Shown here one piece after another: positions 1 through 64,000 of a stretch of DNA of 64,000 nt; positions within the stretch are counted from its first letter, which is position 1, and every line of letters begins with the position of its first letter. The notes beneath the pieces are model-generated. The model searched no databases and was not told the origin of the DNA. It saw only the letters and a list, made by a program, of their open reading frames with translations. Source of the DNA: a virus. Both the position numbers and the translations under genes were made by a program. Where the stretch lies: positions 60,115 to 124,114 of IMG/VR virus record IMGVR_UViG_3300016476_000174; one strand, given 5' to 3'.

Positions 1-798
1 CCACCATATAGCTCTACAATCAATTACTATTTCATTCTGACCTGTAGGTATCTGAGTAAAGTCAATCATTGTAGACTCATAACCTGTTAATAGGTTATCA
101 CTTCCCCAAATAGCTAATGGTTTAATTGCTACGTTACACACATTACCACTTTCTATATAACTAGCAGATTGTGGTGTTCTAGTATATTGACCATAGCCAA
201 TATACCTAGTAGCTGCATTTTGATCTGCATATGTAGTACCTTCTATAGAAACAATTCTTGTTCTTGTATCTAAATCTCTACCATCAGAGAACTGATAAGT
301 GACAACCATGTAATCTGCATCAAATGTAAATGATGTTTGACCCACTTCAATAGTCTCACTTTTTGTGCAAGATGTAACAGTATCTGTCACAGTTACTGTA
401 TAACTCACTCCAGCACTAAGTCCTGTAGCTGTCTGCGTTGTTTGTACAGGAGATGTATTCCAACTATAAGTGTAAGTTCCAGATCCGCCCGTAACAGATG
501 TTACAGTAGCTGTACCATTTGTTCCAGCTTGATTAGTTGGGTTTGTAGTATTAACAACAAGAGCTAGTTCACAAACTTGATCTTCAAAGCTTACTCTTGT
601 AGAATTACCAAAGCTACAAACAGACTCAATTGTACCTGTATAAGATGTAGCTGTTAATCCTGAAATAACTACTGGACTACTTGTAGCAGTAGTTGTTTGA
701 ATATTAGTAGGATTACTTGTTGGCCAATATCTAACCAGGTATCCTCCAGATGGTGCTGGAGAAGCTGCAGTAAAACTTATAGTTAGTTCGTTAGCCAT
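1..798 (-). CDS. Virion protein with FN3-like N-terminus and SprB-type repeat (partial, runs off window)
   Basis: Not in ORF track. ATG at 798, open to position 1. Reads [25 protein letters not shown]...[20 protein letters not shown]...[21 protein letters not shown]. Confidence 0.75.
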
Positions 799-808
799 TA
801 ATTATATA

Positions 809-1237
809 TTATCTTAAACATGCACCAATACGTGTAAACTGACCACCAGATACTGTTCCTTCTATAGCACAGATAGTTTGTGGAGCTAACGAATTGTTAT
901 AAATAGATAATGGTTGAGAACTATCACATGGTGTATATGTATAATCACCACTGCTTAATAGTTCATAGCTTGCACAACTTGTAGCTACACCAGTTACACC
1001 AAATGTTTCTAACTCATTAAGTTCACCAGTTCCACAATCAGCTAAAATCTTTCCTTCAATACTATAACAAGTAGGAACATTAGGAATAGTAATAGGGTTA
1101 GTAGTTTTATTAGCTACAGTATTCCAAGTTGTACTACCGACAGCTCTCCATTGAATTGTATAACCATTTGCTGGTAAGATATTACTAGCAGAAGTATAAT
1201 TAATTACTAACGTTTTAGTTGTTGAACAAGGTAACAT
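809..1237 (-). CDS. FN3-like virion protein with Cys-rich C-terminal module
   Basis: GYTIQWRAVGSTTW FN3-type strand pattern; 4-Cys tail. Confidence 0.6.
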   Translation of the reverse strand: MLPCSTTKTLVINYTSASNILPANGYTIQWRAVGSTTWNTVANKTTNPITIPNVPTCYSIEGKILADCGTGELNELETFGVTGVATSCASYELLSSGDYTYTPCDSSQPLSIYNNSLAPQTICAIEGTVSGGQFTRIGACLR

Positions 1238-1249
1238 ATATTAATTGGT

Positions 1250-1906
1250 TTATACGATAGTTCCAGTTCCAGATACTTTAACAGGAGATCCAGTAAATGC
1301 TTTAAATGTTTGAGGAGTTCCTTGTACTACAGAAATATTAAATATCTGATGATTAGATCCTGTAGCTTTAATTACAGTTGCACCGCCAGATAATGCAGTA
1401 GTAGGTACAGCAGATGCTACAAAAGTTGTTGTGTTTGTAATAGATAACACTGTACTGCCTGCAGCAAATACTCCAGTTCCAGCTGTTACTTCTAATGTCA
1501 TACCTACAGCTAAACCCGTTGTAGATCCAACAGTAATAGCAGCACCACTACTTGTAGCTCCTGCAGTAGAAGTATATACAGGACCAAGTCCTAAGTAACT
1601 TACTACCATTGGAGTAGTTGTAGTAGATGTAGCTGTATAGTTAATCAAAGGAATAGTTGGACTAACTAAACCATTTAAAACTTTATGTAGCTTAGTTAAT
1701 ACAGTAAGTAAACGATCACCGTTAACAATACCTAAAGCTGGAAGATTTGGTCCAGCAAATTTTATACAATCTGTATATGCAATCTCATCACATGGCTCAC
1801 CTGCAGGACAAGGAGGTAGACTCACTGTATTTGTAGGAGAGCAATCTGCACAACCATCGTTACAGTTAGACAAAGGAAGAGAAGTATCGTTACAACCGCA
1901 TGACAT
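1250..1906 (-). CDS. Cys-rich virion structural protein
   Basis: CIKFAGPNLPALGIVNGD motif is paralogous to CVIWQGPDLSCINLCNGD in 2488..3729; structural operon context. Confidence 0.55.
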   Translation of the reverse strand: MSCGCNDTSLPLSNCNDGCADCSPTNTVSLPPCPAGEPCDEIAYTDCIKFAGPNLPALGIVNGDRLLTVLTKLHKVLNGLVSPTIPLINYTATSTTTTPMVVSYLGLGPVYTSTAGATSSGAAITVGSTTGLAVGMTLEVTAGTGVFAAGSTVLSITNTTTFVASAVPTTALSGGATVIKATGSNHQIFNISVVQGTPQTFKAFTGSPVKVSGTGTIV

Positions 1907-1931
1907 ATCTTTAAGTATTTAAATGTTTTAA

Positions 1932-2486
1932 TTAAGTTTCAGGTGCTAAAGTTGCTACTACGTTTGTAGGAATGCTACATACAGGAGGAGCAGTTGTACT
2001 AACACTGTTAAATTCACAATCAGTTTTAGTTATTGATCCAGCTGTTGGTACAACTTTTAATTTATAAGTAGTTGATGCTGTTAATCCTGTTATTGTACCA
2101 GTACGTGTTGTAGTACCTGTAGGAGTAGATGTACCTACTTCTGTTGTACCGGCTGAATTATATAGTTTAACTACGTATGAGTCAACATCACCACCAATTT
2201 CTGGAAAACTATAACTAACAGTTGTATCAGTAGAAGTAATTGTAACAGTAGGACACAGTATATTAATCTTAGTGATTACAGCACTAGGAGCTGGTGTTCC
2301 ACCAGAACAATTAGTTACTATTCTAAAATTATATAATAAGTTACTGTCAAGACCTGTTACTGTTTCAGTAGTAGCACTACCACCAACTGTACTAAATGTT
2401 ATCCATGTACTAGAGGTGCTCAGTTTATACTGAACATTCTGTGTAGTAGCCCCCGGACCAATAGACCAAGATAACGTTGCGTTCAT
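1932..2486 (-). CDS. Tandem fibronectin type III domain protein
   Basis: ATLSW...VQYK...TVTGLDSNLLYNFRIV and TITGLTASTTYKLKV. Confidence 0.75.
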   Translation of the reverse strand: MNATLSWSIGPGATTQNVQYKLSTSSTWITFSTVGGSATTETVTGLDSNLLYNFRIVTNCSGGTPAPSAVITKINILCPTVTITSTDTTVSYSFPEIGGDVDSYVVKLYNSAGTTEVGTSTPTGTTTRTGTITGLTASTTYKLKVVPTAGSITKTDCEFNSVSTTAPPVCSIPTNVVATLAPET

Positions 2487-2487
2487 A

Positions 2488-3729
2488 TTATTCTAATGTT
2501 GCACTTACAGATGTAATGATAGGACATGGTACTGGTACATCAAATGTAGCCACTTTAGAACATGTATTACCACTCTTGCTTACACAGCCTTCAACTGTTA
2601 CAGTGTAGTTTTGACTAGCATTCAACGCTGCACCAGATACTGTAAATGTTACACCATCTGTATCAGTTTGAGCTGCTACTAAATCTACATATCCTGTAAA
2701 GATGTGACCAGAAGTATCTTTAATTGTAACTTTAGATCCTTGAGCATTACAGTTTGCAAAACCTGCAGGAACCACTGTACTACCAGAGAAGAATAATGTA
2801 ACTTGTGTACGAGCTTCATTAGCTGCTGCACTAAATCCAAGAAGGAATGCAGAACAGTCAGTTGTACCAGCAGCATTTTTAAGATCATAAATAGCTGATC
2901 TCATATCACATAATACAACCCATAAGTTTTTAATAGCCCCAGCTACTGTACCAGATAGAGCATCTCCTGTAGAAGGAACCCATCCTGTTAAACCACTCAC
3001 ATAGCCTGGTTGACTAAGAGCGTTTTGTGTAGCTAAGTTTTGACATTGTTGACCAACAGCTGCAGTTAAACCAGCGTTAGTTCCAAGTACACTTCTTAAA
3101 TTACAATACTGTGCTTCTAACTCATCTAATACTAAATTCATAGCAGTAGGTGTTGAAGGAAGAATACAGTTAGGAGTCACTGTAGGTAGAGTTACACTAG
3201 GTGCATTCTCTAAAGCAGTAATTCTTGTATTATATGTAGCCAATGTAGTTGTATGACCATCTACAGTAGCTTTAAGAGTACAGTATTGATTACCTAATCT
3301 TAAAGTGTATTGATTATGAACAAGTTGTGTAATAGTCTGACCAGTTGCTGGATCAGTATATTGTAAACAAGTTGGTAAAAGTAAGTTAGGTTCAGTATAA
3401 GAATTACCTCCGTTAGGTAAGTTTTCAATTGTTGTATTTAAACAACACACCTTTTCTATAATAAAATCCAACACTGCTGACAGGGTCTTATTAGTAGGGG
3501 CAGGATTTGTTGCCGAGCAAAATGAAACTAGACAAGATAAGTCTAAAGTAGATAAGTCTAAGGCTGACTGTATTGTACATAGCTGTGTTGCAAGCTTATA
3601 TACTACATCAGAAACAGCATCACCGTTGCAGAGGTTAATGCAAGATAGATCCGGTCCTTGCCAAATTACACAATTTGAGGATACCGGAGAACAACCCTTA
3701 TCAGCAGTATTGGATTTTGTAGGTAGCAT
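2488..3729 (-). CDS. Cys-rich virion structural protein
   Basis: 413 aa, many Cys, coiled-coil stretch, beta-rich C-terminus; structural operon. Confidence 0.55.
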   Translation of the reverse strand: MLPTKSNTADKGCSPVSSNCVIWQGPDLSCINLCNGDAVSDVVYKLATQLCTIQSALDLSTLDLSCLVSFCSATNPAPTNKTLSAVLDFIIEKVCCLNTTIENLPNGGNSYTEPNLLLPTCLQYTDPATGQTITQLVHNQYTLRLGNQYCTLKATVDGHTTTLATYNTRITALENAPSVTLPTVTPNCILPSTPTAMNLVLDELEAQYCNLRSVLGTNAGLTAAVGQQCQNLATQNALSQPGYVSGLTGWVPSTGDALSGTVAGAIKNLWVVLCDMRSAIYDLKNAAGTTDCSAFLLGFSAAANEARTQVTLFFSGSTVVPAGFANCNAQGSKVTIKDTSGHIFTGYVDLVAAQTDTDGVTFTVSGAALNASQNYTVTVEGCVSKSGNTCSKVATFDVPVPCPIITSVSATLE

Positions 3730-3753
3730 ATAATATTGGGTATCAATAAGTTA

Positions 3754-4260
3754 TTAACAATCAACTACGTTGTCTGCACCAAACAGACCTTCTAATTTAG
3801 TTTTAAGATGTGCATAACCAAATGCAAAAACATCTACACCTTCTGCAGAAGATAAATCAGGAACAACTTTTGTAACTGTCTCTTGCACATCTTGCTCCTG
3901 CATTTCTACACGAGTTCTTGTAACTGTAGTAGTAGTTGTATTTCCTTCAGTATCTGGAGCACTAGTTACATCTTCTGTATATTCTACTTCTACAGGAACC
4001 ATACGTTGTACTGTAGTAGTTTCTTCTACTTCTTTAGTTAAAGCTACATACAAACTCTCACCAATTTGTTGGTTGCGAGCTGTACCACTGCCCATTCCTG
4101 GGTAAGTACCAATAGGAGCAGCATCATCTTGAGATTGAAAAAGCTCAATTCTAAAGCTAGCAGATCCATATTTTGAAATCTGATAGTCAGAAATACGTAC
4201 ATATGCCTCAGAGGTGATACCTTTATCGGTTCCTATCTGGGTTGTGATTTTAAGTGCCAT
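3754..4260 (-). CDS. Hypothetical phage protein
   Basis: Clean ORF with upstream late-type motif. Confidence 0.6.
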   Translation of the reverse strand: MALKITTQIGTDKGITSEAYVRISDYQISKYGSASFRIELFQSQDDAAPIGTYPGMGSGTARNQQIGESLYVALTKEVEETTTVQRMVPVEVEYTEDVTSAPDTEGNTTTTTVTRTRVEMQEQDVQETVTKVVPDLSSAEGVDVFAFGYAHLKTKLEGLFGADNVVDC

Positions 4261-4287
4261 ATAACAATATGTTTAGATTTTAAGTAG

Positions 4288-4305
4288 TCTACAATATAAT
4301 ATACA
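4288..4305 (-). promoter_or_regulatory. Putative phage late promoter (GTATATTA motif)
   Basis: TGTATATTATATTGTAGA on minus strand just after a terminator; similar motif at 26761, 33613, 44514. Confidence 0.45.
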
Positions 4306-4324
4306 TTATTTTTATGGAAATAAC

Positions 4325-4357
4325 AAAAAAACCACCCCCATAGGAGGTGGCCTTTTT
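4325..4357 (-). terminator. Rho-independent terminator
   Basis: GGCCACCTCC-TAT-GGGGGTGGTT followed by T run, downstream of 4382..4894. Confidence 0.8.
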
Positions 4358-4381
4358 ACCTATATGAAAGAAAGCAGGGAT

Positions 4382-4894
4382 TTAGTTCAAAGGAACAACT
4401 TTAGTTTCTTCAATCTTAATAAGCTTAAAGAATGTCCCATAGTTTTCTGAGGTTTCAACCTTCTCAAAATCTTCAAGAGAGAAAGCTTTATACTCAAGTT
4501 CTTTTTCAGTTTGAAGCAAAGTATTAAACTCTTTTTCAAATTCTTGATAAGCTGGATTAATAGTTTTCTTAGTAAACCAGTTACCGTCCTTATCTAAGTC
4601 TTTGATAGGTTGACCTTCTTCGTCTAACTCATCAATAACCATAGGAATAGAGATACCACCCTTGTCATCTTCTGTACCAAACTTCTTGATAAGGTCATTC
4701 TTTAATTCTTCAACAGTAGCTTTTTCAGCTGCTACTTTCTTACCAAGTTCTGTTAGCCAGTACTTAGTTACTAAAGATAATTTCTCCTGGATTAAACCAG
4801 AAGCAATCTTTTCACCAGTTTGTTGGTTGGTTAAACCGTTAAGTTCTGCATCTAGATTGTAGAACTCAAACAACTTAAGAGAAATTTTTTCCAT
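4382..4894 (-). CDS. Hypothetical phage protein (DUF1617-like coiled-coil)
   Basis: Charged helical protein, LIKKFG...EFNTLLQTEKEL pattern. Confidence 0.5.
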   Translation of the reverse strand: MEKISLKLFEFYNLDAELNGLTNQQTGEKIASGLIQEKLSLVTKYWLTELGKKVAAEKATVEELKNDLIKKFGTEDDKGGISIPMVIDELDEEGQPIKDLDKDGNWFTKKTINPAYQEFEKEFNTLLQTEKELEYKAFSLEDFEKVETSENYGTFFKLIKIEETKVVPLN

Positions 4895-4932
4895 GTGTTT
4901 TAAAAATTTTAGATTAATCTGTTACGAATATA

Positions 4933-4940
4933 CAAAGATA
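4933..4940 (-). promoter_or_regulatory. Bacteroidota-type -7 promoter box
   Basis: TATCTTTG matches TAnnTTTG, about 40 nt upstream of ATG 4894. Confidence 0.45.
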
Positions 4941-4961
4941 TACAAGTAACATGCCAATAAA

Positions 4962-4977
4962 GTTATCCACAAATGTT
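4962..4977 (+). repeat. 16-bp element containing a perfect DnaA box
   Basis: GTTATCCACAAATGTT; exact reverse complement at 44592..44607. Confidence 0.6.
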
Positions 4978-4982
4978 AATGA

Positions 4983-5213
4983 CTAGTTGGCAGATAGATA
5001 AGATAACACACTAGCTTTGACAGTGTTATACTCTTCTTCTGTAATTTCAGTCCAGTTATCTCTAATTCTAGCTGCATGTAAAGTATCTACAGCAGGAGAA
5101 GCTCCACCATAAATAATAGCTTTTTGACTAACAGAATTATTTACTTGAAGAAAAAAAGTTTTTTCAGAATCTAATTTAAAGTAAGAATCATGAATTTTGT
5201 AATAAGATATCAT
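4983..5213 (-). CDS. Hypothetical protein (possible fibre-tip accessory)
   Basis: Tightly packed ORF at end of fibre operon. Confidence 0.55.
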   Translation of the reverse strand: MISYYKIHDSYFKLDSEKTFFLQVNNSVSQKAIIYGGASPAVDTLHAARIRDNWTEITEEEYNTVKASVLSYLSAN

Positions 5214-5229
5214 AGATGTAATATTAAAA

Positions 5230-5547
5230 TTATACTAAGCAACTGTTTCCTGAATTATATAATGCACCACTTATTGCAGATTGTGCACAAACTCCTCCGC
5301 CATACCAAAAATATTGTGTACTCCAGTTACCACTACAATCGTAGTAATCAAAGTATCCATCATAAGAAGCATAGAAGTAATAACAAGTAGGTGGCGTATA
5401 ACTACTATACCCATAGAACTCACTCATGTTATGTGCAGCTGTAAAACCAACAGCTTGGCTAAGAGTAGCTAAACTATTACTATCAACTGCAGTAACTTCT
5501 GCATTTATCTGACTAATACTTATAGCACCTGAAGATTGTAAAGCCAT
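5230..5547 (-). CDS. Putative tail-fibre tip adhesin
   Basis: MALQSSGAISISQIN...MSEFYG N-terminus typical of small proteins following S74 fibres; Tyr/Cys-rich C-terminus. Confidence 0.55.
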   Translation of the reverse strand: MALQSSGAISISQINAEVTAVDSNSLATLSQAVGFTAAHNMSEFYGYSSYTPPTCYYFYASYDGYFDYYDCSGNWSTQYFWYGGGVCAQSAISGALYNSGNSCLV

Positions 5548-5570
5548 ATTGTAAATATATTAATTATTAT

Positions 5571-7085
5571 TTAAACTTGACCACCGCCACCACCAAAACA
5601 ACACGTTTCACTATTATACTGTTGAACTTCAGCATAATAAGTTCCTCCACTTCCATCAGCTCTTACAGCTGTTAAATCACAACCTACACATTCACTATAT
5701 AAAAAAGTACCGTAAGCCGGATAAGAAGATCCACCACCACCCGAGTAATAGTAGGCTTTTCTATAAATCTTTGTCCATATACGAACAGCAGCTGCTTTTG
5801 GACTAAATGAAACACCACCGTTAATACTATAATTAAATTGACCTGCATTGTACAAAGGCATTGATATATAATTATTAGTTATACCTGAAGTAGTAACATC
5901 ACCACCTGCTATACCAATACAGCCACTATATCCATCAGTTGATGAAAATGTACTTCCATAATTAGATGATGTTATAATTCTAGCTGGTGTTGAGTTAGAA
6001 TCCATACCTTCAAAATTAACTGTTGCGTTAGTTGCACCAACCATTGTTTGTCCATTATCTGAAATTGTAGCAGAAACAAATCCAGAGTTTTGAGCTCCTC
6101 CTAAATAATAAGCAGTAGTGTTTGAATATTTTTGTGACCATGTTGATCCATAGTTATTACTAACAAAAGCTTTTATTCCTCTTGTGCCAAAAGTTCCTGG
6201 CTCAACCCAATCTGAAGTTATAAACTGATTTTGTCCAGTATAGTCTAAAGCAATATCTAAAAATGCTGCATATTCACTAGTTCCACTTTTTGTCCAAGTA
6301 GCTCCATAATTATTAGAGTATAATCTAAAAGACCAAGGACGTGGAACATTAACTGCTCCTGGATCTACTCTATATGAAAATACAGCTGTCATATACTGAC
6401 CATTACCAGACACAGATACTTTTCCTGATATGTTATACAAAACAAGACCAGAGCCATCTGTATAAGAACCAGCTCCAAAACTTGCACCAAAATCATTTGA
6501 CGTTGCAATACGGGCATTTCTAAGAGTATTAAGTCCTGAATTAGAACTAGTACTTACACCTGAAACACATATATACTGACCATTTTTAGACATTGAAACA
6601 CCTGTTGGATAAAATCCAATTAGTATAAAACTTAATGTCACAGCTGAAAAAGAAGCACCACCATTATTAGATATATATACTAAATTATTTTGTATCTCAG
6701 ATATTAAAGCAATGTATGTACCAGTACTATCGCCAGCTATACCTGTCCAGTCTAAATCAAAACCTGGTGAACCAGAAAGTGCAGACCATGTGCTACCACC
6801 ATCAATTGATTTGTAAGCATAATTAGCTGCTACACCATACATTAAATATGGTGTAACTGTAGTAATTCCTGATAAGTCTTGTTTAGTAACTAATTGATTA
6901 GAGCTTTTAGCAGCATATGATGGAAGAGATGTATCAATATTTATATAAGTATTAGCTTCACTTTTAGTAACCTGTTTTGTACCACTAGGAATACTAGTTT
7001 TAGCTGTAAACACTCCTTGTGATACACCACTTTGTAAATTATTAAAACTAATAGTCTGATTTTGATTAAGGTCACTGTAGGCCAT
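5571..7085 (-). CDS. BNR/Asp-box (sialidase-like beta-propeller) receptor-binding protein
   Basis: Repeated SxD/NxGxxW/F boxes (SIDGGSTW, SNDFGASF, SNNYGATW, SNNYGSTW); start moved to MAYSD. Confidence 0.7.
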   Translation of the reverse strand: MAYSDLNQNQTISFNNLQSGVSQGVFTAKTSIPSGTKQVTKSEANTYINIDTSLPSYAAKSSNQLVTKQDLSGITTVTPYLMYGVAANYAYKSIDGGSTWSALSGSPGFDLDWTGIAGDSTGTYIALISEIQNNLVYISNNGGASFSAVTLSFILIGFYPTGVSMSKNGQYICVSGVSTSSNSGLNTLRNARIATSNDFGASFGAGSYTDGSGLVLYNISGKVSVSGNGQYMTAVFSYRVDPGAVNVPRPWSFRLYSNNYGATWTKSGTSEYAAFLDIALDYTGQNQFITSDWVEPGTFGTRGIKAFVSNNYGSTWSQKYSNTTAYYLGGAQNSGFVSATISDNGQTMVGATNATVNFEGMDSNSTPARIITSSNYGSTFSSTDGYSGCIGIAGGDVTTSGITNNYISMPLYNAGQFNYSINGGVSFSPKAAAVRIWTKIYRKAYYYSGGGGSSYPAYGTFLYSECVGCDLTAVRADGSGGTYYAEVQQYNSETCCFGGGGGQV

Positions 7086-9333
7086 TATTGTATAATTTAG
7101 CTTCAAGTTCTGCAATACGTTTTTCTAAAGCAGCTATCTTTAATGTATGAACATCAGAATAGTTAACTGTCATTTCATCTCTAGTTCCTCCTATTAAGTC
7201 TTCTGATAAAGATTTAACCTGTTGAGCAGAGTAACCATATCTAATTACACTACTTCCTTTTCTTGTAAACTTAATTACATCAAGCCCATCTAAAGATAAA
7301 TTAGGATTAATTTCAATTACATTCTTATATCTAATATCTGAAGATTCATAAAAAGCATTAGCTGTAAGATTTCCTGATGAGTCAAGTGTCATTAAAATAA
7401 CACTTGCCCCACTATTATACCATCTGTAGTTTAATGACTGCATAGCCATACCTACAGATGCCATATCTACAATCTCTGGAGTACCATTACCAGACAATAT
7501 ATTATTACCGTTAAATCTATATTTAGCTACTCTTAAGCTATCACTTGTTATATAAACAGATTCTGTATTACCAGCTACTAGTGTTAATTCTCCAGAGCCA
7601 AAATTTCCAACTAAAGCTCTGTATCCTGTAGTAGGATACATGCGTATTGATGCTACATTACTTGCACCAACTGCTTCAATTTGAAGATATGGTTCTGTAG
7701 ATACTAAATGCAATGCTAAATTAGTAGAACTACGAGAGTCAATAGTTAATCTACCACTCATACTATCACCAGTTCTTACAACCCATCCACCATAGTTTCC
7801 TAGATCATTACTAAACTGACTAAGAGCTGTAGGTCTTCCACTAACATTTGTCCATGCTACTGATCCAGTACTATCAGAATAACCAACTCTTGCTTCAGCA
7901 TGGAATGTATCACCACTATATCCTCTTATAAACCAATGTGAACCAGTCCAATGTGTTTGTACAGAATAATCAGAATCATCATCTCTTCTATACAAACGTG
8001 TTACACCACGAGAGTTTCTAGAATCAGTATTAAGTGAAGTATTATAAGTTGTAAGTACAGCACCAGCTAATGATGTAAGATATCCAGGTCCGTTAGATAA
8101 CTGATTTAAGTTAGTAAGATTACCAACATGCCATATAGTGTTACCATTTACCTTAGCACCATCTCCACTAGGAACAGATATATTAAACCAATCATCTGCA
8201 TCATTAGTAAGATATACTTCTAAAGACATAGCTTCACCAGAACGAGCTATTAATCTCATACCTGCTGTATCACCACTTCCTCCAAATACATCATTAGGAA
8301 ACTTAAGTCCATTAGTTGCACCTTCTTTTAAAGTGATTGCTCCTGTCATAACTCCACCAGCTAGTGGTAATCCACCAAGCCCTGCCAAAGTATATACAGG
8401 TAATGTCTGCCAAGTCTTATCTCCACGCCAATACTGAGCAGTAGTTCCTGCAGTAATTGGGGCTTCATAGTTTGTAGATACAGATATAACACCTGATGTT
8501 ATTGTAACACCTGATCCAATCTTTACACCTCCTAATACAGTATCTGTAGCTACTGGTAAAGTGTATGTATTAGCTCCAGATATTACTCCACTACCATTAA
8601 TAGTAATTGTTGTACCATCAACTTTAACACCACCTAAAACTGTTGTACTAGCTGTAGGTAAAGAATAAGTTGGAAGATTCTGCCATGTTTTATCCCCTCT
8701 CCAATACTGTGATGTAGTACCAGCAGCAATACTTGGTTCTTTACTGTCTAATGCAGTCTGTAATCCAGCTATGTTTGATATAATATGAGTATGACCAATA
8801 ACAGAAAATAAAGCATCAGCTTCTACTTTAGTATAATATAATACTTTTTGAGCTGCCCATACAGGATCTGTTTCTATAGCAATAGGTGTATAAGTAAGAG
8901 CTGTAGTTACATCAAGAGCTGTAAGTGTCACTGCACCTGTGCGGGTATTAAAACTACTTACACCATTAAATTCATTTTGATACTGAGGTACGTTAAGCAC
9001 ACCAGTAACAGCATTATATGTAGCAGGACCCGTACTTCCAACAGTAGTTAGTGATATAGAAGCTCTAGCTCTAGCATTACTAAAATATAGATTGGTTTCT
9101 TCTTTAACCATATCTGTATTATAATCTCCTGGCTGAGCTGTAATAGCACCTTGTCTACCAAATACAGAAGTAACATCTGTATTACTAATAAGCTGACTAG
9201 TAGCCACTCTAGAAATCATCCCACCTACACCTGCTACTAATACATGTGTAGGTGTATTAAGAGTAATAGGATAGTTACCTACAGATACACCTGCAGGAAA
9301 ATATATATTGCCGTATGAGTCAGTATTAAACAA
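7072..9333 (-). CDS. Tail fibre with C-terminal peptidase S74 intramolecular chaperone
   Basis: SDIRYKN...YGYSAQQV...VNYSD plus terminal coiled coil; LGGVKI and QYWRGDKTWQ repeats; TTG start. Confidence 0.85.
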   Translation of the reverse strand: MFNTDSYGNIYFPAGVSVGNYPITLNTPTHVLVAGVGGMISRVATSQLISNTDVTSVFGRQGAITAQPGDYNTDMVKEETNLYFSNARARASISLTTVGSTGPATYNAVTGVLNVPQYQNEFNGVSSFNTRTGAVTLTALDVTTALTYTPIAIETDPVWAAQKVLYYTKVEADALFSVIGHTHIISNIAGLQTALDSKEPSIAAGTTSQYWRGDKTWQNLPTYSLPTASTTVLGGVKVDGTTITINGSGVISGANTYTLPVATDTVLGGVKIGSGVTITSGVISVSTNYEAPITAGTTAQYWRGDKTWQTLPVYTLAGLGGLPLAGGVMTGAITLKEGATNGLKFPNDVFGGSGDTAGMRLIARSGEAMSLEVYLTNDADDWFNISVPSGDGAKVNGNTIWHVGNLTNLNQLSNGPGYLTSLAGAVLTTYNTSLNTDSRNSRGVTRLYRRDDDSDYSVQTHWTGSHWFIRGYSGDTFHAEARVGYSDSTGSVAWTNVSGRPTALSQFSNDLGNYGGWVVRTGDSMSGRLTIDSRSSTNLALHLVSTEPYLQIEAVGASNVASIRMYPTTGYRALVGNFGSGELTLVAGNTESVYITSDSLRVAKYRFNGNNILSGNGTPEIVDMASVGMAMQSLNYRWYNSGASVILMTLDSSGNLTANAFYESSDIRYKNVIEINPNLSLDGLDVIKFTRKGSSVIRYGYSAQQVKSLSEDLIGGTRDEMTVNYSDVHTLKIAALEKRIAELEAKLYNNGLQ

Positions 9334-9341
9334 AGCTTATA

Positions 9342-12300
9342 TTATTTATTGTCTACTAAATATTCTATCTGTTTTTTAAGATCTTCAATCTGAGTTTGTT
9401 GTTCTTTAATAGCTTCAATTAAAACAGGAACAAGACGCTCATATTTTACTGTCATATAGTTTTCACCACTTTTTGAGTTACCTGTTAATGGATCTCTATC
9501 AAAAGGAGCAGGTGCTACAACTTCTGGGAATACAGCTTTTATTTCTTGAGCAATTACACCAAGTCTTTGTTCTTGTGTTTCAGCAGCACCTAAAGTCATG
9601 GCTAACTGATTAGCTGTATATGTATAACCACCAATCTGTTTAATCTTATCAATTACATTTTCTAAAGGCTTAATATTTTCCTTTAAACGTTCATCAGAAT
9701 AATAAGCTGTAACATCACCACCAAAATACCCAGCACCAGCTGCTTGAAGATAACTTTCAGAATATAATAAACCACTAACATAGTGAGCTCCGTTTGTTCT
9801 TGCTCTATATCCAGAAGATGTTGTAGAACCTCCTAGTCCTAAACAACCATTTCCTTTACTCCAGTAAAAATGCCATCCATCACCGTTTTGTTGATAAAGT
9901 CCACCATTACCATTTTCATACATTAAATTATTCCAATAACCTTGTGGGTCAATAATGTTAATACCACCATAACCATTTTTATTATATCCAAAAAGTTCCC
10001 ATGTACCATAACTTGCTGAAACTGATCTTCTAAAGTGGCAACCATAATCTTGATTATATAGACCACTATCTCCATAACTTCTAAACCAGTTATTTGAATA
10101 CACTGCACCAAAAGATGGATTAGTTTTATCAAATCCAGAAAGGTTATCTGCAGAACCAGCAGTATTAGCATAACTTACTGATTGTGAACCAATATTAGCA
10201 TTTGAAATAGCATACACCCAAGATTGAAAAGTTCCAGATCCTTGATAACTTCTAAACCATAAATTATTATCATAGTAACTCATTGCTATTTGAAAACCAT
10301 GATAGTTACCTTGATTACTATGTCTTACATTAACAGAGTTATACCATGTTTGTGAAGGCCAGTTAGAACCACCACCACCATTCTCATAGAAACCTGAATT
10401 TCTCCATTCATTAGCATTACTATGAGATTCTATTAAAGAAGCAGATGTCATCCAACCCGGTCTTCCAGATACGTTACCCCAAGCCACATTGTTTGCAGTA
10501 CTCGCAGTTGTAGCAGTACTTGCACTTGTTGCAGATCCTGCACTATTAGCATATCGCACACCTAAATCAGATGGTTCTACCCAACCTGAACCTGAGTATG
10601 CCCCATTGTTATAAACGTAACGAGAGTAGTCTACATAGTTTCTACCCTCACCACGAGAAATAGCTACACGTGAACCTGAGTCATAAAGTGCTGGAGCTCT
10701 TACATCATCTCTTGCTCTAATAGAACCAGAAATAGCTGCTAAGAATGTACCGTTCTCCATTACAAGAAGACCGTGAGTATTTAAGTTTGCTGCTACACCT
10801 CCAGCATTTGGATGGGACCAAGCTAAACCATATAAGGAACCTGTTGTAGAACCATCAATTGCTAACTTGTAAGCATTACCCATTGCAAAAATACCCTGAT
10901 ATCTAGTAGATGAATAAACACCAACTATAGAACATCCATAGTTCCAATCAAGATATAAGTTATCACTACTGTTTATTCTTAAATAGTTAAACTCTCTTTG
11001 AGACGTTGTAGCAGAGTTACCACTAATACTAGCAGAAGAAGTTATATAACCTGAATCATTAGTAAAAGAAGAAACAGTTGTAGGTCGTCCAGAAACGTTT
11101 GTCCAAGCTACACTAGATGCTGATGATGCATTACCAGATAATGATCCACTAAATGTAGGAGCTGTTACTGTACCAGGAAATGATGTATTACCAGAACCAT
11201 CTAATAATGTAGCAGTTCTTGTAAGAGAACTAAATACTCCTGTATACTGACGTACATAAATAGGTTCTGTTCCATCATCTGCTGTAGCTATTTCTACCCA
11301 ACCAGCATTAGATGCACCACCTACTCTTATTCTAAAAAAGTCATTATCTGCTATGGCAGCATATACTAAGTTAGTATCTCCATTAGCTCCAATTGTTTGA
11401 CTAATTGCAGCTGCTGTACCAGATGACGTAATGTATCCAGAAGGATTAGTAGAATTGTAAGGAGTATATCCTAAAGCAGTTGTTACCTGGCTAGATGTAA
11501 TTCCTGTTAAATATGATTGAGCTGTTACCCAACTACGTAAAGCTATTGGCTCATCATCTATAGCAAATAAACCATCTGCTCTACCACCAAATCTTTTTGC
11601 CCATCTATTACCCCAATGAAATGTAATTGCAGGACTATATGACCAAGCACTTTGTGTTTCTAATACATATCCTCTTTCTCTAATTTGTATAGCTCCACCA
11701 TACACATCTGATCCAGTTGATGGAGTTACAATTTGTCCAGTCATTGTTCCTCCAACAAGAGGAAGTTTTGTACTATCAGCTGTTGCAATAGTCCAAGCTC
11801 TATCAGCAGAAAGATCGTATGCTGTTCCGTTAATAGTTATAGTTCTTGATTGAGGAACCTTAGTACCTATAGATGTTGTGATAGTTGTAGCAAAACTTGC
11901 ATCATTACCAAGAGCTGCTGCTAATTCATTAAGAGTATCTAATGTAGCTGGTGCTGAGGCTACCAGATTAGAAATAGCTGTACCAACATATGCTTCTGTA
12001 GCATATCCTGCTAATGAAGGTATATCTGTTGTAAAAGCTAGGGTACCGCTTCCATCTTTTAGGAATACATTTCTATTAGCAGTAAGTATATTAGTATTTA
12101 GTGTAAGGTTATAAGACCCACTTGTGTATGTAATATATCCACCGGTTAATGTAATACCATTACCAAATAACTGCTCATTACTAAATGTCTTAATACCTGT
12201 AATAGTCTGTTGACCACTTAGTGTTACATAAGATCCAAGCTGAGTAGATACATAACTTTGTGTAGCATATGTTAATCCCGTTACATATGTACGTACCCAT

Positions 12301-12431
12301 GCTGTAGTTGGTATACGAGCACTATTATCTGTACCAGAAGGTGTATGTAATAATACAATATTACCATCTAAGTCATAGCTTAGTACATTAGTTAAATGGG
12401 ACGTCTGTCTATTTTTGTTCATATTACTCAA
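9342..12431 (-). CDS. Tail fibre with peptidase S74 chaperone
   Basis: APATLDTLNELAAALGNDA repeat; SDERLKENIK...GVIAQEI...VKYERL. Confidence 0.9.
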   Translation of the reverse strand: MSNMNKNRQTSHLTNVLSYDLDGNIVLLHTPSGTDNSARIPTTAWVRTYVTGLTYATQSYVSTQLGSYVTLSGQQTITGIKTFSNEQLFGNGITLTGGYITYTSGSYNLTLNTNILTANRNVFLKDGSGTLAFTTDIPSLAGYATEAYVGTAISNLVASAPATLDTLNELAAALGNDASFATTITTSIGTKVPQSRTITINGTAYDLSADRAWTIATADSTKLPLVGGTMTGQIVTPSTGSDVYGGAIQIRERGYVLETQSAWSYSPAITFHWGNRWAKRFGGRADGLFAIDDEPIALRSWVTAQSYLTGITSSQVTTALGYTPYNSTNPSGYITSSGTAAAISQTIGANGDTNLVYAAIADNDFFRIRVGGASNAGWVEIATADDGTEPIYVRQYTGVFSSLTRTATLLDGSGNTSFPGTVTAPTFSGSLSGNASSASSVAWTNVSGRPTTVSSFTNDSGYITSSASISGNSATTSQREFNYLRINSSDNLYLDWNYGCSIVGVYSSTRYQGIFAMGNAYKLAIDGSTTGSLYGLAWSHPNAGGVAANLNTHGLLVMENGTFLAAISGSIRARDDVRAPALYDSGSRVAISRGEGRNYVDYSRYVYNNGAYSGSGWVEPSDLGVRYANSAGSATSASTATTASTANNVAWGNVSGRPGWMTSASLIESHSNANEWRNSGFYENGGGGSNWPSQTWYNSVNVRHSNQGNYHGFQIAMSYYDNNLWFRSYQGSGTFQSWVYAISNANIGSQSVSYANTAGSADNLSGFDKTNPSFGAVYSNNWFRSYGDSGLYNQDYGCHFRRSVSASYGTWELFGYNKNGYGGINIIDPQGYWNNLMYENGNGGLYQQNGDGWHFYWSKGNGCLGLGGSTTSSGYRARTNGAHYVSGLLYSESYLQAAGAGYFGGDVTAYYSDERLKENIKPLENVIDKIKQIGGYTYTANQLAMTLGAAETQEQRLGVIAQEIKAVFPEVVAPAPFDRDPLTGNSKSGENYMTVKYERLVPVLIEAIKEQQTQIEDLKKQIEYLVDNK

Positions 12432-12756
12432 TAGGTTTTGGGTATTTAGCCTTTACTGCTAAACATTTAGCTATATAATTATCTAACTGAACTTGATCAC
12501 CTTTAACTACAGCATCTATATAATCTGTAATAGGGGGATATTCAAATTTACGTTTTTTTTGATAGTTTAAAGCATTATACTCTGCAATCAACTCTGCACG
12601 TTTTTCTTCAATATCTATAGGTAATTCACCAAAAGGTGTTCCATCTAAATTTAAAAGTAATCCATTTGCAAATATTGCTTTAATATTATACTTCTGATCT
12701 AAAACTGTTAGATCATCTATGTAATCTACATCTAGTATTATATTTTTTTCTGTCAT
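12424..12756 (-). CDS. Small tail-fibre accessory/chaperone-like protein
   Basis: RKFEYPPITDYIDA...VKAKYPKP; paralogous to 17653..17940; start moved to MTEK. Confidence 0.6.
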   Translation of the reverse strand: MTEKNIILDVDYIDDLTVLDQKYNIKAIFANGLLLNLDGTPFGELPIDIEEKRAELIAEYNALNYQKKRKFEYPPITDYIDAVVKGDQVQLDNYIAKCLAVKAKYPKPIE

Positions 12757-12767
12757 TTTAATTTTTT

Positions 12768-15134
12768 TTAAATCCAATATCCTTGAATATATAAAGCCAT
12801 GTAGTGAGTTCCTCCTGAATATCCTGATGCTAAGTTACAATATATTGTACCATTAGCATTGACATTAATAATACCATTATGCCAACTACCATAGTAGTGA
12901 GGACCACCAGAAGACCCTGATGCAATTGATGCATCTCCATCATGTTCCATTACAAAAGAACCATAATCAGCTCTTGTAAAAGTATTACTATCATACGGAT
13001 ATCCACCATTTGTTCCTGCCCATGGATAAGGAGTTTGATCATTACTAATACCAAACCAAGCAGTAGCATGATCACCTTGTCCAGCTGCCGCACCATAATT
13101 TCTAACATGATACCATCCAACAACTGAAATTGCTTTTACACCTGAAGGTAGTCCTAAACCAGTTGTTGATATTGTTGTTTGAGTATTACCAGTAACACTA
13201 GTGCTCCAACCTATACAAGATGTTAGTTGAACAAAAGTAAGACCTTTATAATTACTACTATTAATAACATTACCAGAAAAAGTAGTAGTACCATTTTTCA
13301 TAAACATAGTACCAGCATTATAACCAGTACCAATAACTAATGTATCTCTTGCATTACCATATGCTCCCATACCAACAACCCCAACATTGGTATAGTTACC
13401 ATTATTTACACCACTACCGCCATTTGACAAAAGTATAGTAGCTTCTGTACTAGTTGTAGAAGCATTAATTTGAAACTGACCATAACCACCATCATCAGAT
13501 GTATGAATTATTTTACCACCACTAACGTGCAACTTAGCAACTGGATTTGACGTTCCAACACCAAAACTACCATATCCAAGGTTAACATAATTATTACCAT
13601 TACCTCTAAATTCATTGTTAATAGTACCATTGGCATAGTAGTTTCTAATGACTGAACCATAACCACTACCACCTGATATATATGTATAATCAGAACCACC
13701 ATGGGCACCAACTACCATTTCATTAGCAACAGAAAGTTTCCAAGTAGTAGTTGTTGTACCTACACCTAAATTACCATTTGTTCCAATTCTTATATTTTCA
13801 GAACCATCAATACCTAATTTAATAGGTTGAGAATAAGAAGTAATTAACATTGGTCTACCACCACTTCCTTCAATTCTATTATTAACAGTATCCCATTGAC
13901 CAAACTGCATATTACCACCTGTACTACTCTGAACTCTAAAAGCAGTTTCTGATGCATATATATGTAAAGAGCCAGTTGGAGCATTTGTGCCTATACCTAT
14001 ATTACCTACTCCATTTACAACTAACCCTATAGAAGTAACTTGTCCACCAGTAGGACTATATACTTGTAATGCTAAATAATCACTAGTATTTGTTGTACTA
14101 CCAGTATGTTGAAACTGATAAGCATGTTTACCTGAATCATATATAAGACCAGTTGCTACTTTTCTATTCCAAGCAAGAGATGCTGTACCTATTGATACTT
14201 TTTCTGTTAAAGCACCAAAAACTACCTCACCAACTACATCTAATTTATCTATTGGAGTAGTAGTACCTATACCAACTCTACCTGTACCAACAACATTTAA
14301 TATATCATCGTTACCCCAAAAACCAATACCTACATAGTTTGATGTTGAACTGTATCCTTTATAAGTATATCTAAAGTTTGCAGTGTTTAAAGAAGATAAC
14401 TCTACACCAACAGTAAATGCATTTACTCCATCTATAGCAGCCGCTGGTTTAAGTAAAGCCATTGACGCAGCAGTTGTAGGTTCTACTTGAACTTGATAAT
14501 TTGAACTAACTACATGTAGTCTATAGCTGGGACTTCCTGTACCTATGCCTACATTATTTAAAAACGTTGCTCCACCTGTAGATGATATTGTAGCTACTGA
14601 ACTATTATTTACAGTAAATGTAAAACCTTTATCAGCTGGATTATTAAAAGACAAGTATGGTCCAAAATTTCCTCCATTAATAGTAGAGCTAGCTTTTACA
14701 GAAGATGAAGCTCCCCAATCTGCACTAGTTAATAAAACTAAACCAACAGATCCAGAACCAATAAGATAACCACCTTGTACATATGAACTACCTAATACAG
14801 TACTAGAAAAACTAGCAGACGTACCATTAAGTGCACCAGTTAATGTACCCCCACTAAGTGCTAGTTTAGTAGCAATACTATTAGTAACAGTGGTAGAAAA
14901 GTTAGCATCATTACCTAATGCTGCGGCAAGTTCGTTAAGTGTATCTAATGCACCTGGAGCTGCGTTAACTAAATTACTTATCTGTGTAGTAACATAAGAT
15001 TGTGTAGCATATGATCCTCCACCATTAGCTAATAAACTACCGGTCACAGTAAGGTTAGCTGGTAATATTATATTACCGCTTGCATCATAGCTGATGAGAT
15101 TTCTTAAAAAGCCTGTATCTTTAGCGTTACTCAT
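12768..15134 (-). CDS. Tail fibre protein
   Basis: LDTLNELAAALGND module; multiple GNVGIGT beta repeats. Confidence 0.85.
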   Translation of the reverse strand: MSNAKDTGFLRNLISYDASGNIILPANLTVTGSLLANGGGSYATQSYVTTQISNLVNAAPGALDTLNELAAALGNDANFSTTVTNSIATKLALSGGTLTGALNGTSASFSSTVLGSSYVQGGYLIGSGSVGLVLLTSADWGASSSVKASSTINGGNFGPYLSFNNPADKGFTFTVNNSSVATISSTGGATFLNNVGIGTGSPSYRLHVVSSNYQVQVEPTTAASMALLKPAAAIDGVNAFTVGVELSSLNTANFRYTYKGYSSTSNYVGIGFWGNDDILNVVGTGRVGIGTTTPIDKLDVVGEVVFGALTEKVSIGTASLAWNRKVATGLIYDSGKHAYQFQHTGSTTNTSDYLALQVYSPTGGQVTSIGLVVNGVGNIGIGTNAPTGSLHIYASETAFRVQSSTGGNMQFGQWDTVNNRIEGSGGRPMLITSYSQPIKLGIDGSENIRIGTNGNLGVGTTTTTWKLSVANEMVVGAHGGSDYTYISGGSGYGSVIRNYYANGTINNEFRGNGNNYVNLGYGSFGVGTSNPVAKLHVSGGKIIHTSDDGGYGQFQINASTTSTEATILLSNGGSGVNNGNYTNVGVVGMGAYGNARDTLVIGTGYNAGTMFMKNGTTTFSGNVINSSNYKGLTFVQLTSCIGWSTSVTGNTQTTISTTGLGLPSGVKAISVVGWYHVRNYGAAAGQGDHATAWFGISNDQTPYPWAGTNGGYPYDSNTFTRADYGSFVMEHDGDASIASGSSGGPHYYGSWHNGIINVNANGTIYCNLASGYSGGTHYMALYIQGYWI

Positions 15135-15136
15135 AA

Positions 15137-15256
15137 TTAGTTATTTTCTAGTATCCAAATTCCATTTGTATATACGTACCACTTATTATCTGCCCAAAGT
15201 ACTCTATCTCCTTCTTTAACTTCTGGAAATTGAACTGTATTTATATCTTTTATCAT
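15137..15256 (-). CDS. 39-aa mini-protein between two fibre genes
   Basis: Not in ORF track. MIKDINTVQFPEVKEGDRVLWADNKWYVYTNGIWILENN fills the gap almost exactly. Confidence 0.6.
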   Translation of the reverse strand: MIKDINTVQFPEVKEGDRVLWADNKWYVYTNGIWILENN

Positions 15257-15268
15257 AATATATTAATT

Positions 15269-17653
15269 TTAATAAACACCTGATGTACTTCCAGAACTAG
15301 TTGCTGCTATAACAGTTTTATCTCTAAACGGATATTCATATGCTTGATACCAATCAATTGTTAAACTATTATACGATCCTCCACCACAGTTAACTACTAA
15401 TACTACATAACCATCACTAGAAACATATACGTTTGCAAAAAGATTACCATTAGATGCTGTATTATAAATTGATCCGCTCCAGTTATGAAAACCAACCATT
15501 CCTTCTCTTACCATAGCACTATATGTATAAAAATATCCTTTAAACAAAGACATTGTATATTCAGTATTACCATAAGGACTTCCTCCTCCCCACATATTAG
15601 TTTTAATATGCCAATATGATGTTCCATCTGGAGGTGTAGCCTCATACCAACTATGAATTGTGCGTTTAGTTTGTAAAGAACCTCCAACATTAAGTTTCGG
15701 ATATGTTGGAACACCAGCTGCTATAGCTACAGCACCAGATCCATGAACTGTTAATTTGCTTCTAAATGTAGTTCCATCATAACTACCAATTACGTATCGT
15801 CCAATATCACTACCACCATATGCAAAGAAGGCTCCAGCTCCATAACTTACACCGTCTAAGTCTACACCAAAACCACTTTGGTTGCCTGTGCCGCCATTAT
15901 AAACTAATAATTTACGTCCACCTGTTGGTCCTAAGTCTAAAAGAGCTCCAGGAGAAGTTGTACCTAATCCTACATATCCATTACTTAGTATTTGCAACCA
16001 TACACTTGATCCATATCCCTCATTAGTAAAGGCAAATCCATTTGCGTTAAATCTATGTTCTGCACCATTAGCATACATTCTAGTTGTCCAACTACCAATA
16101 CTTCCACTATTATGTCCAAAGTAAAAATAATTACTACCTCTTAAACCCATGTGCCCATTTACATCAAATTTAGTAGCAGGATCTGTAGTATTTATACCAA
16201 CATTACCGCCTGATGCAAATCTCACTATAGTACCTACTGAAGTGTCAAAATCAATATTATTAGCTACTGCCATAGAACCAATATGAATTCTATTAGTTCC
16301 TGAGTCTTGACCAATAATCCAGTTTTGAGCTGTACCTGCTCTTAAAGCATTATCTTGACTCATTAATATTGAACCACGTACATCTAATTTTTGTAAAGGA
16401 CTAGTTGTACCGATGCCCATATCACCAGCTCCTGTAATACGAGCTCTTTCTCCAGCTGATACACCAGATAAATGAGTATTAAATATAATAACGTCTTCTC
16501 CAGTTGTAGAATAAAATTCTACAGAAGAATAAAATACACCTGTTGCTGCTCTTTGTTTACCTATTAATGATGATGCACTATTTAAGTATTCACCTAAACG
16601 GATATTTCCACCATTAATATCTAACTTAGATACAGGTGCTACTGTACCAATTCCTACATTACCAGCTGTACTTAATGCAAAATGTGGATTGTCTAAACCA
16701 GCTCCTGCTCTTATTACAAACACAGGTGTTGAATGACTCACCCCCATGCTAAAAGTATTAACACCAGAAGAGTTAACATACTCTGTCCATGTCCAACTAC
16801 CTGATGCAGAAGCCTTTAATCTTAATGATGGATTTGTACCATAAATAGTTAAACCTTGATATGTATTATCGGGTGTTGTACCTATTCCAATATTAGCAGC
16901 AAAAGTTGCATTACCATTTCCAGCATTAATAATTAAGTCACCACCTCGTGCAGAGTTATTAGCTATTATATATAAATTACCATCTTGTCCTGTACCAAAA
17001 TATGAACTAGATGAACCTCCAGAATTTACCCATTGACGTACTCTTATAAAAGCCTGATTACCTGTAGTATAATCAGTATTTTGAAACTGAGCAATAGTCT
17101 TAAATGCACCAGAAGTTGATGTTACTAAGTCTAATGGAAAAGTTGGTGCAGATGATGTACCAATAGCTACACTACTACTAAATGAAGCTCCTGAGTTATT
17201 TACTGTAATTAAAGAAAATCCAGTAGTATTACTACCACCATATACTAAATAAGGCTGATATTTTGATGTAGAACTATTATATGCTTGTATAAACCCACCA
17301 GATGAATCTGCACTAACTTCAGCATAATATGCTTGTGATCCAAAAAATCTAGCATTAGTTCCACTTAATTGACCGCTAAGAGTTCCTCCAGATAAGTTTA
17401 ATTTAGTGGCTAAACTATTTGTAACTGTAGTGGCAAAAGAAGCATCATTATTAAGAGCAGCAGATAATTCAGCTAATGTATCAAGGGCAGTAGGTGCAGC
17501 ATTTACTAGATTAGATATAGCAGTGGTTACATATGATTGTGTGGCATATGTAGCTCCTGCCGGACCTATTAAAGATCCAGTAATAACAATGTTACCACTA
17601 CCATCTACTGATAGATAGTTAATTAGTTCTGATATCTGTGTATTCTTACTCAT
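15269..17653 (-). CDS. Tail fibre with fused C-terminal tip domain
   Basis: LDTLAELSAALNND module; GNVGIGT repeats; C-terminal YWHIKTN...VYVSSDGY domain. Confidence 0.85.
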   Translation of the reverse strand: MSKNTQISELINYLSVDGSGNIVITGSLIGPAGATYATQSYVTTAISNLVNAAPTALDTLAELSAALNNDASFATTVTNSLATKLNLSGGTLSGQLSGTNARFFGSQAYYAEVSADSSGGFIQAYNSSTSKYQPYLVYGGSNTTGFSLITVNNSGASFSSSVAIGTSSAPTFPLDLVTSTSGAFKTIAQFQNTDYTTGNQAFIRVRQWVNSGGSSSSYFGTGQDGNLYIIANNSARGGDLIINAGNGNATFAANIGIGTTPDNTYQGLTIYGTNPSLRLKASASGSWTWTEYVNSSGVNTFSMGVSHSTPVFVIRAGAGLDNPHFALSTAGNVGIGTVAPVSKLDINGGNIRLGEYLNSASSLIGKQRAATGVFYSSVEFYSTTGEDVIIFNTHLSGVSAGERARITGAGDMGIGTTSPLQKLDVRGSILMSQDNALRAGTAQNWIIGQDSGTNRIHIGSMAVANNIDFDTSVGTIVRFASGGNVGINTTDPATKFDVNGHMGLRGSNYFYFGHNSGSIGSWTTRMYANGAEHRFNANGFAFTNEGYGSSVWLQILSNGYVGLGTTSPGALLDLGPTGGRKLLVYNGGTGNQSGFGVDLDGVSYGAGAFFAYGGSDIGRYVIGSYDGTTFRSKLTVHGSGAVAIAAGVPTYPKLNVGGSLQTKRTIHSWYEATPPDGTSYWHIKTNMWGGGSPYGNTEYTMSLFKGYFYTYSAMVREGMVGFHNWSGSIYNTASNGNLFANVYVSSDGYVVLVVNCGGGSYNSLTIDWYQAYEYPFRDKTVIAATSSGSTSGVY

Positions 17654-17940
17654 TAGTTACTAGGCTTTGGATTATTATCTTTTACTTCTTTAACAGTATT
17701 AAACCAAGTTCCTTCAGTGGATATAGTACCTGTAGTATTTAATTCATGCCATAACATATCTAACTGATTAGTTATAGCTGGATATGAATTCATACGCTGT
17801 ACATCATAAGGCATAACATAGTTTGGATCTGGTAATGGAATTTCATTTTCTTGTATTTCCACCCAATCCTGTCCTATCTCACCAGTAATATGCCAGTGAA
17901 TATCTCCATTAGAATCTCTATACTTTTTATAATCCATCAT
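17653..17940 (-). CDS. Small tail-fibre accessory/chaperone-like protein
   Basis: RMNSYPAITNQLDMLWH...VKDNNPKP motif. Confidence 0.6.
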   Translation of the reverse strand: MMDYKKYRDSNGDIHWHITGEIGQDWVEIQENEIPLPDPNYVMPYDVQRMNSYPAITNQLDMLWHELNTTGTISTEGTWFNTVKEVKDNNPKPSN

Positions 17941-17950
17941 ATCTTTAGTT

Positions 17951-18397
17951 TTAATAATAGTTACCTGATGTTGAGTTTTGTGACGATGCTGTAATAGTTA
18001 CATTTTGTTGAGTAGCATCTAATCTACAAGCATATGCATTAAGTGTAAATCCTAAATAATACATACCTGCAGAATAACCTCTTATACAAATATAACCATC
18101 ACTTGACACATACATACCATCTGCACTCATTCCTCCATATATATTTGCTACACCACTTTGTTGCAAACTTCCTTGATAACAGTATATCCCCCAAGCACAT
18201 CTTATTGGAGCAGCTCCACCGTATGCATAACCTACTGCCTCAAACATCCACATAGAGTCCTGTGAAGGTGCATATATATTAGTTTTCATATGCACATAGT
18301 TAGGAGATCCAGCAGTTGTATAAAAGTTGTATATACTCCTTTGTTGAAGATGCCAACTATTATACGGATGTATTCTTAATGGTGCTGCTATATTCAT
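17951..18397 (-). CDS. Stand-alone fibre tip-domain paralogue 3
   Basis: YVHMKTN...EAVGYAYG...IRCAW...YVSSDGYICIR...SGNYY. Confidence 0.7.
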   Translation of the reverse strand: MNIAAPLRIHPYNSWHLQQRSIYNFYTTAGSPNYVHMKTNIYAPSQDSMWMFEAVGYAYGGAAPIRCAWGIYCYQGSLQQSGVANIYGGMSADGMYVSSDGYICIRGYSAGMYYLGFTLNAYACRLDATQQNVTITASSQNSTSGNYY

Positions 18398-18399
18398 AA

Positions 18400-18831
18400 T
18401 TAATAATATGCTCCAGAATTATTATTTTGTGAACTCCTTCTAACTCCTATGTTTACTTGAGCTCCGTTACCAGCTGTTGGATAAGCATTTAAGTTTAAAC
18501 AAGTGTAATGTTGTCCAGGTAAATAAACTCTTATACAATAGTAACCTGATGCTCCATAATAACCTCCATCAGCAGAAGCACCGTTATAGTTTGTATTTGC
18601 AACATTACCTATAAAATATGCATATCCATAATGGTTCCATGCACATCTAATAGGTTTTGCTGTACCGTAACAATACCCTACAGCTTCTATCATCATCATT
18701 ACATATGAGTAATTACTTAAATTAGTTTCAATATGTAGATATGATCCACCACCACTAACAGTATTTACGGCATATATACCATACTGCTGCATGCCACTTT
18801 CTATATTTGTAGGAGATGCTAAGTTTGCCAT
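18400..18831 (-). CDS. Stand-alone fibre tip-domain paralogue 2
   Basis: YLHIETN...EAVGYCYG...IRCAW...GYYCIR...SGAYY. Confidence 0.7.
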   Translation of the reverse strand: MANLASPTNIESGMQQYGIYAVNTVSGGGSYLHIETNLSNYSYVMMMIEAVGYCYGTAKPIRCAWNHYGYAYFIGNVANTNYNGASADGGYYGASGYYCIRVYLPGQHYTCLNLNAYPTAGNGAQVNIGVRRSSQNNNSGAYY

Positions 18832-18832
18832 A

Positions 18833-19258
18833 TCAATAATAATTACCAGAGTTTGAAGTTTGAACTACTGCTGTAAATGTTACATCAGCATTAAATCCAG
18901 CTGGGCATACTGTATAAGCATTAAAACACCATCCACTAAAATAAGAAGCACAGTTTGCTCTTATACAAACATATCCATCTGATGATACATATACTCCGTC
19001 TGCACTTAATCCAGGATATACATTAGCTGTTCCTGCTTGTGCTAAATAACTATAAGAATAAAAAACCCAACTTGATCTTATAGATTGATTAGCACCGTAT
19101 GCATATCCAATAGCTTCTATCATTACCATAACATATGTTGATAAAGCTATATTAGTTTTATAGTGAAAATAGTTATCTCCACCGTAAAATCTATGTTGGA
19201 AAAAGTCATACTTAACTCCAACACCACTTATTCTTGTACTAGGAGTTAAGTTTGCCAT
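18833..19258 (-). CDS. Stand-alone fibre tip-domain paralogue 1
   Basis: YFHYKTN...EAIGYAYG...IRSSW...YVSSDGYVCIR...SGNYY. Confidence 0.7.
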   Translation of the reverse strand: MANLTPSTRISGVGVKYDFFQHRFYGGDNYFHYKTNIALSTYVMVMIEAIGYAYGANQSIRSSWVFYSYSYLAQAGTANVYPGLSADGVYVSSDGYVCIRANCASYFSGWCFNAYTVCPAGFNADVTFTAVVQTSNSGNYY

Positions 19259-22200
19259 TTAATACGTTTATTTCTTGTTTAAGTTCTTTTACTGCCTCTA
19301 CAAGTACAGCCACAATTCTAGCATAAGCTACTGAATCTGGTTTTCCTTCTGCATCTTTTATAACAACATCTGGTAATACAGATTCTACTTCTTCTGCAAT
19401 AAGACCTAATTCACTAACCCCAGTTTCTTTTTTTGTATAGGAAACACCACGTAAAGATAAAATACTATTTAGTCCATTTTGAACTGTTTGTATATTATTT
19501 TTATAGCGTATTGAAGATGATTCTGTAAGAACACCAGCTATTGTAAGATTACCGTTTCCATAAAACTCATGTGACGCAGCACCACCAGATAAATAATAAC
19601 TATTAAATCTAAGAGCCCATATAGAAGTTGAAGTATCAAAATTCATATGTAACTCTTTACTAGCAACGCCACCATACCAACGCATAGTATTTAAAGTACC
19701 ACCACCGTTATTAACTAAATCAATGCTTGGTCTAGATCCTTCTATTTTAAGACCACGATTCATCCACACTTGTGCGTCTGATCCTCCTCCTATAAGAACA
19801 TTTCCTGCACCTGTTACTTTAAACTGCTCTACTGTACCTCTATTAGTACCATCTCCACTTGCAAGTTTTAGTAAATAAACACCTGCTGTATTCATAGATG
19901 AATCTATAGCCATACCATAAGCTCCACCATGAGATATGTAAGTTTTTACACTAGCTCCTCCTGAAGCATTATAAAAAGTATAACCCCATCCAGATGCTTG
20001 TCCTTCTGCAGCAATTTTAGGACCACCATTTGTAGTAGTTCCTATAAGCAGATTTCCTCCACTTGGAGTAATTACTACAGAACCTCCATTACCACCAATT
20101 TGAAAATCTAAAGCAGAACCTGCACTGTAATCATATGCATCTAATTTTAAAGCAGAACCGTTATTATATATATAAATTGCTTTATTATTATATACAGCTC
20201 CAATTCCTGTTTGTGTAGTATCAGTTGTCATTATTCTCATCCAAGATGGAATACTTGATACTGTACCTGATCCTACCTGTAATGCTACAACTGGAGATGC
20301 GGTTTGTATACCAACATTACCAATAGCAGTTATTCTCATTTTTTCTGACAATGAGTTAAACCCATATGTAGTAGAGAATATAATATCACTAAAATCGTGA
20401 GTAGCTCCGTTTTGTGCTTTAATCTGGGCCCAAGTATAAGGACCCATATGGTTATTTCTAAAATCTATACTTCCAACTACTGTAGTACTACCAATTGCTG
20501 TTTTTGTAATAGTTAAATTACCAGAATTTAAATGTAATAAAGAAACTGGATCAATTGTACCAATACCAATATAACCATTAGATGGCATACGCATGATTGT
20601 AGTTCCATTATTTTTAAAATGGAAACCTTCACCATTCATATTATCTAATACAAAACCATTAGCTGCTAATGAGCCAGCATCATACATTCTTGTATAAATA
20701 GCATTATCAGTACGATTAAAACGTAGCTCATTACCACTTCTAATAGTACTACCATTACCTTCAATTGTAACACTACTTGCAAATGTTGCTACTCCAGTGG
20801 AAGCTATAGATAATTTTGCTCCACTACCACTATTCCAAAAAGATAATGTTTGTGTACTATATTGGTAAGCTATCAAGTCTCTTGTAACAGCTCCAACTTG
20901 TGCTAAAATAGTAAAGTAGTCATTATAATAAGTTTGGATAGTTACACTACCATATCCATCATACAAGAATATATTTGCACCACTATTACCAATCAAATCT
21001 AATTCAGCAGTACTAACAGAAGAGCTACCTAACTGCATCCAACCAGCGTTCATTTCTTTTAATGAACTATTACCAATAGTTCCACTAGCTGTAAATTTAG
21101 GAACAAAGTTATTTGTACCAGTACCTGTTATAGGATTAGTAAGTATTGTTTGATACGTAGATGCTGCAGATGATGTAGTTAAATATGTACTATTATCATA
21201 ACTTACAGTAGTACCATTTACCTTTACAAAACCTGTACCATTTAATTGTGCTTGTCCTGTATATGCACCTACTGCGTAAGAATAAGCAACTATTTCTATA
21301 GTATCATTTAGTGTAGCAGCAAAACCTAACACTACACTTGTACCATTTGAAGCAGTGTAGTCAGATGCTGCTAACTTAGATCCATTATAGAATACATCAA
21401 CTAATCCAGGATTATATGTAACAGTAAATATTGTCTGTCCGGCAGTAGCTGTAAAGTAAGTAACTTGTCTTAAAGCATTAGTTGCTGTAAATGCTGTATT
21501 ATATCTAACTACTTCTACAATATTACCTACACCAGTTCCTGTTGCTAATACAACTGTAGAGCCATTTGTAGCCGTAAAATCAGAAGTAGATATTTTAATA
21601 CCGTTTATATAAACATCAACTAAACCTACTACATATCCACCAGTTACTGTAAATGTAGTTTGATTAGCTGTAGCTGTATAAGTTTGAATAGTTCTTGATG
21701 AACTAGAAACTGAAGATGCTGGTGTAAATCCTAAAGCATCTGTTACATCTGTAGAAGAAAGAGTAATTGCTCCAGTGCGAGTATTAAAACTAGTAACTCC
21801 TCCTTGATATTGAGGTATGTTTAATACACCAGTTGTATTATCATAAGTAGCTGCACCTGATGTCCCTGTTGTTGTTAAAGATATTGCACTACGAGCTCTT
21901 GTATTGGTAAAGTACAAGTTACCAGATTCTGTTACTTGAGCTGTAGTGTAGTCACCAGTAACAGGAATAATATCTCCTGTACGTGTGTTAAATGAAGTTA
22001 CACCAGAAGCTATAGTCCATGATCTATCTGCTGATAAATCATAAGCTGTACCATTGATTGTAATAGTTCTAGTCTGAGGAACTTTTGTTCCTATAGAAGT
22101 ACTAATAGTAGTAGCAAAATTAGGATCATCTCCTAATGCTGCAGCTAACTCATTTAATGTATCTAAAGTTGTAGGAGCACTATCTACTAAGTTTGCTATA

Positions 22201-23597
22201 GCAGTTCCAACATAGGATTGTGTAGCATAGTTATTAGCTGTTAGATAGGTATTTACTCTAGCATCCGTATAGTAAAGGTTAGTACCTTCAGCAATATTAG
22301 TTGTTGTAGCAGCAATCTTAGTCCATAGACCAGTTGATGCTACATATTTAATCATATCACCATCTGAAGCATTTGCAACAGATAAATTATGTAATTCATC
22401 TAACTCAAAACCGTTTTGTACTTTTACAAAAATCTCACCATTATTTTGTTGTACTCTTGTAACTATACCAATAAATACTAAATGAGCAGGTGCTGTTGGT
22501 TTATTAACTAAACCAAATATTAAATTACCATTTGTACCTAACCATACTGAATCACCTGCTGTAGCTGTACTTGTATCTAAACCAGCAAGTAAGCCTTCTG
22601 TTACAACAAAGCCTTGCCCATTAATAGCTAAATCTTGAGCAACAAGTCCTAATGTTTTACTAGAAGTAGATTCTGCTGCATTAGAAGCTTTAGATACAAT
22701 CATATTAGTACCATCTGCTGATGATACATAAACAGCTTGACCTTTTGTTAAAGCAACTGCAGCTTTTACTGTATGCTTTACACTGCTTGTGTAATTAGGA
22801 ATCCAAGCTACATCATAATTTGTAGCTGAGTTTTTAGCTAATATGTCCCCAGCTGCTCCTCCTGTAGGAAGAATATTCCATATTCTATCGGCAGATAGAT
22901 CATAAGCTACTCCATCAATAGTTATTGTTCTACCAGTAGGCACGCCACCTAAACCAGCTAATGTGTAAGTAGGAATATTTAAAACACCTGTACCAGAATT
23001 ATATGTTGATGCTCCTGAAGTACCAGTAACCGTAAGAGTTATAGCTGCCCTTGCACGAGCATTAGTATAATATAAATTGATTGTTCCTTCTGGAATCTGA
23101 TCTGTACTAGATATAAATCCATTATAGATTGGATTATATACAAAAATATCTAGTAAATCTCCAGCTACAGCAGCATCTGCTAATGTAAAAGTATTACCAT
23201 TAGATGTGTCAATTGCAACTGGTGTAATTAATACACCATTTAAGAATACATCAATAAGTCCAGGTGTATAACCACCTGACACTGTAAATACTGTTTGCCC
23301 TGCTGTAGCAGTAATTTGTTGTAAAGCTCTGATTGCTCCTACACCTGACGCAGCAACTGATACTATACCAGTGCCATCTATACTTAAACCACTACCTATC
23401 TTAATACCACCAAGAGTAGTACCAGAGGCAATAGGTAGCGTATACGGTGTAACGAACCCTCTGACCCAAGCTGTTGTAGCTAACTTAGTAGAGTTATCAT
23501 TAGCAGCAGGAGTCTGACCAGTAGCAGTATTGTTAAGTGTAACTACACCATCTACTGTCAGACCAGCTTTAGCTAGTATGTCAGATAGAAATTTCAT
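19239..23597 (-). CDS. Long tail fibre with peptidase S74 chaperone
   Basis: 1452 aa; TATAGQTxF...VDVFxNG repeats; LDTLNELAAALGDD; SSIRYKNNI...GLIAEEV...VAYARI. Confidence 0.9.
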   Translation of the reverse strand: MKFLSDILAKAGLTVDGVVTLNNTATGQTPAANDNSTKLATTAWVRGFVTPYTLPIASGTTLGGIKIGSGLSIDGTGIVSVAASGVGAIRALQQITATAGQTVFTVSGGYTPGLIDVFLNGVLITPVAIDTSNGNTFTLADAAVAGDLLDIFVYNPIYNGFISSTDQIPEGTINLYYTNARARAAITLTVTGTSGASTYNSGTGVLNIPTYTLAGLGGVPTGRTITIDGVAYDLSADRIWNILPTGGAAGDILAKNSATNYDVAWIPNYTSSVKHTVKAAVALTKGQAVYVSSADGTNMIVSKASNAAESTSSKTLGLVAQDLAINGQGFVVTEGLLAGLDTSTATAGDSVWLGTNGNLIFGLVNKPTAPAHLVFIGIVTRVQQNNGEIFVKVQNGFELDELHNLSVANASDGDMIKYVASTGLWTKIAATTTNIAEGTNLYYTDARVNTYLTANNYATQSYVGTAIANLVDSAPTTLDTLNELAAALGDDPNFATTISTSIGTKVPQTRTITINGTAYDLSADRSWTIASGVTSFNTRTGDIIPVTGDYTTAQVTESGNLYFTNTRARSAISLTTTGTSGAATYDNTTGVLNIPQYQGGVTSFNTRTGAITLSSTDVTDALGFTPASSVSSSSRTIQTYTATANQTTFTVTGGYVVGLVDVYINGIKISTSDFTATNGSTVVLATGTGVGNIVEVVRYNTAFTATNALRQVTYFTATAGQTIFTVTYNPGLVDVFYNGSKLAASDYTASNGTSVVLGFAATLNDTIEIVAYSYAVGAYTGQAQLNGTGFVKVNGTTVSYDNSTYLTTSSAASTYQTILTNPITGTGTNNFVPKFTASGTIGNSSLKEMNAGWMQLGSSSVSTAELDLIGNSGANIFLYDGYGSVTIQTYYNDYFTILAQVGAVTRDLIAYQYSTQTLSFWNSGSGAKLSIASTGVATFASSVTIEGNGSTIRSGNELRFNRTDNAIYTRMYDAGSLAANGFVLDNMNGEGFHFKNNGTTIMRMPSNGYIGIGTIDPVSLLHLNSGNLTITKTAIGSTTVVGSIDFRNNHMGPYTWAQIKAQNGATHDFSDIIFSTTYGFNSLSEKMRITAIGNVGIQTASPVVALQVGSGTVSSIPSWMRIMTTDTTQTGIGAVYNNKAIYIYNNGSALKLDAYDYSAGSALDFQIGGNGGSVVITPSGGNLLIGTTTNGGPKIAAEGQASGWGYTFYNASGGASVKTYISHGGAYGMAIDSSMNTAGVYLLKLASGDGTNRGTVEQFKVTGAGNVLIGGGSDAQVWMNRGLKIEGSRPSIDLVNNGGGTLNTMRWYGGVASKELHMNFDTSTSIWALRFNSYYLSGGAASHEFYGNGNLTIAGVLTESSSIRYKNNIQTVQNGLNSILSLRGVSYTKKETGVSELGLIAEEVESVLPDVVIKDAEGKPDSVAYARIVAVLVEAVKELKQEINVLNGKLNS

Positions 23598-23607
23598 TCA
23601 GATTTTA

Positions 23608-24819
23608 TTATTTCTTGATGATTACACGATAAGCATTAGCAGAAGGAGCTGTAGCAAAACTTACAGTTACTGTAGCAGCATCTGTAATAACTACATCTGT
23701 AAACACTTCTTCTAATGTTGTATTATCTTTAATCATCACGATTACATCAATAGTGTTTAAGCCGTGTGACAAAGCATAAGAAGTTCCTGAACCTCCTATA
23801 TTTGCAGCATAACCACCAGTTCTGTTATCTAATAATGTTTTTAACTTTAAAGGAGTAACAATACGTGCATCATCTGTACCTGCAGCAGTTTCAGCATCTG
23901 TTGCAATCTCTGCAATACCTGTACGTGTTTCTGTAGCTGTACGAGAAGATAAACTAGCAGGAGTTACTGCTTTATTAGAATCTGTACCTGTTTGAGTTTC
24001 TGCATTTGTAGCAAGATATACTAAACCTAATACAGTTGTAGTAGCTTGATCACGGTTAACTTCTAATCTGATCCAGTCAGCTTTTAAACTAGTAGATGCA
24101 CTGTTAACTTTAGCAACAACTACATCACCTACATTAAACGGTTCACTATCCACTGTACCAGCAACTGTTACATACCAGTAGTCACCAGCTTTAGTTCCTG
24201 CTACAGGAGCTGAACCTACTGGAAAAGAACCAGTAGAAGCATCCCAACCACCTTCTAAGTTACCAAGATTACCTACATTAGTATCAATGTAAGATTTAAT
24301 AGCTGCTGAAGTAGCAAGAGTTGTACTAGAAGCACTGCCTAAATCTGTAACAATTGTTACTTCACTAGGATTAGCTGTAGCTCCAGACGTATTACCAATT
24401 ACTGTTAAGTTAGCTACTTGTTGTAACTTATCAAAAGTTACTGCATTAGCATTAATCTTTACAGTTGTAACTGCAGAGTTAGCAATCTTACCAGTAGTAA
24501 TACCTAAGTCTTTAACTCTTAAACTATCACTGTTAATTTCAATTGTAGCATTATCTACGTTTACATCTAATGTGATTACATCACCATTAGCTGATGTAGA
24601 TGCTGTAAGACCAGCACCACCAAGAACATCTTGGATATCTCCTGACATGTCAACCCATTGACTTCCATCCCAGAAGAACATTCTTAATACTGAAGGAGTA
24701 GTGTCAAAATAGATTTGACCAACTACTGGACTGCCCGGTGCACCAGCATTATTGTGTACCGCTACATTTAGAATCTGGTTTTGGGTGAGATCCAGATTGG
24801 TTAAAAACTTTTTAGACAT
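23608..24819 (-). CDS. Tail/fibre-anchoring structural protein
   Basis: ATxAET...AVTP repeats; C-terminal HGLNT domain shared with the two adjacent genes. Confidence 0.65.
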   Translation of the reverse strand: MSKKFLTNLDLTQNQILNVAVHNNAGAPGSPVVGQIYFDTTPSVLRMFFWDGSQWVDMSGDIQDVLGGAGLTASTSANGDVITLDVNVDNATIEINSDSLRVKDLGITTGKIANSAVTTVKINANAVTFDKLQQVANLTVIGNTSGATANPSEVTIVTDLGSASSTTLATSAAIKSYIDTNVGNLGNLEGGWDASTGSFPVGSAPVAGTKAGDYWYVTVAGTVDSEPFNVGDVVVAKVNSASTSLKADWIRLEVNRDQATTTVLGLVYLATNAETQTGTDSNKAVTPASLSSRTATETRTGIAEIATDAETAAGTDDARIVTPLKLKTLLDNRTGGYAANIGGSGTSYALSHGLNTIDVIVMIKDNTTLEEVFTDVVITDAATVTVSFATAPSANAYRVIIKK

Positions 24820-24835
24820 AGTATATATATTATAA

Positions 24836-25363
24836 TTAGTTCAAAAATGCTTTCCCACTAAAAGGTGCGGAAAACTTTACTATTAATGAATTAGGGTTTA
24901 CATGCTCAACTTCTCCTATAACTTCTGCATTACTTGCATCTACTATAGAAACAGATGGGTATTTATTTAAATTATGTGTAATATTCCATGTAGAAGAAGA
25001 CACTGTTTGATTATGTATATGAGAAAACTTATAACTGTCTTGTATAGAAAGATTATCTCTATATGTAAGTGTGATGGTTCTATTCTCATTATCAGCAGTT
25101 ACATCTATAGCAACTACTGTTTTATTAAAAGCCTCATCTATTTTAGCTAAATCACTATCTGATATACTTACCTGATCCCACTGATTACCATCCCATGCAT
25201 ATAAAAGATGTAATGTAGTATCATAAACAACAATACCAGCATCACTAGAATTATACCCAGCAGCTAAAGCATTTCTTTCTGTTGTAGTTACAGGTTGTAA
25301 CTTAGCATTAAGAATACTATTCTTGTTAAAATCATAATCTACATATATCTTCTGTACTGCCAT
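24836..25363 (-). CDS. Virion structural protein
   Basis: WNITHNLNKYPSVSIVD...VKFSAPFSGKA domain. Confidence 0.65.
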   Translation of the reverse strand: MAVQKIYVDYDFNKNSILNAKLQPVTTTERNALAAGYNSSDAGIVVYDTTLHLLYAWDGNQWDQVSISDSDLAKIDEAFNKTVVAIDVTADNENRTITLTYRDNLSIQDSYKFSHIHNQTVSSSTWNITHNLNKYPSVSIVDASNAEVIGEVEHVNPNSLIVKFSAPFSGKAFLN

Positions 25364-25980
25364 TATGATAAATATGCTCTACCAGCTACGGGTTGATTAA
25401 AGTAAATTTTGATTCTGTTATTATCTATGATGTCAATTACACCTTGAATATCTGCACCAGTTAAGTCTTCTGTACGTACATTAGGAGCTAAGTTCATACC
25501 ATGGATAATGTCCCACATAGTAGCAGGTGTTTGCTGTGTAAATACAAATGAGCTATTTTGATTAATAGTAATGGCTGGGTTTAAGTTAATTCTAGTTACA
25601 CAACCGCCTGTATTTACTTCTATAATATTTTGTGTACCATCTCCATATGTATAACCTACACCAACTTGTTGTGGTGCATCTGCAGTGGAAGATTTAAAAT
25701 AACCAGGTCCCCATACATCATAGCTTGTATCATATTGTACAGATGTATCATTTCTATAACTAACTGGTAACCAAGTAGTATAATTAATATTAGTTTGAGA
25801 AAGAGCTCCTTCATCCTCTATAGCCTGCCAATCTACAATCTGCTTTCTCATATCAATAAGATCAGCATTTAGATCTGGTCTACATGAGTCAATACCATAA
25901 CGCATTTGTCTGTATGTTCTATTAAGAACATCAGCAAACTCTTTATAGTATTTAACTTTCTTAGGAAGGAGGGTTCTCAT
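25363..25980 (-). CDS. Virion structural protein
   Basis: WDIIHGMNLAPNV...IYFNQPVAGRA domain. Confidence 0.6.
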   Translation of the reverse strand: MRTLLPKKVKYYKEFADVLNRTYRQMRYGIDSCRPDLNADLIDMRKQIVDWQAIEDEGALSQTNINYTTWLPVSYRNDTSVQYDTSYDVWGPGYFKSSTADAPQQVGVGYTYGDGTQNIIEVNTGGCVTRINLNPAITINQNSSFVFTQQTPATMWDIIHGMNLAPNVRTEDLTGADIQGVIDIIDNNRIKIYFNQPVAGRAYLS

Positions 25981-26143
25981 TTTGAGTTTCTGTTTTAGTA
26001 TTTAAAGCAGCCATTAAAGCTTGAGCATTAATCTGAATTTCATAAGATGAAATACAGTTAGCACATACTCTTGTGCCGTTGGATGCAATTCTGTCTTGGC
26101 ATCCACATGTAATTGTAGTTCCACAATTTGTACAAGTTCTCAT
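25961..26143 (-). CDS. Small Cys-rich (Zn-binding-like) protein
   Basis: CTNC-x5-CGC...CANC. Confidence 0.55.
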   Translation of the reverse strand: MRTCTNCGTTITCGCQDRIASNGTRVCANCISSYEIQINAQALMAALNTKTETQNENPPS

Positions 26144-26171
26144 ATCTTTGGTTTTTTATGAAATCTTTACT

Positions 26172-26717
26172 CTACGCACACTCTGCAGTGTACTTATTCA
26201 ATCTTTTTTGAGCATACATCAATAGTTCCATACCAGCAGATGGTTCATGACAATACTCTACTTTTGCTTTAGCAGCATCAATAAAACTTTTAATTAAACG
26301 TAGTTCCTCTAATTTTTCTTTTACATCTGCATCAGGCTCACAAGCAGCCATTTCTAGATCACAAAGTAAGTTAAAATATTTATTAGTTGTTTGTGTTGTA
26401 CGTAAATGATTATACTCTACAAAAACATTTGAGTTAGGACTAACTGAATAATTAATAACATAGATACCATCAGGTAAAGGTTGTGATGCTTCTGTACATG
26501 CTGTACGTTGCAAACCTAAACTACATGCGTTTAACACAATGTTAAAGTTAGGTAATACCTCAATTCCTACAGGTAGATTAAAACCTGGAGAAGTAATTCT
26601 TAATGCTCCACAGTCTACAGGCAGACCATCTGCATATATACTAGTGTCAAAAAGACGTAAAACCTTGATATTATTGGTATCAGGCAGCTCTAAACTTAGC
26701 TGGTGTTTGCTTGCCAT
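26172..26717 (-). CDS. Virion structural protein
   Basis: LPDGIYVINYSV motif; structural operon. Confidence 0.55.
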   Translation of the reverse strand: MASKHQLSLELPDTNNIKVLRLFDTSIYADGLPVDCGALRITSPGFNLPVGIEVLPNFNIVLNACSLGLQRTACTEASQPLPDGIYVINYSVSPNSNVFVEYNHLRTTQTTNKYFNLLCDLEMAACEPDADVKEKLEELRLIKSFIDAAKAKVEYCHEPSAGMELLMYAQKRLNKYTAECA

Positions 26718-26760
26718 AACGATAAACTTTAAATATTTATATAGATTGAAGAGTACAAGT

Positions 26761-26778
26761 TCTCAATAATAATATACT
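26761..26778 (-). promoter_or_regulatory. Putative phage late promoter (GTATATTA motif)
   Basis: AGTATATTATTATTGAGA downstream of terminator. Confidence 0.45.
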
Positions 26779-26804
26779 AATTTTTTGGGACATGTCCAAA
26801 AAAC

Positions 26805-26834
26805 AAAAAGGGAGGGACATCTGTCCTCTCCCTT
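26805..26834 (-). terminator. Rho-independent terminator
   Basis: AAGGGAG-A-GGACA-GA-TGTCC-CTCCCTT followed by T run, after 26858..28213. Confidence 0.75.
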
Positions 26835-26857
26835 AATGTTTAGATATTCTTAATATC

Positions 26858-28213
26858 TTATACAGTCTCTAATGTTACTGCATTACCAGCCGCAGCTGCA
26901 CTAGATGCAATGAAGTTAGTAATTGAAGTAGTAGAAGTACCTGCTGGTACGTGAACTACGATCAAATACTGATCATTATCAAATGTGCTAGTTGGGTTGT
27001 TGAAACGAGGTACGTTGTGTAAAATCAACACTTGATCATACAAACCTGCCTTGTTAACAGTTGCTAAAGCTGGATCAGCTTCAATCTCACGCATACGTAA
27101 GCTATCTACACGAGAGCTATCAGGGTATGCATTTTGTAAGTAACGACCATCTAAGATCAACTCACGTAATACAGTTTCACCTAAACCAGATGCTTGCTTA
27201 GGAGCTTGAATCTCTGCAGATACAAATCCGTTTACAGCACAAGGATCACCAGACTCATCTACAAAAGATGTGTAGATAAATAATGGCTCTAACTCATAGA
27301 AATCAGTTGGAGTGAAAGTACAAGCACCAAACTTAGTTTCTACGTAAGCAGCAGTAATCTCTAAGTGAGAATCTACAGCAGCAATATCGTTAGCAGCAGT
27401 TAAAGGAGCATAAGTTCCAGTTGCAATTTGAGAGTAAATCTTAGCATTACCATCTGTAGAAGCTACAGCGTTTTTAGTAAGAACTACGTTTGCATAACCA
27501 GAGCTAGCTGAATCAGCTGCACCAACAGAAACTACTTGAGAACCACCAGCTAAAGAAGCATGTACAACCTTTTCACCTACTTGGAAAGCAGCTGCATCAG
27601 CGTTAGCTACAACAATAGTTGCAGAACCAGCTGTTGGGTTGATTGCTACAGAAGCAGTAGTTAAATTCCATACTTTAGCTACCACAAAGTCTTTCAACAA
27701 TGGAGCCTCGTTAATTTGATCTTTCCACTTAAGTAAGATCACGTTTTGGTCTACTGTGTTAGTAGTACCAGCTACAGTATCACAACCACTGTGAGCGTCT
27801 AATGTCTTGTACAACTGGTGGTTTAAGAAACGCAACGCAGGTGAACCTTTAACATCTAAACGTAGACGGTAAGTAGTGTCACTGTTAATTGTAGCTGCAG
27901 AAGGATCTACAGATACGATTTGGTTCTGAGCAACATCAGAAGTTACTTTGATTAAACGGCTGATGTACTTAGGATTGATTACTTTAGACTTAACAGACTC
28001 TTTGTAACCACCGTGAACAGGGCCAATTTTGTCAGCAGCAAAGTAAGAACCTTGAGCCAAAATAAAAGGAGCAGCTTGAGCTGTAACAGCTTGGTACGTC
28101 TTAGCATCGAAGAAGCCAATTTGACCAGCAGTTAAAGCATCAGTACCGCCAGAGCTAGCTAATGTTGTGCTAGCAGGCAAGAATGACTTGCGGAATGCAT
28201 TAGGAAAATACAT
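26858..28213 (-). CDS. Putative auxiliary capsid/structural protein (crAss-like)
   Basis: Position in capsid module; high-expression codon style; leader shared with MCP. Confidence 0.55.
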   Translation of the reverse strand: MYFPNAFRKSFLPASTTLASSGGTDALTAGQIGFFDAKTYQAVTAQAAPFILAQGSYFAADKIGPVHGGYKESVKSKVINPKYISRLIKVTSDVAQNQIVSVDPSAATINSDTTYRLRLDVKGSPALRFLNHQLYKTLDAHSGCDTVAGTTNTVDQNVILLKWKDQINEAPLLKDFVVAKVWNLTTASVAINPTAGSATIVVANADAAAFQVGEKVVHASLAGGSQVVSVGAADSASSGYANVVLTKNAVASTDGNAKIYSQIATGTYAPLTAANDIAAVDSHLEITAAYVETKFGACTFTPTDFYELEPLFIYTSFVDESGDPCAVNGFVSAEIQAPKQASGLGETVLRELILDGRYLQNAYPDSSRVDSLRMREIEADPALATVNKAGLYDQVLILHNVPRFNNPTSTFDNDQYLIVVHVPAGTSTTSITNFIASSAAAAGNAVTLETV

Positions 28214-28254
28214 AGGGCTTTAATTTAAAGGGTTATAAATAAATAAAAAAAAAC

Positions 28255-28668
28255 TTAACTTAAAAACATTAACTTATACTTAGTTCCAGAGATTAAGCTT
28301 TTGATCTCATCTAGTTGGTTTGTTACTTCAGAAAAGGGCATAATCTTTTGTAACTCTGTAACTTCTGTATATAGTTCTTTCATGTGAGATATTGCTTCCT
28401 GTACAGATCCGCACTTATATGCAGGAACTACTGGGAAATCTAGAAGCTTCTCACGAGCTCCTTGATATTGTTCAGCTACAGCATCTACTAAACCAGGCAT
28501 TCCATCATAAAACTCATTAAGAGCCTTATGTATTGAGAAAGATCCAGGTCCAGTAATCTTTAAATGCAACTGATGCATACTAGTTGTAAGGGCTTGAGCA
28601 TGAGCTAGCATAGCTGCTGTTTCAGTGCAAGGTCCCATTGGTCCAGGTCTTTGTAACTTCTGTATCAT
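28255..28668 (-). CDS. Ferritin/Dps-like four-helix protein (DUF5856-like)
   Basis: HQLHL...HKALNEFYD...DAVAEQYQG...KYKL. Confidence 0.7.
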   Translation of the reverse strand: MIQKLQRPGPMGPCTETAAMLAHAQALTTSMHQLHLKITGPGSFSIHKALNEFYDGMPGLVDAVAEQYQGAREKLLDFPVVPAYKCGSVQEAISHMKELYTEVTELQKIMPFSEVTNQLDEIKSLISGTKYKLMFLS

Positions 28669-29372
28669 TAACTATTTCTTTGTGCGTTTTGTACTTCTCT
28701 CTGATACTGGTTCATAGACTCTATATCACCTGCTAAAATAGCAGCAGCTTCATCAGCTATAATTTCACAGATATCATCTTTTAATTCACACTCTACATTA
28801 TCAGTATAAGCTTGTCCCGTAGAAATATTACTACAACCTAAAATTTGAATATCTTTTGGCTTTCTATAATACACAAGTTTTACATCATGTACAGTAAAAA
28901 GACCATTTGTATAAATTCTAATCTTGTCTCCAAGTATTGTACAAAATGTTTCAGCCCATTCAAAAGAAGGTGACTTAAAACTATCTGCTAGTAATATATC
29001 AACGTTAGCTTCTTCAGCTTGGTATATAGTTGACAAAGTTCTTTTTGGGCAGCAATCATTCTTTACATCACCACTAATTCTTACAAAATGTAAATAGTTA
29101 GCTGGAATAGTAACTGTTTCAAAATACTTTGGCTTTTCTAAACCACGTAGTTCAGTCTCACTTAATAAAATCTGAAGATCATCAACTACAGTTACACTTT
29201 GCTCTGAAGACTCTTTTAATGCATTTAAGCCATGAAGACGTCTACGTACCCACTCAAGCTGAGCTTTATTAAAAGCTTCTTGAATCTGCCAACACTCAAT
29301 GTTGTCATAGTCAAAAGAGCCAAGCTTATTAAGCCTCTGCTTGATTTTTATCTGTAACAGGTTGTTGTTCAT
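28668..29372 (-). CDS. Head-tail ring/neck-type structural protein
   Basis: FNKAQLEWV, PANYLHFV, YYRKPKDI motifs; crAss-like synteny. Confidence 0.5.
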   Translation of the reverse strand: MNNNLLQIKIKQRLNKLGSFDYDNIECWQIQEAFNKAQLEWVRRRLHGLNALKESSEQSVTVVDDLQILLSETELRGLEKPKYFETVTIPANYLHFVRISGDVKNDCCPKRTLSTIYQAEEANVDILLADSFKSPSFEWAETFCTILGDKIRIYTNGLFTVHDVKLVYYRKPKDIQILGCSNISTGQAYTDNVECELKDDICEIIADEAAAILAGDIESMNQYQREVQNAQRNS

Positions 29373-29383
29373 ATTTTATAAAG

Positions 29384-29418
29384 ACCTGGGAGCTGATCTT
29401 ACGGTAAGCAACCCAGGT
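29384..29418 (-). terminator. Intergenic stem-loop (terminator or processing site)
   Basis: ACCTGGG...CCCAGGT stem followed by CTTT. Confidence 0.45.
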
Positions 29419-29427
29419 ACTATTTTT

Positions 29428-30444
29428 TTACTGATTCCAGTACTTTTCTACTTTCTTTGTCAAGTCTACCAAGATCTCTTCATTCAAAGGGTTCTTTAAG
29501 TATTCTACACAATCACTAGGAGTACGTCCTAACATTGTTGTAGTTTCCATATGGTAGATAAATCCGTCAGCCTTAGTTGCAATAAACTTGTAATATGTAC
29601 AATCTTTTACAATAGCTCTAATCTTTAATGTTTCCATATCTAGAGTAGCAGCATCTAAGAATCTCTGAGCGGTCTTACGCTTATCTTTCTCAACAAGATC
29701 ACCGTTAATAAACTTATCCATGTTGTCATAGATAATATCATTTGGTGTAGACTTCTTATATTGAGCACTGTTAGGATCTAACACTTTTGCTACATATAGA
29801 AGTTTATTCTGGTTCTTGTCAAATAACTTCTGAAGTTCAGCAAGAGCTTTATTACGCATCTTCTTAACTTCTGTTTGTACTGAAGCTGTTTCTTCAAGCT
29901 TATCTAAGTAAAACTTAGGAGGAACTGGCATTCTGCGAGCTTCTTCTAAGCTTTTAGCTACAATTGAAAAACCTCCTGCTTCAATAGCATATAATCTAAT
30001 TAGATCATATGGATCTTTATCAGGTTCTAAGTAACTTGGTTCGTTACCACATCTAATTTTAATCTTATCCCAAAACTCAGAATTATCAGGTTTCATCAAC
30101 TTGATCTTATTCCAGAAGTTTTCATCTGTAGGATCAACTACATTAGCTGCTAGTTCTTTTTCTAACTGTGCAACTATTACACGGATCTGTTTAACTTTAG
30201 CTTCTTGCTCATCTGCAGGTAGCCCTTTAACATCTGGAGAAAACTCATTTAATCCAGTAATGTATCTTTTGATACCGTTAATCTCAAGACAAGCTAATTG
30301 TTCCTCGTGGAACGCTCCGTCAAAAAGACTTAATCCATACTTCTGTAGTCCCATATTGTCTACATTAGGATCAAAAAATGGTCTAATGGCAACAGTGGAC
30401 TTCTTGTTTTGTGGATACTTCTCCACGATTGTTACTCCGCTCAT
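29428..30444 (-). CDS. Conserved crAss-like protein downstream of MCP
   Basis: 338 aa; synteny with crAss-like capsid module. Confidence 0.5.
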   Translation of the reverse strand: MSGVTIVEKYPQNKKSTVAIRPFFDPNVDNMGLQKYGLSLFDGAFHEEQLACLEINGIKRYITGLNEFSPDVKGLPADEQEAKVKQIRVIVAQLEKELAANVVDPTDENFWNKIKLMKPDNSEFWDKIKIRCGNEPSYLEPDKDPYDLIRLYAIEAGGFSIVAKSLEEARRMPVPPKFYLDKLEETASVQTEVKKMRNKALAELQKLFDKNQNKLLYVAKVLDPNSAQYKKSTPNDIIYDNMDKFINGDLVEKDKRKTAQRFLDAATLDMETLKIRAIVKDCTYYKFIATKADGFIYHMETTTMLGRTPSDCVEYLKNPLNEEILVDLTKKVEKYWNQ

Positions 30445-30473
30445 GTTTGGTTTGTTTGGTTTTTATTATAACT

Positions 30474-30630
30474 GGTTACATCTTGTAACCTTTTATAGAA
30501 CCTATTAGGAGTTGCGAGCTCCCCATGTGATCAATCATGGTACGCATACAATAGGTGGTCTGCAGATACTATCTACAGAGGGGGTTTTACATATCTTTTG
30601 GCAGGGGATTTTAACCCCCTGCCTTAGATA
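30474..30630 (-). ncRNA. Structured intergenic RNA downstream of MCP
   Basis: Four consecutive stems, including a three-way junction closed by ACCTATT/AATAGGT. Confidence 0.45.
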
Positions 30631-30637
30631 CTATTTT

Positions 30638-32257
30638 TTAGAATGATCCTCCAGTAACTGGGTTTCTCATAACAATCTTCAACACCTTAGTTGGGTCTTT
30701 TACCCAGATTGCTGGCATTGTTTGTGTCATGAATACACGGTAACCGTTGAACTGTCCAGAAGACTGGAAGCCTTGAGTACGTCCCATGTAGTCCATTGTA
30801 CCGTTTTGGTAGAACCACTTCAATTGATTATCCCAAGATAACTTCAACAAGTAGATGTTGTCGTTAGTGTTCTCAGTAATATCAAAGATAATGAAATTAT
30901 AAGAAGATAATGGGAAACCATCAATAATTGGGTTCTCAATATCATTAGTATGGATGTTATCAAACGCTGGGTTTAATACAAACTTAACGTTAGCCAAGAA
31001 CGGAATAACGTATTGAGTGTATGCAAAACCAAAGTTTAAGTCCATACCTTTACCAGTGATAGCTCCTACTTCTGATGCATTGATTACCAATCCAGAGTTG
31101 ATAGCTTCACGCTTGATAGCTTCGTTAACAAGCTTCATACCACCAAGGCCAGTTTGTACAACCAATTGACGCTTAGGATCTGGACCTTGGAACTCAACTT
31201 TACCATTAAAGAAGTTGAAGATCTCAGATTTAAACAAGTCTAAGTTGAATGAACCTTTGTTGTAAATACGCTTGTAAGAGTTATCTAACTGCTTCCAAAG
31301 ACCTACAGAAAGACGGATATCATCTGGACCATCTTGCTTAACTTTACCACCTTGTCCCCACATTAAGTAAGTTTCAATGTCGTTAGCAATCTTAGTCAAA
31401 TGAGCAGCTTCCATAGAAGTTAAGAATGTACGAGTTAACTGACCTGATTGGTAAGCTTTCTTTACATAATCTTTACCCATTTTAGAAGCCATGTCTTCTA
31501 AAGAAGAAACAGATGGATCAACACTCTTGTCAAAGTTTCTCCACATTTCAATAACTGGAACTGTTCCGTCAGCTTTCATTCCACCTTTCATCATTAAGTC
31601 AGCACGAGAGCTAACAGAATAGTGAACGTGAGCTTCAGCACCACCTACATAGTTGTAGAATTCACGGAATCCAGCGTTGATGTTACCGATATCAGAGAAA
31701 CGCTCACCGTATTCACCACGAGCAGAACCTTTACGGAACACCTTAGTACCAACTTTAAGATATTTGTTATCCAAATACTTAGCGTTGTCGTTGTTTACCA
31801 ACTGAACAGTGTAGATGAAACCGTCACCAGCTGGGATAATATCGTCAGCAGTGATGTACATTTCAACACCATTGTACTTGTCATAAGTGATGATATCACC
31901 ATGACCAAAAGAACGCTTGTTTAATTTAATCTTGAAAGACTGACCATCAATACCTTTAGTGGCATTAGCTGATTCAATATCTTCTGTAATGTATGGAAGA
32001 TCCTGCGTTACTGGAATCTGCCACTTGTACTCACCACGTGCGTTATCTACAGAGATAACGTTCTTACCGCCAAAGCTAGACATCTGGTACAAAGGCATTT
32101 CTACTTTTTGTGCCATAGCCCATAAATCTACAGGACCTAAATCTGTAGGTTCTGCTGACTTCAGCAAGTTTGAAAGGTGGTAGCTGTCTACGTGCGAGCT
32201 AGTTTGATAGCTGGTATCTCGTAGAAATATACCATTGTTCAAAACTGGAGTTGCCAT
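30638..32257 (-). CDS. Major capsid protein (crAss-like)
   Basis: 539 aa; strong codon bias; GEYKW N-terminal and IWVKDPTK C-terminal motifs; position after portal and acidic protein. Confidence 0.85.
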   Translation of the reverse strand: MATPVLNNGIFLRDTSYQTSSHVDSYHLSNLLKSAEPTDLGPVDLWAMAQKVEMPLYQMSSFGGKNVISVDNARGEYKWQIPVTQDLPYITEDIESANATKGIDGQSFKIKLNKRSFGHGDIITYDKYNGVEMYITADDIIPAGDGFIYTVQLVNNDNAKYLDNKYLKVGTKVFRKGSARGEYGERFSDIGNINAGFREFYNYVGGAEAHVHYSVSSRADLMMKGGMKADGTVPVIEMWRNFDKSVDPSVSSLEDMASKMGKDYVKKAYQSGQLTRTFLTSMEAAHLTKIANDIETYLMWGQGGKVKQDGPDDIRLSVGLWKQLDNSYKRIYNKGSFNLDLFKSEIFNFFNGKVEFQGPDPKRQLVVQTGLGGMKLVNEAIKREAINSGLVINASEVGAITGKGMDLNFGFAYTQYVIPFLANVKFVLNPAFDNIHTNDIENPIIDGFPLSSYNFIIFDITENTNDNIYLLKLSWDNQLKWFYQNGTMDYMGRTQGFQSSGQFNGYRVFMTQTMPAIWVKDPTKVLKIVMRNPVTGGSF

Positions 32258-32305
32258 AAGGCTTTTAAATTTAAAGGGTTAATAATAAATTAAGTTAATT
32301 GTAAA

Positions 32306-33589
32306 TTAGCGTTTAAAAATGTTTGTAGGTCTAGCAATCTTTCTAGTCCTATTTTCATCTTCATCCTGATAAGTAGAAACGTTTTTACGACTTTGTTCAG
32401 TCTTTAACTGTCTCACTGTTTGTTCTACCGCTTGGTTCTTCCCTTGTTTTACAAGGTTCTGACGGTATTCTTCAGGATTAGATAGTAACCAAAGTGCTTC
32501 AGCAATCAATGGATAGTTAGGTTCTACAAACTGGTACTTCTCTAAAAGATGACCTAACTGGTTAGTTGGTCGTCCACTAATAGAAGGATAGTTAGGTTGA
32601 ACTAATCCACTATATAACTGAGCTTGAGTCTTTTTATCTAGCTTAAGTCCATTAATCTCAGCTGGTCTAAGAGCTTCAAATACATTTTTCATGTATGTTT
32701 CAGCTGCCTGCTCCTGTTGCTGCTTTCTGTTTTCTTGTTCTGCAATCTGAGATTGTACAATCTCTTCCTGCATCTGATCCAACTTAGGCTTAAACTGCTT
32801 GGCTTTTTTCTCTAGTACTCCTAGATCTTTCCAAGTAGTTAGTTCTTCTTCAATCTCCTCTTCTGTACCAAAACCAGTAGCTTGTAAATAAGACTTTACA
32901 ATACCTTCTTGGTCATTCTCATCAGTAGGATCTAGTTGACGAACTTGTTCAACTTGAGCTAGAGCTTGGAAAAGACCTTTTAAATCTTGTCCTCCATCTG
33001 CTACGTACTTAGCTGCATATTGCAACTCCTCTGGTAATGACTCAAAAAACTCTTGTGGAGTTTTAGCAGCAACTTCTTGTTTTAAGTTATCAATGTTGGC
33101 TTGCCATAGCTCCTCAACATCTTTCTCTCCAAGACCACTTAAGTAATCTTCTAAAGACTGCTTACTCTCATCATAATCATCAAAGGCAAACATTTCCTTT
33201 GACTCAATACGTTTTTTAAGAAACTCTACTAAGCCAGACTTTTCTGTCTTAGGTCTTCCACCTTTAGATTTAGTAGATTGATCATCATCACCATCTTGGT
33301 CATCATTATCATCTACATTCACAAGGTCATCAATAAAGTCTTTAGCTGCTGCAGGATCTTCTACCTTTTTGTCATCAGCTGGATCTTTATCATCATCCGC
33401 ATTATCATCATCCTCATCTAAAAAGTTTGTATCAAACTTTCCTTGACTAAAGATGTTAGGTTTTTGATCTTTCTTATCTTCAGTAGTAGGAGTTACGATG
33501 CTATCTGCACCTGGTGCTCCTAACCAACTATCAATGTCAAGATCTACTTGCTGCACAGATGTCTGCACATTGTTTTGATTATCAGTCAT
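32306..33589 (-). CDS. Acidic scaffold-like protein
   Basis: Asp/Glu-rich N-terminus, coiled coils; lies between portal and MCP. Confidence 0.55.
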   Translation of the reverse strand: MTDNQNNVQTSVQQVDLDIDSWLGAPGADSIVTPTTEDKKDQKPNIFSQGKFDTNFLDEDDDNADDDKDPADDKKVEDPAAAKDFIDDLVNVDDNDDQDGDDDQSTKSKGGRPKTEKSGLVEFLKKRIESKEMFAFDDYDESKQSLEDYLSGLGEKDVEELWQANIDNLKQEVAAKTPQEFFESLPEELQYAAKYVADGGQDLKGLFQALAQVEQVRQLDPTDENDQEGIVKSYLQATGFGTEEEIEEELTTWKDLGVLEKKAKQFKPKLDQMQEEIVQSQIAEQENRKQQQEQAAETYMKNVFEALRPAEINGLKLDKKTQAQLYSGLVQPNYPSISGRPTNQLGHLLEKYQFVEPNYPLIAEALWLLSNPEEYRQNLVKQGKNQAVEQTVRQLKTEQSRKNVSTYQDEDENRTRKIARPTNIFKR

Positions 33590-33612
33590 TTTGTTTGGTT
33601 TTTATGTGTATC

Positions 33613-33631
33613 TCTACATAATTAATATACA
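33613..33631 (-). promoter_or_regulatory. Putative phage late promoter (GTATATTA motif)
   Basis: TGTATATTAATTATGTAGA upstream of scaffold-MCP. Confidence 0.45.
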
Positions 33632-33677
33632 ACTTAAATCTTAAAAATTTACTTTTACCGTAATTTTTTTATCTAAG

Positions 33678-33698
33678 GTATGGATAATAGAGCTATAA
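33678..33698 (-). promoter_or_regulatory. 21-bp conserved intergenic element, copy 1
   Basis: TTATAGCTCTATTATCCATAC, identical to 53151..53171 in sense orientation. Confidence 0.6.
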
Positions 33699-33704
33699 TT
33701 ATTT

Positions 33705-36449
33705 CTACTTTTTCTTAGAAGTTCCACCTACATCATACTTGTTCTTATTTTCACGAGCAATCTGTAGTTGTTTATCTGCAATTTCTCTTTGAGTCTGGAT
33801 CTTCTCACGCTCAATATTAAGCTTCTGAGCACCTTGTTCTTTTCTAGTCATCTCAGTTTCACGTTTCAAGTTCATCTGATCTTGGTAACGTTGTTCCTGA
33901 CGAATACCTTCTAAAGCATCTTGGTAATCAGACTGCTCATTTTTATTAATGTCTACACTAGCACCGTATCCAGCTGCTCTAATCTCAGCCACTGTAAGCT
34001 GAGTTTGTCTATCTAGATCAGCTTGTTCAGCTTTAAACTGTAGATCCATCTGCTTCTGACGTTCTTGTGACTCAATCATCTGCTGTTGTAACTCTTGTTG
34101 CTGCTGCATTTCTGCCTGCTTAGCTGCTTGAGTTTTTTGTTCAGCATCTTTAAGAACACCTGTTAACTCTGCAATAGACTCTGATTTGATTACATTACCT
34201 AAGTCATAGATAGATGCACCAGTAGTATTGTTATTAAGAGCAAGTTGTTTAAGCTGCTCCATTACAGCACGTGAGTTAGTTTTTGTTGTACAGAAGATAT
34301 TTAAGTCTCTCATTAACAACTCAGTACCGTTCATTTCAAAATTAACCTTCTCATCCTTAGATGTAATGTACTGAAGACGTACACTTGGTTTTTTAGAATG
34401 ATAGTATTGAGCTAAGTCTGTACGCATCTGATGAACTCTAGGCATTAAGTTATCAGAATGTTGAATGAAATATTGTTCTGTCTGTGCATAAGAAGCATTC
34501 ATAGCCTGCTCTACACCAGTTGCTGTTTCTTGAGCAATAGTCTGACCCATACGTTGTGGGTTAAGACCAATCACTTCAAAAGCTTGGTTCTTAAAGTAGC
34601 TAGCTAGATTTACACGAGAAAGTAAACGATTAGTTTGTTCTAAGTTTAATACTTGGTAGTGTTGAAAGTTAAGAGCATTCTCAGTGTTAGTAATAGATGT
34701 ATCTAACGGTAACATCTGGAAGTTCTTCATAGCAACATAAGCCTTAGCCATGTTGTTCTTACCCCAATCCTCACCCATAGAATGACGTGGTAACGAGTTT
34801 TGATCTAACATGATCACTGTACCAAGTTCATCTACAAGGATATCTGCAATCTGATTGTTTACAATATTGTATCCAATCTGATATGGCTTCATGAGGTCTA
34901 CCAATGAAATACTGCGGGTATTACGATCACCAAATACAGAACCTTCCACTGGAAGTTTACACCCATAAAGTGTAGCATCACCTTTAAACTGGAATGGAAT
35001 ACGTCCCGGTTTACCACCATTAAGTCCTAAGTAAATAGGATTGATACCTCCAGGATTATTCATACCCCAGAAAGCAGGACGGTTAGGGCCTATTTTAATA
35101 CCACCCCATGTTTCGTTAATCCAGATCCAATCAATATGCTCACCAAAGATTAAGTTGTCTTTAGACTTTTGCTTGTATATAGAAGTGTTATACAAAGGTT
35201 TATCTGTAACCTTGTAGTTTTCTCCAATGATATCTTGGATAATTTCCCCCTCTTCAGTAATCTTAGTCAAGTGACCAATCTTACGTTGAGATTTCCAATA
35301 GATTGTAGATACACGTAATAAGTGTGACTTACCAAAGTCTACTGTGTCCTCAGAATCAGCTAAGATCCATTCTACAATATCTCCAGTACCAAACTGTGTA
35401 TCATATAAAGAAGCATATTGTCTGTATCCCAATGATGGCATTTCTGTATTCCAATCATGAGATTTAGTAGGATCATAGTAAGTACCATCATTCTGGTATC
35501 CTTGTACAGCATATCCTGCTGAACGTACAGGATAAATAGCTTCTAATGATTCTAACTGATCTTGAGTCATCATCCAGCCATACTTATCAATAACATCTGA
35601 TACAGACATCATATCCATTTTACCTACCCAGTTACCCTGAGAGATATAACGTACATCTGGAGACTTATGATAGAACGTAAGCAATGGGTTCCAAAGCTCT
35701 ACATCATAATCATCTTCGTTTAACTTAAAATGCCAGAACTCACGGTCAGTGATAAGCATATCTCTGAATGCACGTTCTTCTAACTCTTGCATTTTAAATC
35801 TTTCTTCATCTACTGACATCTGGTGGGTAGCCCACTCTTCAATCATAGATCTATAATCTTTACGGAAAAATCCTTCAATCTCTGGAAGCTTTTGTAGATT
35901 TTCTGGGGCTAAAGCTTTCTGCATTTCTTCAGATTCTAGCTCAATACCCATGTTCATCATCTCAATCATCATCTTCCTCTCAGCATCCTCTAGTAGCACC
36001 TTTTCTACCATAGAACGCTTTTCTTCCATCATCTCATTGTATGAAATGTCATCAATAGCCTTAAACATTATACGTGAGCTTCTTTTAGAAAACTCATTAC
36101 ATAAGACATTGATTACGTTTGGAATAATAGGATAGAACTTAAGTTCTAATGCTGACTCGTCTTCTTTAGTTAATGTGTCAATAAGATCAGCCATCTCATT
36201 GTCTTCTTCTACAATGTAGTCAGCTTTATCAATAATACCCTTAGCCAGCTTGTAGTTCTTCATAAGTCTACGAGCATTACGTCTAAGCTGTTTCATACCT
36301 TGGAACTCTAGCCAATCTAGGTTCCATGCTCTCCACTCCTCGTCCTTTTCTTTTTCAGCTATAAACTGGATAGGCTGGGTAAGTGTACCCATCTTATTGT
36401 AATCAGCCTTTTTTCCAGATTTTAGATCTAGAGCATTGTATATCTGCAT
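33705..36449 (-). CDS. Portal protein (crAss-like)
   Basis: 914 aa; YPIIPNVINVL and SLVDLMKPYQIGYNIV motifs; Gln-rich C-terminal coiled coil; near terminase. Confidence 0.85.
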   Translation of the reverse strand: MQIYNALDLKSGKKADYNKMGTLTQPIQFIAEKEKDEEWRAWNLDWLEFQGMKQLRRNARRLMKNYKLAKGIIDKADYIVEEDNEMADLIDTLTKEDESALELKFYPIIPNVINVLCNEFSKRSSRIMFKAIDDISYNEMMEEKRSMVEKVLLEDAERKMMIEMMNMGIELESEEMQKALAPENLQKLPEIEGFFRKDYRSMIEEWATHQMSVDEERFKMQELEERAFRDMLITDREFWHFKLNEDDYDVELWNPLLTFYHKSPDVRYISQGNWVGKMDMMSVSDVIDKYGWMMTQDQLESLEAIYPVRSAGYAVQGYQNDGTYYDPTKSHDWNTEMPSLGYRQYASLYDTQFGTGDIVEWILADSEDTVDFGKSHLLRVSTIYWKSQRKIGHLTKITEEGEIIQDIIGENYKVTDKPLYNTSIYKQKSKDNLIFGEHIDWIWINETWGGIKIGPNRPAFWGMNNPGGINPIYLGLNGGKPGRIPFQFKGDATLYGCKLPVEGSVFGDRNTRSISLVDLMKPYQIGYNIVNNQIADILVDELGTVIMLDQNSLPRHSMGEDWGKNNMAKAYVAMKNFQMLPLDTSITNTENALNFQHYQVLNLEQTNRLLSRVNLASYFKNQAFEVIGLNPQRMGQTIAQETATGVEQAMNASYAQTEQYFIQHSDNLMPRVHQMRTDLAQYYHSKKPSVRLQYITSKDEKVNFEMNGTELLMRDLNIFCTTKTNSRAVMEQLKQLALNNNTTGASIYDLGNVIKSESIAELTGVLKDAEQKTQAAKQAEMQQQQELQQQMIESQERQKQMDLQFKAEQADLDRQTQLTVAEIRAAGYGASVDINKNEQSDYQDALEGIRQEQRYQDQMNLKRETEMTRKEQGAQKLNIEREKIQTQREIADKQLQIARENKNKYDVGGTSKKK

Positions 36450-36454
36450 GATAT

Positions 36455-36769
36455 TTAATTATTTAAGTCTGCTGGTTCATCAGCAATTGTAGTAGTAAAT
36501 GATGAAGAACTAGTTGATAAAGTAGTACCAGAACTAGAAAAACCACTAAGAAATGTTGGATAGCTAACTGTATAAGGATTAGTAGTTCCTATTCCAGTAT
36601 TAATCCAAGTAGATGTACCTGTTTGTGGAACATATGCTTGTTTAGGCTCTTCCACTGGTAGTTCTTCTTCCTGTAAAAGAAGTAAAGCTTCCTCTAAAGT
36701 GAGAGAGCTTTCCTTAATTAATCTAGAAAGAATAGTTACTTTTTGAGTATGAAGTTCTTGATTATCCAT
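36455..36769 (-). CDS. Hypothetical protein
   Basis: ORF between terminase and portal. Confidence 0.55.
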   Translation of the reverse strand: MDNQELHTQKVTILSRLIKESSLTLEEALLLLQEEELPVEEPKQAYVPQTGTSTWINTGIGTTNPYTVSYPTFLSGFSSSGTTLSTSSSSFTTTIADEPADLNN

Positions 36770-36771
36770 AG

Positions 36772-38967
36772 TTATCTCATATTTTTAAAAGGATTACGTG
36801 GGCCTTTTGAACCCAATGTACTACCTTTAGAGCCACCGATATGTCTAAAGGGGCTCCAATTTAATTTACTAAATTTCTGGGAGTTATCCAAGTTTTCTTT
36901 TGTAACTTCTACACGTTTAGTCAGTCCTCTGTTACTCTGTTGTACCTTTGCAAATGCTATAAGAGCACAAAATGCTACCAAACGGTCAACGTTTAAGCCA
37001 TCTCTGTAGGCTTGCATCTCACGTAACAACATAATATCTGGTATACGTTCTGCACCATATATTGTTTTTACAATATCACCATTTTCTTTTGTCTCATGAT
37101 CTAGCTCTTCTTTTAAAAATTCTATACCATATGATAACACAGTACCCTTAAAGAGTGTACCAACGTTCTTCCAGCCATACTCTTGGAATACATTACGGTT
37201 GGCTCCAATATCTTTTAAGAACAAGATCATATCTTTTGGTACAAGATATCTTTGTTTTTTCTTACTTATCATGTATTGAATAAATAAAGCTACGTTATTT
37301 TCCACAACTGTCCAAGCATTATACCATTCTATAAGAAGCTCTAGTCTTTCATGAGTTTTGTTAAGATCATCAAAACGTCCACACCATGATGCTACAATCA
37401 TGTCACGTTCTATCTCGTTTTTAACTCTACCATTACCATCATCTTTAATGACCTCCACTGGATTCTTATATACGTATATAGAACATAGTGATTCAGATGT
37501 AGTGGTCTTACCTTCCCCAACAGGGTCCACAGAAGCATAATACATCCCAAATGGTGGATCTTTATGTGGTCTTTCGTATACACAGATCACTCCTTCTTTA
37601 TCTTCAGTCTTTTTAGATATAGGAAACTCCATGATAGGAATCTTTCTAGACGGTTTATCTACTATCTTACCTTCAGCATTTCTAGAAAGCTCAATATATT
37701 CTATAGGATATTCTTTATCTTGAATACGTTGCATCTGTTTAGCAACTAAGTGTGGAGGGAACACACTCACTTTACGTGTAGCAAAAGCTTCTTCAATACA
37801 ACGAGGTTGCTGAGAAACAGTAAGTTGATAAGCTGCTGGATCTAAATCCTTCTTCATCTTTTCAAATTCTTTCTCTAAAGCTTCTAAAGCTTCCTCCACC
37901 TTAGAATTACCCCACTGATCTATATAAGGAGGCATAGACCACTGTTCTGGAATAAATAGACCTGTTACAGCAATTGTTCCATCCTTGTCTACAAGATTAC
38001 TTTCCACTCCATAAAAACCATTTTCTTCTGGATGCATGATGTATTCTTTCATTGGCTCACACTGATCCAAGTCACCGACTGATCCAGCTGCAATAAACTG
38101 ACCAGTAATCATATGACCAGATTTTAATGCTGGCTTCATGAAACCATATGTATCATCCATCTTAGGTGCGATACCAGCTTCCTCGTGAAAGAAATAGGTT
38201 ACAGGTCCACCGACACCATGAGTAGGATCTTTTTCAAATGAGTAAAGGTTAATTGTAGATTTTAAACCTTTGTATGTATCACGACCACCTACCCTCACTT
38301 TAATCTGTTGTTGCCATGCCCCCACCTTATCAGGTTCAGCTGGACGATACCAGGCTGTATGTTCATTTAAGAAGTTCTTATACTCATTAAGAAACTTCCA
38401 TGAGCCTTTCTCGTTAATGTAATCTTTTAATGAAGCACCAATCTTTAATACAGCTCCTTCCTCAAACCAATACTGGTTAATCAATTTAGCCATATGGAAA
38501 TAAGAGGATGCTATCTGACGCTTCTTTAGAATAATAGCATGCTTCCAATGTAGTTCGGCTAAATGTTCATATAGAGCCATATGATATTGAGCATCCCTTA
38601 CTTTAGCAAAGTCAAACCTTTTTTCTTCTTTATCATAGATAGGTAAAAAGTTTAACCACATATAATAGTCTCTACTTACATACCATGTCTTACCATCATC
38701 TTTTACAATAATACCATTACGACACTTAAGCTTTTGATCATCCCAGTAGGCAATAAAGTCTTTTGTCTTTACAGGAGCTACACAGTAATATCCTTGTTTC
38801 TGAAACTTACGACCTTCTTCATTAAAGATCTTACTAGTCTCATTAAACTCATACTTACCGGGCTCTTTAAAAATAGATAATAAAAAGTCTCTAAACTCCT
38901 CTCTTGTATAGAAAGTTGTTACATCCCATTGTCCATTTTCATATGTAGGTACTTCCTTAAACATCAA
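36772..38967 (-). CDS. terL: Terminase large subunit
   Basis: LKKRQIASS Walker A variant, FFHEEAG Walker B, SVDP nuclease motif, DRLVA. Confidence 0.9.
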   Translation of the reverse strand: MMFKEVPTYENGQWDVTTFYTREEFRDFLLSIFKEPGKYEFNETSKIFNEEGRKFQKQGYYCVAPVKTKDFIAYWDDQKLKCRNGIIVKDDGKTWYVSRDYYMWLNFLPIYDKEEKRFDFAKVRDAQYHMALYEHLAELHWKHAIILKKRQIASSYFHMAKLINQYWFEEGAVLKIGASLKDYINEKGSWKFLNEYKNFLNEHTAWYRPAEPDKVGAWQQQIKVRVGGRDTYKGLKSTINLYSFEKDPTHGVGGPVTYFFHEEAGIAPKMDDTYGFMKPALKSGHMITGQFIAAGSVGDLDQCEPMKEYIMHPEENGFYGVESNLVDKDGTIAVTGLFIPEQWSMPPYIDQWGNSKVEEALEALEKEFEKMKKDLDPAAYQLTVSQQPRCIEEAFATRKVSVFPPHLVAKQMQRIQDKEYPIEYIELSRNAEGKIVDKPSRKIPIMEFPISKKTEDKEGVICVYERPHKDPPFGMYYASVDPVGEGKTTTSESLCSIYVYKNPVEVIKDDGNGRVKNEIERDMIVASWCGRFDDLNKTHERLELLIEWYNAWTVVENNVALFIQYMISKKKQRYLVPKDMILFLKDIGANRNVFQEYGWKNVGTLFKGTVLSYGIEFLKEELDHETKENGDIVKTIYGAERIPDIMLLREMQAYRDGLNVDRLVAFCALIAFAKVQQSNRGLTKRVEVTKENLDNSQKFSKLNWSPFRHIGGSKGSTLGSKGPRNPFKNMR

Positions 38968-39235
38968 TATCTAATGATTTATTAATAGCATCTATATCAC
39001 CCTGACCTCTATGGATTAAGTACTCAAGTGTAGTTATTTCTTTACTACGTAATATACCTTTTATATTATAGTTGCTCCAATATGCATTGTATAAATGTCT
39101 TGGTACTGCATTCCATAACTCAGTGTATGGATTAAAATGAAATATCCAATCATGCATAAACTCATATTTTACATCTGTATCTACAGCTGCAAACTCTTTG
39201 ATGTTTTCATAATCTGTGTACACTTCTTGTTTCAT
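38957..39235 (-). CDS. Hypothetical protein
   Basis: Start moved to MKQEVY because the longer ORF overlaps tRNA-Leu. Confidence 0.6.
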   Translation of the reverse strand: MKQEVYTDYENIKEFAAVDTDVKYEFMHDWIFHFNPYTELWNAVPRHLYNAYWSNYNIKGILRSKEITTLEYLIHRGQGDIDAINKSLDIDV

Positions 39236-39258
39236 AGCTTTAATGTTTAAAAAGTTTG

Positions 39259-39340
39259 TGCCCCATGAGAGACTCGAACTCTCACACCTTACGGAACCAG
39301 ATCCTAAGTCTGGCGTGTCTACCAATTTCACCAACGGGGC
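39259..39340 (-). tRNA. tRNA-Leu (anticodon TAG)
   Basis: GCCCCGT/ATGGGGC acceptor; D loop GAAATTGGTAGAC; CCAGA-CTTAGGA-TCTGG anticodon arm; TTCGAGT T loop; CCA not encoded. Confidence 0.93.
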
Positions 39341-39343
39341 CTT

Positions 39344-39460
39344 ATAGGAAAGCAGAAGATGGGTGCGTGGACATCTGCTTTTACAACTGGCATTTCTAAC
39401 CGATCACGTACAACAGCCCTTTCTACAGTTAAAAGCTGTACGCTATTCCAGTTAACCTAT
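39344..39460 (-). ncRNA. Unknown structured RNA between the tRNA-like gene and tRNA-Leu
   Basis: Nested stems ATAGG/CCTAT, TAACTGG/CCAGTTG, GCGTACAGC/GTTGTACGT, plus AAAGCAGA/TCTGCTTT. Confidence 0.5.
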
Positions 39461-39464
39461 TATG

Positions 39465-39622
39465 CTGTAGAGGATGGACTCGAACCACCAAGTGGACTTT
39501 AGGGGTTACTAGACATGATAGGTGGTCAACCCCAGAGGCTTATACGCTTCTTATCTAGACTTTATCAGTTGCTCCACATCCCCGAGACAGGAGGACACGT
39601 TTGCCAATTTCGTCACTCTACA
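39465..39622 (-). tRNA. tRNA-Asp(GTC)-like RNA with 89-nt variable arm
   Basis: TGTAGAG/CTCTACA acceptor plus G73; D arm ACG-AAATTGGCAAA-CGT; TCCTC-CTGTCTC-GGGGA anticodon arm; GGTGG-TTCGAGT-CCATC T arm. Confidence 0.7.
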
Positions 39623-39627
39623 GTTTT

Positions 39628-40278
39628 CTACTTATTATACTCGTACTCTAATATCTTACCAACAATATCACTACGATGATTTTCTTTAAGTTTAATCCAT
39701 TTAATCTCACTAATCTTTTTAGATAGTTCAATAGCATAAGTTAAACCTGTTACACTATGTTTAGTATCTTGTTGCTCATTATCACCATTAATTATAATCT
39801 TACCTGTTTTACCAAGACGTGTTAGAATAGCAAGCATCTCAGCTTTAGTTAAGTTCTGTGCTTCTTCTACAACAAGAATGTCATCAATAGTTTTACCACG
39901 GATAAACTGCACAGGATAGGCTATGATCTTTTCATCTTTTACCATAGACTGAATCTTCACTTTGTCCGCACACTTTACTAGATTCTCTTGAAAAGCTTCT
40001 AAATAAGGGTTAAACTTCTCATCTAAACTACCTGGAAGAAAACCTAAAGAGTTACCCACTTCTATAGTAGCACGTGTTACAAAAATATGGTCACACTGCT
40101 TTTTGTTTAGGAAATCTAGTGCACTTAATGCACATACTAAACTTTTACCACTACCAGCTCTACCTGTTACAATAACAATCTGGTTATTAATAATTAACTC
40201 CCTTGCTTCCTTTTGTTCAGCATTAAGATTAACATGATACTTAATCTCTTGTTTACGTTCTCTGTTTGGTTCTTTCAT
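39628..40278 (-). CDS. phoH: PhoH-family ATPase
   Basis: GRAGSGKS, LGFLPG, FIRGKT, EEAQN, LTRLG, GDNEQQD, HRS. Confidence 0.92.
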   Translation of the reverse strand: MKEPNRERKQEIKYHVNLNAEQKEARELIINNQIVIVTGRAGSGKSLVCALSALDFLNKKQCDHIFVTRATIEVGNSLGFLPGSLDEKFNPYLEAFQENLVKCADKVKIQSMVKDEKIIAYPVQFIRGKTIDDILVVEEAQNLTKAEMLAILTRLGKTGKIIINGDNEQQDTKHSVTGLTYAIELSKKISEIKWIKLKENHRSDIVGKILEYEYNK

Positions 40279-40285
40279 AATTTTT

Positions 40286-40798
40286 TTATTGGTCATATGC
40301 TAAGTTTTGTCCTCCTCTCACCTGAGACTGCTGCTCATCTTGTAAATCTCTATACGTAGCTTTAAAAGATTGTCTAATCTGATCAAACTTTGCAGCAGCA
40401 TTTATAAGAGCAGTGATGTTTCCATCTCTACCATGTTCAATCTCTGTTGTCTCCATGTATTTACCAAGACGTTCCACCATGCTTTTCATGCCCATATAGG
40501 CACGATAAGTTGGCGTTTGATATAACTTCTCACAAAACTTAATTGCGTCCACTATAGCGTCATCATCAGTGGAAAATTCAGCATCTATCTCTGCAAGTAT
40601 TAACTCTTCTTTATCAGATTCTGGTACATCAAAGAATGGATTTAAATCTGGGTTAGGACATGTCATGTAAAAAACATAAGCATACACTTTCATGTAGTCT
40701 AAAGGATATTCTACAATAATATCACTTAATGTTTTTAATGTATAACAATGTTCACTAGGAACTACTTGTCCATTTTGTATATCAAATAGTCTTACCAT
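40286..40798 (-). CDS. Conserved hypothetical protein upstream of terminase
   Basis: Helical protein ending VRGG; may be packaging-related (unverified). Confidence 0.45.
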   Translation of the reverse strand: MVRLFDIQNGQVVPSEHCYTLKTLSDIIVEYPLDYMKVYAYVFYMTCPNPDLNPFFDVPESDKEELILAEIDAEFSTDDDAIVDAIKFCEKLYQTPTYRAYMGMKSMVERLGKYMETTEIEHGRDGNITALINAAAKFDQIRQSFKATYRDLQDEQQSQVRGGQNLAYDQ

Positions 40799-41316
40799 TA
40801 ATTCCAGTGTTTATTTTCTCTTTCAAAATAGAATGTAAGATCTTGTTTAGTATCATCATAATATTCTCCTACCACATCACTCTTAAATCTACTATTTATA
40901 TTCTCATACAAGGTAGTGGTAATTATCTTACCAACCAGTTTCTTTTTAAATAAATTAGTTAACCATGTATATGTACCTCCACGAATTACGCCTGCTTCTA
41001 CTAAAACATAGTTAGTGTAGAACTTATCAGTGAATTGAAAGTGAAAATGTAAATCCATGGTAGCTTTATCAACATATTTGTTTATAGTCTCATCTGGATA
41101 AGATACATGTATAGGTAATATATCACACATCTCACCATCTTTACTTAGATTGTGAGCTACATGCATAGCAACTGTTGCAGAATAGTCAGGGCTCACCATA
41201 ACTACCAATGTATTCTCTGGAGATAAGTCTGGATACTTTTCCATTATCTCTTTAGATAATTTAGCAATAAGTTTCCTTTCTTTTAAGGGACTAACTAATA
41301 ACGTTTTTCTGGCCAT
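40798..41316 (-). CDS. Type I phosphoribosyltransferase-like protein
   Basis: VLVEAGVIRGGTY resembles the PRPP-binding loop; ends SDVVG...FYFE. Confidence 0.6.
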   Translation of the reverse strand: MARKTLLVSPLKERKLIAKLSKEIMEKYPDLSPENTLVVMVSPDYSATVAMHVAHNLSKDGEMCDILPIHVSYPDETINKYVDKATMDLHFHFQFTDKFYTNYVLVEAGVIRGGTYTWLTNLFKKKLVGKIITTTLYENINSRFKSDVVGEYYDDTKQDLTFYFERENKHWN

Positions 41317-41473
41317 GCTTTTTCATTTTACGTCTGTTCTTCTTTTTAGTTTTTGGACCATTTAAAAGATTTAATAACTGCATCATTCTTTCTTCCTGCC
41401 TCTTATTAAACTCATCTATGACTTTTTGAAACTCAGAACTTATAACTAATCTTCGGTCTCTTAATTTTAACAT
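41291..41473 (-). CDS. Hypothetical basic protein
   Basis: Translationally coupled small ORF. Confidence 0.4.
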   Translation of the reverse strand: MLKLRDRRLVISSEFQKVIDEFNKRQEERMMQLLNLLNGPKTKKKNRRKMKKHGQKNVIS

Positions 41474-42312
41474 TAGTGTTTAGCTTTTAATTTATCTCTA
41501 TTGTCTTCTAACCAGTGCAATATACTAATAACTTCTTTCTTTAAATAGGGAAGATCATATTGAATAATATCTTTTACTATAGGATCACCATTTGTATCAA
41601 GAGCGGTGATTGGATTACCAAACTTATCTTTATCCACTTCTTCAAACTGAATATGATGAATTGTAAGAGTGCCGGGTTTAAGTTTTGGATTGTGTTTTAA
41701 GATGATATACATATACAAACTTAATTGTAATGCATAGTGGTTAACATTACAATCATCCAAATGAGCTAAAGGAAAGTTCATCTTAGTAGTAATACCTTCC
41801 CAGTTAGTAAATCCTTCTGTCTTAATTTCTTTGTTAGTCTTGTAATCTGTAATATGTACTTCTCCATTAATTACTTCTACTAGATCTGACTGACCACATA
41901 GTCCTGCAGATTTTAAGTAAACCATGTGTTCAGGATATACGCCATCTGTGAGCTTTTGATTAGGAGAAAATTTAGTACCGTCAATCTCAATCGGTTTAAA
42001 AATAGGCACAGTGTTACCATGTCTTTCCATTGTTTCTAATGCACATATATCTGATTCTCTGCAGTTGTGATACCATGTTCCTAATGTAGTGGCTCTAAGA
42101 GATTCATTAGCCCATGCTTGTTTGATTTCTTCTGGTGTCATACCATACCATTTTGACTTTTTAGACTTAGATGTCTTTTCAGCAATCTTGTCTGCGTCAA
42201 ATGGTTGTTTAAAATTACTAATAAAAGATGTAACTGATATCCATTTAGTAGTGTCTTCCGGACTAATGCTTGTGTAACTGTGATCGTGTGGTGTGAATCT
42301 CAAAATGCTCAT
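41473..42312 (-). CDS. PD-(D/E)xK exonuclease
   Basis: SVTSFI, GTWYH, PEH, GQSDLV, ITDYKT, YALQLSLY. Confidence 0.85.
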   Translation of the reverse strand: MSILRFTPHDHSYTSISPEDTTKWISVTSFISNFKQPFDADKIAEKTSKSKKSKWYGMTPEEIKQAWANESLRATTLGTWYHNCRESDICALETMERHGNTVPIFKPIEIDGTKFSPNQKLTDGVYPEHMVYLKSAGLCGQSDLVEVINGEVHITDYKTNKEIKTEGFTNWEGITTKMNFPLAHLDDCNVNHYALQLSLYMYIILKHNPKLKPGTLTIHHIQFEEVDKDKFGNPITALDTNGDPIVKDIIQYDLPYLKKEVISILHWLEDNRDKLKAKH

Positions 42313-42323
42313 ATGTTTTATGT

Positions 42324-42656
42324 TTATATTCCTAATTTCTGATTAATCATGTCCTCCTCTTCCTGACTCACTTCAGCTTGCCAATGTCCCTTTGGACATT
42401 CTGAAGATAGGGATCTAGTTTTAAACCCTAATGAACAACCGCATCCTCCAATTAGTTGGTTACAACATGGACCTGTACCTGCTACCATACATCCTTCATC
42501 TTCTTCTGTATAAGTGTCACATGCTTGGCACACACTCATTCTATGTTTAGCAATCTCCTCTACATCCTCTCTCTTAAATATAGAATTAGTCACTCCCTCC
42601 AGTATCTGACCCTTGGCTTTCCATATCTTGATTATGTTCTCTTTTAGACTCATCAC
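42324..42656 (-). CDS. Cys-rich hypothetical protein (DUF6171-like)
   Basis: RMSVCQAC...CGC...KTR...CPKGHW. Confidence 0.55.
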   Translation of the reverse strand: MMSLKENIIKIWKAKGQILEGVTNSIFKREDVEEIAKHRMSVCQACDTYTEEDEGCMVAGTGPCCNQLIGGCGCSLGFKTRSLSSECPKGHWQAEVSQEEEDMINQKLGI

Positions 42657-43017
42657 TTTTAGTTTTATGCAACTTAATAAAATCTTTTCTTTGTTTCTCT
42701 TCTTCCATCAGCACCTTAATTGCTTTTAGATCAAAGAGAGCTTCATCAGTTCTAAATCTAGTGACAATCTCTTGTAAGCCTCTTTGTCTGAAATTCTCTT
42801 TAAACTTCTCAAGACCTTCTATCTTATCATCTAGTTTCCAATGCTTAATAGTAAAATCTCCTAAGTTTGTAACATGTACACGAGCATGTTTTAAACTAGA
42901 CAGACTCTTTCTTATTTCCTGCCAATAGAATGATGTTACATCCAACACCATTTGCTGAGAAATACTAAGTTCCTCTGCTACTATAGGAATAAGTTCTTTA
43001 GACTTTCTAGGCTTCAA
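42586..43017 (-). CDS. HU/IHF-like DNA-binding protein
   Basis: KELIPIVAEELSIS...VHVTNLGDF. Confidence 0.7.
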   Translation of the reverse strand: MKPRKSKELIPIVAEELSISQQMVLDVTSFYWQEIRKSLSSLKHARVHVTNLGDFTIKHWKLDDKIEGLEKFKENFRQRGLQEIVTRFRTDEALFDLKAIKVLMEEEKQRKDFIKLHKTKSDESKREHNQDMESQGSDTGGSD

Positions 43018-43369
43018 CGCTTAAAAATTTATAGTCTAACAAAATATTACCATGTGCATGCAACTTAAGATCAGGATTGATGAATATCTTTTTCTTATTC
43101 TTTCCTTCCTTCTTAATAAGTCCTTTCTTCTCTGCCTTGGTTAAGCAGTTACGTACAGACTGTGTACTAGAGAATATTTTTTTATCATATGCTTTATTAC
43201 AGAAATGTGTAAGTTCCTGTTCTCCTTCTATAGCTAAGAGTGTCAGGCAATTTAAGTCTGCCTCACTCACAGGTATGTCAAAGAGATAGCAGTGTGTGAG
43301 TATCTGATATTTGACAATTTGCCAAGTGGTCATTCTCACTCTTTTATCCACCTGATTAACTAGTGCCAT
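43007..43369 (-). CDS. Winged-helix-like DNA-binding protein
   Basis: STQSVRNCLTKAEKKGLIKKEG...INP. Confidence 0.55.
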   Translation of the reverse strand: MALVNQVDKRVRMTTWQIVKYQILTHCYLFDIPVSEADLNCLTLLAIEGEQELTHFCNKAYDKKIFSSTQSVRNCLTKAEKKGLIKKEGKNKKKIFINPDLKLHAHGNILLDYKFLSVEA

Positions 43370-43806
43370 TATAATGTTATTTTAAAACTCATGTAATCTT
43401 CTTTTGTCTTGTTCCAATCCTTATGTAAAAGAATGGATTCTGCTCCTAGGTTTTCAAATATATGCCAGCTTGCCCCCATACGAGCCTCTCCTGTAATATA
43501 TTCATAACCCATTTCCTGTGCCCAATCCATAAGGGAGTGGATCATTTCATATCCTAATCCTTTCCCCCTATGGCTTGGTAATACAGTAAAACTATCTATA
43601 TGTACTACATTGCTACTTTGCCACGATAGAACAATCTCTCCAAATAATACTGACTTCTCGTAGAACCACATGCCTTGACATGTCTCATGCTCCACGAGCA
43701 TATATAACTTGTACTTATTATCCCATCTTAACTCTTTAGGATGTTCACGTTCAAACTGATATGACTGTGAATAGTCCCTTAGCTTATAGACTACAGATAT
43801 ACCCAT
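43369..43806 (-). CDS. GNAT acetyltransferase
   Basis: VLPSHRGKGLG acetyl-CoA motif; FENLG. Confidence 0.85.
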   Translation of the reverse strand: MGISVVYKLRDYSQSYQFEREHPKELRWDNKYKLYMLVEHETCQGMWFYEKSVLFGEIVLSWQSSNVVHIDSFTVLPSHRGKGLGYEMIHSLMDWAQEMGYEYITGEARMGASWHIFENLGAESILLHKDWNKTKEDYMSFKITL

Positions 43807-43812
43807 ACATTA

Positions 43813-44175
43813 CTAATTATCTTTTTTTAATGATCTTTGCTTTTCTACAGGAGGCATTGTAGGAATGATCACTTCATCCCCCACCTTAATACCTTCTTCA
43901 GCAAGCTCTGGATTGTTATCCATATCTTCCTGTGTAATAGTGTGAGGCGTGCCTTCTGGCTTACCACTACTATTTCCTTGCTGTGTAATTTGGGCAATGA
44001 AAGCTAAAGCCTTAAGCTCTTCTGCTCTAGACGTAGCTAATCCTGTGTTTAACTGTTGAAGCTCAAGCTGTACTTTCTTCACTTCAATCTGCTCATTAAT
44101 AAAAGCAATAATCTCCTCTTTTGTAGGAACCTTTGCTTCTTCAGCATTTACGTTTTGTTCTAATTGTTCTGACAT
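43813..44175 (-). CDS. Hypothetical protein
   Basis: Coiled coil plus HTITQEDMDNNPELAEEGIKVG. Confidence 0.6.
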   Translation of the reverse strand: MSEQLEQNVNAEEAKVPTKEEIIAFINEQIEVKKVQLELQQLNTGLATSRAEELKALAFIAQITQQGNSSGKPEGTPHTITQEDMDNNPELAEEGIKVGDEVIIPTMPPVEKQRSLKKDN

Positions 44176-44194
44176 GTTGGTTTATTTTAAATTG

Positions 44195-44503
44195 TTAAAA
44201 CTCTAAATCCGGGCTAGAGCTAGAATCTTTCTGATCATTAGCCTTATTGCCCTCATAATGATCTAAAAATACTGGGAGAAACTCCTCATAGGGAGTGTCA
44301 ATAATATACGTATCCCCATGCTCAGTGAAAACTGTCGTGCATTTGTAAACTAAAGAATCTTCTTCTAGGGATGTAAGCTTAATAGCCACCACTACATCTA
44401 AATGGAACGCAAAGGACATCCATTGTCCCCTGTCTTCTAGTCCCATTAGCTCTGCCTTCTCAATATCTAAGGTGTGGCAGTGGATGTTACAGACATGTAT
44501 CAT
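44195..44503 (-). CDS. Hypothetical protein (first gene of late block)
   Basis: ORF with AAACCAAACAAAA leader. Confidence 0.6.
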   Translation of the reverse strand: MIHVCNIHCHTLDIEKAELMGLEDRGQWMSFAFHLDVVVAIKLTSLEEDSLVYKCTTVFTEHGDTYIIDTPYEEFLPVFLDHYEGNKANDQKDSSSSPDLEF

Positions 44504-44513
44504 TTTTGTTTGG

Positions 44514-44531
44514 TTTATATTATAATATACT
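44514..44531 (-). promoter_or_regulatory. Putative phage late promoter (GTATATTA motif)
   Basis: AGTATATTATAATATAAA at head of leftward block. Confidence 0.4.
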
Positions 44532-44591
44532 TAATAAGTTTAAACTTAACAAATTTAATAATACATTCCAAACTTACTATAATAATTTTTC

Positions 44592-44607
44592 AACATTTGT
44601 GGATAAC
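44592..44607 (-). repeat. 16-bp DnaA-box element, copy 2
   Basis: AACATTTGTGGATAAC is the reverse complement of 4962..4977. Confidence 0.6.
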
Positions 44608-44728
44608 CCCCCTTCTTTATATATACATAACTACCCCCCCCTTAATATGGTCCATGTTAGAGAATGTGAGGACCTGCCTACTGAAAAGGTTTATAGTAGA
44701 GGATGTGAGTACCCGCCCAACCAAGCTA

Positions 44729-44760
44729 CCCCACCATAAGTTTGGCGGGGGAATACCCCC
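44729..44760 (+). promoter_or_regulatory. Overlapping GC hairpins with TAAGTTTG box upstream of first rightward gene
   Basis: CCCCACCA-TAAGTT-TGGCGGGG and alternative GGGGG-AATA-CCCCC. Confidence 0.4.
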
Positions 44761-44786
44761 TCGTTTAACAAGTTAAACTTAAACTT

Positions 44787-45074
44787 ATGGCAGCAACATC
44801 ATTGCACTTGCTTATGAAACAAGCACTCGGTCAACTAGACACGTTGACCTTCAACATTTCAGCTGTAGAAGCTAAAGCTTCTAAGACTGGAAATGTAGGC
44901 TTCAAAGTGACAACCGACCAAGGTCGTACTGTCACCTTCTGGTCCAGTAACATGGACGCAGTCGTTGAAGCCACAGATGACGCTGGAAACTTCCAGGTCA
45001 TCCCCGGCACCCGCCTTGCGGATGACGGTGGCTTGATCCCAAAGGATGCAAGCCAAGGTGGATTCTGGTCATAA
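44787..45074 (+). CDS. Hypothetical early protein (GC-rich, beta-rich)
   Basis: Isolated ORF with own terminator; C-ending codons. Confidence 0.7.
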   Translation: MAATSLHLLMKQALGQLDTLTFNISAVEAKASKTGNVGFKVTTDQGRTVTFWSSNMDAVVEATDDAGNFQVIPGTRLADDGGLIPKDASQGGFWS

Positions 45075-45085
45075 CCAGAACCACC

Positions 45086-45109
45086 AAAGGGGATATAATC
45101 CCCTTTTTT
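45086..45109 (+). terminator. Rho-independent terminator
   Basis: AAAGGGGAT-ATA-ATCCCCTTT-TTT. Confidence 0.8.
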
Positions 45110-45230
45110 CCGTTACCTCACGGAACAACTTAGTACTTTATACTGATGTTAACCTGATGTAGGTTTTACGTTAGGATGGAGTACTAAGTTTTAATACATC
45201 ACATCTATTCACCTCCACAACTTATTTCTC

Positions 45231-45383
45231 ATGATCAGATCTAAGACACTTATGTTTAATACCTGGAACTTATTTACGTACTGGTATTCTTACATGAAAC
45301 TAAGCTTTGAGAACTTAAAGCTTAGACTTGTTAGGTTAGCACCTGGATATACGTCCAAAGTGTTAGTAGTTATCACGTACTAA
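45231..45383 (+). CDS. 50-aa small ORF
   Basis: Not in ORF track. MIRSKTLMFNTWNLFTYWYSYMKLSFENLKLRLVRLAPGYTSKVLVVITY. Confidence 0.4.
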   Translation: MIRSKTLMFNTWNLFTYWYSYMKLSFENLKLRLVRLAPGYTSKVLVVITY

Positions 45384-45683
45384 ACCGTTTAATAAACGTT
45401 TACGTGTGATAGAGTGGGTGGTAGGACAACACCTGCCACTTCTTTCCATTTCATAACTAGCTCTAAACCACCCTTTTGGGCCGGATAAGATAGCTATAAT
45501 CTCATAAAACCCTTGAAGACTGATAAAGAGTCTTAGGTTATATACTATGATTGCTCATGGTATATATAGTCCAACATATCTTATGACTCTAAACTATAAG
45601 ATGGTAAACGGTTACTACCCTTACAGACGGTGCCGCAGTAAATAGTCTGTTCTTTTTTTCCATCCATTAAATACATACATATT

Positions 45684-45953
45684 ATGAAGTACTTCTTCTT
45701 AGCATTAGGCATGTCCATAATGTTCTTCACTCTTTACATCATGTTCCACCCAAGTGAGTTCCAAGACAAGGACTTTGTCTTAGCTCTCTTTTCTGGTATA
45801 GCTGTTACGTTCATAGGCTTTATTATAGAGACCCATCAGTCCAAGGCTGACACACGGTTCCAGCGTGACAGTAGAGCCAAGCAATTACGTTCTGCCTACA
45901 CTGTGTTCATATTATCCACAGCCATGTTCATAATAAGCTTAGTTTGTCTTTAA
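45684..45953 (+). CDS. Small membrane protein
   Basis: Three hydrophobic segments. Confidence 0.65.
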   Translation: MKYFFLALGMSIMFFTLYIMFHPSEFQDKDFVLALFSGIAVTFIGFIIETHQSKADTRFQRDSRAKQLRSAYTVFILSTAMFIISLVCL

Positions 45954-45969
45954 TCAAACTAGTTTTAGT

Positions 45970-46049
45970 GAGCTCATATTTGACCCCATTAACATAGATA
46001 CTATATAGTATACTAACTACTATGTTAAGGAGAGCTCAAATATGACCCC
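45970..46049. repeat. Iteron-like repeat pair flanking an AT-rich palindrome (origin candidate)
   Basis: GAGCTCATATTTGACCCC and GAGCTCAAATATGACCCC flank TTAACATAG-ATACTATATAGTAT...CTATGTTAA. Confidence 0.55.
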
Positions 46050-46262
46050 TCTTAAAGTTTAATTTTCCCCTAGATAGGAGTTTATCTGTTCTACTTCACT
46101 GAACAGAGGCTTTGTGGATTGAGGCTTAAAATCCATATTTTTTTAATTTAGCAATATATAATTCCTAGCAATATAACCGAATGTATGGATGGTTAGTAGA
46201 ACCCTGGCGATAGTATCAAAGGGGAACTAACTTCCTATTATTAAACTCTTAAATTCATTAAC

Positions 46263-46778
46263 GTGAAAACATTTAAACTAACTGCCTTTGGGCAGACAAG
46301 AGACGTAGTAATACAACTACACAAATATAGCAATGGTCGTCCAGCTATACAGCTTATTGATGCTGAAGATGGTGAACCATACGCTACAGCCACTGTTAAT
46401 ATTCCTGATGTCTTATTACTTGACAATGAAGTGCTTGTAAAAGACTATTCAGAGAACGAGGGCGTGCTTGACTTCTTATGCAAAAACAACATAGTGACGT
46501 CAACACCTAATGGTGTACAGTCAGGTTTTGTATGGGTACCAATAGCCGTACTTAATGATGAATCTGTATGGGGTGATGTACCTAATCCATATTCTCTTAG
46601 CGAAGAGCCTGAATATGATAGTGCTGGTTTTACATATGATGATAACACATTAGATCCGGCACCAGATGAAATCAATACTACTACAGGTAAATCTATGTGG
46701 ATCATCAAAGACTATCGTATATGGGCAAATAGTTATAAACAAGCCCTTAAACTTCTACCCTTAATAGAGCAAGCATGA
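46263..46778 (+). CDS. DUF4313-like protein
   Basis: YSNGRPAIQL...EPYATATVNI...KDYSENEG. Confidence 0.6.
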   Translation: MKTFKLTAFGQTRDVVIQLHKYSNGRPAIQLIDAEDGEPYATATVNIPDVLLLDNEVLVKDYSENEGVLDFLCKNNIVTSTPNGVQSGFVWVPIAVLNDESVWGDVPNPYSLSEEPEYDSAGFTYDDNTLDPAPDEINTTTGKSMWIIKDYRIWANSYKQALKLLPLIEQA

Positions 46779-47014
46779 TACCAATGTATAAACCAAGAGA
46801 AAACTCTTATCGTACTGCCTTTGGTTGGATAATATTAGCATGCACTGTCATGCTAATACTTGTCCACTTTATTAGAAACAGTCAACCCGTATTTGATTAC
46901 CCCGAAGAATTCAATACTCACACTATATCTAGTGATAGAGCTCATCCCACAGAAATGATGGTGGTGTATGACACACTAGATAACAAGTATATATTTGAAT
47001 TCATGGATAAATAA
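46775..47014 (+). CDS. Small membrane-anchored protein
   Basis: One TM segment; ATGA coupling. Confidence 0.55.
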   Translation: MIPMYKPRENSYRTAFGWIILACTVMLILVHFIRNSQPVFDYPEEFNTHTISSDRAHPTEMMVVYDTLDNKYIFEFMDK

Positions 47015-47020
47015 TTCTAT

Positions 47021-47239
47021 ATGAAAGCATTCATAAATAAACTATTAGGAGTTACAGGACCAATTGAGCGTCCTGTTCCTTCTTACAACTACAAGCCTTA
47101 TAAGATTACCCCAGAGTTTCAAGCATGGTGCAAAGAACTAAATGTTTCTTGCCTAGCTAGCAGACAATCTACTAATGTAGAAATACTAATGGGTAATACA
47201 GTTAAGATAGTAGATCTTCAATCAATCTGTCATATATAA
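47021..47239 (+). CDS. Hypothetical protein
   Basis: Packed ORF. Confidence 0.55.
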   Translation: MKAFINKLLGVTGPIERPVPSYNYKPYKITPEFQAWCKELNVSCLASRQSTNVEILMGNTVKIVDLQSICHI

Positions 47240-47248
47240 AAATAATAT

Positions 47249-47668
47249 ATGGGAAGAAAAAAACAATTAAGTAATAAGTGTTCTGGTTGTAATTGTAAAC
47301 TTACAGATACTAATAGAAAATCCAGTTCAAGCAATCGTTGTAAATCTTGTTATAATGCTTACATGCGTATATATAGAAAAGAGCATCAAGCAAAACATCA
47401 TGAAATCATGAAAAGATGGCGTGAAAAAAACAAAGATAAGGTTCGTGAGATGCTTTACAGATATCTTACTAAAAATTTTGGTAGTGTATCTGAATATGGT
47501 AAACAATATCATAAAAACAACATGCAAAATCTTAGTGATACATATCTAAAAATGCTTATTGCAAAAGATTTAGGTAAAGGTGCTAGAAACGATATACCTC
47601 AAGAACTTATTGATTTACAACGTAATAAAGTATTATTAATTCGTAAAATAAAACAGTCAAATGTCTAA
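47249..47668 (+). CDS. Zn-finger basic protein
   Basis: CSGC...CKSC; LSDTYLK...IPQELIDLQR. Confidence 0.6.
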   Translation: MGRKKQLSNKCSGCNCKLTDTNRKSSSSNRCKSCYNAYMRIYRKEHQAKHHEIMKRWREKNKDKVREMLYRYLTKNFGSVSEYGKQYHKNNMQNLSDTYLKMLIAKDLGKGARNDIPQELIDLQRNKVLLIRKIKQSNV

Positions 47669-47888
47669 AATTAAAACCACTAAAACTACTACTTTTAAAG
47701 TAGGAGACGTAAGAATGGCTTGTCAACAAATCGGTGATAAGTTAAAAGACCAGTATGAGCATACAAATGATGTAAAGCTAGCAGCTGGTGCAGTAAATGC
47801 GTATAGTAAAGCTATTAACGCAGCTAAAAGTCAATTAGTATACAAGAAACTGACAGGGTCACCTGCAGATATAGAGTTTTTTAATTAA
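47661..47888 (+). CDS. Hypothetical protein
   Basis: Coupled to upstream Zn-finger gene. Confidence 0.6.
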   Translation: MSKIKTTKTTTFKVGDVRMACQQIGDKLKDQYEHTNDVKLAAGAVNAYSKAINAAKSQLVYKKLTGSPADIEFFN

Positions 47889-47896
47889 TCTACAAT

Positions 47897-48304
47897 ATGT
47901 CACAGAAAAAACTAACACCCGTATTAGCCAAAGCATTGGCTGAACAAGTTCGTGATGAACTTAGAAAAAACGCTAGCTCTCATGCAGAGAAGCTTAAAGA
48001 AAGCATCAAACAGTCTAAAGAGTACAAACAGCTATGTAAGTTTGATGAACAAATAGAAGATCTTAGAACAAAAATTGATACTCTAAGAACAGCTATACAA
48101 GATAAGCATTCTAGTATGCTTGCTGATGTTTCTATCTATTCTTATAGAAGAGGTGAACAAAGCATCACCATTAGAGAAACAGCTATGGTTTCTGTAGATA
48201 GTATTAAGAATATGATCTTATTAGATGATTACTTCTCTGATACAACAGACACACCAGAAGAATTAGTACAACGTATTGTACAAAAGATAATTAAAGGTCA
48301 GTAA
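47897..48304 (+). CDS. Hypothetical coiled-coil protein
   Basis: Packed ORF. Confidence 0.6.
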   Translation: MSQKKLTPVLAKALAEQVRDELRKNASSHAEKLKESIKQSKEYKQLCKFDEQIEDLRTKIDTLRTAIQDKHSSMLADVSIYSYRRGEQSITIRETAMVSVDSIKNMILLDDYFSDTTDTPEELVQRIVQKIIKGQ

Positions 48305-48334
48305 TTTATTTATTAATATCTAAAAACAAGTAAA

Positions 48335-48706
48335 ATGGTTAATCAACTAAAACCACAAAAATTCTTCACTAATGAAGAAATCAGTAAATTAATGCCTTAT
48401 ATTAATGGCAGTTTAAAGTTTGACTACACTGTAGCTAAAACATTAGGTGCAGAATTATCTAGAACTACTAACTCTGTGTATCAGTATGTACGCAAGCAGA
48501 AGAAAAACTACAAAAGTTTAGGTAGAGTTACAAGAAAGTACACTAAAAGAAACAAAATGGACTTAACTAAGTCTATTGATAAATCTGTAGTTAACAACCA
48601 AGGTAGTTTTAAACATGGTGAGTTTATTATTCCTATTAATTCTTTTGAATTACGTAGTGATAATGGCGTAACAAGCTTAGTACTTAAGTTTGAAAAATCA
48701 ATTTAA
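48335..48706 (+). CDS. Hypothetical basic protein (possible HTH)
   Basis: FTNEEI...LGAELSRTTNSVYQYVR. Confidence 0.5.
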   Translation: MVNQLKPQKFFTNEEISKLMPYINGSLKFDYTVAKTLGAELSRTTNSVYQYVRKQKKNYKSLGRVTRKYTKRNKMDLTKSIDKSVVNNQGSFKHGEFIIPINSFELRSDNGVTSLVLKFEKSI

Positions 48707-48711
48707 ATAAC

Positions 48712-48739
48712 AAGAGGAAGATTACGGTCTTCCTCTTTT
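48712..48739 (+). terminator. Rho-independent terminator
   Basis: AAGAGGAAG...CTTCCTCTT-TT. Confidence 0.75.
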
Positions 48740-48751
48740 ACATCCATTGTT

Positions 48752-49327
48752 ATGATATTAAAAGATCGTGAGTTTAACCACTCCAAAGACCAGTTTCATG
48801 AAGCTATGAATATTCCTAGCTACTTGAGAACAAAATGCCGTGAGCGTATCTTCTTTACATCTTTCTCTAATGCTTTACAAAGACAAGAGTTATTTGAAGA
48901 TCCAGAAGATGCTCCTAAAGACATGTCTACTGTAACAGGAGACTTACAACGCTGCCTCAGAATGATTTCTGATCCTCTAGAATATGAATACACACTTCTT
49001 ACTTTTTATGGTCATCAACGTATGGCTATGGAAGGATATAAAAGATATGAATTTTTAAATTCAAAAGATCAATCTAAAGAAGATAAGCTTAAGCTTAGTA
49101 TTATTAACTTAATACAAGAGCTAAAAGCTAATGATGAAGATGATGAGGATGAAGAAGAAGATGCTATAGATAAGTTAAGCAGTTCTGCACTTCTTGAAAG
49201 AATTAATATTGTTAAGCAATCACACTATAACTTTGACACATATTTAAAACTAGTAATTAAAAAGTTAAGTAGTCGTCCTAATGATGACTTTAATGTAGAT
49301 GATTTCTTAAAAGATATTTTCAATTAG
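48752..49327 (+). CDS. Hypothetical protein
   Basis: Acidic tract; clean ORF. Confidence 0.6.
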   Translation: MILKDREFNHSKDQFHEAMNIPSYLRTKCRERIFFTSFSNALQRQELFEDPEDAPKDMSTVTGDLQRCLRMISDPLEYEYTLLTFYGHQRMAMEGYKRYEFLNSKDQSKEDKLKLSIINLIQELKANDEDDEDEEEDAIDKLSSSALLERINIVKQSHYNFDTYLKLVIKKLSSRPNDDFNVDDFLKDIFN

Positions 49328-49350
49328 CATTTTAGGGGTTAGTAGTAAGG

Positions 49351-49386
49351 TGTAGAAGGGGGTCTTTGACTCCCTCTACATTTTTT
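49351..49386 (+). terminator. Rho-independent terminator
   Basis: TGTAGA-A-GGGGGTC-TTT-GACTCC-C-TCTACA-TTTTTT. Confidence 0.75.
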
Positions 49387-49441
49387 GTTTAATCCAATAA
49401 ACGTTGTAGTTTTGTTCTACACTGACACAATCACATGTTAC

Positions 49442-49729
49442 ATGAAAAGCATAAATCCACGTTTAAAAGATGGCTTTGGTCAGGTCTCTAATGAAGTGAT
49501 GAGAGATCCAGAGTTGTCTTTAAAAGACAAAGGCTTGTATGCATATTTATGTACCTTTGCGGGTAGTCAAACTAATGAATTAACAGTTAGTGTATACCGT
49601 ATGGCTGATGAGTGTGGTACAAGTCCTTCAACTATAAAGAGGAGCATAGAAACTCTTCAATCAAAAGGAATAATAGATAGACTATATATGGGTAAAGGCA
49701 AAACCCGTAAGACTATCATTTTAAAATAA
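49442..49729 (+). CDS. Helix-turn-helix protein resembling N-terminus of phage replication initiators (HTH_36-like)
   Basis: FGQVSNEVMRDPELSLKDKGLYAYL...MADECGTSPSTIKRSIETLQSKGII; start moved to MKSIN. Confidence 0.75.
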   Translation: MKSINPRLKDGFGQVSNEVMRDPELSLKDKGLYAYLCTFAGSQTNELTVSVYRMADECGTSPSTIKRSIETLQSKGIIDRLYMGKGKTRKTIILK

Positions 49730-49732
49730 CAT

Positions 49733-50503
49733 CCCCCAATACTAGTATCACGTAGGTGATAGCTTGCAAAACTATGCAACTATTGGATGCTAGTGGGGGG
49801 CCTTCTTAAAGGCAAGTGGAACATGTGCACATATATTAGGTAGATAAAACTACGCTAGTATATGATTAAGTCCTTGTTCCCACGCCAGTTATTGTGCAAG
49901 CCTGATCTACAGAGCTAGTAAAGAGTATACATGGTAGCGAAAGGTTGAGCTGGTTAAGTATTAAAAGGTGGTCCTATGAAGTATTATTCCTTGCAAAAGA
50001 ATAATAAAGAGGAAAATCCATATAGACTTTTCAGGTGCTCCCCAAGTGACGTATATTTGCTAACAAAGCACTATCCTGTGATAGTCTTGCACAAACTTAT
50101 TGAGAGTTGTATGATGACATTAGATGTAGCTCCATCCGCTTAAGATGGGATGCTGTCAGGTGTCATGTATAACTCTCATATCTCATTGACTATAATTATT
50201 CCCACGCCATAAGTTCACTTATGTGACTAAAAGCTGTTTTTAGATGTGGAGAGTAGGGTACAGCAGAATTATAGTCATATTTTATTAGCTGATTATAATG
50301 GATTCATAAGACACCCGTGCAGAATCACTTGTAATAGCTATTCAATAAAAGTCTGATCTCAGGAGCTAAGTAGCGAATTAAATATAAGTACCTAGGCAAG
50401 TATCCGCAAACCACAAGTTGTATAGACGTATATAACCAGTCTAGTAGCATGATCAGGACAGTGGTAGATCCATAAGGACTATGGAACCCTGAGATAGACT
50501 TTT
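49733..50503 (+). ncRNA. Large structured non-coding RNA or tandem cluster of small RNAs
   Basis: No ORF of 60 aa or more; at least seven adjacent closed domains (see findings); strand assumed from flanking genes. Confidence 0.6.
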
Positions 50504-50516
50504 TAAATCAAATAAA

Positions 50517-50795
50517 ATGGCAGACAAACAATTACTGTTATTATGCAGCTGCTATAGCTGTGAACATCAAATGATAGTTCATTTAGATGAAGGTGGAGAT
50601 TTTTACCCTCCAGAAGCTTATGTACGCATACATTTAATTAGACAATCCTTTTGGTACCGTCTAAAGTATGGTATAAAATATATATTTGGTTATAAATCCA
50701 GATATGGTGCATGGGATGAATTCTTATTAGATAAAACCCATGTTAAATCTTTATTAGAAATAGCTAAACATCTTGACGATGAAACAGTATACTAA
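50517..50795 (+). CDS. Hypothetical protein
   Basis: CSCYSCEH; FWYRLKYGIKYIFG. Confidence 0.65.
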   Translation: MADKQLLLLCSCYSCEHQMIVHLDEGGDFYPPEAYVRIHLIRQSFWYRLKYGIKYIFGYKSRYGAWDEFLLDKTHVKSLLEIAKHLDDETVY

Positions 50796-51354
50796 ACTAC
50801 CTATTCCTAAAGATTCAGCATGGAATAGATTTAGATGGGGACGTTATATCCACTGGCGTATAAGATATTTCTTTCAAGGAGTATGGAATATTATACGTTG
50901 GATGCCAACTATCTATCATGATAGAGACTGGGATCATACTTATATAACTCAAATGCTACAAAAAAAGATAGAGTTTCAAAGAGCCTATCTTGTTAATGCT
51001 AATAGACATCTTAATATAGATAGAGATAACTATTGGATGACAGTAGTTCTCAATCTTTTAGAGCGTGAGCATGCTAGTTATTATGAGATGGAAAAGTATG
51101 ATTATGTAGTAATGGGTGACGAAATATTTGATAGTTATAAATCAGATAACTTAGAAGACTTTATTGCTAAGTATCCTAGTGCTGTTAGAGCTATAAAAAA
51201 GAAATTTCCTAACTATCCTCATTATGATAATGATGATTCTATGTTTAAAGATAAAGATGCTTTATCGCACTATATATGTTATCATAGACAGGAAAAAGCT
51301 CATAAATTAATATTTAGAATTTTAGAAGAACATTCTGCCGAGTGGTGGGATTAA
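50779..51354 (+). CDS. Conserved phage hypothetical protein
   Basis: IRWMPTIYHDRDWD...WWD. Confidence 0.65.
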   Translation: MKQYTKLPIPKDSAWNRFRWGRYIHWRIRYFFQGVWNIIRWMPTIYHDRDWDHTYITQMLQKKIEFQRAYLVNANRHLNIDRDNYWMTVVLNLLEREHASYYEMEKYDYVVMGDEIFDSYKSDNLEDFIAKYPSAVRAIKKKFPNYPHYDNDDSMFKDKDALSHYICYHRQEKAHKLIFRILEEHSAEWWD

Positions 51355-51365
51355 ACAACACACAC

Positions 51366-52421
51366 ATGAATAACGTCTGGACACAATCAGCCAACAACTT
51401 TGCATTAAAAGAAATTAGCCAGCAGGTACCTTTATTACCTGTAGCTGTATATAAATACCAGCTTGATCAGTTTGAGAATCCATATCTTACACAAATTGCA
51501 GATAAGTTTCACTTTCCGTATAAGATATATGGCATAGAGCGTAGCTTTATCAATCGTGTAAAACGTTCATGGGCAGAAACAACTGGTAATTTTGGTGTAT
51601 TACTTAATGGTGTTAAGGGTACAGGTAAGACAGTTACAGCAGAAATGATCTGTAATGAAATGAACCTGCCAGTTATTATCATTCCTTTCCATCATAAGTC
51701 TATAGTATCCTTCTTAAACGAGATACAACAAGACGTTATTGTCTTTATAGATGAGTTTGAAAAGATTTATGACGGGTATAATAACTCATTACTTCCTATC
51801 ATGGATGGAGCATTAAAAACTAAGCATAGACTTATGTTCTTGTTGACTACTAATGAATTACGTATTGAGCGTAACTTATTACAACGTCCAAGCCGTATTA
51901 GATATGTAAAGACTTTTGATGACATGACTCTTGACGTTATTATGGAAGTAGTAGATGATACTCTTTTACATCCAGAATTACGTGAATGTACAATCAAAAT
52001 GATCTCTGAGTTACCTATCATTACTATGGACTTAGTTAAGTCTATTGTACAAGAGGTAAACATTCATCATGAAGATCCTCAAGTATTTAAAGCAATATTT
52101 AACGTACACTCTGATAGAGAAGAGTTATATAATGTATTTAAATTAAATGATGAAGGTGTAAAAGAAGAAGTAGCTAGTTGTACTACTATAGAGCCTAGAT
52201 GGATCACTGCACAGGGGTCTATTGGTAATGATTTTCATATTGGTCATGCTTATAGAGGTACAATTACATCTGTTATATCAGAAAGTCAATTGGTTGTAAA
52301 ACAATATACCACTGAAAAATCAGCTGATGGTACTAGTATAGAAGAATTTGAAGAGGATATCGTGTATTTCTTAGAAAAAACTAATAAAACACACAGATCA
52401 TTTAACTCTTATGCATTTTAG
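51366..52421 (+). CDS. AAA+ ATPase
   Basis: GVKGTGKT, FIDEFEK, LLTTN, RPSR; start moved to MNNVW. Confidence 0.85.
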   Translation: MNNVWTQSANNFALKEISQQVPLLPVAVYKYQLDQFENPYLTQIADKFHFPYKIYGIERSFINRVKRSWAETTGNFGVLLNGVKGTGKTVTAEMICNEMNLPVIIIPFHHKSIVSFLNEIQQDVIVFIDEFEKIYDGYNNSLLPIMDGALKTKHRLMFLLTTNELRIERNLLQRPSRIRYVKTFDDMTLDVIMEVVDDTLLHPELRECTIKMISELPIITMDLVKSIVQEVNIHHEDPQVFKAIFNVHSDREELYNVFKLNDEGVKEEVASCTTIEPRWITAQGSIGNDFHIGHAYRGTITSVISESQLVVKQYTTEKSADGTSIEEFEEDIVYFLEKTNKTHRSFNSYAF

Positions 52422-52423
52422 TT

Positions 52424-52963
52424 ATGACAGCAGAACAGTTTATAGAAATTAAGGATGAGTATCTCAAGAACATGAAAGAAATGTTATTAGAGACAGGTAA
52501 TATACAACCTACTGTAACTCTAATAGCTGATCATTTAGAAGAGAACAAACCTGCTATTGTACACATACCTCTTCCTGATAAAATAGCTAACTCAGATAAA
52601 GGCAAACAGATGTTTGTAGATAAAATGATACCCGAGATAGCTGCTAAAGTTAAAGAAAGATTTAATATACATGCAGTTGCATGGGCAGCTGAAGCATGGA
52701 TGCGTGAAGCTCCAGTAGATGAGTATGACCCAAAAGTAGATGACTACAAGAAACTACCTATTAAAAAAGAAATTCTAATTATTACAATAGATACAGGAGC
52801 TGAAACAGAAAGCCATGTATATGAGATAATTAGAATGGCTGTTTCTCCTACGGGAGACTTAGTAGAAGATATAGAACTTGTAGATATGCCTGAGTTAAGT
52901 AAGGACTACGGTTCTATTGAAGGTAGATTCAGTAACTTATTTAAAAAGTTTACTAGTATATAA
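52424..52963 (+). CDS. Hypothetical protein
   Basis: AEAWM motif; clean ORF. Confidence 0.6.
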   Translation: MTAEQFIEIKDEYLKNMKEMLLETGNIQPTVTLIADHLEENKPAIVHIPLPDKIANSDKGKQMFVDKMIPEIAAKVKERFNIHAVAWAAEAWMREAPVDEYDPKVDDYKKLPIKKEILIITIDTGAETESHVYEIIRMAVSPTGDLVEDIELVDMPELSKDYGSIEGRFSNLFKKFTSI

Positions 52964-52975
52964 ATTTATAAAATT

Positions 52976-53149
52976 ATGATTAAATGGTTTAAAGGTTTGA
53001 TTACAAACTATAAGAAGGTTAAAGAACTAGAAAAAGAAGTTGTAGCATTAAATGATAAGATAGTTGAAAAACAAGATATTATCAACAAAACTAATGCTTA
53101 CTGGAAAAAAAGGTTTTATAATCAGAACAAAAAAGCTAAAGAGTCATAG
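52976..53149 (+). CDS. 57-aa coiled-coil protein
   Basis: Not in ORF track. MIKWFKGLITNYKKVKELEKEV...NAYWKKRFY. Confidence 0.6.
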   Translation: MIKWFKGLITNYKKVKELEKEVVALNDKIVEKQDIINKTNAYWKKRFYNQNKKAKES

Positions 53150-53150
53150 C

Positions 53151-53171
53151 TTATAGCTCTATTATCCATAC
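53151..53171 (+). promoter_or_regulatory. 21-bp conserved intergenic element, copy 2
   Basis: TTATAGCTCTATTATCCATAC. Confidence 0.6.
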
Positions 53172-53238
53172 TTTCTGTATATAGCATTTGTAAGTACTAC
53201 TATATTACTTAGTTTTATAGTAGACTAATTATACCAAA

Positions 53239-53502
53239 ATGCTATATCAACTACCTAACGGAAGGGTAATAGAAATAAGTACGGAGCAGTATTTTGAAAT
53301 GACTGATGAAGAACTTGAATATCTAATTGCCTATAATTATGGAGATACTCTTGAAGATCCATGGTTTGGTTCAGTAATACATAAAAATTCTTCTTCATCA
53401 CCAGTAGATGAAACTCCAGATGTACTACCTGACTTAACTAATATATCTAATGAAGATAAGATTAGTTATACAGACATAGACTATAAACCTGAAGAAGATT
53501 AA
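53239..53502 (+). CDS. Hypothetical acidic protein
   Basis: MLYQLPNGRVIEISTEQYF. Confidence 0.65.
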   Translation: MLYQLPNGRVIEISTEQYFEMTDEELEYLIAYNYGDTLEDPWFGSVIHKNSSSSPVDETPDVLPDLTNISNEDKISYTDIDYKPEED

Positions 53503-53527
53503 TAAACTTCTTTAGTTTACATTACAC

Positions 53528-53558
53528 GCCCCTAGGAACGTCTTCTAGGGGCTTTTTT
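53528..53558 (+). terminator. Rho-independent terminator
   Basis: GCCCCTAGGA...TTCTAGGGGC-TTTTTT. Confidence 0.8.
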
Positions 53559-53581
53559 ATTTATTTTAAATACAATTTTAC

Positions 53582-54085
53582 ATGAAACAAAGTAAAGTTA
53601 GAGTTACCGCTGATATTAACGGTAACGTAATTGGGGTATCTCAAAACAACCCAGAGTACGGCTATGTACGTGTAGAGCAATCTGTAACACAGATTAGTGA
53701 AGCTGGCTGGTTAAAACCAGTAAAGCGTTCTGCATTAATTAAGGGTAAAGTAGATGACTTAGCACAAGCTGGGTTTGTAGATGGCTTTGAGCTATCAGGT
53801 AAAATTATTGTAAAAGAATCTCTTACACCGTTTAATCCAGAGAATCCTGATAAGGATCTTAAAATTGCTGGTCAAACAGGCGTTGTATGTAGAATAGACG
53901 ATCAACCTATCTATCGTCAAACGTTCTTCACATCTAATCAAGAAGCTTATGATGAGTTAATTACTCATGATAATACTTTAGAAATCCGTGAAGTACAGCT
54001 TGCACAAAAAGAGATTAGTTCTTTAAAGAACTCTGCTCTTAATGAATTAGGTCGTAAGATCTTAGCTGAAGAAACTACATTGTAG
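53582..54085 (+). CDS. Putative single-stranded DNA-binding protein (crAss-like)
   Basis: Beta-rich; KIAG.TG..C..DDQPIYR motif; flanked by terminators; function inferred. Confidence 0.4.
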   Translation: MKQSKVRVTADINGNVIGVSQNNPEYGYVRVEQSVTQISEAGWLKPVKRSALIKGKVDDLAQAGFVDGFELSGKIIVKESLTPFNPENPDKDLKIAGQTGVVCRIDDQPIYRQTFFTSNQEAYDELITHDNTLEIREVQLAQKEISSLKNSALNELGRKILAEETTL

Positions 54086-54093
54086 TCTTAAAG

Positions 54094-54122
54094 AGGAGAG
54101 CTTAGTAATAGGCTCTCCTTTT
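54094..54122 (+). terminator. Rho-independent terminator
   Basis: AGGAGAGCTTA-GTAA-TAGGCTCTCCT-TTT. Confidence 0.8.
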
Positions 54123-54160
54123 ATATACCATTCCATCACAATTATCAAGTAACATCAGTT

Positions 54161-54682
54161 ATGCACAACCCAAACAAAACAGTATCAGCTAACTCTAAAG
54201 GCATAGTTGTGTCTTTTGGAGATGTTAACAAGCATAGATTTATCAAGTATGAGTCTACTGCTGTTAAAGAAATTCAACTTTATGGTACAGTGAGGTATCA
54301 AAAGATTGAACATGCGGGATTTAACCCTATACAAGAACAGCTATATGCTGAAGCTTTATATGGTTTAAACTTCTATACTGCACAGGAACTTAAATCCATG
54401 TCTGCAGAAAAGAAGAGAAGTGTAATTGTTCTCTATACAAGAGTACAAAAACTACTTAACAGGTGGAAACAAGAAATTATATGCAAACAGGTAGATAATC
54501 TACTTATTGCATTATTTCCAAACTCACCTATTACAAAGTCTATTACTGAAAAAGAGTATTATGACAAAGATCTTGAATGTCCTTTAAGTCTTAGAGACTT
54601 AGGTATTACAAGTGAAAGCTTAATTGCAGAAAGATTAGTTCAAGCTAAGCTTCTGCCCTACAACTTTTTTAAACTAACTTAA
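54161..54682 (+). CDS. Hypothetical protein
   Basis: Clean ORF. Confidence 0.6.
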   Translation: MHNPNKTVSANSKGIVVSFGDVNKHRFIKYESTAVKEIQLYGTVRYQKIEHAGFNPIQEQLYAEALYGLNFYTAQELKSMSAEKKRSVIVLYTRVQKLLNRWKQEIICKQVDNLLIALFPNSPITKSITEKEYYDKDLECPLSLRDLGITSESLIAERLVQAKLLPYNFFKLT

Positions 54683-54689
54683 TTTTATC

Positions 54690-54929
54690 ATGCAGTACAC
54701 ATTTATTGTCAATGGAATTTCACAGCTTGTACTTATTCCAGAAAATGAACTAGACCGTCTACTTCTAGAAAAAACATTAGAAGGTGGTGGCTCTATTGAG
54801 GTGGAAAAAATCTCACAACCAGTGAGTATTTTAGGTAAGCCTGTAACGGATAGTATTGTTTTAAAGCGTAAATTGCATTCTAGTCAAACAGCTTTAAATA
54901 ACAGAGATGGGGATACAAGCGAAACTTAA
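54690..54929 (+). CDS. Hypothetical protein
   Basis: Packed ORF. Confidence 0.55.
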   Translation: MQYTFIVNGISQLVLIPENELDRLLLEKTLEGGGSIEVEKISQPVSILGKPVTDSIVLKRKLHSSQTALNNRDGDTSET

Positions 54930-55293
54930 ACAATGTGCTGGTTGTAACCAGATGAAACACATATGGAAGTCTCACGGAAAAGATAAATACTGCAAGGAAT
55001 GCTGGTATAGTATTGAGAAACCTAAATCTATAGCTCCTGTATCTAAAAAGATGCGGGAGACTATAGATCAGTATACTAAAATACGTACAGCATATCTTAC
55101 AGTAAATACTTCTTGTAAAGCAAGACTTCAAGGATGCACAAGTGCAGCTACAGAAGTACATCATAAAGCAGGTAGGGGTGAGAACCATTTACGTATTGCT
55201 ACATGGTTACCTGTATGTAGATCATGCCATTCATGGATCGAGCTCCACCCTACAGAAGCAAAAGAATTAGGTTTATCAGAAAATAGATTATAA
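54907..55293 (+). CDS. HNH-like endonuclease / Zn-binding protein
   Basis: CAGC...CKEC; EVHHKAGR...VCRSCHSWIE. Confidence 0.7.
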   Translation: MGIQAKLKQCAGCNQMKHIWKSHGKDKYCKECWYSIEKPKSIAPVSKKMRETIDQYTKIRTAYLTVNTSCKARLQGCTSAATEVHHKAGRGENHLRIATWLPVCRSCHSWIELHPTEAKELGLSENRL

Positions 55294-55688
55294 TGTTTTA
55301 CACTACAGAAGAAGCAGAAAAGGATATAGTATCCTTTGATCAAGCACTTGAACTATGTTCAATAGGCTTTGATACAAGTACGTTTTGTCATTACACTATA
55401 GAAACTAGACAGTTATGTCTGTCTTCTTTAGATGAGGACGGGTTATATATGCCTGATAAAGACATAGCAGCTCCAACTAAAAGCCAAGTATTTAGGTGGT
55501 TTAGGGAAAAGTATGAGTTAGTTTCTCTTATTGATATAGGAGTGCATGAATTTTCATTCAAAATATTTAAAAATGGAAAGAGCATTACGCTTCTAAAAGA
55601 CTACCTAGACTTTAATGGTACGTATGAAGAAGCAGAAAATGCTTGTATTGATAAACTAATTGAACTAGTTAAACAACAAGACAAATGA
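55293..55688 (+). CDS. Hypothetical phage protein
   Basis: APTKSQVFRWFREK...TYEEAENACIDKLIE. Confidence 0.65.
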   Translation: MFYTTEEAEKDIVSFDQALELCSIGFDTSTFCHYTIETRQLCLSSLDEDGLYMPDKDIAAPTKSQVFRWFREKYELVSLIDIGVHEFSFKIFKNGKSITLLKDYLDFNGTYEEAENACIDKLIELVKQQDK

Positions 55689-55912
55689 AAATAGTTAGAA
55701 GAAATAGTTATATACATCCAGCATCTACTAGTCCATTATGGGTAATTCCTTCTATAAGTTACTTATTACAAAAGCTAATAGAATTAGAATTTAACGAACG
55801 TGAATATGTATGGTGGATTGCAATACCTGCAATTTTTACATTTTGGTTTATTATTAACTTTAAAATAACTAAGTGGTATGTCAGAAGAAATAAAAACTAT
55901 GGAAGGTTTTGA
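55685..55912 (+). CDS. Small membrane protein
   Basis: Hydrophobic Trp-rich segments. Confidence 0.5.
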   Translation: MKIVRRNSYIHPASTSPLWVIPSISYLLQKLIELEFNEREYVWWIAIPAIFTFWFIINFKITKWYVRRNKNYGRF

Positions 55913-56141
55913 TGAAATTATAGACAGTAGAGACAGTGATGATAGTTTCTTTAAATCTGTTATAGAAAAAGCTGGTACTTTCTCAGATGAAATGGTAAGT
56001 TATTTTCCAACATTTCATCCTGATCTCAATGAACAAGAGGTTAAACGTATTAGAGAAATTGTTCAAGCTTATAGTTATATAGGCTTTAGAAGAGGTTATT
56101 GTCAAGGTCATGCTGATGCTAAACAACAAGAAAATGAATAG
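55878..56141 (+). CDS. Hypothetical protein
   Basis: Packed ORF. Confidence 0.55.
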   Translation: MSEEIKTMEGFDEIIDSRDSDDSFFKSVIEKAGTFSDEMVSYFPTFHPDLNEQEVKRIREIVQAYSYIGFRRGYCQGHADAKQQENE

Positions 56142-56364
56142 AAGAAATTTATCAGGTATATACATCTTTCACAAGTTTGAAGATGAAGAACGTAGACAAC
56201 CTACGTGTTTTGAAGATTGTCCTGAAGAAAAGCAGGATGAGTGGTTAAACTCATTAGATCCAGAAGCTGTAAAGAATTTAGCTAAGCAATTAGGTAATAC
56301 TTTACGCATAATTGGTGATCAATTTGGTATTATACAGACTGGAGACCCTGAAGATGATCAATAA
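56134..56364 (+). CDS. Hypothetical protein
   Basis: RNLSGIY...CFEDC; start moved to MNRR. Confidence 0.55.
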   Translation: MNRRNLSGIYIFHKFEDEERRQPTCFEDCPEEKQDEWLNSLDPEAVKNLAKQLGNTLRIIGDQFGIIQTGDPEDDQ

Positions 56365-56375
56365 AATTAATAATT

Positions 56376-56657
56376 ATGGATAATAACTGGCCAGAAACAA
56401 GAGAAAAGTATAAAAAGGCTGTATTGCATTTTGCTAACAGATACAATACTATAGTATCTGAACATATTATAGATGTTATGATATCTACTATGATGACTAG
56501 AGATAATGTTTTACAAGGCGGTAGCTTTGTACAAGCAGTAGTAGCTAATAATCTAAGAGATGCTATCAGTAAAGCTGATAATGAATGCAGTAAACAGCTT
56601 AGAATCATTACATTATGCAGTAATTTTTGTTACGTAGAATATGAACTAGATGAGTAA
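56376..56657 (+). CDS. Hypothetical protein
   Basis: GGSFVQAVVANNLRDAISKAD. Confidence 0.6.
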   Translation: MDNNWPETREKYKKAVLHFANRYNTIVSEHIIDVMISTMMTRDNVLQGGSFVQAVVANNLRDAISKADNECSKQLRIITLCSNFCYVEYELDE

Positions 56658-57774
56658 AAGAGAAGAAATCCAACAAGAAGCTCTTGATATGGCCATAGCT
56701 AACAAACGTTGTGGTTTGGGTATATCAATGGGTGTTGGTAAAACCTTAATAGGTTTGCAATATATAGACTACTATCAGAAAGCTAATATGAAAAAGCTTA
56801 GAATACTAGTAGTAGCTCCTAAGATATCTATTTTTGATAGTTGGAATACGGATGCAACTAAGTTTGGTATAAGTCTAGATAATGTAGAATATACAACCTA
56901 TCTTTCTTTACATAAAAAGAATCCAGGTCATTATGATATAGTTGTTCTAGACGAATGTCATAGCTTACTTCTTTCACATATAGCGTTTCTTGGACAGTTT
57001 ACTGGTAGAATACTGGGCTTAACTGGTACGCCACCTAGACATCATCAATCTGAGAAAGGTAAGATGGTTCATCAGTTCTGTCCTATGCTTTACAAGTATA
57101 TTACTGATGATGCTGTTAGTGATGATATTCTAAATGACTATAGAATTATAGTACACAAGATGCCTATCTCTAATATTAACAGTTTACCTGTTAGTATAAA
57201 GAGCGGCATGCAGTTTTATACTTCAGAGCGTAAGAGTTATGACTATTGGACCAAAAGAATTGTAGCAGCTCAGAGTAAGAAACAAGAACAAATTGCCTCT
57301 GTAATGAGAATGCGGGTACTAATGGACTTTAGAACTAAAGAAGCTTATGTAAAGAAAATCTTAGCTGATATAGAAGACAAATGTATTGTATTCTGTAACA
57401 CACAGGATCAGGCAGATAGAATATGTAAGCACTCTTATCATTCTAATAATCTAGAATCTGAGCAGAATCTGCAAGATTTTAAAGATGGTAAGATATCTGA
57501 ACTATCATGTGTACTACAACTAAATGAGGGTATTAATATACCTGAACTTAGAGCTGGTATTATCATGCATGCATATGGTAATGAGCGTAAATCTTCTCAA
57601 AGACTAGGACGTCTATTACGTCTTAATCCTACAGAAACTGCATATGTACATATTCTATGTTATAAAGACACTGTAGATGAAAGATGGGTAGCTGAAGCTC
57701 TTAAGGATCTAGATCCTAGAAAAATTAAATACTTTGACGTAAATACATCATCTAATGAATCATCAGCCTTTTAA
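56650..57774 (+). CDS. Superfamily 2 DExH helicase
   Basis: MGVGKT, DECH, GLTGT, LNEGINIP, QRLGRLLR. Confidence 0.9.
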   Translation: MSKREEIQQEALDMAIANKRCGLGISMGVGKTLIGLQYIDYYQKANMKKLRILVVAPKISIFDSWNTDATKFGISLDNVEYTTYLSLHKKNPGHYDIVVLDECHSLLLSHIAFLGQFTGRILGLTGTPPRHHQSEKGKMVHQFCPMLYKYITDDAVSDDILNDYRIIVHKMPISNINSLPVSIKSGMQFYTSERKSYDYWTKRIVAAQSKKQEQIASVMRMRVLMDFRTKEAYVKKILADIEDKCIVFCNTQDQADRICKHSYHSNNLESEQNLQDFKDGKISELSCVLQLNEGINIPELRAGIIMHAYGNERKSSQRLGRLLRLNPTETAYVHILCYKDTVDERWVAEALKDLDPRKIKYFDVNTSSNESSAF

Positions 57775-58153
57775 TGGTAAGTTTATTAAAAGAAACGGCA
57801 GGCTAGAATTCTCTAGCTTAGCTGTTTCTAAGCAGCATGAGATATTTGTATCAGATATTCCTGATGGTACTATAGTAGAATTCTTCTTTGAAGTACAACA
57901 GGATGATGGTACCTTACCTCAATTAGCTAAGCTACATGCAATGATTAGAGAACTAGCATTACATGTAGGAGAGCCGTTTGATAATATGAAGTTATTAGTA
58001 AAAGATAAAGCAGGATTATGCTTGGCTAGAGAAGTTAGTGGCAAAGAGTATTTCTTAGCCAAAAGCTTTGGTGAATGCTCTAGAGAAGAACTATCACTAG
58101 CAATCCAAGCAGCAATAGATATTGGCATCAGTGTTAACTGTCCAATTGGCTAA
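57755..58153 (+). CDS. NinB-like recombination protein
   Basis: QLAKLHAMIRELA...KSFGECSREEL. Confidence 0.45.
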   Translation: MNHQPFNGKFIKRNGRLEFSSLAVSKQHEIFVSDIPDGTIVEFFFEVQQDDGTLPQLAKLHAMIRELALHVGEPFDNMKLLVKDKAGLCLAREVSGKEYFLAKSFGECSREELSLAIQAAIDIGISVNCPIG

Positions 58154-58412
58154 TATCTGCATCATAAGTAAAACCTTGCTGTTCAGCTTGAGTTTCAATC
58201 TCATTCATAAGAAGCATCATAGTAGACAGATGTTCCATCCACTCTAAAGTAAGTTCTTCTTTAGCTACAGCTAGTCTCTGGAATTCTGCAAGCTCTTCAT
58301 CTGTACGTTCATTAACCATATGAACTACAATGGCTTGTATTTTTTGAATAAAACCAGAGCCAAAGGTTACTTGTATAGAAGCATCCTTCTTAATCATTTT
58401 AATATTTGACAT
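58134..58412 (-). CDS. Hypothetical protein (lone antisense gene)
   Basis: Start moved to MSNIK; TACATTTG box upstream. Confidence 0.6.
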   Translation of the reverse strand: MSNIKMIKKDASIQVTFGSGFIQKIQAIVVHMVNERTDEELAEFQRLAVAKEELTLEWMEHLSTMMLLMNEIETQAEQQGFTYDADISQLDS

Positions 58413-58434
58413 ATTGTTAGGTTTTTGTTTAATA

Positions 58435-58442
58435 CAAATGTA
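58435..58442 (-). promoter_or_regulatory. Bacteroidota-type -7 promoter box
   Basis: TACATTTG about 23 nt upstream of ATG 58412. Confidence 0.5.
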
Positions 58443-58451
58443 TAAAAGTTT

Positions 58452-59168
58452 ATGACACAAACAGTAAATCTAGAAGAAATTAAATGTAAGCTAATAGAAA
58501 AACTCACACCATCTGGCTGGGCCACAAAGTTACGTGGTTTCATTCAATCTAGTGACTTTGATAAGATACTAGAAAGCTTATATCTACAAAGAGAAGCAGG
58601 TAAACGATTTACTCCTCCTCTAAAGCATGTGTTTAGAGCATTTGAGGAATGTCCACAAAATGACGTAAGAGTTGTTATTATTGGACAAGATCCTTATCCT
58701 AGTATGAATGTAGCTGATGGTATAGCTTTTAGTTGTAGTCTTACAGAAAAGCCACAACCTAGTTTAAAATTCATATTTCAAGAAATAGAACGTACTGTGT
58801 ATCAGGAGTTTCCAACTCATCAAGATCCAGACTTAAAACGCTGGGCTAATCAAGGTGTGCTGTTAATTAATACAGCTCTTACTTGTGAGATAGATAAGGT
58901 GGGAAGCCATTATGATATATGGCATGATTTTATAATGTACTTATTAGATATGTTAAACTTGACTAGTTCAGGTATAATATTTATCCTATTGGGAGCTAAA
59001 GCTCAAGAACTAGAGTCTGTCCTTGGACAAAATCACTACATTCTTAAAGCATCTCATCCTGCTTCTGCTGTATATAACGGTGGTAAATGGGACTGTAATG
59101 ATGTCTTTAACAAGGCTAATGAAATTATCCAGGGAAACAACGGACCAGAATTTAAAATTAATTGGTAA
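58452..59168 (+). CDS. ung: Uracil-DNA glycosylase family 1
   Basis: VVIIGQDPY, ADGIAFS, WANQGVLLIN, SHPAS. Confidence 0.93.
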   Translation: MTQTVNLEEIKCKLIEKLTPSGWATKLRGFIQSSDFDKILESLYLQREAGKRFTPPLKHVFRAFEECPQNDVRVVIIGQDPYPSMNVADGIAFSCSLTEKPQPSLKFIFQEIERTVYQEFPTHQDPDLKRWANQGVLLINTALTCEIDKVGSHYDIWHDFIMYLLDMLNLTSSGIIFILLGAKAQELESVLGQNHYILKASHPASAVYNGGKWDCNDVFNKANEIIQGNNGPEFKINW

Positions 59169-59186
59169 CCTTTAAAATCTACAAAG

Positions 59187-59600
59187 ATGGCAGTAAACAA
59201 AGTGGAGATCTATGTATCTCAAATCTTAGAAGACTTATACAATGGTCTTACATGGTTAAAGCGTGATGATTTAGGATATGGATCTATCCAAGAAAAGTAT
59301 AATGCTAAAGATCAGCAGATTGCTATGATCCGTAAACATCCTGTACTAAAGGATGCTGAAACCACAGTGACAGTATTCACTGTAATTGATGACACTAAAG
59401 AAGACTATAATGGAGGAACAACCACCGTATCATCTACAGAACCAAATAATGATGAGTTATTGGACATCTTATCTGAACCTGAAAAAGATGACAACAGACA
59501 TAGGGATGCTGGAAAATTACAAAACAGCAATGACGGATCTTCTGTACAGGGAAAAGATGAAGTTGCAGCAGAAGACCTCTCAGCCTTCGCAAACTTATAA
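59187..59600 (+). CDS. Hypothetical protein
   Basis: Clean ORF; 3' half overlaps a second open frame. Confidence 0.55.
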   Translation: MAVNKVEIYVSQILEDLYNGLTWLKRDDLGYGSIQEKYNAKDQQIAMIRKHPVLKDAETTVTVFTVIDDTKEDYNGGTTTVSSTEPNNDELLDILSEPEKDDNRHRDAGKLQNSNDGSSVQGKDEVAAEDLSAFANL

Positions 59601-59736
59601 AGATGTCACTATGGCAATTAACGGAGGAAGATATAGTTTTTCCGCAGAAACAGTTACTGACTCAAGTGGTACTATAACTTGGGTTGATACAACAATTGAT
59701 AACACAGTAGAACAAAAATTCAAAATTAACAGAAAC

Positions 59737-60909
59737 ATGTCTAAAGTAAAATCTATTACTAAAAGAACCACGCAAGAAGTGCGTCAGATTGAAACCTCTT
59801 TAATTAATAAGGAGGAAGTATTTAAAATGTTAGCTTTGGCTGAAGCAACCGGACTTCCATGTCTATTGATCGGTCAGCCAGGTGTAGCAAAGACTAAAAC
59901 TGTAGTTGATTATGCTAAAGCATGGTTAAACAAAGATGGAAAGATGACAGCAAAAGATTTTGCTGAGAAGATCTACATCTTAGAAACTGATGAAGGTACT
60001 AAAGCATCAGAGATTAAGGGTATGCCTGACTTAGGTAAGTTATTTACAGATAATGAGTACTCTCTTAGTACACCAATTGCTGATGCAGAGATTGTTATCA
60101 TCAACGAGGTAGATAAAGCTAGCTCAGCTATCCGTAACGCCATGCTAGGTGTAATGAACGAGAAGTTCTTATTTAACGGTAAGCACAAGATTCCATGTAA
60201 ATGGAAACTGTTTGTGGCTACATGTAATGAAATCCCTAAAGAAGAGAAAGGTTCTCCATTCTGGGACCGTTTTATGTTAAAGCATACAGTAAATCGTGTA
60301 TCTGCAGGTGAGATGGTTAAATATTACAACAAAGGTGGTCGTGACTACCGTGAGAAGTTTAACATCGGTATCCCTAATAAAGTAGAGATCAACGAAGTAG
60401 ATATTCCAGCAGCTAAGCTAGAAAAATATTTAGAAGTTGGTTACCAACATAGCTCTGACCGTACATTAACTTTCGTACCTACTCTTTCTAAAGCTGTGTC
60501 TTATATCTGGGATATCTCAGTAGATAAAGCCCTTGTAAAAACAGCTCAGATCATGATTGATCAAACTGCAGGTTCTGAATTACAGAACAAACTAATGTCT
60601 CCAGAAGTTAAGGCAGTAATGAGTAAGGTAGAAATGTTACATAGCTACCAAACTAACGAGCAGTTAGAATTAGCTATTGCAGAGATTGAAGGTTTAATCA
60701 ATACTTATGCAAGTAGAGGTATTATGGATGCAGGTCAAGTAGGAGAAATTGAAGTTTCTATGCAGTATATTTTACAAAATCACCCAGCACGTGTTGATGA
60801 AGTAGATAATAATGAATTAGAAGCTATGATGTCTGAAGCAGAATCTGATTCTTCTTCTGCAATAATGTATCATGCAACTATGCCACAAGATCCTAGCAAC
60901 CCTTTTTAA
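59737..60909 (+). CDS. MoxR/RavA-type AAA+ ATPase
   Basis: GQPGVAKT, INEVDKA, ATCN, FWDRF, SDR; in-frame upstream ATGs at 59410 and 59611. Confidence 0.85.
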   Translation: MSKVKSITKRTTQEVRQIETSLINKEEVFKMLALAEATGLPCLLIGQPGVAKTKTVVDYAKAWLNKDGKMTAKDFAEKIYILETDEGTKASEIKGMPDLGKLFTDNEYSLSTPIADAEIVIINEVDKASSAIRNAMLGVMNEKFLFNGKHKIPCKWKLFVATCNEIPKEEKGSPFWDRFMLKHTVNRVSAGEMVKYYNKGGRDYREKFNIGIPNKVEINEVDIPAAKLEKYLEVGYQHSSDRTLTFVPTLSKAVSYIWDISVDKALVKTAQIMIDQTAGSELQNKLMSPEVKAVMSKVEMLHSYQTNEQLELAIAEIEGLINTYASRGIMDAGQVGEIEVSMQYILQNHPARVDEVDNNELEAMMSEAESDSSSAIMYHATMPQDPSNPF

Positions 60910-60913
60910 AACA

Positions 60914-61031
60914 GGGTTATAGTCATATAAGTGGTCAATACTACTGGAAAACAGATAGTATTTATTATCTAAATGAAAGTGGAGAGATGCATCCTATATT
61001 GGGTGCATCTGAATCCACTATACTATAACCC
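60914..61031 (+). ncRNA. Structured intergenic RNA element
   Basis: GGGTTATAGT/ACTATAACCC closes two hairpins. Confidence 0.45.
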
Positions 61032-61045
61032 ATAACTTTGTACAC

Positions 61046-62542
61046 ATGGCTAGTCCAAAACAATATAAGAATGTATATACTATTCTTGAAAAAGTAAAAA
61101 AAGGTGAGATTCAGTCTTACTATAAAGATGAAGATGATGGATTGTTTGGCAAGATTAACTTCTATAAGAAAGCTGATCTTATTAAGCCATACATGCATTA
61201 CATAGATGAACGTAAGGTAGATACAGTAGTAGATGCTTACATACAGAATCAAGATGCAATTGTAGATGCATATCGTAAAGTATCTTCTAGTAGTAAAATA
61301 GCTCCTGATCAGAAGCCAGACTATGATACTTTTGCTAAGAAAGTACAAGAAAACTATAGAAAGTTTCCTAAGCATATGTCTAAAGATATTCATAAGCTTT
61401 TCTATCATAAGATGGAAAACTTAGAATTTGAAGACCGCACAGATGCTAACTATACTAAGTTCAAAATGCTTGAGAGAGCTAATAATCCTGTAGCTAAAAT
61501 TATGGCTGAAGGTAGCAATCTTAAGTCTACTATTTTTGCTAGAAATATTATGGCGTACTTTGCTGTAAGATCAGCTATGATGGAGTATATAGATCCAGAA
61601 ACTAATGAACAGTTTATGAATGGTATGAACGGTCAAGGTGATCCTGATGATTTAGATAAAGCTATGGATAAGATGTTTAATGATAAACAAGCTAAAAACA
61701 TGTTAGACCAGGCTGTTAAAGATGCAACTGATACTTGTAAAGGTCTTGATGAATCTGTAGATAAAGAAACCCAAGAAAAGATGTTTGATAACGTTAATAA
61801 AGACGGTGGAAAGCAAGCGGGTAATCTTAGTCCAGATTATATCAGAAAGGTTGTGCAAGAACTATCTAAGCTTAACATGTCATTAGGTAGTCTTAAAGAC
61901 AAGATTAAGAAGCTTATGGATAAGTCTGCATCTTACTTTAGTGCTAAGAAAGAGACTATATACGAAGACTTATTTAACTCTGATAATCTAGGTGGTCTTG
62001 ATGACTATATTGAACTACATCCTAAATTACGTAAGATCTTTGCTGAAGATATTTTAGTTAAAGATGAAAAGTCAATTGGTAAGATAGATATCTATATAGA
62101 TATTTCAGGATCAATGTCTGATGGTTGTGGTGTAACAGATGCAAACGGAAATAGAATTAATAAACTAGATTTTTGTAAAGCATTTACAGTTAAACTTAGT
62201 GAAATGGGTATGCTTAATGATGTATACTTGTTTAACAATCACGTTACTAAGTTTAAGAATGATCCTATTTCTTTAGCTATGCTAGATACATCAGGTGGTA
62301 CTACAACTGATGCTGCTATTAGAAGTATTGATAGAAACGGTGTAAACGCAATAGTTATTACTGATGCAGAAGATCGTTGTAATTTATACTCTGATAAAGC
62401 TTTCTTTATAGGTGTTAAAGGATCTAGATTTAATCACTTCCACCAAGATGCAATCCAACAATATTCTGATAATAATCAAGTAGTTGTATTTGATGGTACA
62501 AGAATGTTTAATGTAAATTCTAAAGGTGAAACTATAAGTTAA
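61046..62542 (+). CDS. vWA-domain protein (ViaA-like partner of MoxR ATPase)
   Basis: MIDAS DISGSM, GGT, ITDA. Confidence 0.8.
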   Translation: MASPKQYKNVYTILEKVKKGEIQSYYKDEDDGLFGKINFYKKADLIKPYMHYIDERKVDTVVDAYIQNQDAIVDAYRKVSSSSKIAPDQKPDYDTFAKKVQENYRKFPKHMSKDIHKLFYHKMENLEFEDRTDANYTKFKMLERANNPVAKIMAEGSNLKSTIFARNIMAYFAVRSAMMEYIDPETNEQFMNGMNGQGDPDDLDKAMDKMFNDKQAKNMLDQAVKDATDTCKGLDESVDKETQEKMFDNVNKDGGKQAGNLSPDYIRKVVQELSKLNMSLGSLKDKIKKLMDKSASYFSAKKETIYEDLFNSDNLGGLDDYIELHPKLRKIFAEDILVKDEKSIGKIDIYIDISGSMSDGCGVTDANGNRINKLDFCKAFTVKLSEMGMLNDVYLFNNHVTKFKNDPISLAMLDTSGGTTTDAAIRSIDRNGVNAIVITDAEDRCNLYSDKAFFIGVKGSRFNHFHQDAIQQYSDNNQVVVFDGTRMFNVNSKGETIS

Positions 62543-63890
62543 TCTTAGAACCTATTACACCAAAAAATAACATAGGGATATCAGGGCTAGAACTAATGCT
62601 AGTCTTGAGCCCTATGTTTAATTTAAATCTTTTAGTAAAAGAGTAATCAACACCTAAACCTGTAAGTACACTGACATCAGTTGACTCAGTAAATGTTCCA
62701 TCCTTAGTTAGATATACTAAAGGACTACCAGAAAAATATATATCTGGTGATAGTGTTAATCTACGTGAAAGAGTAAAAGGCTTTGTGTAGAAAAGAAGAA
62801 TAGAACTGGTAACACTCATTTGTTTCTGAGGGTCACTAGAAGGAGTAGGCATATAATCTGCTCCAGCAAAAGAAACAGTCAGGTTAGCTCCTGTCACACC
62901 CCACTTACCCATAGGATAAATATATGCGTAAGTACCAAAACCAAACACTGTACCAAAAGCATATGCTGCAGTGGCACCAAAGTTAGATATACCTTGAAGT
63001 TTACCTTCATCAAAATGCATTAATGTATATCTACTACTAAGAGCAAACTGTTGAAAGTTGCTCCACAACATACCGGTTATTCCCCAGGAAGATTGCCCAG
63101 TCATAGAAGACTGAGATATCCCACCGGTCATAATAATACTGAAACTATTATCTAGACTTTGCCCACCAGTAAAGTCAGAGTTAAATAATATAGGATTAAC
63201 TTTAGCAGGACCTTTAGAACCTCCTCCTTTAGATTTAGATCCACCACCACTTGATTTAGATTCTGATTTAGACTCAGATTTAGATTCTGAGCTACTAGAA
63301 GATGATGATTCTGAACTAGAAGAACTTTCACTAGAGCTGCTGCTGCTAGATTCTGAACTACTACTGGAAGAACTCCCACCTGTGGAAGAAGTAGATGATG
63401 ATGAACTGGCAGCAGAACTACTAGCTGAACTTGCCGCAGAAGAACTTGCAGATGATGCTGCACTACTAGAAGCAGAAGAAGCCGCAGAACTAGCGGCTTG
63501 AGAAGCTGCACTAGAGGCAGCTGAAGAGGCAGCAGACGCTGCGGCAGTAGAAGCAGCTGCTGATGCGGCAGCACTTACAGCAGCAGAAACAGCACCGGCT
63601 GTAATCTGAGTGCTAGTTGCTGAAGCTTGAGCCACAGAACAAGGTGATAACTTTCTATAATCTTCATATACTTGATTAAGCCAAGTGTTAAAAGCACCGC
63701 TCCTAACATCAGCTGCAGTAAACACACGAGACTTGTTATAAAAAACAATAACAGTGCTACCAGTAATAGGGATAACAAATGTAGAGACCACTTTTGTACA
63801 AGGGTCAATGAATGTTTGTACCAGAGTTTGAGAATACCCATAGAACGGTAGTAATACTACGACAATAAGAGTAATAATAAACCTTTTCAT
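62532..63890 (-). CDS. Secreted Ser/Ala-rich protein with putative C-terminal beta-barrel
   Basis: Signal peptide cleaved before Q; SSAA and SKSE repeats; amphipathic beta strands. Confidence 0.6.
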   Translation of the reverse strand: MKRFIITLIVVVLLPFYGYSQTLVQTFIDPCTKVVSTFVIPITGSTVIVFYNKSRVFTAADVRSGAFNTWLNQVYEDYRKLSPCSVAQASATSTQITAGAVSAAVSAAASAAASTAAASAASSAASSAASQAASSAASSASSSAASSASSSAASSASSSAASSSSSTSSTGGSSSSSSSESSSSSSSESSSSSESSSSSSSESKSESKSESKSSGGGSKSKGGGSKGPAKVNPILFNSDFTGGQSLDNSFSIIMTGGISQSSMTGQSSWGITGMLWSNFQQFALSSRYTLMHFDEGKLQGISNFGATAAYAFGTVFGFGTYAYIYPMGKWGVTGANLTVSFAGADYMPTPSSDPQKQMSVTSSILLFYTKPFTLSRRLTLSPDIYFSGSPLVYLTKDGTFTESTDVSVLTGLGVDYSFTKRFKLNIGLKTSISSSPDIPMLFFGVIGSKINL

Positions 63891-64000
63891 TACTTGTTAA
63901 AGATTCCTTTTTTAACCATACGGTCCAGGATTCTTGCACAAGCAACGTCTAATGCTTTTTTAGTAGCAGTAGATATAGTAGATTGATTAAATTTAACGGG
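63890..64000 (-). CDS. C-terminal fragment of possible CsgG/HfaB-like protein (partial)
   Basis: PVKFNQSTISTATKKALDVACARILDRMVKKGIFNK*; stop overlaps the next ATG. Confidence 0.35.
   Translation of the reverse strand, partial: PVKFNQSTISTATKKALDVACARILDRMVKKGIFNK

What the first reader, a model, noticed from the sequence alone, without database searches (positions are those of the whole stretch)
39465..39622. Giant tRNA-Asp-like RNA: class-II scaffold with an 89-nt, possibly pseudoknotted variable arm
Seen: a complete cloverleaf with GG in the D loop, an A15-U48 pair and a TTCGAGT T loop. Asp identity elements are present (GUC anticodon, C38, G73), but position 37 is U and the D arm resembles the adjacent tRNA-Leu. 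The 89-nt insert is closed by GTGGA/TCCAC and holds a GGGGTT/AACCCC stem whose loop (TATCA, TGTCTAG) is complementary to upstream TGATA and CTAGATA. Established: tRNA-Asp normally has a 4-5 nt variable loop, and bacterial tRNA introns sit in the anticodon loop. T4 and T5 make oversized stable RNAs of unknown function in their tRNA clusters. Inference: an aminoacylatable non-ribosomal RNA, an anticodon-nuclease decoy, or a tRNA scaffold carrying an aptamer or ribozyme.
Basis: partly seen in the sequence, partly recalled or inferred. Interest (0 to 1): 0.8.

Follow-up and report, generated by a model that had tools for sequence, protein, structure and literature searches.

The report
Phage copy of giant-armed tRNA-like RNA
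This lake phage carries a real, conserved 158-base RNA gene shaped like an aspartate tRNA with an 89-base folded side arm; it is a viral copy of an uncatalogued RNA family of Bacteroidota bacteria that looks built to use the tRNA machinery without reading codons.

Summary
On the minus strand, 39622 to 39465, lies a complete cloverleaf with anticodon loop CUGUCUC, G73, U1-A72 and an 89-nt variable region. It is not a chance fold. 43 distinct relatives in related phage contigs keep the scaffold: 99.1% of pair cells pair and 11 of 29 pairs show double changes. Their side arm ranges from 26 to 90 nt.

A model built only from bacterial copies finds the window element end to end (113.8 bits, E 3.7e-33). 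It is therefore the phage copy of a family found in at least 120 Bacteroidota genome contigs. That family is absent from Rfam 15 and from five paper searches. This scan has met the family before on other DNA.

The arm is a nested branched domain: closing stem, GAUAAA/CUAA loop, covarying helix Pa, hairpin Pb, and the invariant motif GGGGUUGACCACC.

Five bacterial carriers all also have a normal tRNA-Asp. U37 and the giant arm argue against decoding, as does loss of U33 or G34 in some members. The five AspRS determinants are present, and U1-A72 is the amidotransferase mark.

Best reading: a processed, probably aspartylated, non-decoding tRNA mimic. Its purpose is unknown. The earlier GatCAB/asparagine idea got only weak support here.

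The parts
39465..39622 (-). Whole tRNA-like RNA gene, 158 nt from U1 to G73 (RNA position i = 39622 - i + 1).
   Evidence: Sequence. Full-length match to covariance model R1, built from bacterial copies only: 113.8 bits, E 3.7e-33.
39616..39622 (-). Acceptor stem, 5' strand UGUAGAG. It pairs with 39466-39472 (CUCUACA). G73 is at 39465.
   Evidence: 300 of 301 cells paired. The search patterns included this stem, so its invariance in the phage set is biased. In bacteria positions 4-7 covary.
39597..39613 (-). D arm: 3-bp stem ACG/CGU with loop AAAUUGGCAAA (class II-like, G18 G19).
   Evidence: Stem pairs AU/GC/UA and CG/UA covary.
39579..39595 (-). Anticodon-like arm: stem UCCUC/GGGGA, loop CUGUCUC at 39584-39590 (GUC, U37, C38).
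   Evidence: The stem covaries while the loop is invariant in 43 of 43 phage sequences. The pattern and the parsing required this loop; the patterns did not.
39573..39577 (-). Arm-closing stem Pv1, 5' strand GUGGA. It pairs with 39492-39496 (UCCAC).
   Evidence: 98.6% of cells paired; two pairs change on both sides (GC/UA/AU and UA/GC).
39560..39572 (-). 5' side of the internal loop, GCAACUGAUAAAG, holding the family-wide GAUAAA motif. The 3' side is 39497-39508, UAACCCCUAAAG, holding the CUAA motif.
   Evidence: Conserved in phage type I arms and in bacterial copies. Aligned to the model consensus.
39552..39558 (-). Helix Pa, 5' strand (RNA 65-71, CUAGAUA). It pairs with 39509-39515 (RNA 108-114, UGUCUAG).
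   Evidence: 104 of 105 inner cells pair across 15 aligned phage and bacterial arms, with several pair types per column; slid controls are far lower.
39534..39551 (-). Hairpin Pb (AGAAGC GUAUAA GCCUCU, with one A.C mismatch).
   Evidence: A hairpin is predicted at this place in 15 of 18 arms with unrelated sequences. The nearest relative changes A-U to G-C.
39521..39533 (-). Invariant motif GGGGUUGACCACC (Pc), probably a small hairpin or contact site.
   Evidence: G[UA][UA]GACCAC is present in 50 of 128 bacterial and 42 of 48 other viral distinct copies, and in all large-armed phoH-linked variants. No covarying partner was found.
39473..39489 (-). T arm GGUGG UUCGAGU CCAUC.
   Evidence: 100% of cells paired; two pairs change on both sides.
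39628..40296 (-). phoH-like ATPase gene. Its stop codon lies 5 nt upstream of the RNA. This is context only.
   Evidence: Pfam PF02562, E 1.9e-49. The RNA follows phoH in 27 of 80 related loci.

Best explanation
The element is the phage-borne copy of a phylum-wide, uncatalogued RNA of Bacteroidota: a complete tRNA cloverleaf with a large branched domain grafted where the variable arm sits.

Shown here:
- It is a conserved gene under selection for the tRNA fold.
- It belongs to the bacterial family.
- Its arm is a nested structure: Pv1, then the GAUAAA/CUAA loop, then helix Pa enclosing hairpin Pb and the motif GGGGUUGACCACC.
- Insertions occur only at places that leave the tRNA L-shape intact (variable arm and D loop).

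Inferred:
- It is transcribed after phoH, cut out by the host's RNase P and 3'-end enzymes, and given CCA by the host.
- The host aspartyl-tRNA synthetase recognises it through G73, G34, U35, C36 and C38, and probably charges it.
- It stays out of decoding because of U37, the huge arm and its non-tRNA-Asp acceptor end.
- U1-A72 is the mark that lets the amidotransferase GatCAB act on tRNA-Asn. A charged form could therefore be turned into an asparaginyl-RNA.
- The invariant loop and arm motifs bind a partner that is still unknown.

The phage would use its own, elaborated copy to feed or disturb this host pathway during infection. What the pathway is for remains open.
For: Fold and conservation. 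43 distinct phage homologues: 99.1% of 1179 cells paired, 11 of 29 pairs with double changes, 0 of 500 shuffles as high. 45 bacterial copies: 99.5% paired.

Membership. The bacteria-only model hits 39465-39622 at 113.8 bits, E 3.7e-33, against 38.9 bits for the neighbouring tRNA-Leu.

Acceptor end. In 128 distinct bacterial copies U1-A72 is found in 127, and G2-C71, U3-A70 and G73 in all 128, while positions 4-7 vary. This points to an enzyme that reads the acceptor end.

Identity. All five strong Asp determinants (G73, G34, U35, C36, C38) are present; U1-A72 is the amidation determinant (PMC9976931, sections 29 and 48 read).

ARAGORN calls the 95-nt relative tRNA-Asp.

Not the cell's tRNA-Asp. 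5 of 5 carrier genomes also hold a class I tRNA-Asp with G1-C72, loop CUGUCAC and a 5-nt variable loop.

Against decoding. U37 is found in all 43; bacterial variants have C33, G33, or U, A or C at position 34.

The phage has none of the enzymes tested (Asn synthase, AsnC, class IIb synthetase, TGT), so it must rely on the host.

RNA-library contigs cover part of the element: a 35-nt contig of depth 198 at 39580-39611. This is a hint only.
Against: - No experiment or read end shows processing, CCA addition or charging. The RNA data are contigs without ends, and DNA can be present in such libraries.
- G1-C72, which helps place the 3' end in E. coli AspRS (PMC9976931, section 29), is replaced by U1-A72. 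G10 is A10. Either could lower aspartylation. The first position of the stem is stated from my own reading of the sequence.
- Some bacterial members lack G34, so a strict Asp identity is not universal in the family.
- The link to GatCAB has little power. GatB is found in 44 of 45 RNA-positive genomes but also in 298 of 356 RNA-negative ones, with no correction for relatedness.
- 5 of 5 carriers have AsnRS, and 4 of 5 have an AsnB-type synthetase above the curated cut-off. No need for an extra asparagine route is visible.
- No phage benefit has been shown.
Confidence: 0.45

Rival explanations
1. Asparagine-making carrier. The RNA is aspartylated, and GatCAB then converts Asp to Asn on it, away from the ribosome. 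This supplies or senses asparagine, and the phage boosts that supply. This was the reading of earlier agents of this scan.
For: It carries the five Asp determinants together with the U1-A72 amidation determinant. An Lrp/AsnC-family regulator gene lies divergently beside the RNA gene in 74 of 120 bacterial loci, and all 75 such ORFs are in 5'-to-5' orientation. GatB is found in 44 of 45 RNA-positive genomes. A few members carry Glu-type loops (UUC, CUC), which would suit the parallel Glu to Gln reaction.
Against: GatB is in 342 of 401 sampled Bacteroidota genomes, so the co-occurrence says little, and one RNA-positive genome shows no GatB. AsnRS is present in 5 of 5 carriers and AsnB-type synthetase in 4 of 5. 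The effector of the Lrp/AsnC-family regulator is unknown, and SufB lies nearby in 38 of 120 loci. The phage has no related enzyme.
Confidence: 0.2
2. Sponge or decoy. The RNA binds and titrates a protein that reads the tRNA-Asp anticodon loop: AspRS, queuine transglycosylase, or an anticodon nuclease of a defence system. It is never used as a carrier.
For: The loop CUGUCUC is invariant while its stem covaries. 23 of the 26 phage variants with a D-loop insertion display a second UGUCUC in that hairpin's loop, and the hairpin stem covaries (UGGC/GCCA against GGGU/ACCC). Anticodon-loop mimics that bind AspRS are known in yeast AspRS mRNA (PMC9976931, passage).
Against: The top of the acceptor stem and G73 are as conserved as the loop, which a loop decoy does not need. 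The bacterial copies are chromosomal, often tandem, and paired with a regulator gene. The 23 variants are close relatives and so amount to few independent events. 3 of 26 lack the second motif.
Confidence: 0.15
3. A working, if odd, decoding tRNA-Asp that the phage supplies for its GAU and GAC codons.
For: ARAGORN calls the 95-nt variant tRNA-Asp(gtc). The identity set is complete. Asp makes up 6.0% of codons, with 1700 GAT and 465 GAC. A tRNA-Leu gene lies in the same intergenic region, and other tRNA genes lie in relatives. Engineered tRNAs with aptamer hairpins on the variable arm remain active in E. coli (PMC7590224, abstract). Class II tRNAs with non-Leu/Ser anticodons can decode (nev-tRNAs, PMC3333845, abstract).
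Against: A pyrimidine at position 37 in 43 of 43. Arms of 26-90 nt. U1-A72 in place of the G1-C72 that is strictly conserved in bacterial tRNA-Asp. Bacterial members exist without U33 or G34. Carriers already have canonical tRNA-Asp genes, up to 8 copies. The Rfam tRNA model misses even the short form.
Confidence: 0.1
4. Only a cis-acting processing signal: a tRNA-shaped punctuation mark that lets RNase P separate the phoH transcript from the late genes.
For: It begins 5 nt after the phoH stop and sits between phoH and the large downstream ORFs in 27 of 80 related loci.
Against: Sequence-invariant loop, acceptor top and arm motifs go far beyond what RNase P needs. The bacterial copies are stand-alone genes followed by hairpin-plus-U-run terminator-like sequences (read by eye). 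53 of the 80 phoH relatives do without it.
Confidence: 0.07

Closest known systems
Canonical bacterial tRNA-Asp(GUC)
   Same: Cloverleaf; loop C32 U33 G34 U35 C36 and C38; G2-C71; G73; normal T loop. The five strong Asp determinants are all present (PMC9976931, section 29).
   Different: U37 instead of A37. U1-A72 instead of G1-C72. A 3-bp class II D arm. An 89-nt branched arm instead of a 5-nt loop. It coexists with the real tRNA-Asp in bacterial carriers. tRNA finders do not detect it.
Bacterial class II tRNAs (tRNA-Leu, tRNA-Ser, tRNA-Tyr), including the neighbouring phage tRNA-Leu(UAG)
   Same: A 3-bp D stem, D loop AAAUUGGYARA, and an extra arm that starts one base after the anticodon stem. 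The family model scores the tRNA-Leu at 38.9 bits.
   Different: Asp-type anticodon loop. G73, whereas tRNA-Leu and tRNA-Tyr have A73 (recalled). The arm is several times longer, is branched, and carries conserved internal-loop and hairpin motifs.
tRNA-Asn as substrate of non-discriminating AspRS plus GatCAB (transamidosome)
   Same: U1-A72 and G73. Would be aspartylated first and could then be amidated (PMC9976931, section 48).
   Different: Anticodon GUC, not GUU, so even a discriminating AspRS should accept it. It apparently does not decode. 5 of 5 carriers tested have AsnRS.
nev-tRNAs of nematodes and allo-tRNAs (class II bodies with mismatched anticodons)
   Same: A long-armed tRNA body combined with an anticodon that does not belong to it (PMC3333845, abstract; PMC5389517, search listing only).
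   Different: Those have ordinary-sized arms and a purine at position 37 (recalled), and were shown to decode. This family has a giant structured arm and U37, and is found in bacteria and their phages.
tRNA mimics such as tmRNA and bacterial Y RNA (YrlA)
   Same: A tRNA-like module fused to a large extra domain; some are phage-encoded (PMC4201824, search listing only).
   Different: Those lack a normal anticodon arm and place the extra domain there. Here all four arms are intact and the addition sits in the variable arm. No Rfam match to either family.

Membership tests
Giant-armed Asp-type tRNA-like RNA of Bacteroidota and their phages (uncatalogued; defined here by model R1) | Full-length significant match to a covariance model built from bacterial members only | tested here: met
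   113.8 bits, E 3.7e-33, model positions 1-149 of 149, ends exactly at 39622 and 39465.
Giant-armed Asp-type tRNA-like RNA of Bacteroidota and their phages (uncatalogued; defined here by model R1) | Acceptor end U1-A72, G2-C71, U3-A70, with discriminator G73 | tested here: met
   The window has all four. Family frequencies are 127, 128, 128 and 128 of 128 bacterial copies; U1-A72 in 44 and G73 in 47 of 48 other viral copies.
Giant-armed Asp-type tRNA-like RNA of Bacteroidota and their phages (uncatalogued; defined here by model R1) | 7-nt loop ending UCUC (mostly CUGUCUC) on a 5-bp stem; class II D arm with AAAUUGGCARA | tested here: met
Giant-armed Asp-type tRNA-like RNA of Bacteroidota and their phages (uncatalogued; defined here by model R1) | Variable region replaced by a domain closed by a 4-5 bp stem, with a GAUAAA / CUAA internal loop | tested here: met
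   The window's GAUAAAG and CUAAAG align to the model consensus. Bacterial arms are 39-123 nt.
Giant-armed Asp-type tRNA-like RNA of Bacteroidota and their phages (uncatalogued; defined here by model R1) | Divergent Lrp/AsnC-family regulator gene beside it (a trait of the bacterial copies) | tested here: not met
   No AsnC domain in the phage record. In bacteria it is found in 74 of 120 loci. This is a context trait of chromosomal copies, not of the RNA itself.
Decoding bacterial tRNA-Asp | Recognised by tRNA gene finders or the Rfam tRNA model | tested here: not met
   ARAGORN (also with -i) and Rfam find nothing at 39465-39622. Only the 95-nt relative is called, by ARAGORN, and not by Rfam.
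Decoding bacterial tRNA-Asp | Purine at position 37, G1-C72, and a 4-5 nt variable loop | tested here: not met
   U37, U1-A72 and 89 nt. Canonical copies in carrier genomes have A37, G1-C72 and 5 nt.
Decoding bacterial tRNA-Asp | Asp identity set G73, G34, U35, C36, C38 | tested here: met
   Sequence, checked against PMC9976931, section 29.
Decoding bacterial tRNA-Asp | Aminoacylation with Asp and use on the ribosome | not testable with these tools
   Needs charging and ribosome-association assays.
Class II tRNA (Leu, Ser, Tyr) | Anticodon of Leu, Ser or Tyr, and an unbranched extra arm of roughly 10-25 nt | tested here: not met
   Anticodon GUC; an 89-nt branched arm. The arm-length range is recalled.
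GatCAB substrate (tRNA-Asn type) | U1-A72 present; antideterminants G1-C72 and U20a absent | tested here: inconclusive
   U1-A72 is present and G1-C72 absent. The class II D loop cannot be numbered unambiguously for U20a. The rule is taken from PMC9976931, section 48.
Intron-containing tRNA | The insert interrupts the anticodon loop or has group I/II features and is removed | tested here: not met
   The insert lies in the variable region. ARAGORN -i finds nothing. No intron family in Rfam matches. The insert has its own conserved motifs and covariation. Splicing itself cannot be tested here.

The most novel reading that the evidence does not exclude
A new class of aminoacyl carrier. It would be a tRNA that evolved off the ribosome, be charged by AspRS and possibly amidated by GatCAB, and use its branched arm to dock a dedicated partner: an enzyme that takes the amino acid, or the neighbouring Lrp/AsnC-type regulator as a read-out of charging. 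Phages of Bacteroidota would have captured it and elaborated it, with arms growing from 26 to 90 nt and a second anticodon-like loop in the D loop, in order to rewire host amino-acid or synthetase homeostasis during infection.
Probability: 0.2. Interest if true: 0.9.

Novelty: new variant of a known kind. Interest (0 to 1): 0.72.

Why it matters
If the family works as the sequence suggests, it adds a new kind of tRNA-derived molecule: a full cloverleaf kept for the tRNA enzymes but withdrawn from decoding, and carrying a modular RNA domain.

It is common. It also occurs in 45 of 401 sampled genomes under a strict pattern. It appears in no catalogue or paper that I could find.

The phage series in this lineage shows stepwise growth of the arm on a fixed scaffold. 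That is a natural experiment in how far a tRNA can be extended. Phage capture suggests the RNA matters during infection.

It also warns annotators. tRNA finders miss it, or call the short forms tRNA-Asp.

Tried and rejected
- **Single-sequence folding.** The energy is no better than shuffles (z = 0.08).
- **Named phage collection.** No relative of the element (blastn) or of 12 kb around it (megablast).
- **GACCACC pairing with the T-stem strand GGUGG.** Rejected. The T stem changes to GGAGG or GCUGG in L106, L179 and L096 with no matching change in the motif.
- **GACCACC pairing with the 5' strand of the arm-closing stem.** Rejected. GAGGA/UCCUC variants keep the motif.
- **GAC in the motif pairing with the GUC anticodon.** Possible on paper (AGAC:GUCU in type II arms). 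The short-armed variants lack the motif and nothing covaries, so this stays an idea only.
- **Palindromes after the motif in some variants** (GCUUGCAAGC, ACUGCAGU, GUGCAC, GCUAGC). They might mean loop-loop dimerisation. They are absent from the window's own variant and were not pursued.
- **Complement of the loop (GAGACAG) in the phage genome.** 3 seen, 3.3 expected.
- **Hammerhead or kink-turn reading of CUGAUAAAG.** By eye only; no Rfam support.
- **Intron.** ARAGORN -i finds none.
- **RNA-library contigs.** The arm (39496-39569) has no cover in the three RNA runs. Contigs cannot show ends or strand, so nothing is concluded from that.
- **GatB co-occurrence.** Real but uninformative, given an 85% background.
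- **AsnA.** Not searched.
- **Companion RNA.** No clear bacterial counterpart seen by eye downstream of the bacterial copies.
- **Supplementary files of papers.** None were opened; they may hold sRNA lists of Bacteroidota that name this RNA.
Full report
**What is there**

The feature lies on the minus strand. It starts 5 nt after the stop codon of a phoH-like gene (39628-40296; Pfam PhoH, E 1.9e-49). Read 5' to 3' from 39622 to 39465 it gives the following:
- acceptor UGUAGAG/CUCUACA;
- U8 G9;
- a 3-bp D stem with loop AAAUUGGCAAA;
- anticodon stem UCCUC/GGGGA with loop CUGUCUC;
- one free U;
- an 89-nt region closed by GUGGA/UCCAC;
- UU;
- T arm GGUGG UUCGAGU CCAUC;
- G73.

No CCA is encoded. 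ARAGORN (with or without introns) and Rfam at E up to 10 report only the neighbouring tRNA-Leu(UAG) at 39258-39340. The folding energy of the single sequence is no better than shuffles (z = 0.08).

**Is it real?**

The window lies in a 124,114-base virus record estimated 96% complete. Earlier notes of this scan call it crAss-like; I did not test that.

I searched viral contigs with the PhoH protein and got 80 related loci. 27 of them carry the element directly after phoH; the other 53 show no match at blastn E up to 1e-3. Pattern scans added more. In all there are 43 distinct sequences.

On their alignment the cloverleaf, the arm-closing stem and a D-loop hairpin behave as follows:
- 99.1% of 1179 cells pair;
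- 11 of 29 pairs change on both sides;
- 0 of 500 shuffles reach the observed values for four of the five measures (30 of 500 reach the number of further pair types);
- slid controls give 39-56%.

One caution applies. One search pattern contained the 5' acceptor strand, another the T loop and 3' acceptor strand, and the pattern also contained the loop. The invariance of those parts within this set is therefore partly built in.

**A growing arm on a fixed scaffold**

Within this phage lineage the variable region is 26, 41, 48, 73-76 or 79-90 nt long.

The shortest form has a 95-nt RNA with a 5-bp arm stem and a 13-nt loop. ARAGORN calls it tRNA-Asp(gtc), but the Rfam tRNA model does not.

There are two arm types:
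- Type I, which includes the window: GUGGA, a few bases, CUGAUAAAG, an insert, CCUAAAG, UCCAC.
- Type II: GGUGA, GAAAUAG, an insert, UUGAAUC, UCACC.

26 type II variants also have a hairpin inserted in the D loop. Its stem covaries (UGGC/GCCA against GGGU/ACCC). In 23 of the 26 its loop repeats UGUCUC, the core of the anticodon loop. All insertions sit where a tRNA can bear them without losing its L-shape. That last point is inference from tRNA architecture.

**The fold of the arm**

I took 18 distinct arms that share the motif GG[GA][UA]UGACCACC: 5 from this phage lineage, 11 bacterial and 2 from other viral contigs. Results:
- Helix Pa pairs in 111 of 120 cells. Its seven inner pairs pair in 104 of 105 cells, with up to five pair types per column. 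Slid controls are much lower.
- A hairpin Pb is predicted at the same place in 15 of 18 arms, with unrelated sequences.

In the window:
- Pa is RNA 65-71 with 108-114;
- Pb is RNA 72-89;
- the motif is RNA 90-102.

It is missing from the closest relative and from all others. It is therefore lineage-specific at best, and the pseudoknot is not supported. UGAUA is part of the GAUAAA motif, which is kept even in the 26-nt arm, where it has no partner.

**The turn: it is a bacterial family**

A pattern covering only the D loop and the anticodon arm matched at least 120 further viral contigs and at least 120 cellular genome contigs.

All listed genome titles are Bacteroidota: Cytophagales, Cyclobacteriaceae, Saprospiraceae, Flavobacteriales, Chitinophagales and a few Bacteroidaceae. 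Copies are often tandem; one chromosome has five copies 172 nt apart. ARAGORN finds none of them in 10 loci, and Rfam finds none.

Parsed copies show the following:

| Set | Distinct copies | U1-A72 | G2-C71 | U3-A70 | G73 | Arm length |
|---|---|---|---|---|---|---|
| Bacterial | 128 | 127 | 128 | 128 | 128 | 39-123 nt |
| Other viral | 48 | 44 | 47 | 45 | 47 | 24-160 nt |

45 bacterial copies pair in 99.5% of cells, and positions 4-7 of the acceptor stem covary.

A covariance model built from those 45 bacterial sequences alone finds the window element end to end at 113.8 bits, E 3.7e-33. The tRNA-Leu comes second at 38.9 bits. Membership is thus tested and met.

By blastn score the nearest bacterial copies are from Flectobacillus, Arcicella and a Roseivirgaceae genome. 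This is a weak hint at the host.

After finding this, I learned from the scan's notebook that the family has been met many times before on other DNA.

**Context in bacteria**

- In 74 of 120 loci an Lrp/AsnC-family regulator gene (PF01037 plus PF13404) lies within 1.5 kb. It is always divergent, 5' end to 5' end (75 of 75 ORFs), mostly 140-230 nt away.
- SufB is nearby in 38 of 120 loci.
- Most copies are followed by hairpin-plus-U-run terminator-like sequences (read by eye).

**Tests of function**

(a) It is not the cell's tRNA-Asp. 5 of 5 carrier genomes also have class I tRNA-Asp genes with G1-C72, loop CUGUCAC, a 5-nt variable loop and G73.

(b) It is not built for decoding. U37 is found in 43 of 43 phage sequences. 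Among 401 sampled Bacteroidota genomes, 45 match the pattern with up to two mismatches. Some of those have C33, G33, or U, A or C at position 34, or C37. UCUC at positions 35-38 is the most constant part.

(c) The identity marks are present. The review PMC9976931 (sections 29 and 48 read) makes three relevant statements:
- G73, G34, U35, C36 and C38 are the five strong aspartate determinants.
- G1-C72 and G2-C71 are strictly conserved in bacterial tRNA-Asp.
- U1-A72 is the determinant that lets the amidotransferase act on Asp-tRNA-Asn, with G1-C72 and U20a as antideterminants.

The window RNA has all five determinants, G2-C71 and U1-A72.

(d) The GatCAB link proposed by earlier agents is weak. 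GatB is found in 342 of 401 genomes. It is in 44 of the 45 RNA-positive genomes and in 298 of the 356 others. The association is real but weak, is uncorrected for relatedness, and has one exception.

(e) No need for an extra asparagine route is visible. AsnRS is above its cut-off in 5 of 5 carriers, and an AsnB-type synthetase in 4 of 5.

(f) The phage encodes no Asn synthase, AsnC domain, class IIb synthetase or TGT. The nearby genes are PhoH, a PD-(D/E)XK nuclease, a GNAT and unknowns.

(g) Expression evidence is slight. Only contigs were available. Three metatranscriptome runs hold parts of the region: a 35-nt contig of depth 198 at 39580-39611, and low-depth pieces at 39579-39622 and 39463-39502. 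phoH shows depth 0 to 2.6. This is a hint that the RNA is more abundant than the upstream mRNA, and no more than a hint. No ends, strand or CCA can be read from contigs.

**Reading**

The invariant top of the acceptor stem and the invariant loop point to enzymes that read both ends of a tRNA. Those enzymes are the synthetases and the enzymes that act on aminoacyl-tRNA. The U37, the arm and the coexisting normal tRNA-Asp argue that the product does not go to the ribosome.

I therefore favour a processed, probably aspartylated, non-decoding tRNA mimic whose arm docks an unknown partner (confidence 0.45). Conversion to Asn on the RNA is chemically coherent, but nothing I could measure supports it (0.2). 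The other rivals are:
- a sponge for a protein that reads the loop (0.15);
- a real decoding tRNA (0.1);
- a bare processing signal (0.07).

**Novelty**

I found no Rfam 15 family. Five full-text searches found no paper.

The nearest published things are class II tRNAs with foreign anticodons (nev-tRNAs, PMC3333845, abstract read; allo-tRNAs, PMC5389517, listing only) and engineered aptamer-tagged tRNAs (PMC7590224, abstract read).

Relative to those, this is a new variant of a known kind. This scan has repeatedly found it on other genomes.

Noticed in passing
window 39341-39464 (minus strand): A second conserved RNA lies between the tRNA-like gene and tRNA-Leu. There are 40 distinct variants in related phage loci. 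Helix AACUGG/CCAGUU switches to GACUGG/CCAGUC, an inner hairpin is variable and covarying, GGUUAGAAAUG is invariant, and there is a terminal hairpin. In some loci it occurs without the tRNA-like gene; where read, it lies upstream of the small gene MKQEVYTDY... RNA-library contigs cover 39345-39435 at depths of 36 to 439. No Rfam match.
   Followed up: partly
L003, L004, L013-L018 and 18 further loci (type II variants); for example L175:2189-2358: A hairpin is inserted in the D loop of the tRNA-like RNA. In 23 of 26 variants its loop repeats UGUCUC, the core of the anticodon loop. The stem covaries. None of the 45 aligned bacterial copies has this insertion.
   Followed up: partly
Genome handles G137, G217, G337, G004, G069 and others: Bacterial family members have altered loops: CUUUCUC and CUCUCUC (Glu-type), CUAUCUC, UCGUCUC (C33) and CGGUCUC (G33). 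The shared core is UCUC at positions 35-38.
   Followed up: no
L331:6400-7400 (minus strand): Five tandem copies of the tRNA-like gene lie 172 nt apart in one Persicobacter chromosome. Many other genomes have 2-3 copies.
   Followed up: no
window 39258-39340 (minus strand): tRNA-Leu(UAG) is present only in the window and its nearest relative contig (L002/L111). The other phoH-linked loci go straight from the second RNA to the small gene, so this looks like a recent insertion.
   Followed up: partly
L072:3651-4404, and also L073, L074, L077, L079, L081: More distant phoH relatives carry a different conserved non-coding stretch after phoH, followed by a tRNA-Met(CAT). In L072, L073 and L074 (as read) that tRNA has an unusual 5-bp D arm; in L079 and L081 it looks ordinary. 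L072 also has a tmRNA (Rfam, 80.7 bits).
   Followed up: no
Arms of L003-type, L096, L099, L089 and L179: Just after the GACCAC motif these variants carry different palindromes: GCUUGCAAGC, ACUGCAGU, GUGCAC and GCUAGC. This could be a small UGCA-type hairpin or a self-pairing (dimerising) loop. The window's own variant has none.
   Followed up: no
window 36772-38967 (minus strand): The 731-aa ORF downstream has no Pfam match. In one sub-lineage (L033 group) its homologue starts right after the tRNA-like gene, so the RNA marks the border between the phoH module and the large downstream ORFs.
   Followed up: no

What the first reader, a model, noticed from the sequence alone, without database searches (positions are those of the whole stretch)
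49733..50503. About 770 nt of wall-to-wall structured non-coding RNA behind an HTH gene
Seen: in an otherwise gene-dense arm, an ORF-free block is tiled by closed domains with almost no linker. 49733-49800: CCCCC..ACTAGTATC/GATGCTAGTGGGGG with two inner hairpins. 49816-49887: GTGGAACA/TGTTCCCAC then GCCA. 49892-50094: TTGTGCAAG/CTTGCACAA multibranch with CCTGA/TCAGG, TATTATTC/GAATAATA, GTGCT/AGCAC and ACTATC/GATAGT. 50101-50178: TGAGAGTTGTAT/GTATAACTCTCA long hairpin. 50187-50277: TGACTATAATT/AATTATAGTCA junction. 50280-50350: a further closed stem. 50347-50503: AAAAGTCT-G-ATCTCAGG/CCTGAGAT-AGACTTTT multibranch. The two largest domains share ordered motifs CTGATCT..GAGCTA..GTAGCGAA..TAAGTA..TAGACTTTT, and TTCCCACGCCA occurs twice. 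Many G-U pairs favour RNA over DNA cruciforms. Established: phages carry large ornate RNAs (GOLLD, ROOL), but I do not recognise this one. Inference: a new large ncRNA, or a polycistronic array of small RNAs such as anti-defence decoys.
Basis: partly seen in the sequence, partly recalled or inferred. Interest (0 to 1): 0.85.

Follow-up and report, generated by a model that had tools for sequence, protein, structure and literature searches.

The report
Phage island of folded RNA modules
The gene-free stretch behind a small DNA-binding-protein gene of this uncultured freshwater phage is a row of separately folding non-coding RNA modules, several built on the same bulged stem and none catalogued, whose job is still unknown.

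Summary
Window 49733-50503 has no ORF, under recoded stop codons too. Folding with a limit on pair span gives eight closed domains with short linkers. The + strand folds far better than shuffles (z -4.84); the - strand does not (z -1.88). Nothing in the block matches Rfam 15, even at E<=10.

Related IMG/VR phages keep homologous blocks but gain and lose whole modules. The conserved core is a small hairpin (D6, 50285-50341) followed by a 140-235 nt RNA (D7, 50347-50503).

Both close on the same helix, G bulge, helix motif (CU-G-AU / AU-AG). D3 and D4 share it, and D5 has it without the bulge.

Compensatory changes support both stems: 9 of 13 pairs in 18 sequences, and 12 of 16 pairs in 28 sequences. 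No shuffle of 500 reached these values. G.U cells outnumber A.C cells 63 to 3, which points to + strand RNA.

In RNA-first searches the pair always followed a 92-99 aa HTH_36 gene (10 of 10). Homologous islands in relatives also carry tmRNA and tRNA-like genes.

My reading is an array of independent RNAs with a shared protein-docking or processing stem, not one giant RNA. Transcription, processing and function are untested. This scan noted the same family earlier on other DNA (e1-5937645, probably e1-6026493).

The parts
49357..49385 (+). Terminator-like hairpin plus T run ahead of the HTH gene. It marks the start of a separate HTH + RNA unit.
   Evidence: stem 49357-49375, tail CTACATTTTT. 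One search shows a weak terminator-type match on the opposite strand over 49344-49436.
49407..49414 (+). TAnnTTTG motif (TAGTTTTG), a possible Bacteroidota-type -7 promoter box for the HTH + RNA unit. The motif is recalled from memory; the host is unknown.
   Evidence: One of 6 + strand matches in 48600-51000, so this is weak.
49442..49729 (+). 95-aa stand-alone winged-helix gene (HTH_36). It resembles only the N-terminal domain of replication initiators.
   Evidence: Pfam PF13730 E 2.8e-10. PHROG replication-initiation and DnaD-like families match residues 4-91 only, against profiles of 308-455 positions.
49733..49799 (+). Module D1: closed domain with two inner hairpins. An accessory module.
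   Evidence: z -3.95. An nhmmer match only in L002 and a look-alike seen by eye in L109.
49811..49887 (+). Module D2: conserved about 77-nt domain. The stem GUGGAACA/UGUUCCCAC is extended by GGC/GCC, so the GCCA is paired. The hairpin 49800-49813 is an alternative partner for GGC.
   Evidence: z -3.87. Five loci at 90% mean identity. In 8 loci, 24 predicted pairs, 6 with changes on both sides.
49892..50094 (+). Module D3: divergent second copy of the large bulged-G RNA family (bulged G at 49904), with a strain-variable inner arm.
   Evidence: R1 model 22.3 bits, E 0.004-0.011, full length. In 4 homologues, 57 predicted pairs, 12 with changes on both sides. z is only -1.47. Strain contigs skip 49954->50028.
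50101..50178 (+). Module D4: long hairpin with the same U-G(bulge)-AU geometry (bulged G at 50113). An accessory module.
   Evidence: z -5.66. Weak nhmmer match in L002 (E 0.004). Look-alikes with a bulged G in L109 and L006 seen by eye.
50187..50277 (+). Module D5: closed by a perfect 11-bp stem with the CU/AU..AU/AG motif but no bulge. Strain-specific, and it carries the second TTCCCACGCCA.
   Evidence: Inverted repeat I3. z -1.83. No homologue. Contigs of two runs skip 50182->50282.
50285..50341 (+). Module D6: member of the small bulged-G hairpin family (bulged G at 50291) that directly precedes the large RNA in the 18 loci aligned.
   Evidence: Alignment A6, 18 sequences: 13 pairs, 9 with changes on both sides, 95.7% of cells paired, 0 of 500 shuffles as high. 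z -2.90.
50347..50503 (+). Module D7: the large bulged-G RNA, the conserved core of the island. P1 has 8+8 bp with bulged G at 50355, then an AGC loop, P1b GUAG/CUAU, P2 GUACC/GGUAG and a GACG-loop hairpin.
   Evidence: Present in 11 of 11 close loci. Alignment A7, 28 sequences: 16 pairs, 12 with changes on both sides, 95.1% paired, 0 of 500 shuffles. P2 gives 55 of 60 pairs against a control mean of 40.8 and maximum of 49. z -3.61.
50517..50795 (+). Next gene (92 aa, unknown function), 14 nt after D7. It marks the end of the island.
   Evidence: A weak PHROG 'virion structural protein' match.

Best explanation
The block is a phage stable-RNA island: a row of independently folding RNA genes behind the HTH_36 gene. 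It most likely shares that gene's transcription unit, between the terminator-like hairpin at about 49360 and the end of D7.

Its conserved core is a two-part unit, a roughly 57-70 nt hairpin (D6) followed by a 140-235 nt multi-helix RNA (D7). The window also carries a divergent second copy of the large RNA (D3) and accessory modules (D1, D2, D4, D5).

Most modules close on one sequence-conserved motif: a helix, a single bulged G, then a helix (5' ..CU-G-AU.. / 3' ..AU-AG..). I infer that this motif is the common handle for one protein. That protein could be a nuclease that cuts the modules out of the precursor, or a docking protein as Ro60 is for Y RNAs. The variable upper parts would carry each RNA's own function.

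Shown: the folds, their conservation through compensatory change, + strand polarity, modularity, the link to the HTH gene, and absence from Rfam. Inferred: transcription, processing, the protein partner and the biological role. The role is perhaps in translation or RNA quality control, because homologous islands carry tmRNA and tRNA-like genes.
For: Fold. + strand z -4.84 against - strand z -1.88. Five of 7 modules have z at or below -2.9.

Covariation. Small hairpin: 9 of 13 pairs changed on both sides, 95.7% of cells paired, 0 of 500 shuffles as high, and slid controls 21-57% paired. Large RNA: 12 of 16 pairs, 95.1% paired, 0 of 500 shuffles, slid controls 24-56%. The bulged G, the A-U pair after it and the RGC loop are invariant in 28 of 28 sequences.

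Polarity. G.U cells against A.C cells are 30 to 1 and 33 to 2.

Modularity. The D7 family is in 11 of 11 close loci, while D1-D5 are each in 1-5. Strain contigs skip 50182->50282, 49954->50028, 50108->50275 and 50108->50334.

Island character. tmRNA scores over the Rfam cut-off in 8 of 14 related loci scanned. ARAGORN finds tmRNA in 7 of 32 loci. A tRNA-like element of 38 bits sits directly after the HTH gene in L007.

Link to the HTH gene. Loci found purely by DNA pattern all have the 92-99 aa HTH gene directly upstream (L072, L079, L088, L097). In metagenome contigs, 10 of 10 closed hairpins have the HTH gene upstream and the large RNA downstream.

The R1 model hits 16 of 24 loci whose HTH is 49% or more identical, and 0 of 45 loci with more distant HTH. 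Four more of the 24 (L117, L120, L130, L131) and L122 carry a closed member found by regex.

Not catalogued. No Rfam hit in the block. No GenBank phage match.
Against: There is no expression evidence. The four runs labelled RNA-Seq look like DNA, and only contigs could be laid.

No candidate partner protein was identified, and the phage has no TROVE/Ro gene.

The tie to the HTH gene may be plain synteny within one phage lineage. HTH homologues in L115, L132, L135 and L017 lack the RNA.

D3 and D5 do not beat shuffles in energy, and D5 has no homologue.

The sequences are related, so the shuffle controls overstate significance, as the tool itself warns.

A + strand single-stranded DNA structure would give the same G.T bias.

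The next gene starts 14 nt after D7, so the RNAs could just as well be parts of a long mRNA.
Confidence: 0.5

Rival explanations
1. The modules are cis-acting parts of the phage messenger RNA: a 3' UTR or intercistronic structures that set mRNA ends, stability or read-through. The bulged-G stems would be nuclease sites (RNase III type) or protective caps, with no trans-acting RNA product.
For: The block lies inside a long same-strand gene run, with only 3 nt between the HTH stop and D1 and 14 nt between D7 and the next start codon. In the minimal loci L079 and L088 the RNA begins at the HTH stop codon, and in L079 a long hairpin with a T run follows it. In L123 the RNA is followed by a T run and then a separate tmRNA gene.
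Against: Many unpaired nucleotides are strongly conserved, and the multi-helix core is kept at HTH identities down to about 50%. That is more than simple processing hairpins need. A T run after P1 is not conserved: it is absent in L130, L133 and L134. The same island hosts free-standing RNA genes.
Confidence: 0.2
2. The region is the phage replication origin or encodes a primer RNA. The initiator-like HTH protein would act on the DNA or transcript just downstream of its own gene. This arrangement is known, from my recall, in plasmids whose rep transcript primes at an origin behind the rep gene.
For: The HTH protein matches only the DNA-binding N-terminal domain of replication initiators and helicase loaders. 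The HTH gene and the RNA are tightly linked. The P1 arms are conserved in sequence, not only in pairing.
Against: There are no iterons or direct-repeat arrays. The cumulative GC-skew minimum lies at window about 45.9 kb, near the strand switch, not here. GATC sites inside D7 are not conserved among relatives. The G.U over A.C bias shows selection on one folded strand. HTH homologues exist that have tRNA or tmRNA genes in this position instead.
Confidence: 0.08
3. The whole 770 nt is one large ornate RNA of the GOLLD or ROOL kind, with conserved and variable domains.
For: Wall-to-wall structure with very short linkers. Its size and phage setting resemble those RNAs. Variable halves are described for GOLLD (recalled).
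Against: No Rfam match at E<=10. No conserved inter-module helix was found. Close relatives and strains delete, add or reorder whole modules. The minimal version in L079, L088 and L130 is a single 140-180 nt RNA.
Confidence: 0.07
4. The stems are DNA-level features: inverted-repeat mini-elements or recombination cassettes that shuffle modules, or hairpins used on single-stranded DNA, with no role as RNA.
For: The closing stems are inverted repeats that share a motif. Strain deletions end at module borders, as recombination between the similar 5' arms would produce.
Against: An invariant unpaired G, and 63 G.U cells against 3 A.C cells, are not expected for double-stranded inverted repeats. Internal helices covary too. 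No transposase or recombinase lies nearby. Hairpins on single-stranded + DNA are not excluded by this.
Confidence: 0.05

Closest known systems
Y RNAs and bacterial/phage YrlA with Ro60/Rsr
   Same: The 5' and 3' ends form a long closing stem with conserved sequence and a single bulged nucleotide that serves as a protein handle. The upper domain varies. Copies occur in tandem, and they occur in phages beside tRNA-type genes.
   Different: No Rfam match at E<=10. The bulged base is G in a CU-G-AU context. D7 has no tRNA-like T-arm domain. The phage has no TROVE gene. A partner protein is only inferred.
GOLLD and ROOL large ornate RNAs
   Same: Large, highly structured RNAs of unknown function in phages and prophages, often next to tRNA genes.
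   Different: No model match. Here there is a set of separable modules that relatives gain and lose, not one conserved large fold.
Phage stable-RNA gene clusters (tRNA and tmRNA islands; the T4 tRNA region with its extra stable RNAs, recalled)
   Same: A compact, gene-free cluster of small structured RNAs. Homologous islands in relatives hold tmRNA (8 of 14 loci scanned) and a tRNA-like element.
   Different: This window's island contains no tRNA or tmRNA. Its members belong to uncatalogued families built on a shared bulged-G stem.
RNase III processing hairpins between phage T7 early genes (recalled)
   Same: Intercistronic hairpins with an interruption in the stem, lying in a long same-strand phage transcript.
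   Different: Here the stem is conserved in sequence, with an invariant bulged G, and it closes 57-235 nt multi-helix domains. Cleavage is untested.
Arrays of RNA units sharing one protein-recognition element (type III toxin-antitoxin ToxI repeats, CRISPR repeats; recalled)
   Same: Several RNA units in a row, each carrying the same recognition feature. This fits processing by one dedicated protein.
   Different: The units are not identical repeats. No toxin or cas gene lies nearby.

Membership tests
Any Rfam 15 family (including GOLLD, ROOL, Y RNA/YrlA, 6S, SRP, RNase P and self-cleaving ribozymes, as far as they are in the library) | A covariance-model match at the family's gathering score | tested here: not met
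   Whole window: the only match is tRNA at 39259-39340. For 49300-50600 at E<=10 the only match is a weak sraA-type terminator outside the block.
tmRNA | A match to RF00023 or an ARAGORN tmRNA call with a tag reading frame | tested here: not met
   None in the window or in the whole 124-kb phage at E<=10. It is met in relatives' islands.
tRNA or tRNA-like element | A cloverleaf match (RF00005 or ARAGORN), or a free 3' NCCA on an acceptor-type stem | tested here: not met
   No tRNA match in the block. The GCC of D2's GCCA pairs with an upstream GGC in 7 of 8 homologues.
Y RNA / YrlA with Ro60 | A Ro60/Rsr (TROVE) partner gene nearby or in the genome | tested here: not met
   No TROVE match in the phage at E<=1. 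A host-encoded Rsr cannot be excluded because the host is unknown.
Y RNA / YrlA with Ro60 | A closing stem with a conserved bulged helix plus a tRNA-like module | tested here: inconclusive
   A conserved bulged closing stem is present. No tRNA-like module was found in D3, D6 or D7. L007 has a separate tRNA-like module in the same island.
Replication origin | Iterons or direct-repeat arrays, an AT-rich unwinding element, and a skew switch | tested here: not met
   Only scattered 9-17 nt two-copy repeats. The skew minimum is about 4 kb away.
Protein-coding gene or decayed gene | An open frame under some genetic code, or frame-preserving conservation | tested here: not met
   No ORF spans the block under table 11, TAG=Q or table 4. 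Relatives differ by indels of whole structured modules.
Structured RNA (generic) | Base pairs kept through compensatory changes, with bias to one strand | tested here: met
Self-cleaving ribozyme | Site-specific self-scission | not testable with these tools
   No match to a ribozyme family in Rfam. Activity needs an in vitro assay.

The most novel reading that the evidence does not exclude
The invariant helix, G bulge, helix motif is the docking site of a dedicated, still unidentified host or phage protein. The island would then encode a family of Y-RNA-like scaffold or decoy RNAs: small hairpin, large RNA and accessory modules. The phage would use them to capture or redirect a host RNA-processing, RNA-quality-control or defence factor. 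That would be a new phage ribonucleoprotein system, co-located with phage tmRNA and tRNA mimics.
Probability: 0.2. Interest if true: 0.8.

Novelty: new variant of a known kind. Interest (0 to 1): 0.6.

Why it matters
Phage genomes hold few well-supported non-coding RNA families beyond tRNA, tmRNA and a handful of orphan motifs. This locus gives at least two uncatalogued families with solid comparative support: the small and the large bulged-G RNAs. D2 and a further large family in relatives are additional candidates.

The families sit at a fixed genomic address, behind a stand-alone HTH_36 gene, and share one sequence-conserved stem. A shared handle across unlike RNAs points to a single protein partner, which makes the function experimentally approachable by pull-down or cleavage assays.

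Because tmRNA and tRNA-like genes lie in the same island in relatives, the island may be a toolbox for taking over host translation or RNA surveillance. Its modular gain and loss between strains also shows how phages shuffle RNA genes.

The limits are that every carrier is an uncultured phage, and that transcription is not yet shown.

Tried and rejected
Expression. The run search listed no holder on record as RNA. Four runs labelled RNA-Seq (X17-X20) were laid as contigs. The tool rates three as probably DNA, and contigs cannot show strand, ends or level, so there is no evidence on transcription either way. The joints were used only as strain variants.

GenBank phages. blastn of 49300-50600 found nothing. 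tblastn with the HTH protein found only two distant records at 41% identity or less. No cultured relative is known.

Cellular genomes. The small-hairpin pattern gave 64 stretches in genome contigs. None has the closing stem. Model R1 found nothing there at E<0.01, with one hit at E 0.048. This exact pattern is strict, so divergent cellular copies are not excluded.

tRNA-like CCA tail of D2: rejected, because the GCC is paired.

D7 as a tmRNA remnant or a tag-coding RNA: rejected. There is no tmRNA model match. By my own reading of alignment A7, the frame after the GCAAAC motif is not kept among relatives.

Dam-site (GATC) cluster as an origin mark: rejected, because the GATC sites vary among relatives.

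P1 plus a T run as a conserved intrinsic terminator: rejected, because several members lack the run.

The hairpin CCAUA/UAUGG inside D7, predicted by RNAalifold, is not compensated in L003, L008 and L072. I prefer GUAG/CUAU (P1b, 12 of 12), although its 3' side never varies.

Genome-wide strict motif scan. Only D6 and D7 stand out: 3 hits on the + strand and 1 on the - strand, against 0-4 in 20 shuffles. The other two hits are at chance level.

Literature. Two full-text searches (listings and abstract starts only, no paper opened) gave nothing on this RNA. This is a thin search, and supplements were not seen.

Two scripts failed on a regex and were corrected (and 73 to 74). L017 (HTH 50% identical) showed only chance-like stems inside coding sequence.

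Full report
WHAT IS THERE. The window is the right half of a 124-kb IMG/VR virus record. Between a 95-aa gene (49442-49729) and a 92-aa gene (50517-50795) lie 787 nt without an ORF of 60 aa or more. The longest ORF there is 55 aa.

Reading TAG as Gln, or TGA as Trp, opens no frame across the block.

With base-pair span limited to 215 nt, the minimum-energy fold breaks the block into eight closed domains.

The + strand folds at -216.5 kcal/mol against -185.7 +/- 6.4 for dinucleotide shuffles (z -4.84, 0 of 20 as good). The - strand reaches only z -1.88.

Taken singly, the z-scores are D1 -3.95, D2 -3.87, D4 -5.66, D6 -2.90 and D7 -3.61, but D3 -1.47 and D5 -1.83. Thermodynamics alone therefore does not carry every module.

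NOT A KNOWN RNA. Rfam 15 finds only a tRNA-Leu elsewhere in the window. Nothing inside the block matches even at E<=10. ARAGORN finds no tRNA or tmRNA there. GenBank phages have no similar DNA.

RELATIVES AND MODULARITY. Searches with the two flanking proteins brought 19 and 47 IMG/VR loci. In the close ones, the gap behind the HTH gene is again gene-free and tiled by closed domains, but its length and content differ.

Clustering of domains from 11 loci gave these results:
- the D7 family is in all 11 loci;
- the D2 family is in 5;
- a roughly 65-nt hairpin family just 5' of D7 is in 5 (and in more loci by later alignment);
- the D3 family is in 4;
- D1 and D4 are each in 2;
- D5 is only in the window;
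- a further large family lies 3' of D7 in six relatives but is absent from the window.

Contigs of related strains in four public runs skip 50182->50282 (spanning D5), 49954->50028 (an inner arm of D3), 50108->50275 and 50108->50334. These runs look like DNA, so they show strain variation, not splicing or expression.

THE CONSERVED CORE AND ITS STEM. I aligned 18 copies of the small hairpin (D6 type). They show a 5+8 bp closing stem with an invariant bulged G. Nine of 13 pairs changed on both sides, 95.7% of cells are paired, no shuffle of 500 reaches any measure, and slid controls give 21-57% paired.

A MAFFT alignment of 28 large RNAs (D7 type, 140-235 nt) shows an 8+8 bp stem with the same bulged G. 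These sequences were gathered by nhmmer, by a covariance model (R1), by a DNA pattern and by a stem search. Twelve of 16 pairs changed on both sides, 95.1% are paired, 0 of 500 shuffles reach this, and slid controls give 24-56%.

The bulged G, the A-U pair after it, the innermost G-C pair and the following RGC are the same in 28 of 28 sequences.

Inside D7-type RNAs, a 4-bp helix GUAG/CUAU pairs in 12 of 12. Its 3' side is invariant, so this is weak evidence.

A 5-bp helix covaries as UUACC/GGUAG, UUAGU/ACUAG, UUACA/UGUAG and CUAGC/UCUAG. It gives 55 of 60 pairs when a register shift of up to 2 nt is allowed on either arm, against a control mean of 40.8 and maximum of 49 in 500 draws.

By eye, a hairpin with a GACG or GAAA loop also changes stem sequence while keeping its pairing.

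The same U-G(bulge)-AU / AU-A geometry closes D3 (G at 49904) and D4 (G at 50113). D5 has the motif without the bulge. D3 matches the D7 model over its full length at 22.3 bits (E 0.004-0.011). Its four homologues keep 12 of 57 predicted pairs through changes on both sides. I read D3 as a divergent second copy of the large RNA.

RNA RATHER THAN DUPLEX DNA. In the two closing stems, G.U cells outnumber A.C cells 30 to 1 and 33 to 2. Inverted repeats maintained in double-stranded DNA should show both kinds of mismatch equally.

The bias means selection acts on the + strand as a folded single strand. That is the sense of the surrounding genes. A single-stranded + DNA intermediate would give the same bias and is not excluded.

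CONTEXT. The upstream gene is a stand-alone HTH_36 winged helix (PF13730, E 2.8e-10). It resembles only the N-terminal DNA-binding domain of replication initiators and DnaD-like loaders.

A terminator-like hairpin precedes it, and a TAnnTTTG motif (recalled as Bacteroidota-type) follows that hairpin.

Every family member found without reference to the protein sits directly behind a 92-99 aa homologue of this gene (L072, L079, L088, L097). In L079 and L088 the RNA starts at the stop codon.

An RNA-first scan of metagenome contigs gave 118 pattern matches. Ten of them have the closed stem. All ten have the HTH gene upstream (53-95% identity) and the large RNA downstream. Some of these are the same contigs as IMG/VR records.

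In the protein-first direction, R1 hit 16 of the 24 loci whose HTH is 49% or more identical. It hit none of the 45 loci with more distant HTH. L117, L120, L130, L131 and L122 have closed members that the model missed. L115, L132, L135 and L017 have none.

The same pattern in 185,579 species genomes gave 64 matches, none genuine. The phage has no TROVE gene.

THE ISLAND IN RELATIVES HOLDS CLASSICAL STABLE RNAS. ARAGORN calls tmRNA genes in 7 of 32 related loci. Rfam confirms 8 of 14 loci scanned, including a 586-nt tmRNA in the close relative L031, between its D7-type RNA and the 92-aa gene.

L132 has a tRNA-Leu directly behind the HTH gene. L007 has there a tRNA-like element with a 4-nt anticodon loop (38 bits against a cut-off of 29).

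The window's own phage has no tmRNA at E<=10. The position behind the HTH gene is thus a site where this phage group keeps RNA genes of several kinds.

INTERPRETATION. The evidence fits a row of independent RNAs better than one giant RNA. Modules are separately gained and lost, each closes on itself, and the minimal version is one 140-180 nt RNA.

A sequence-conserved stem shared by otherwise unlike modules suggests a common protein, either a processing nuclease or a docking partner. The nearest analogy is the bulged closing stem of Y RNAs bound by Ro60. Membership in that family fails on the model match and on the missing partner gene.

The main rival is that these are cis elements of the mRNA. 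It cannot be excluded without transcript ends. An origin or primer role is weakened by the absence of iterons, a skew minimum 4 kb away and non-conserved GATC sites.

I found no description of this RNA in two full-text searches (listings and abstract starts only).

EARLIER NOTES OF THIS SCAN. Note e1-5937645 (another genome) describes a 190-nt element with a 16-bp bulged-G stem and a shorter family with the same geometry. It shares words with my sequences, so it is the same family.

Note e1-6026493 (another genome) reports a modular RNA island in a freshwater phage in which two modules share a bulged stem. It reads like the same kind of locus, but I could not compare sequences.

The stem, its covariation and the modularity were tested independently here. 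The Y-RNA comparison was also made in that earlier report.

VERDICT. This is a real, well-supported set of uncatalogued structured RNA modules in a phage RNA island. Function and expression are unknown. Interest is moderate to high for RNA biology, lowered by the lack of any transcript or host data and by the scan having met the family before.

Noticed in passing
L123 3048-3458; L116 3440-3866; L129 3532-3956; L131 3404-3799; L135 2993-3396; L115 1136-1556; L136 3219-3615; L031 3396-3981: Phage-encoded tmRNA genes, over the Rfam cut-off, lie in the homologous island of related phages. Their predicted tags are unusually long, 22-27 residues. The one in L031 is 586 nt, so it carries insertions. 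The window's own phage has none.
   Followed up: partly
L007 4293-4365 (and the near-identical stretch in L009): A tRNA-like element directly behind the HTH gene. It scores 38 bits on Rfam tRNA against a cut-off of 29, its anticodon loop has only 4 nt, and ARAGORN does not call it.
   Followed up: partly
L004 4839-5015; L006 4959-5132; L008 4529-4701; L003 4564-4769; L007 4615-4813; L009 4629-4825: A second large structured RNA family lies 3' of the D7-type RNA in six relatives. It has conserved stretches such as GGAGCAGUUAG and AUAAACAAACGGUAAAU. It is absent from the window, and L004 and L008 have no Rfam match.
   Followed up: no
L135 about 2880-2990: A tRNA-type sequence with a T arm and acceptor-like ends is interrupted by a long insert. 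It lies between the HTH gene and a tmRNA gene. ARAGORN does not call it.
   Followed up: no
L021, L022, L030, L032 at 3568-3999; L026-L029 at about 2700-3725: Relatives carry an extra ORF of 143 aa or 244 aa between the RNA island and the 92-aa gene. This junction is therefore a hot spot for insertions.
   Followed up: no
L115 about 400-610 and L122 about 2800-3010: A small ORF of about 70 aa lies between the HTH gene and the RNA genes in two relatives. In L115 it contains CTCCCCACGCCA, close to the window's repeated TTCCCACGCCA (its last 9 letters are the same), apparently by coincidence.
   Followed up: no
window about 45900 (genome about 106000): The cumulative GC skew of the whole phage has its minimum here, at the strand switch and about 4 kb upstream of the RNA island.
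   Followed up: no
window 49357-49385 and 49407-49414: A terminator-like hairpin with a T run, followed by a TAnnTTTG motif, lies ahead of the HTH gene. This suggests the HTH gene and the RNA block form their own transcription unit, and it hints at a Bacteroidota host.
   Followed up: partly
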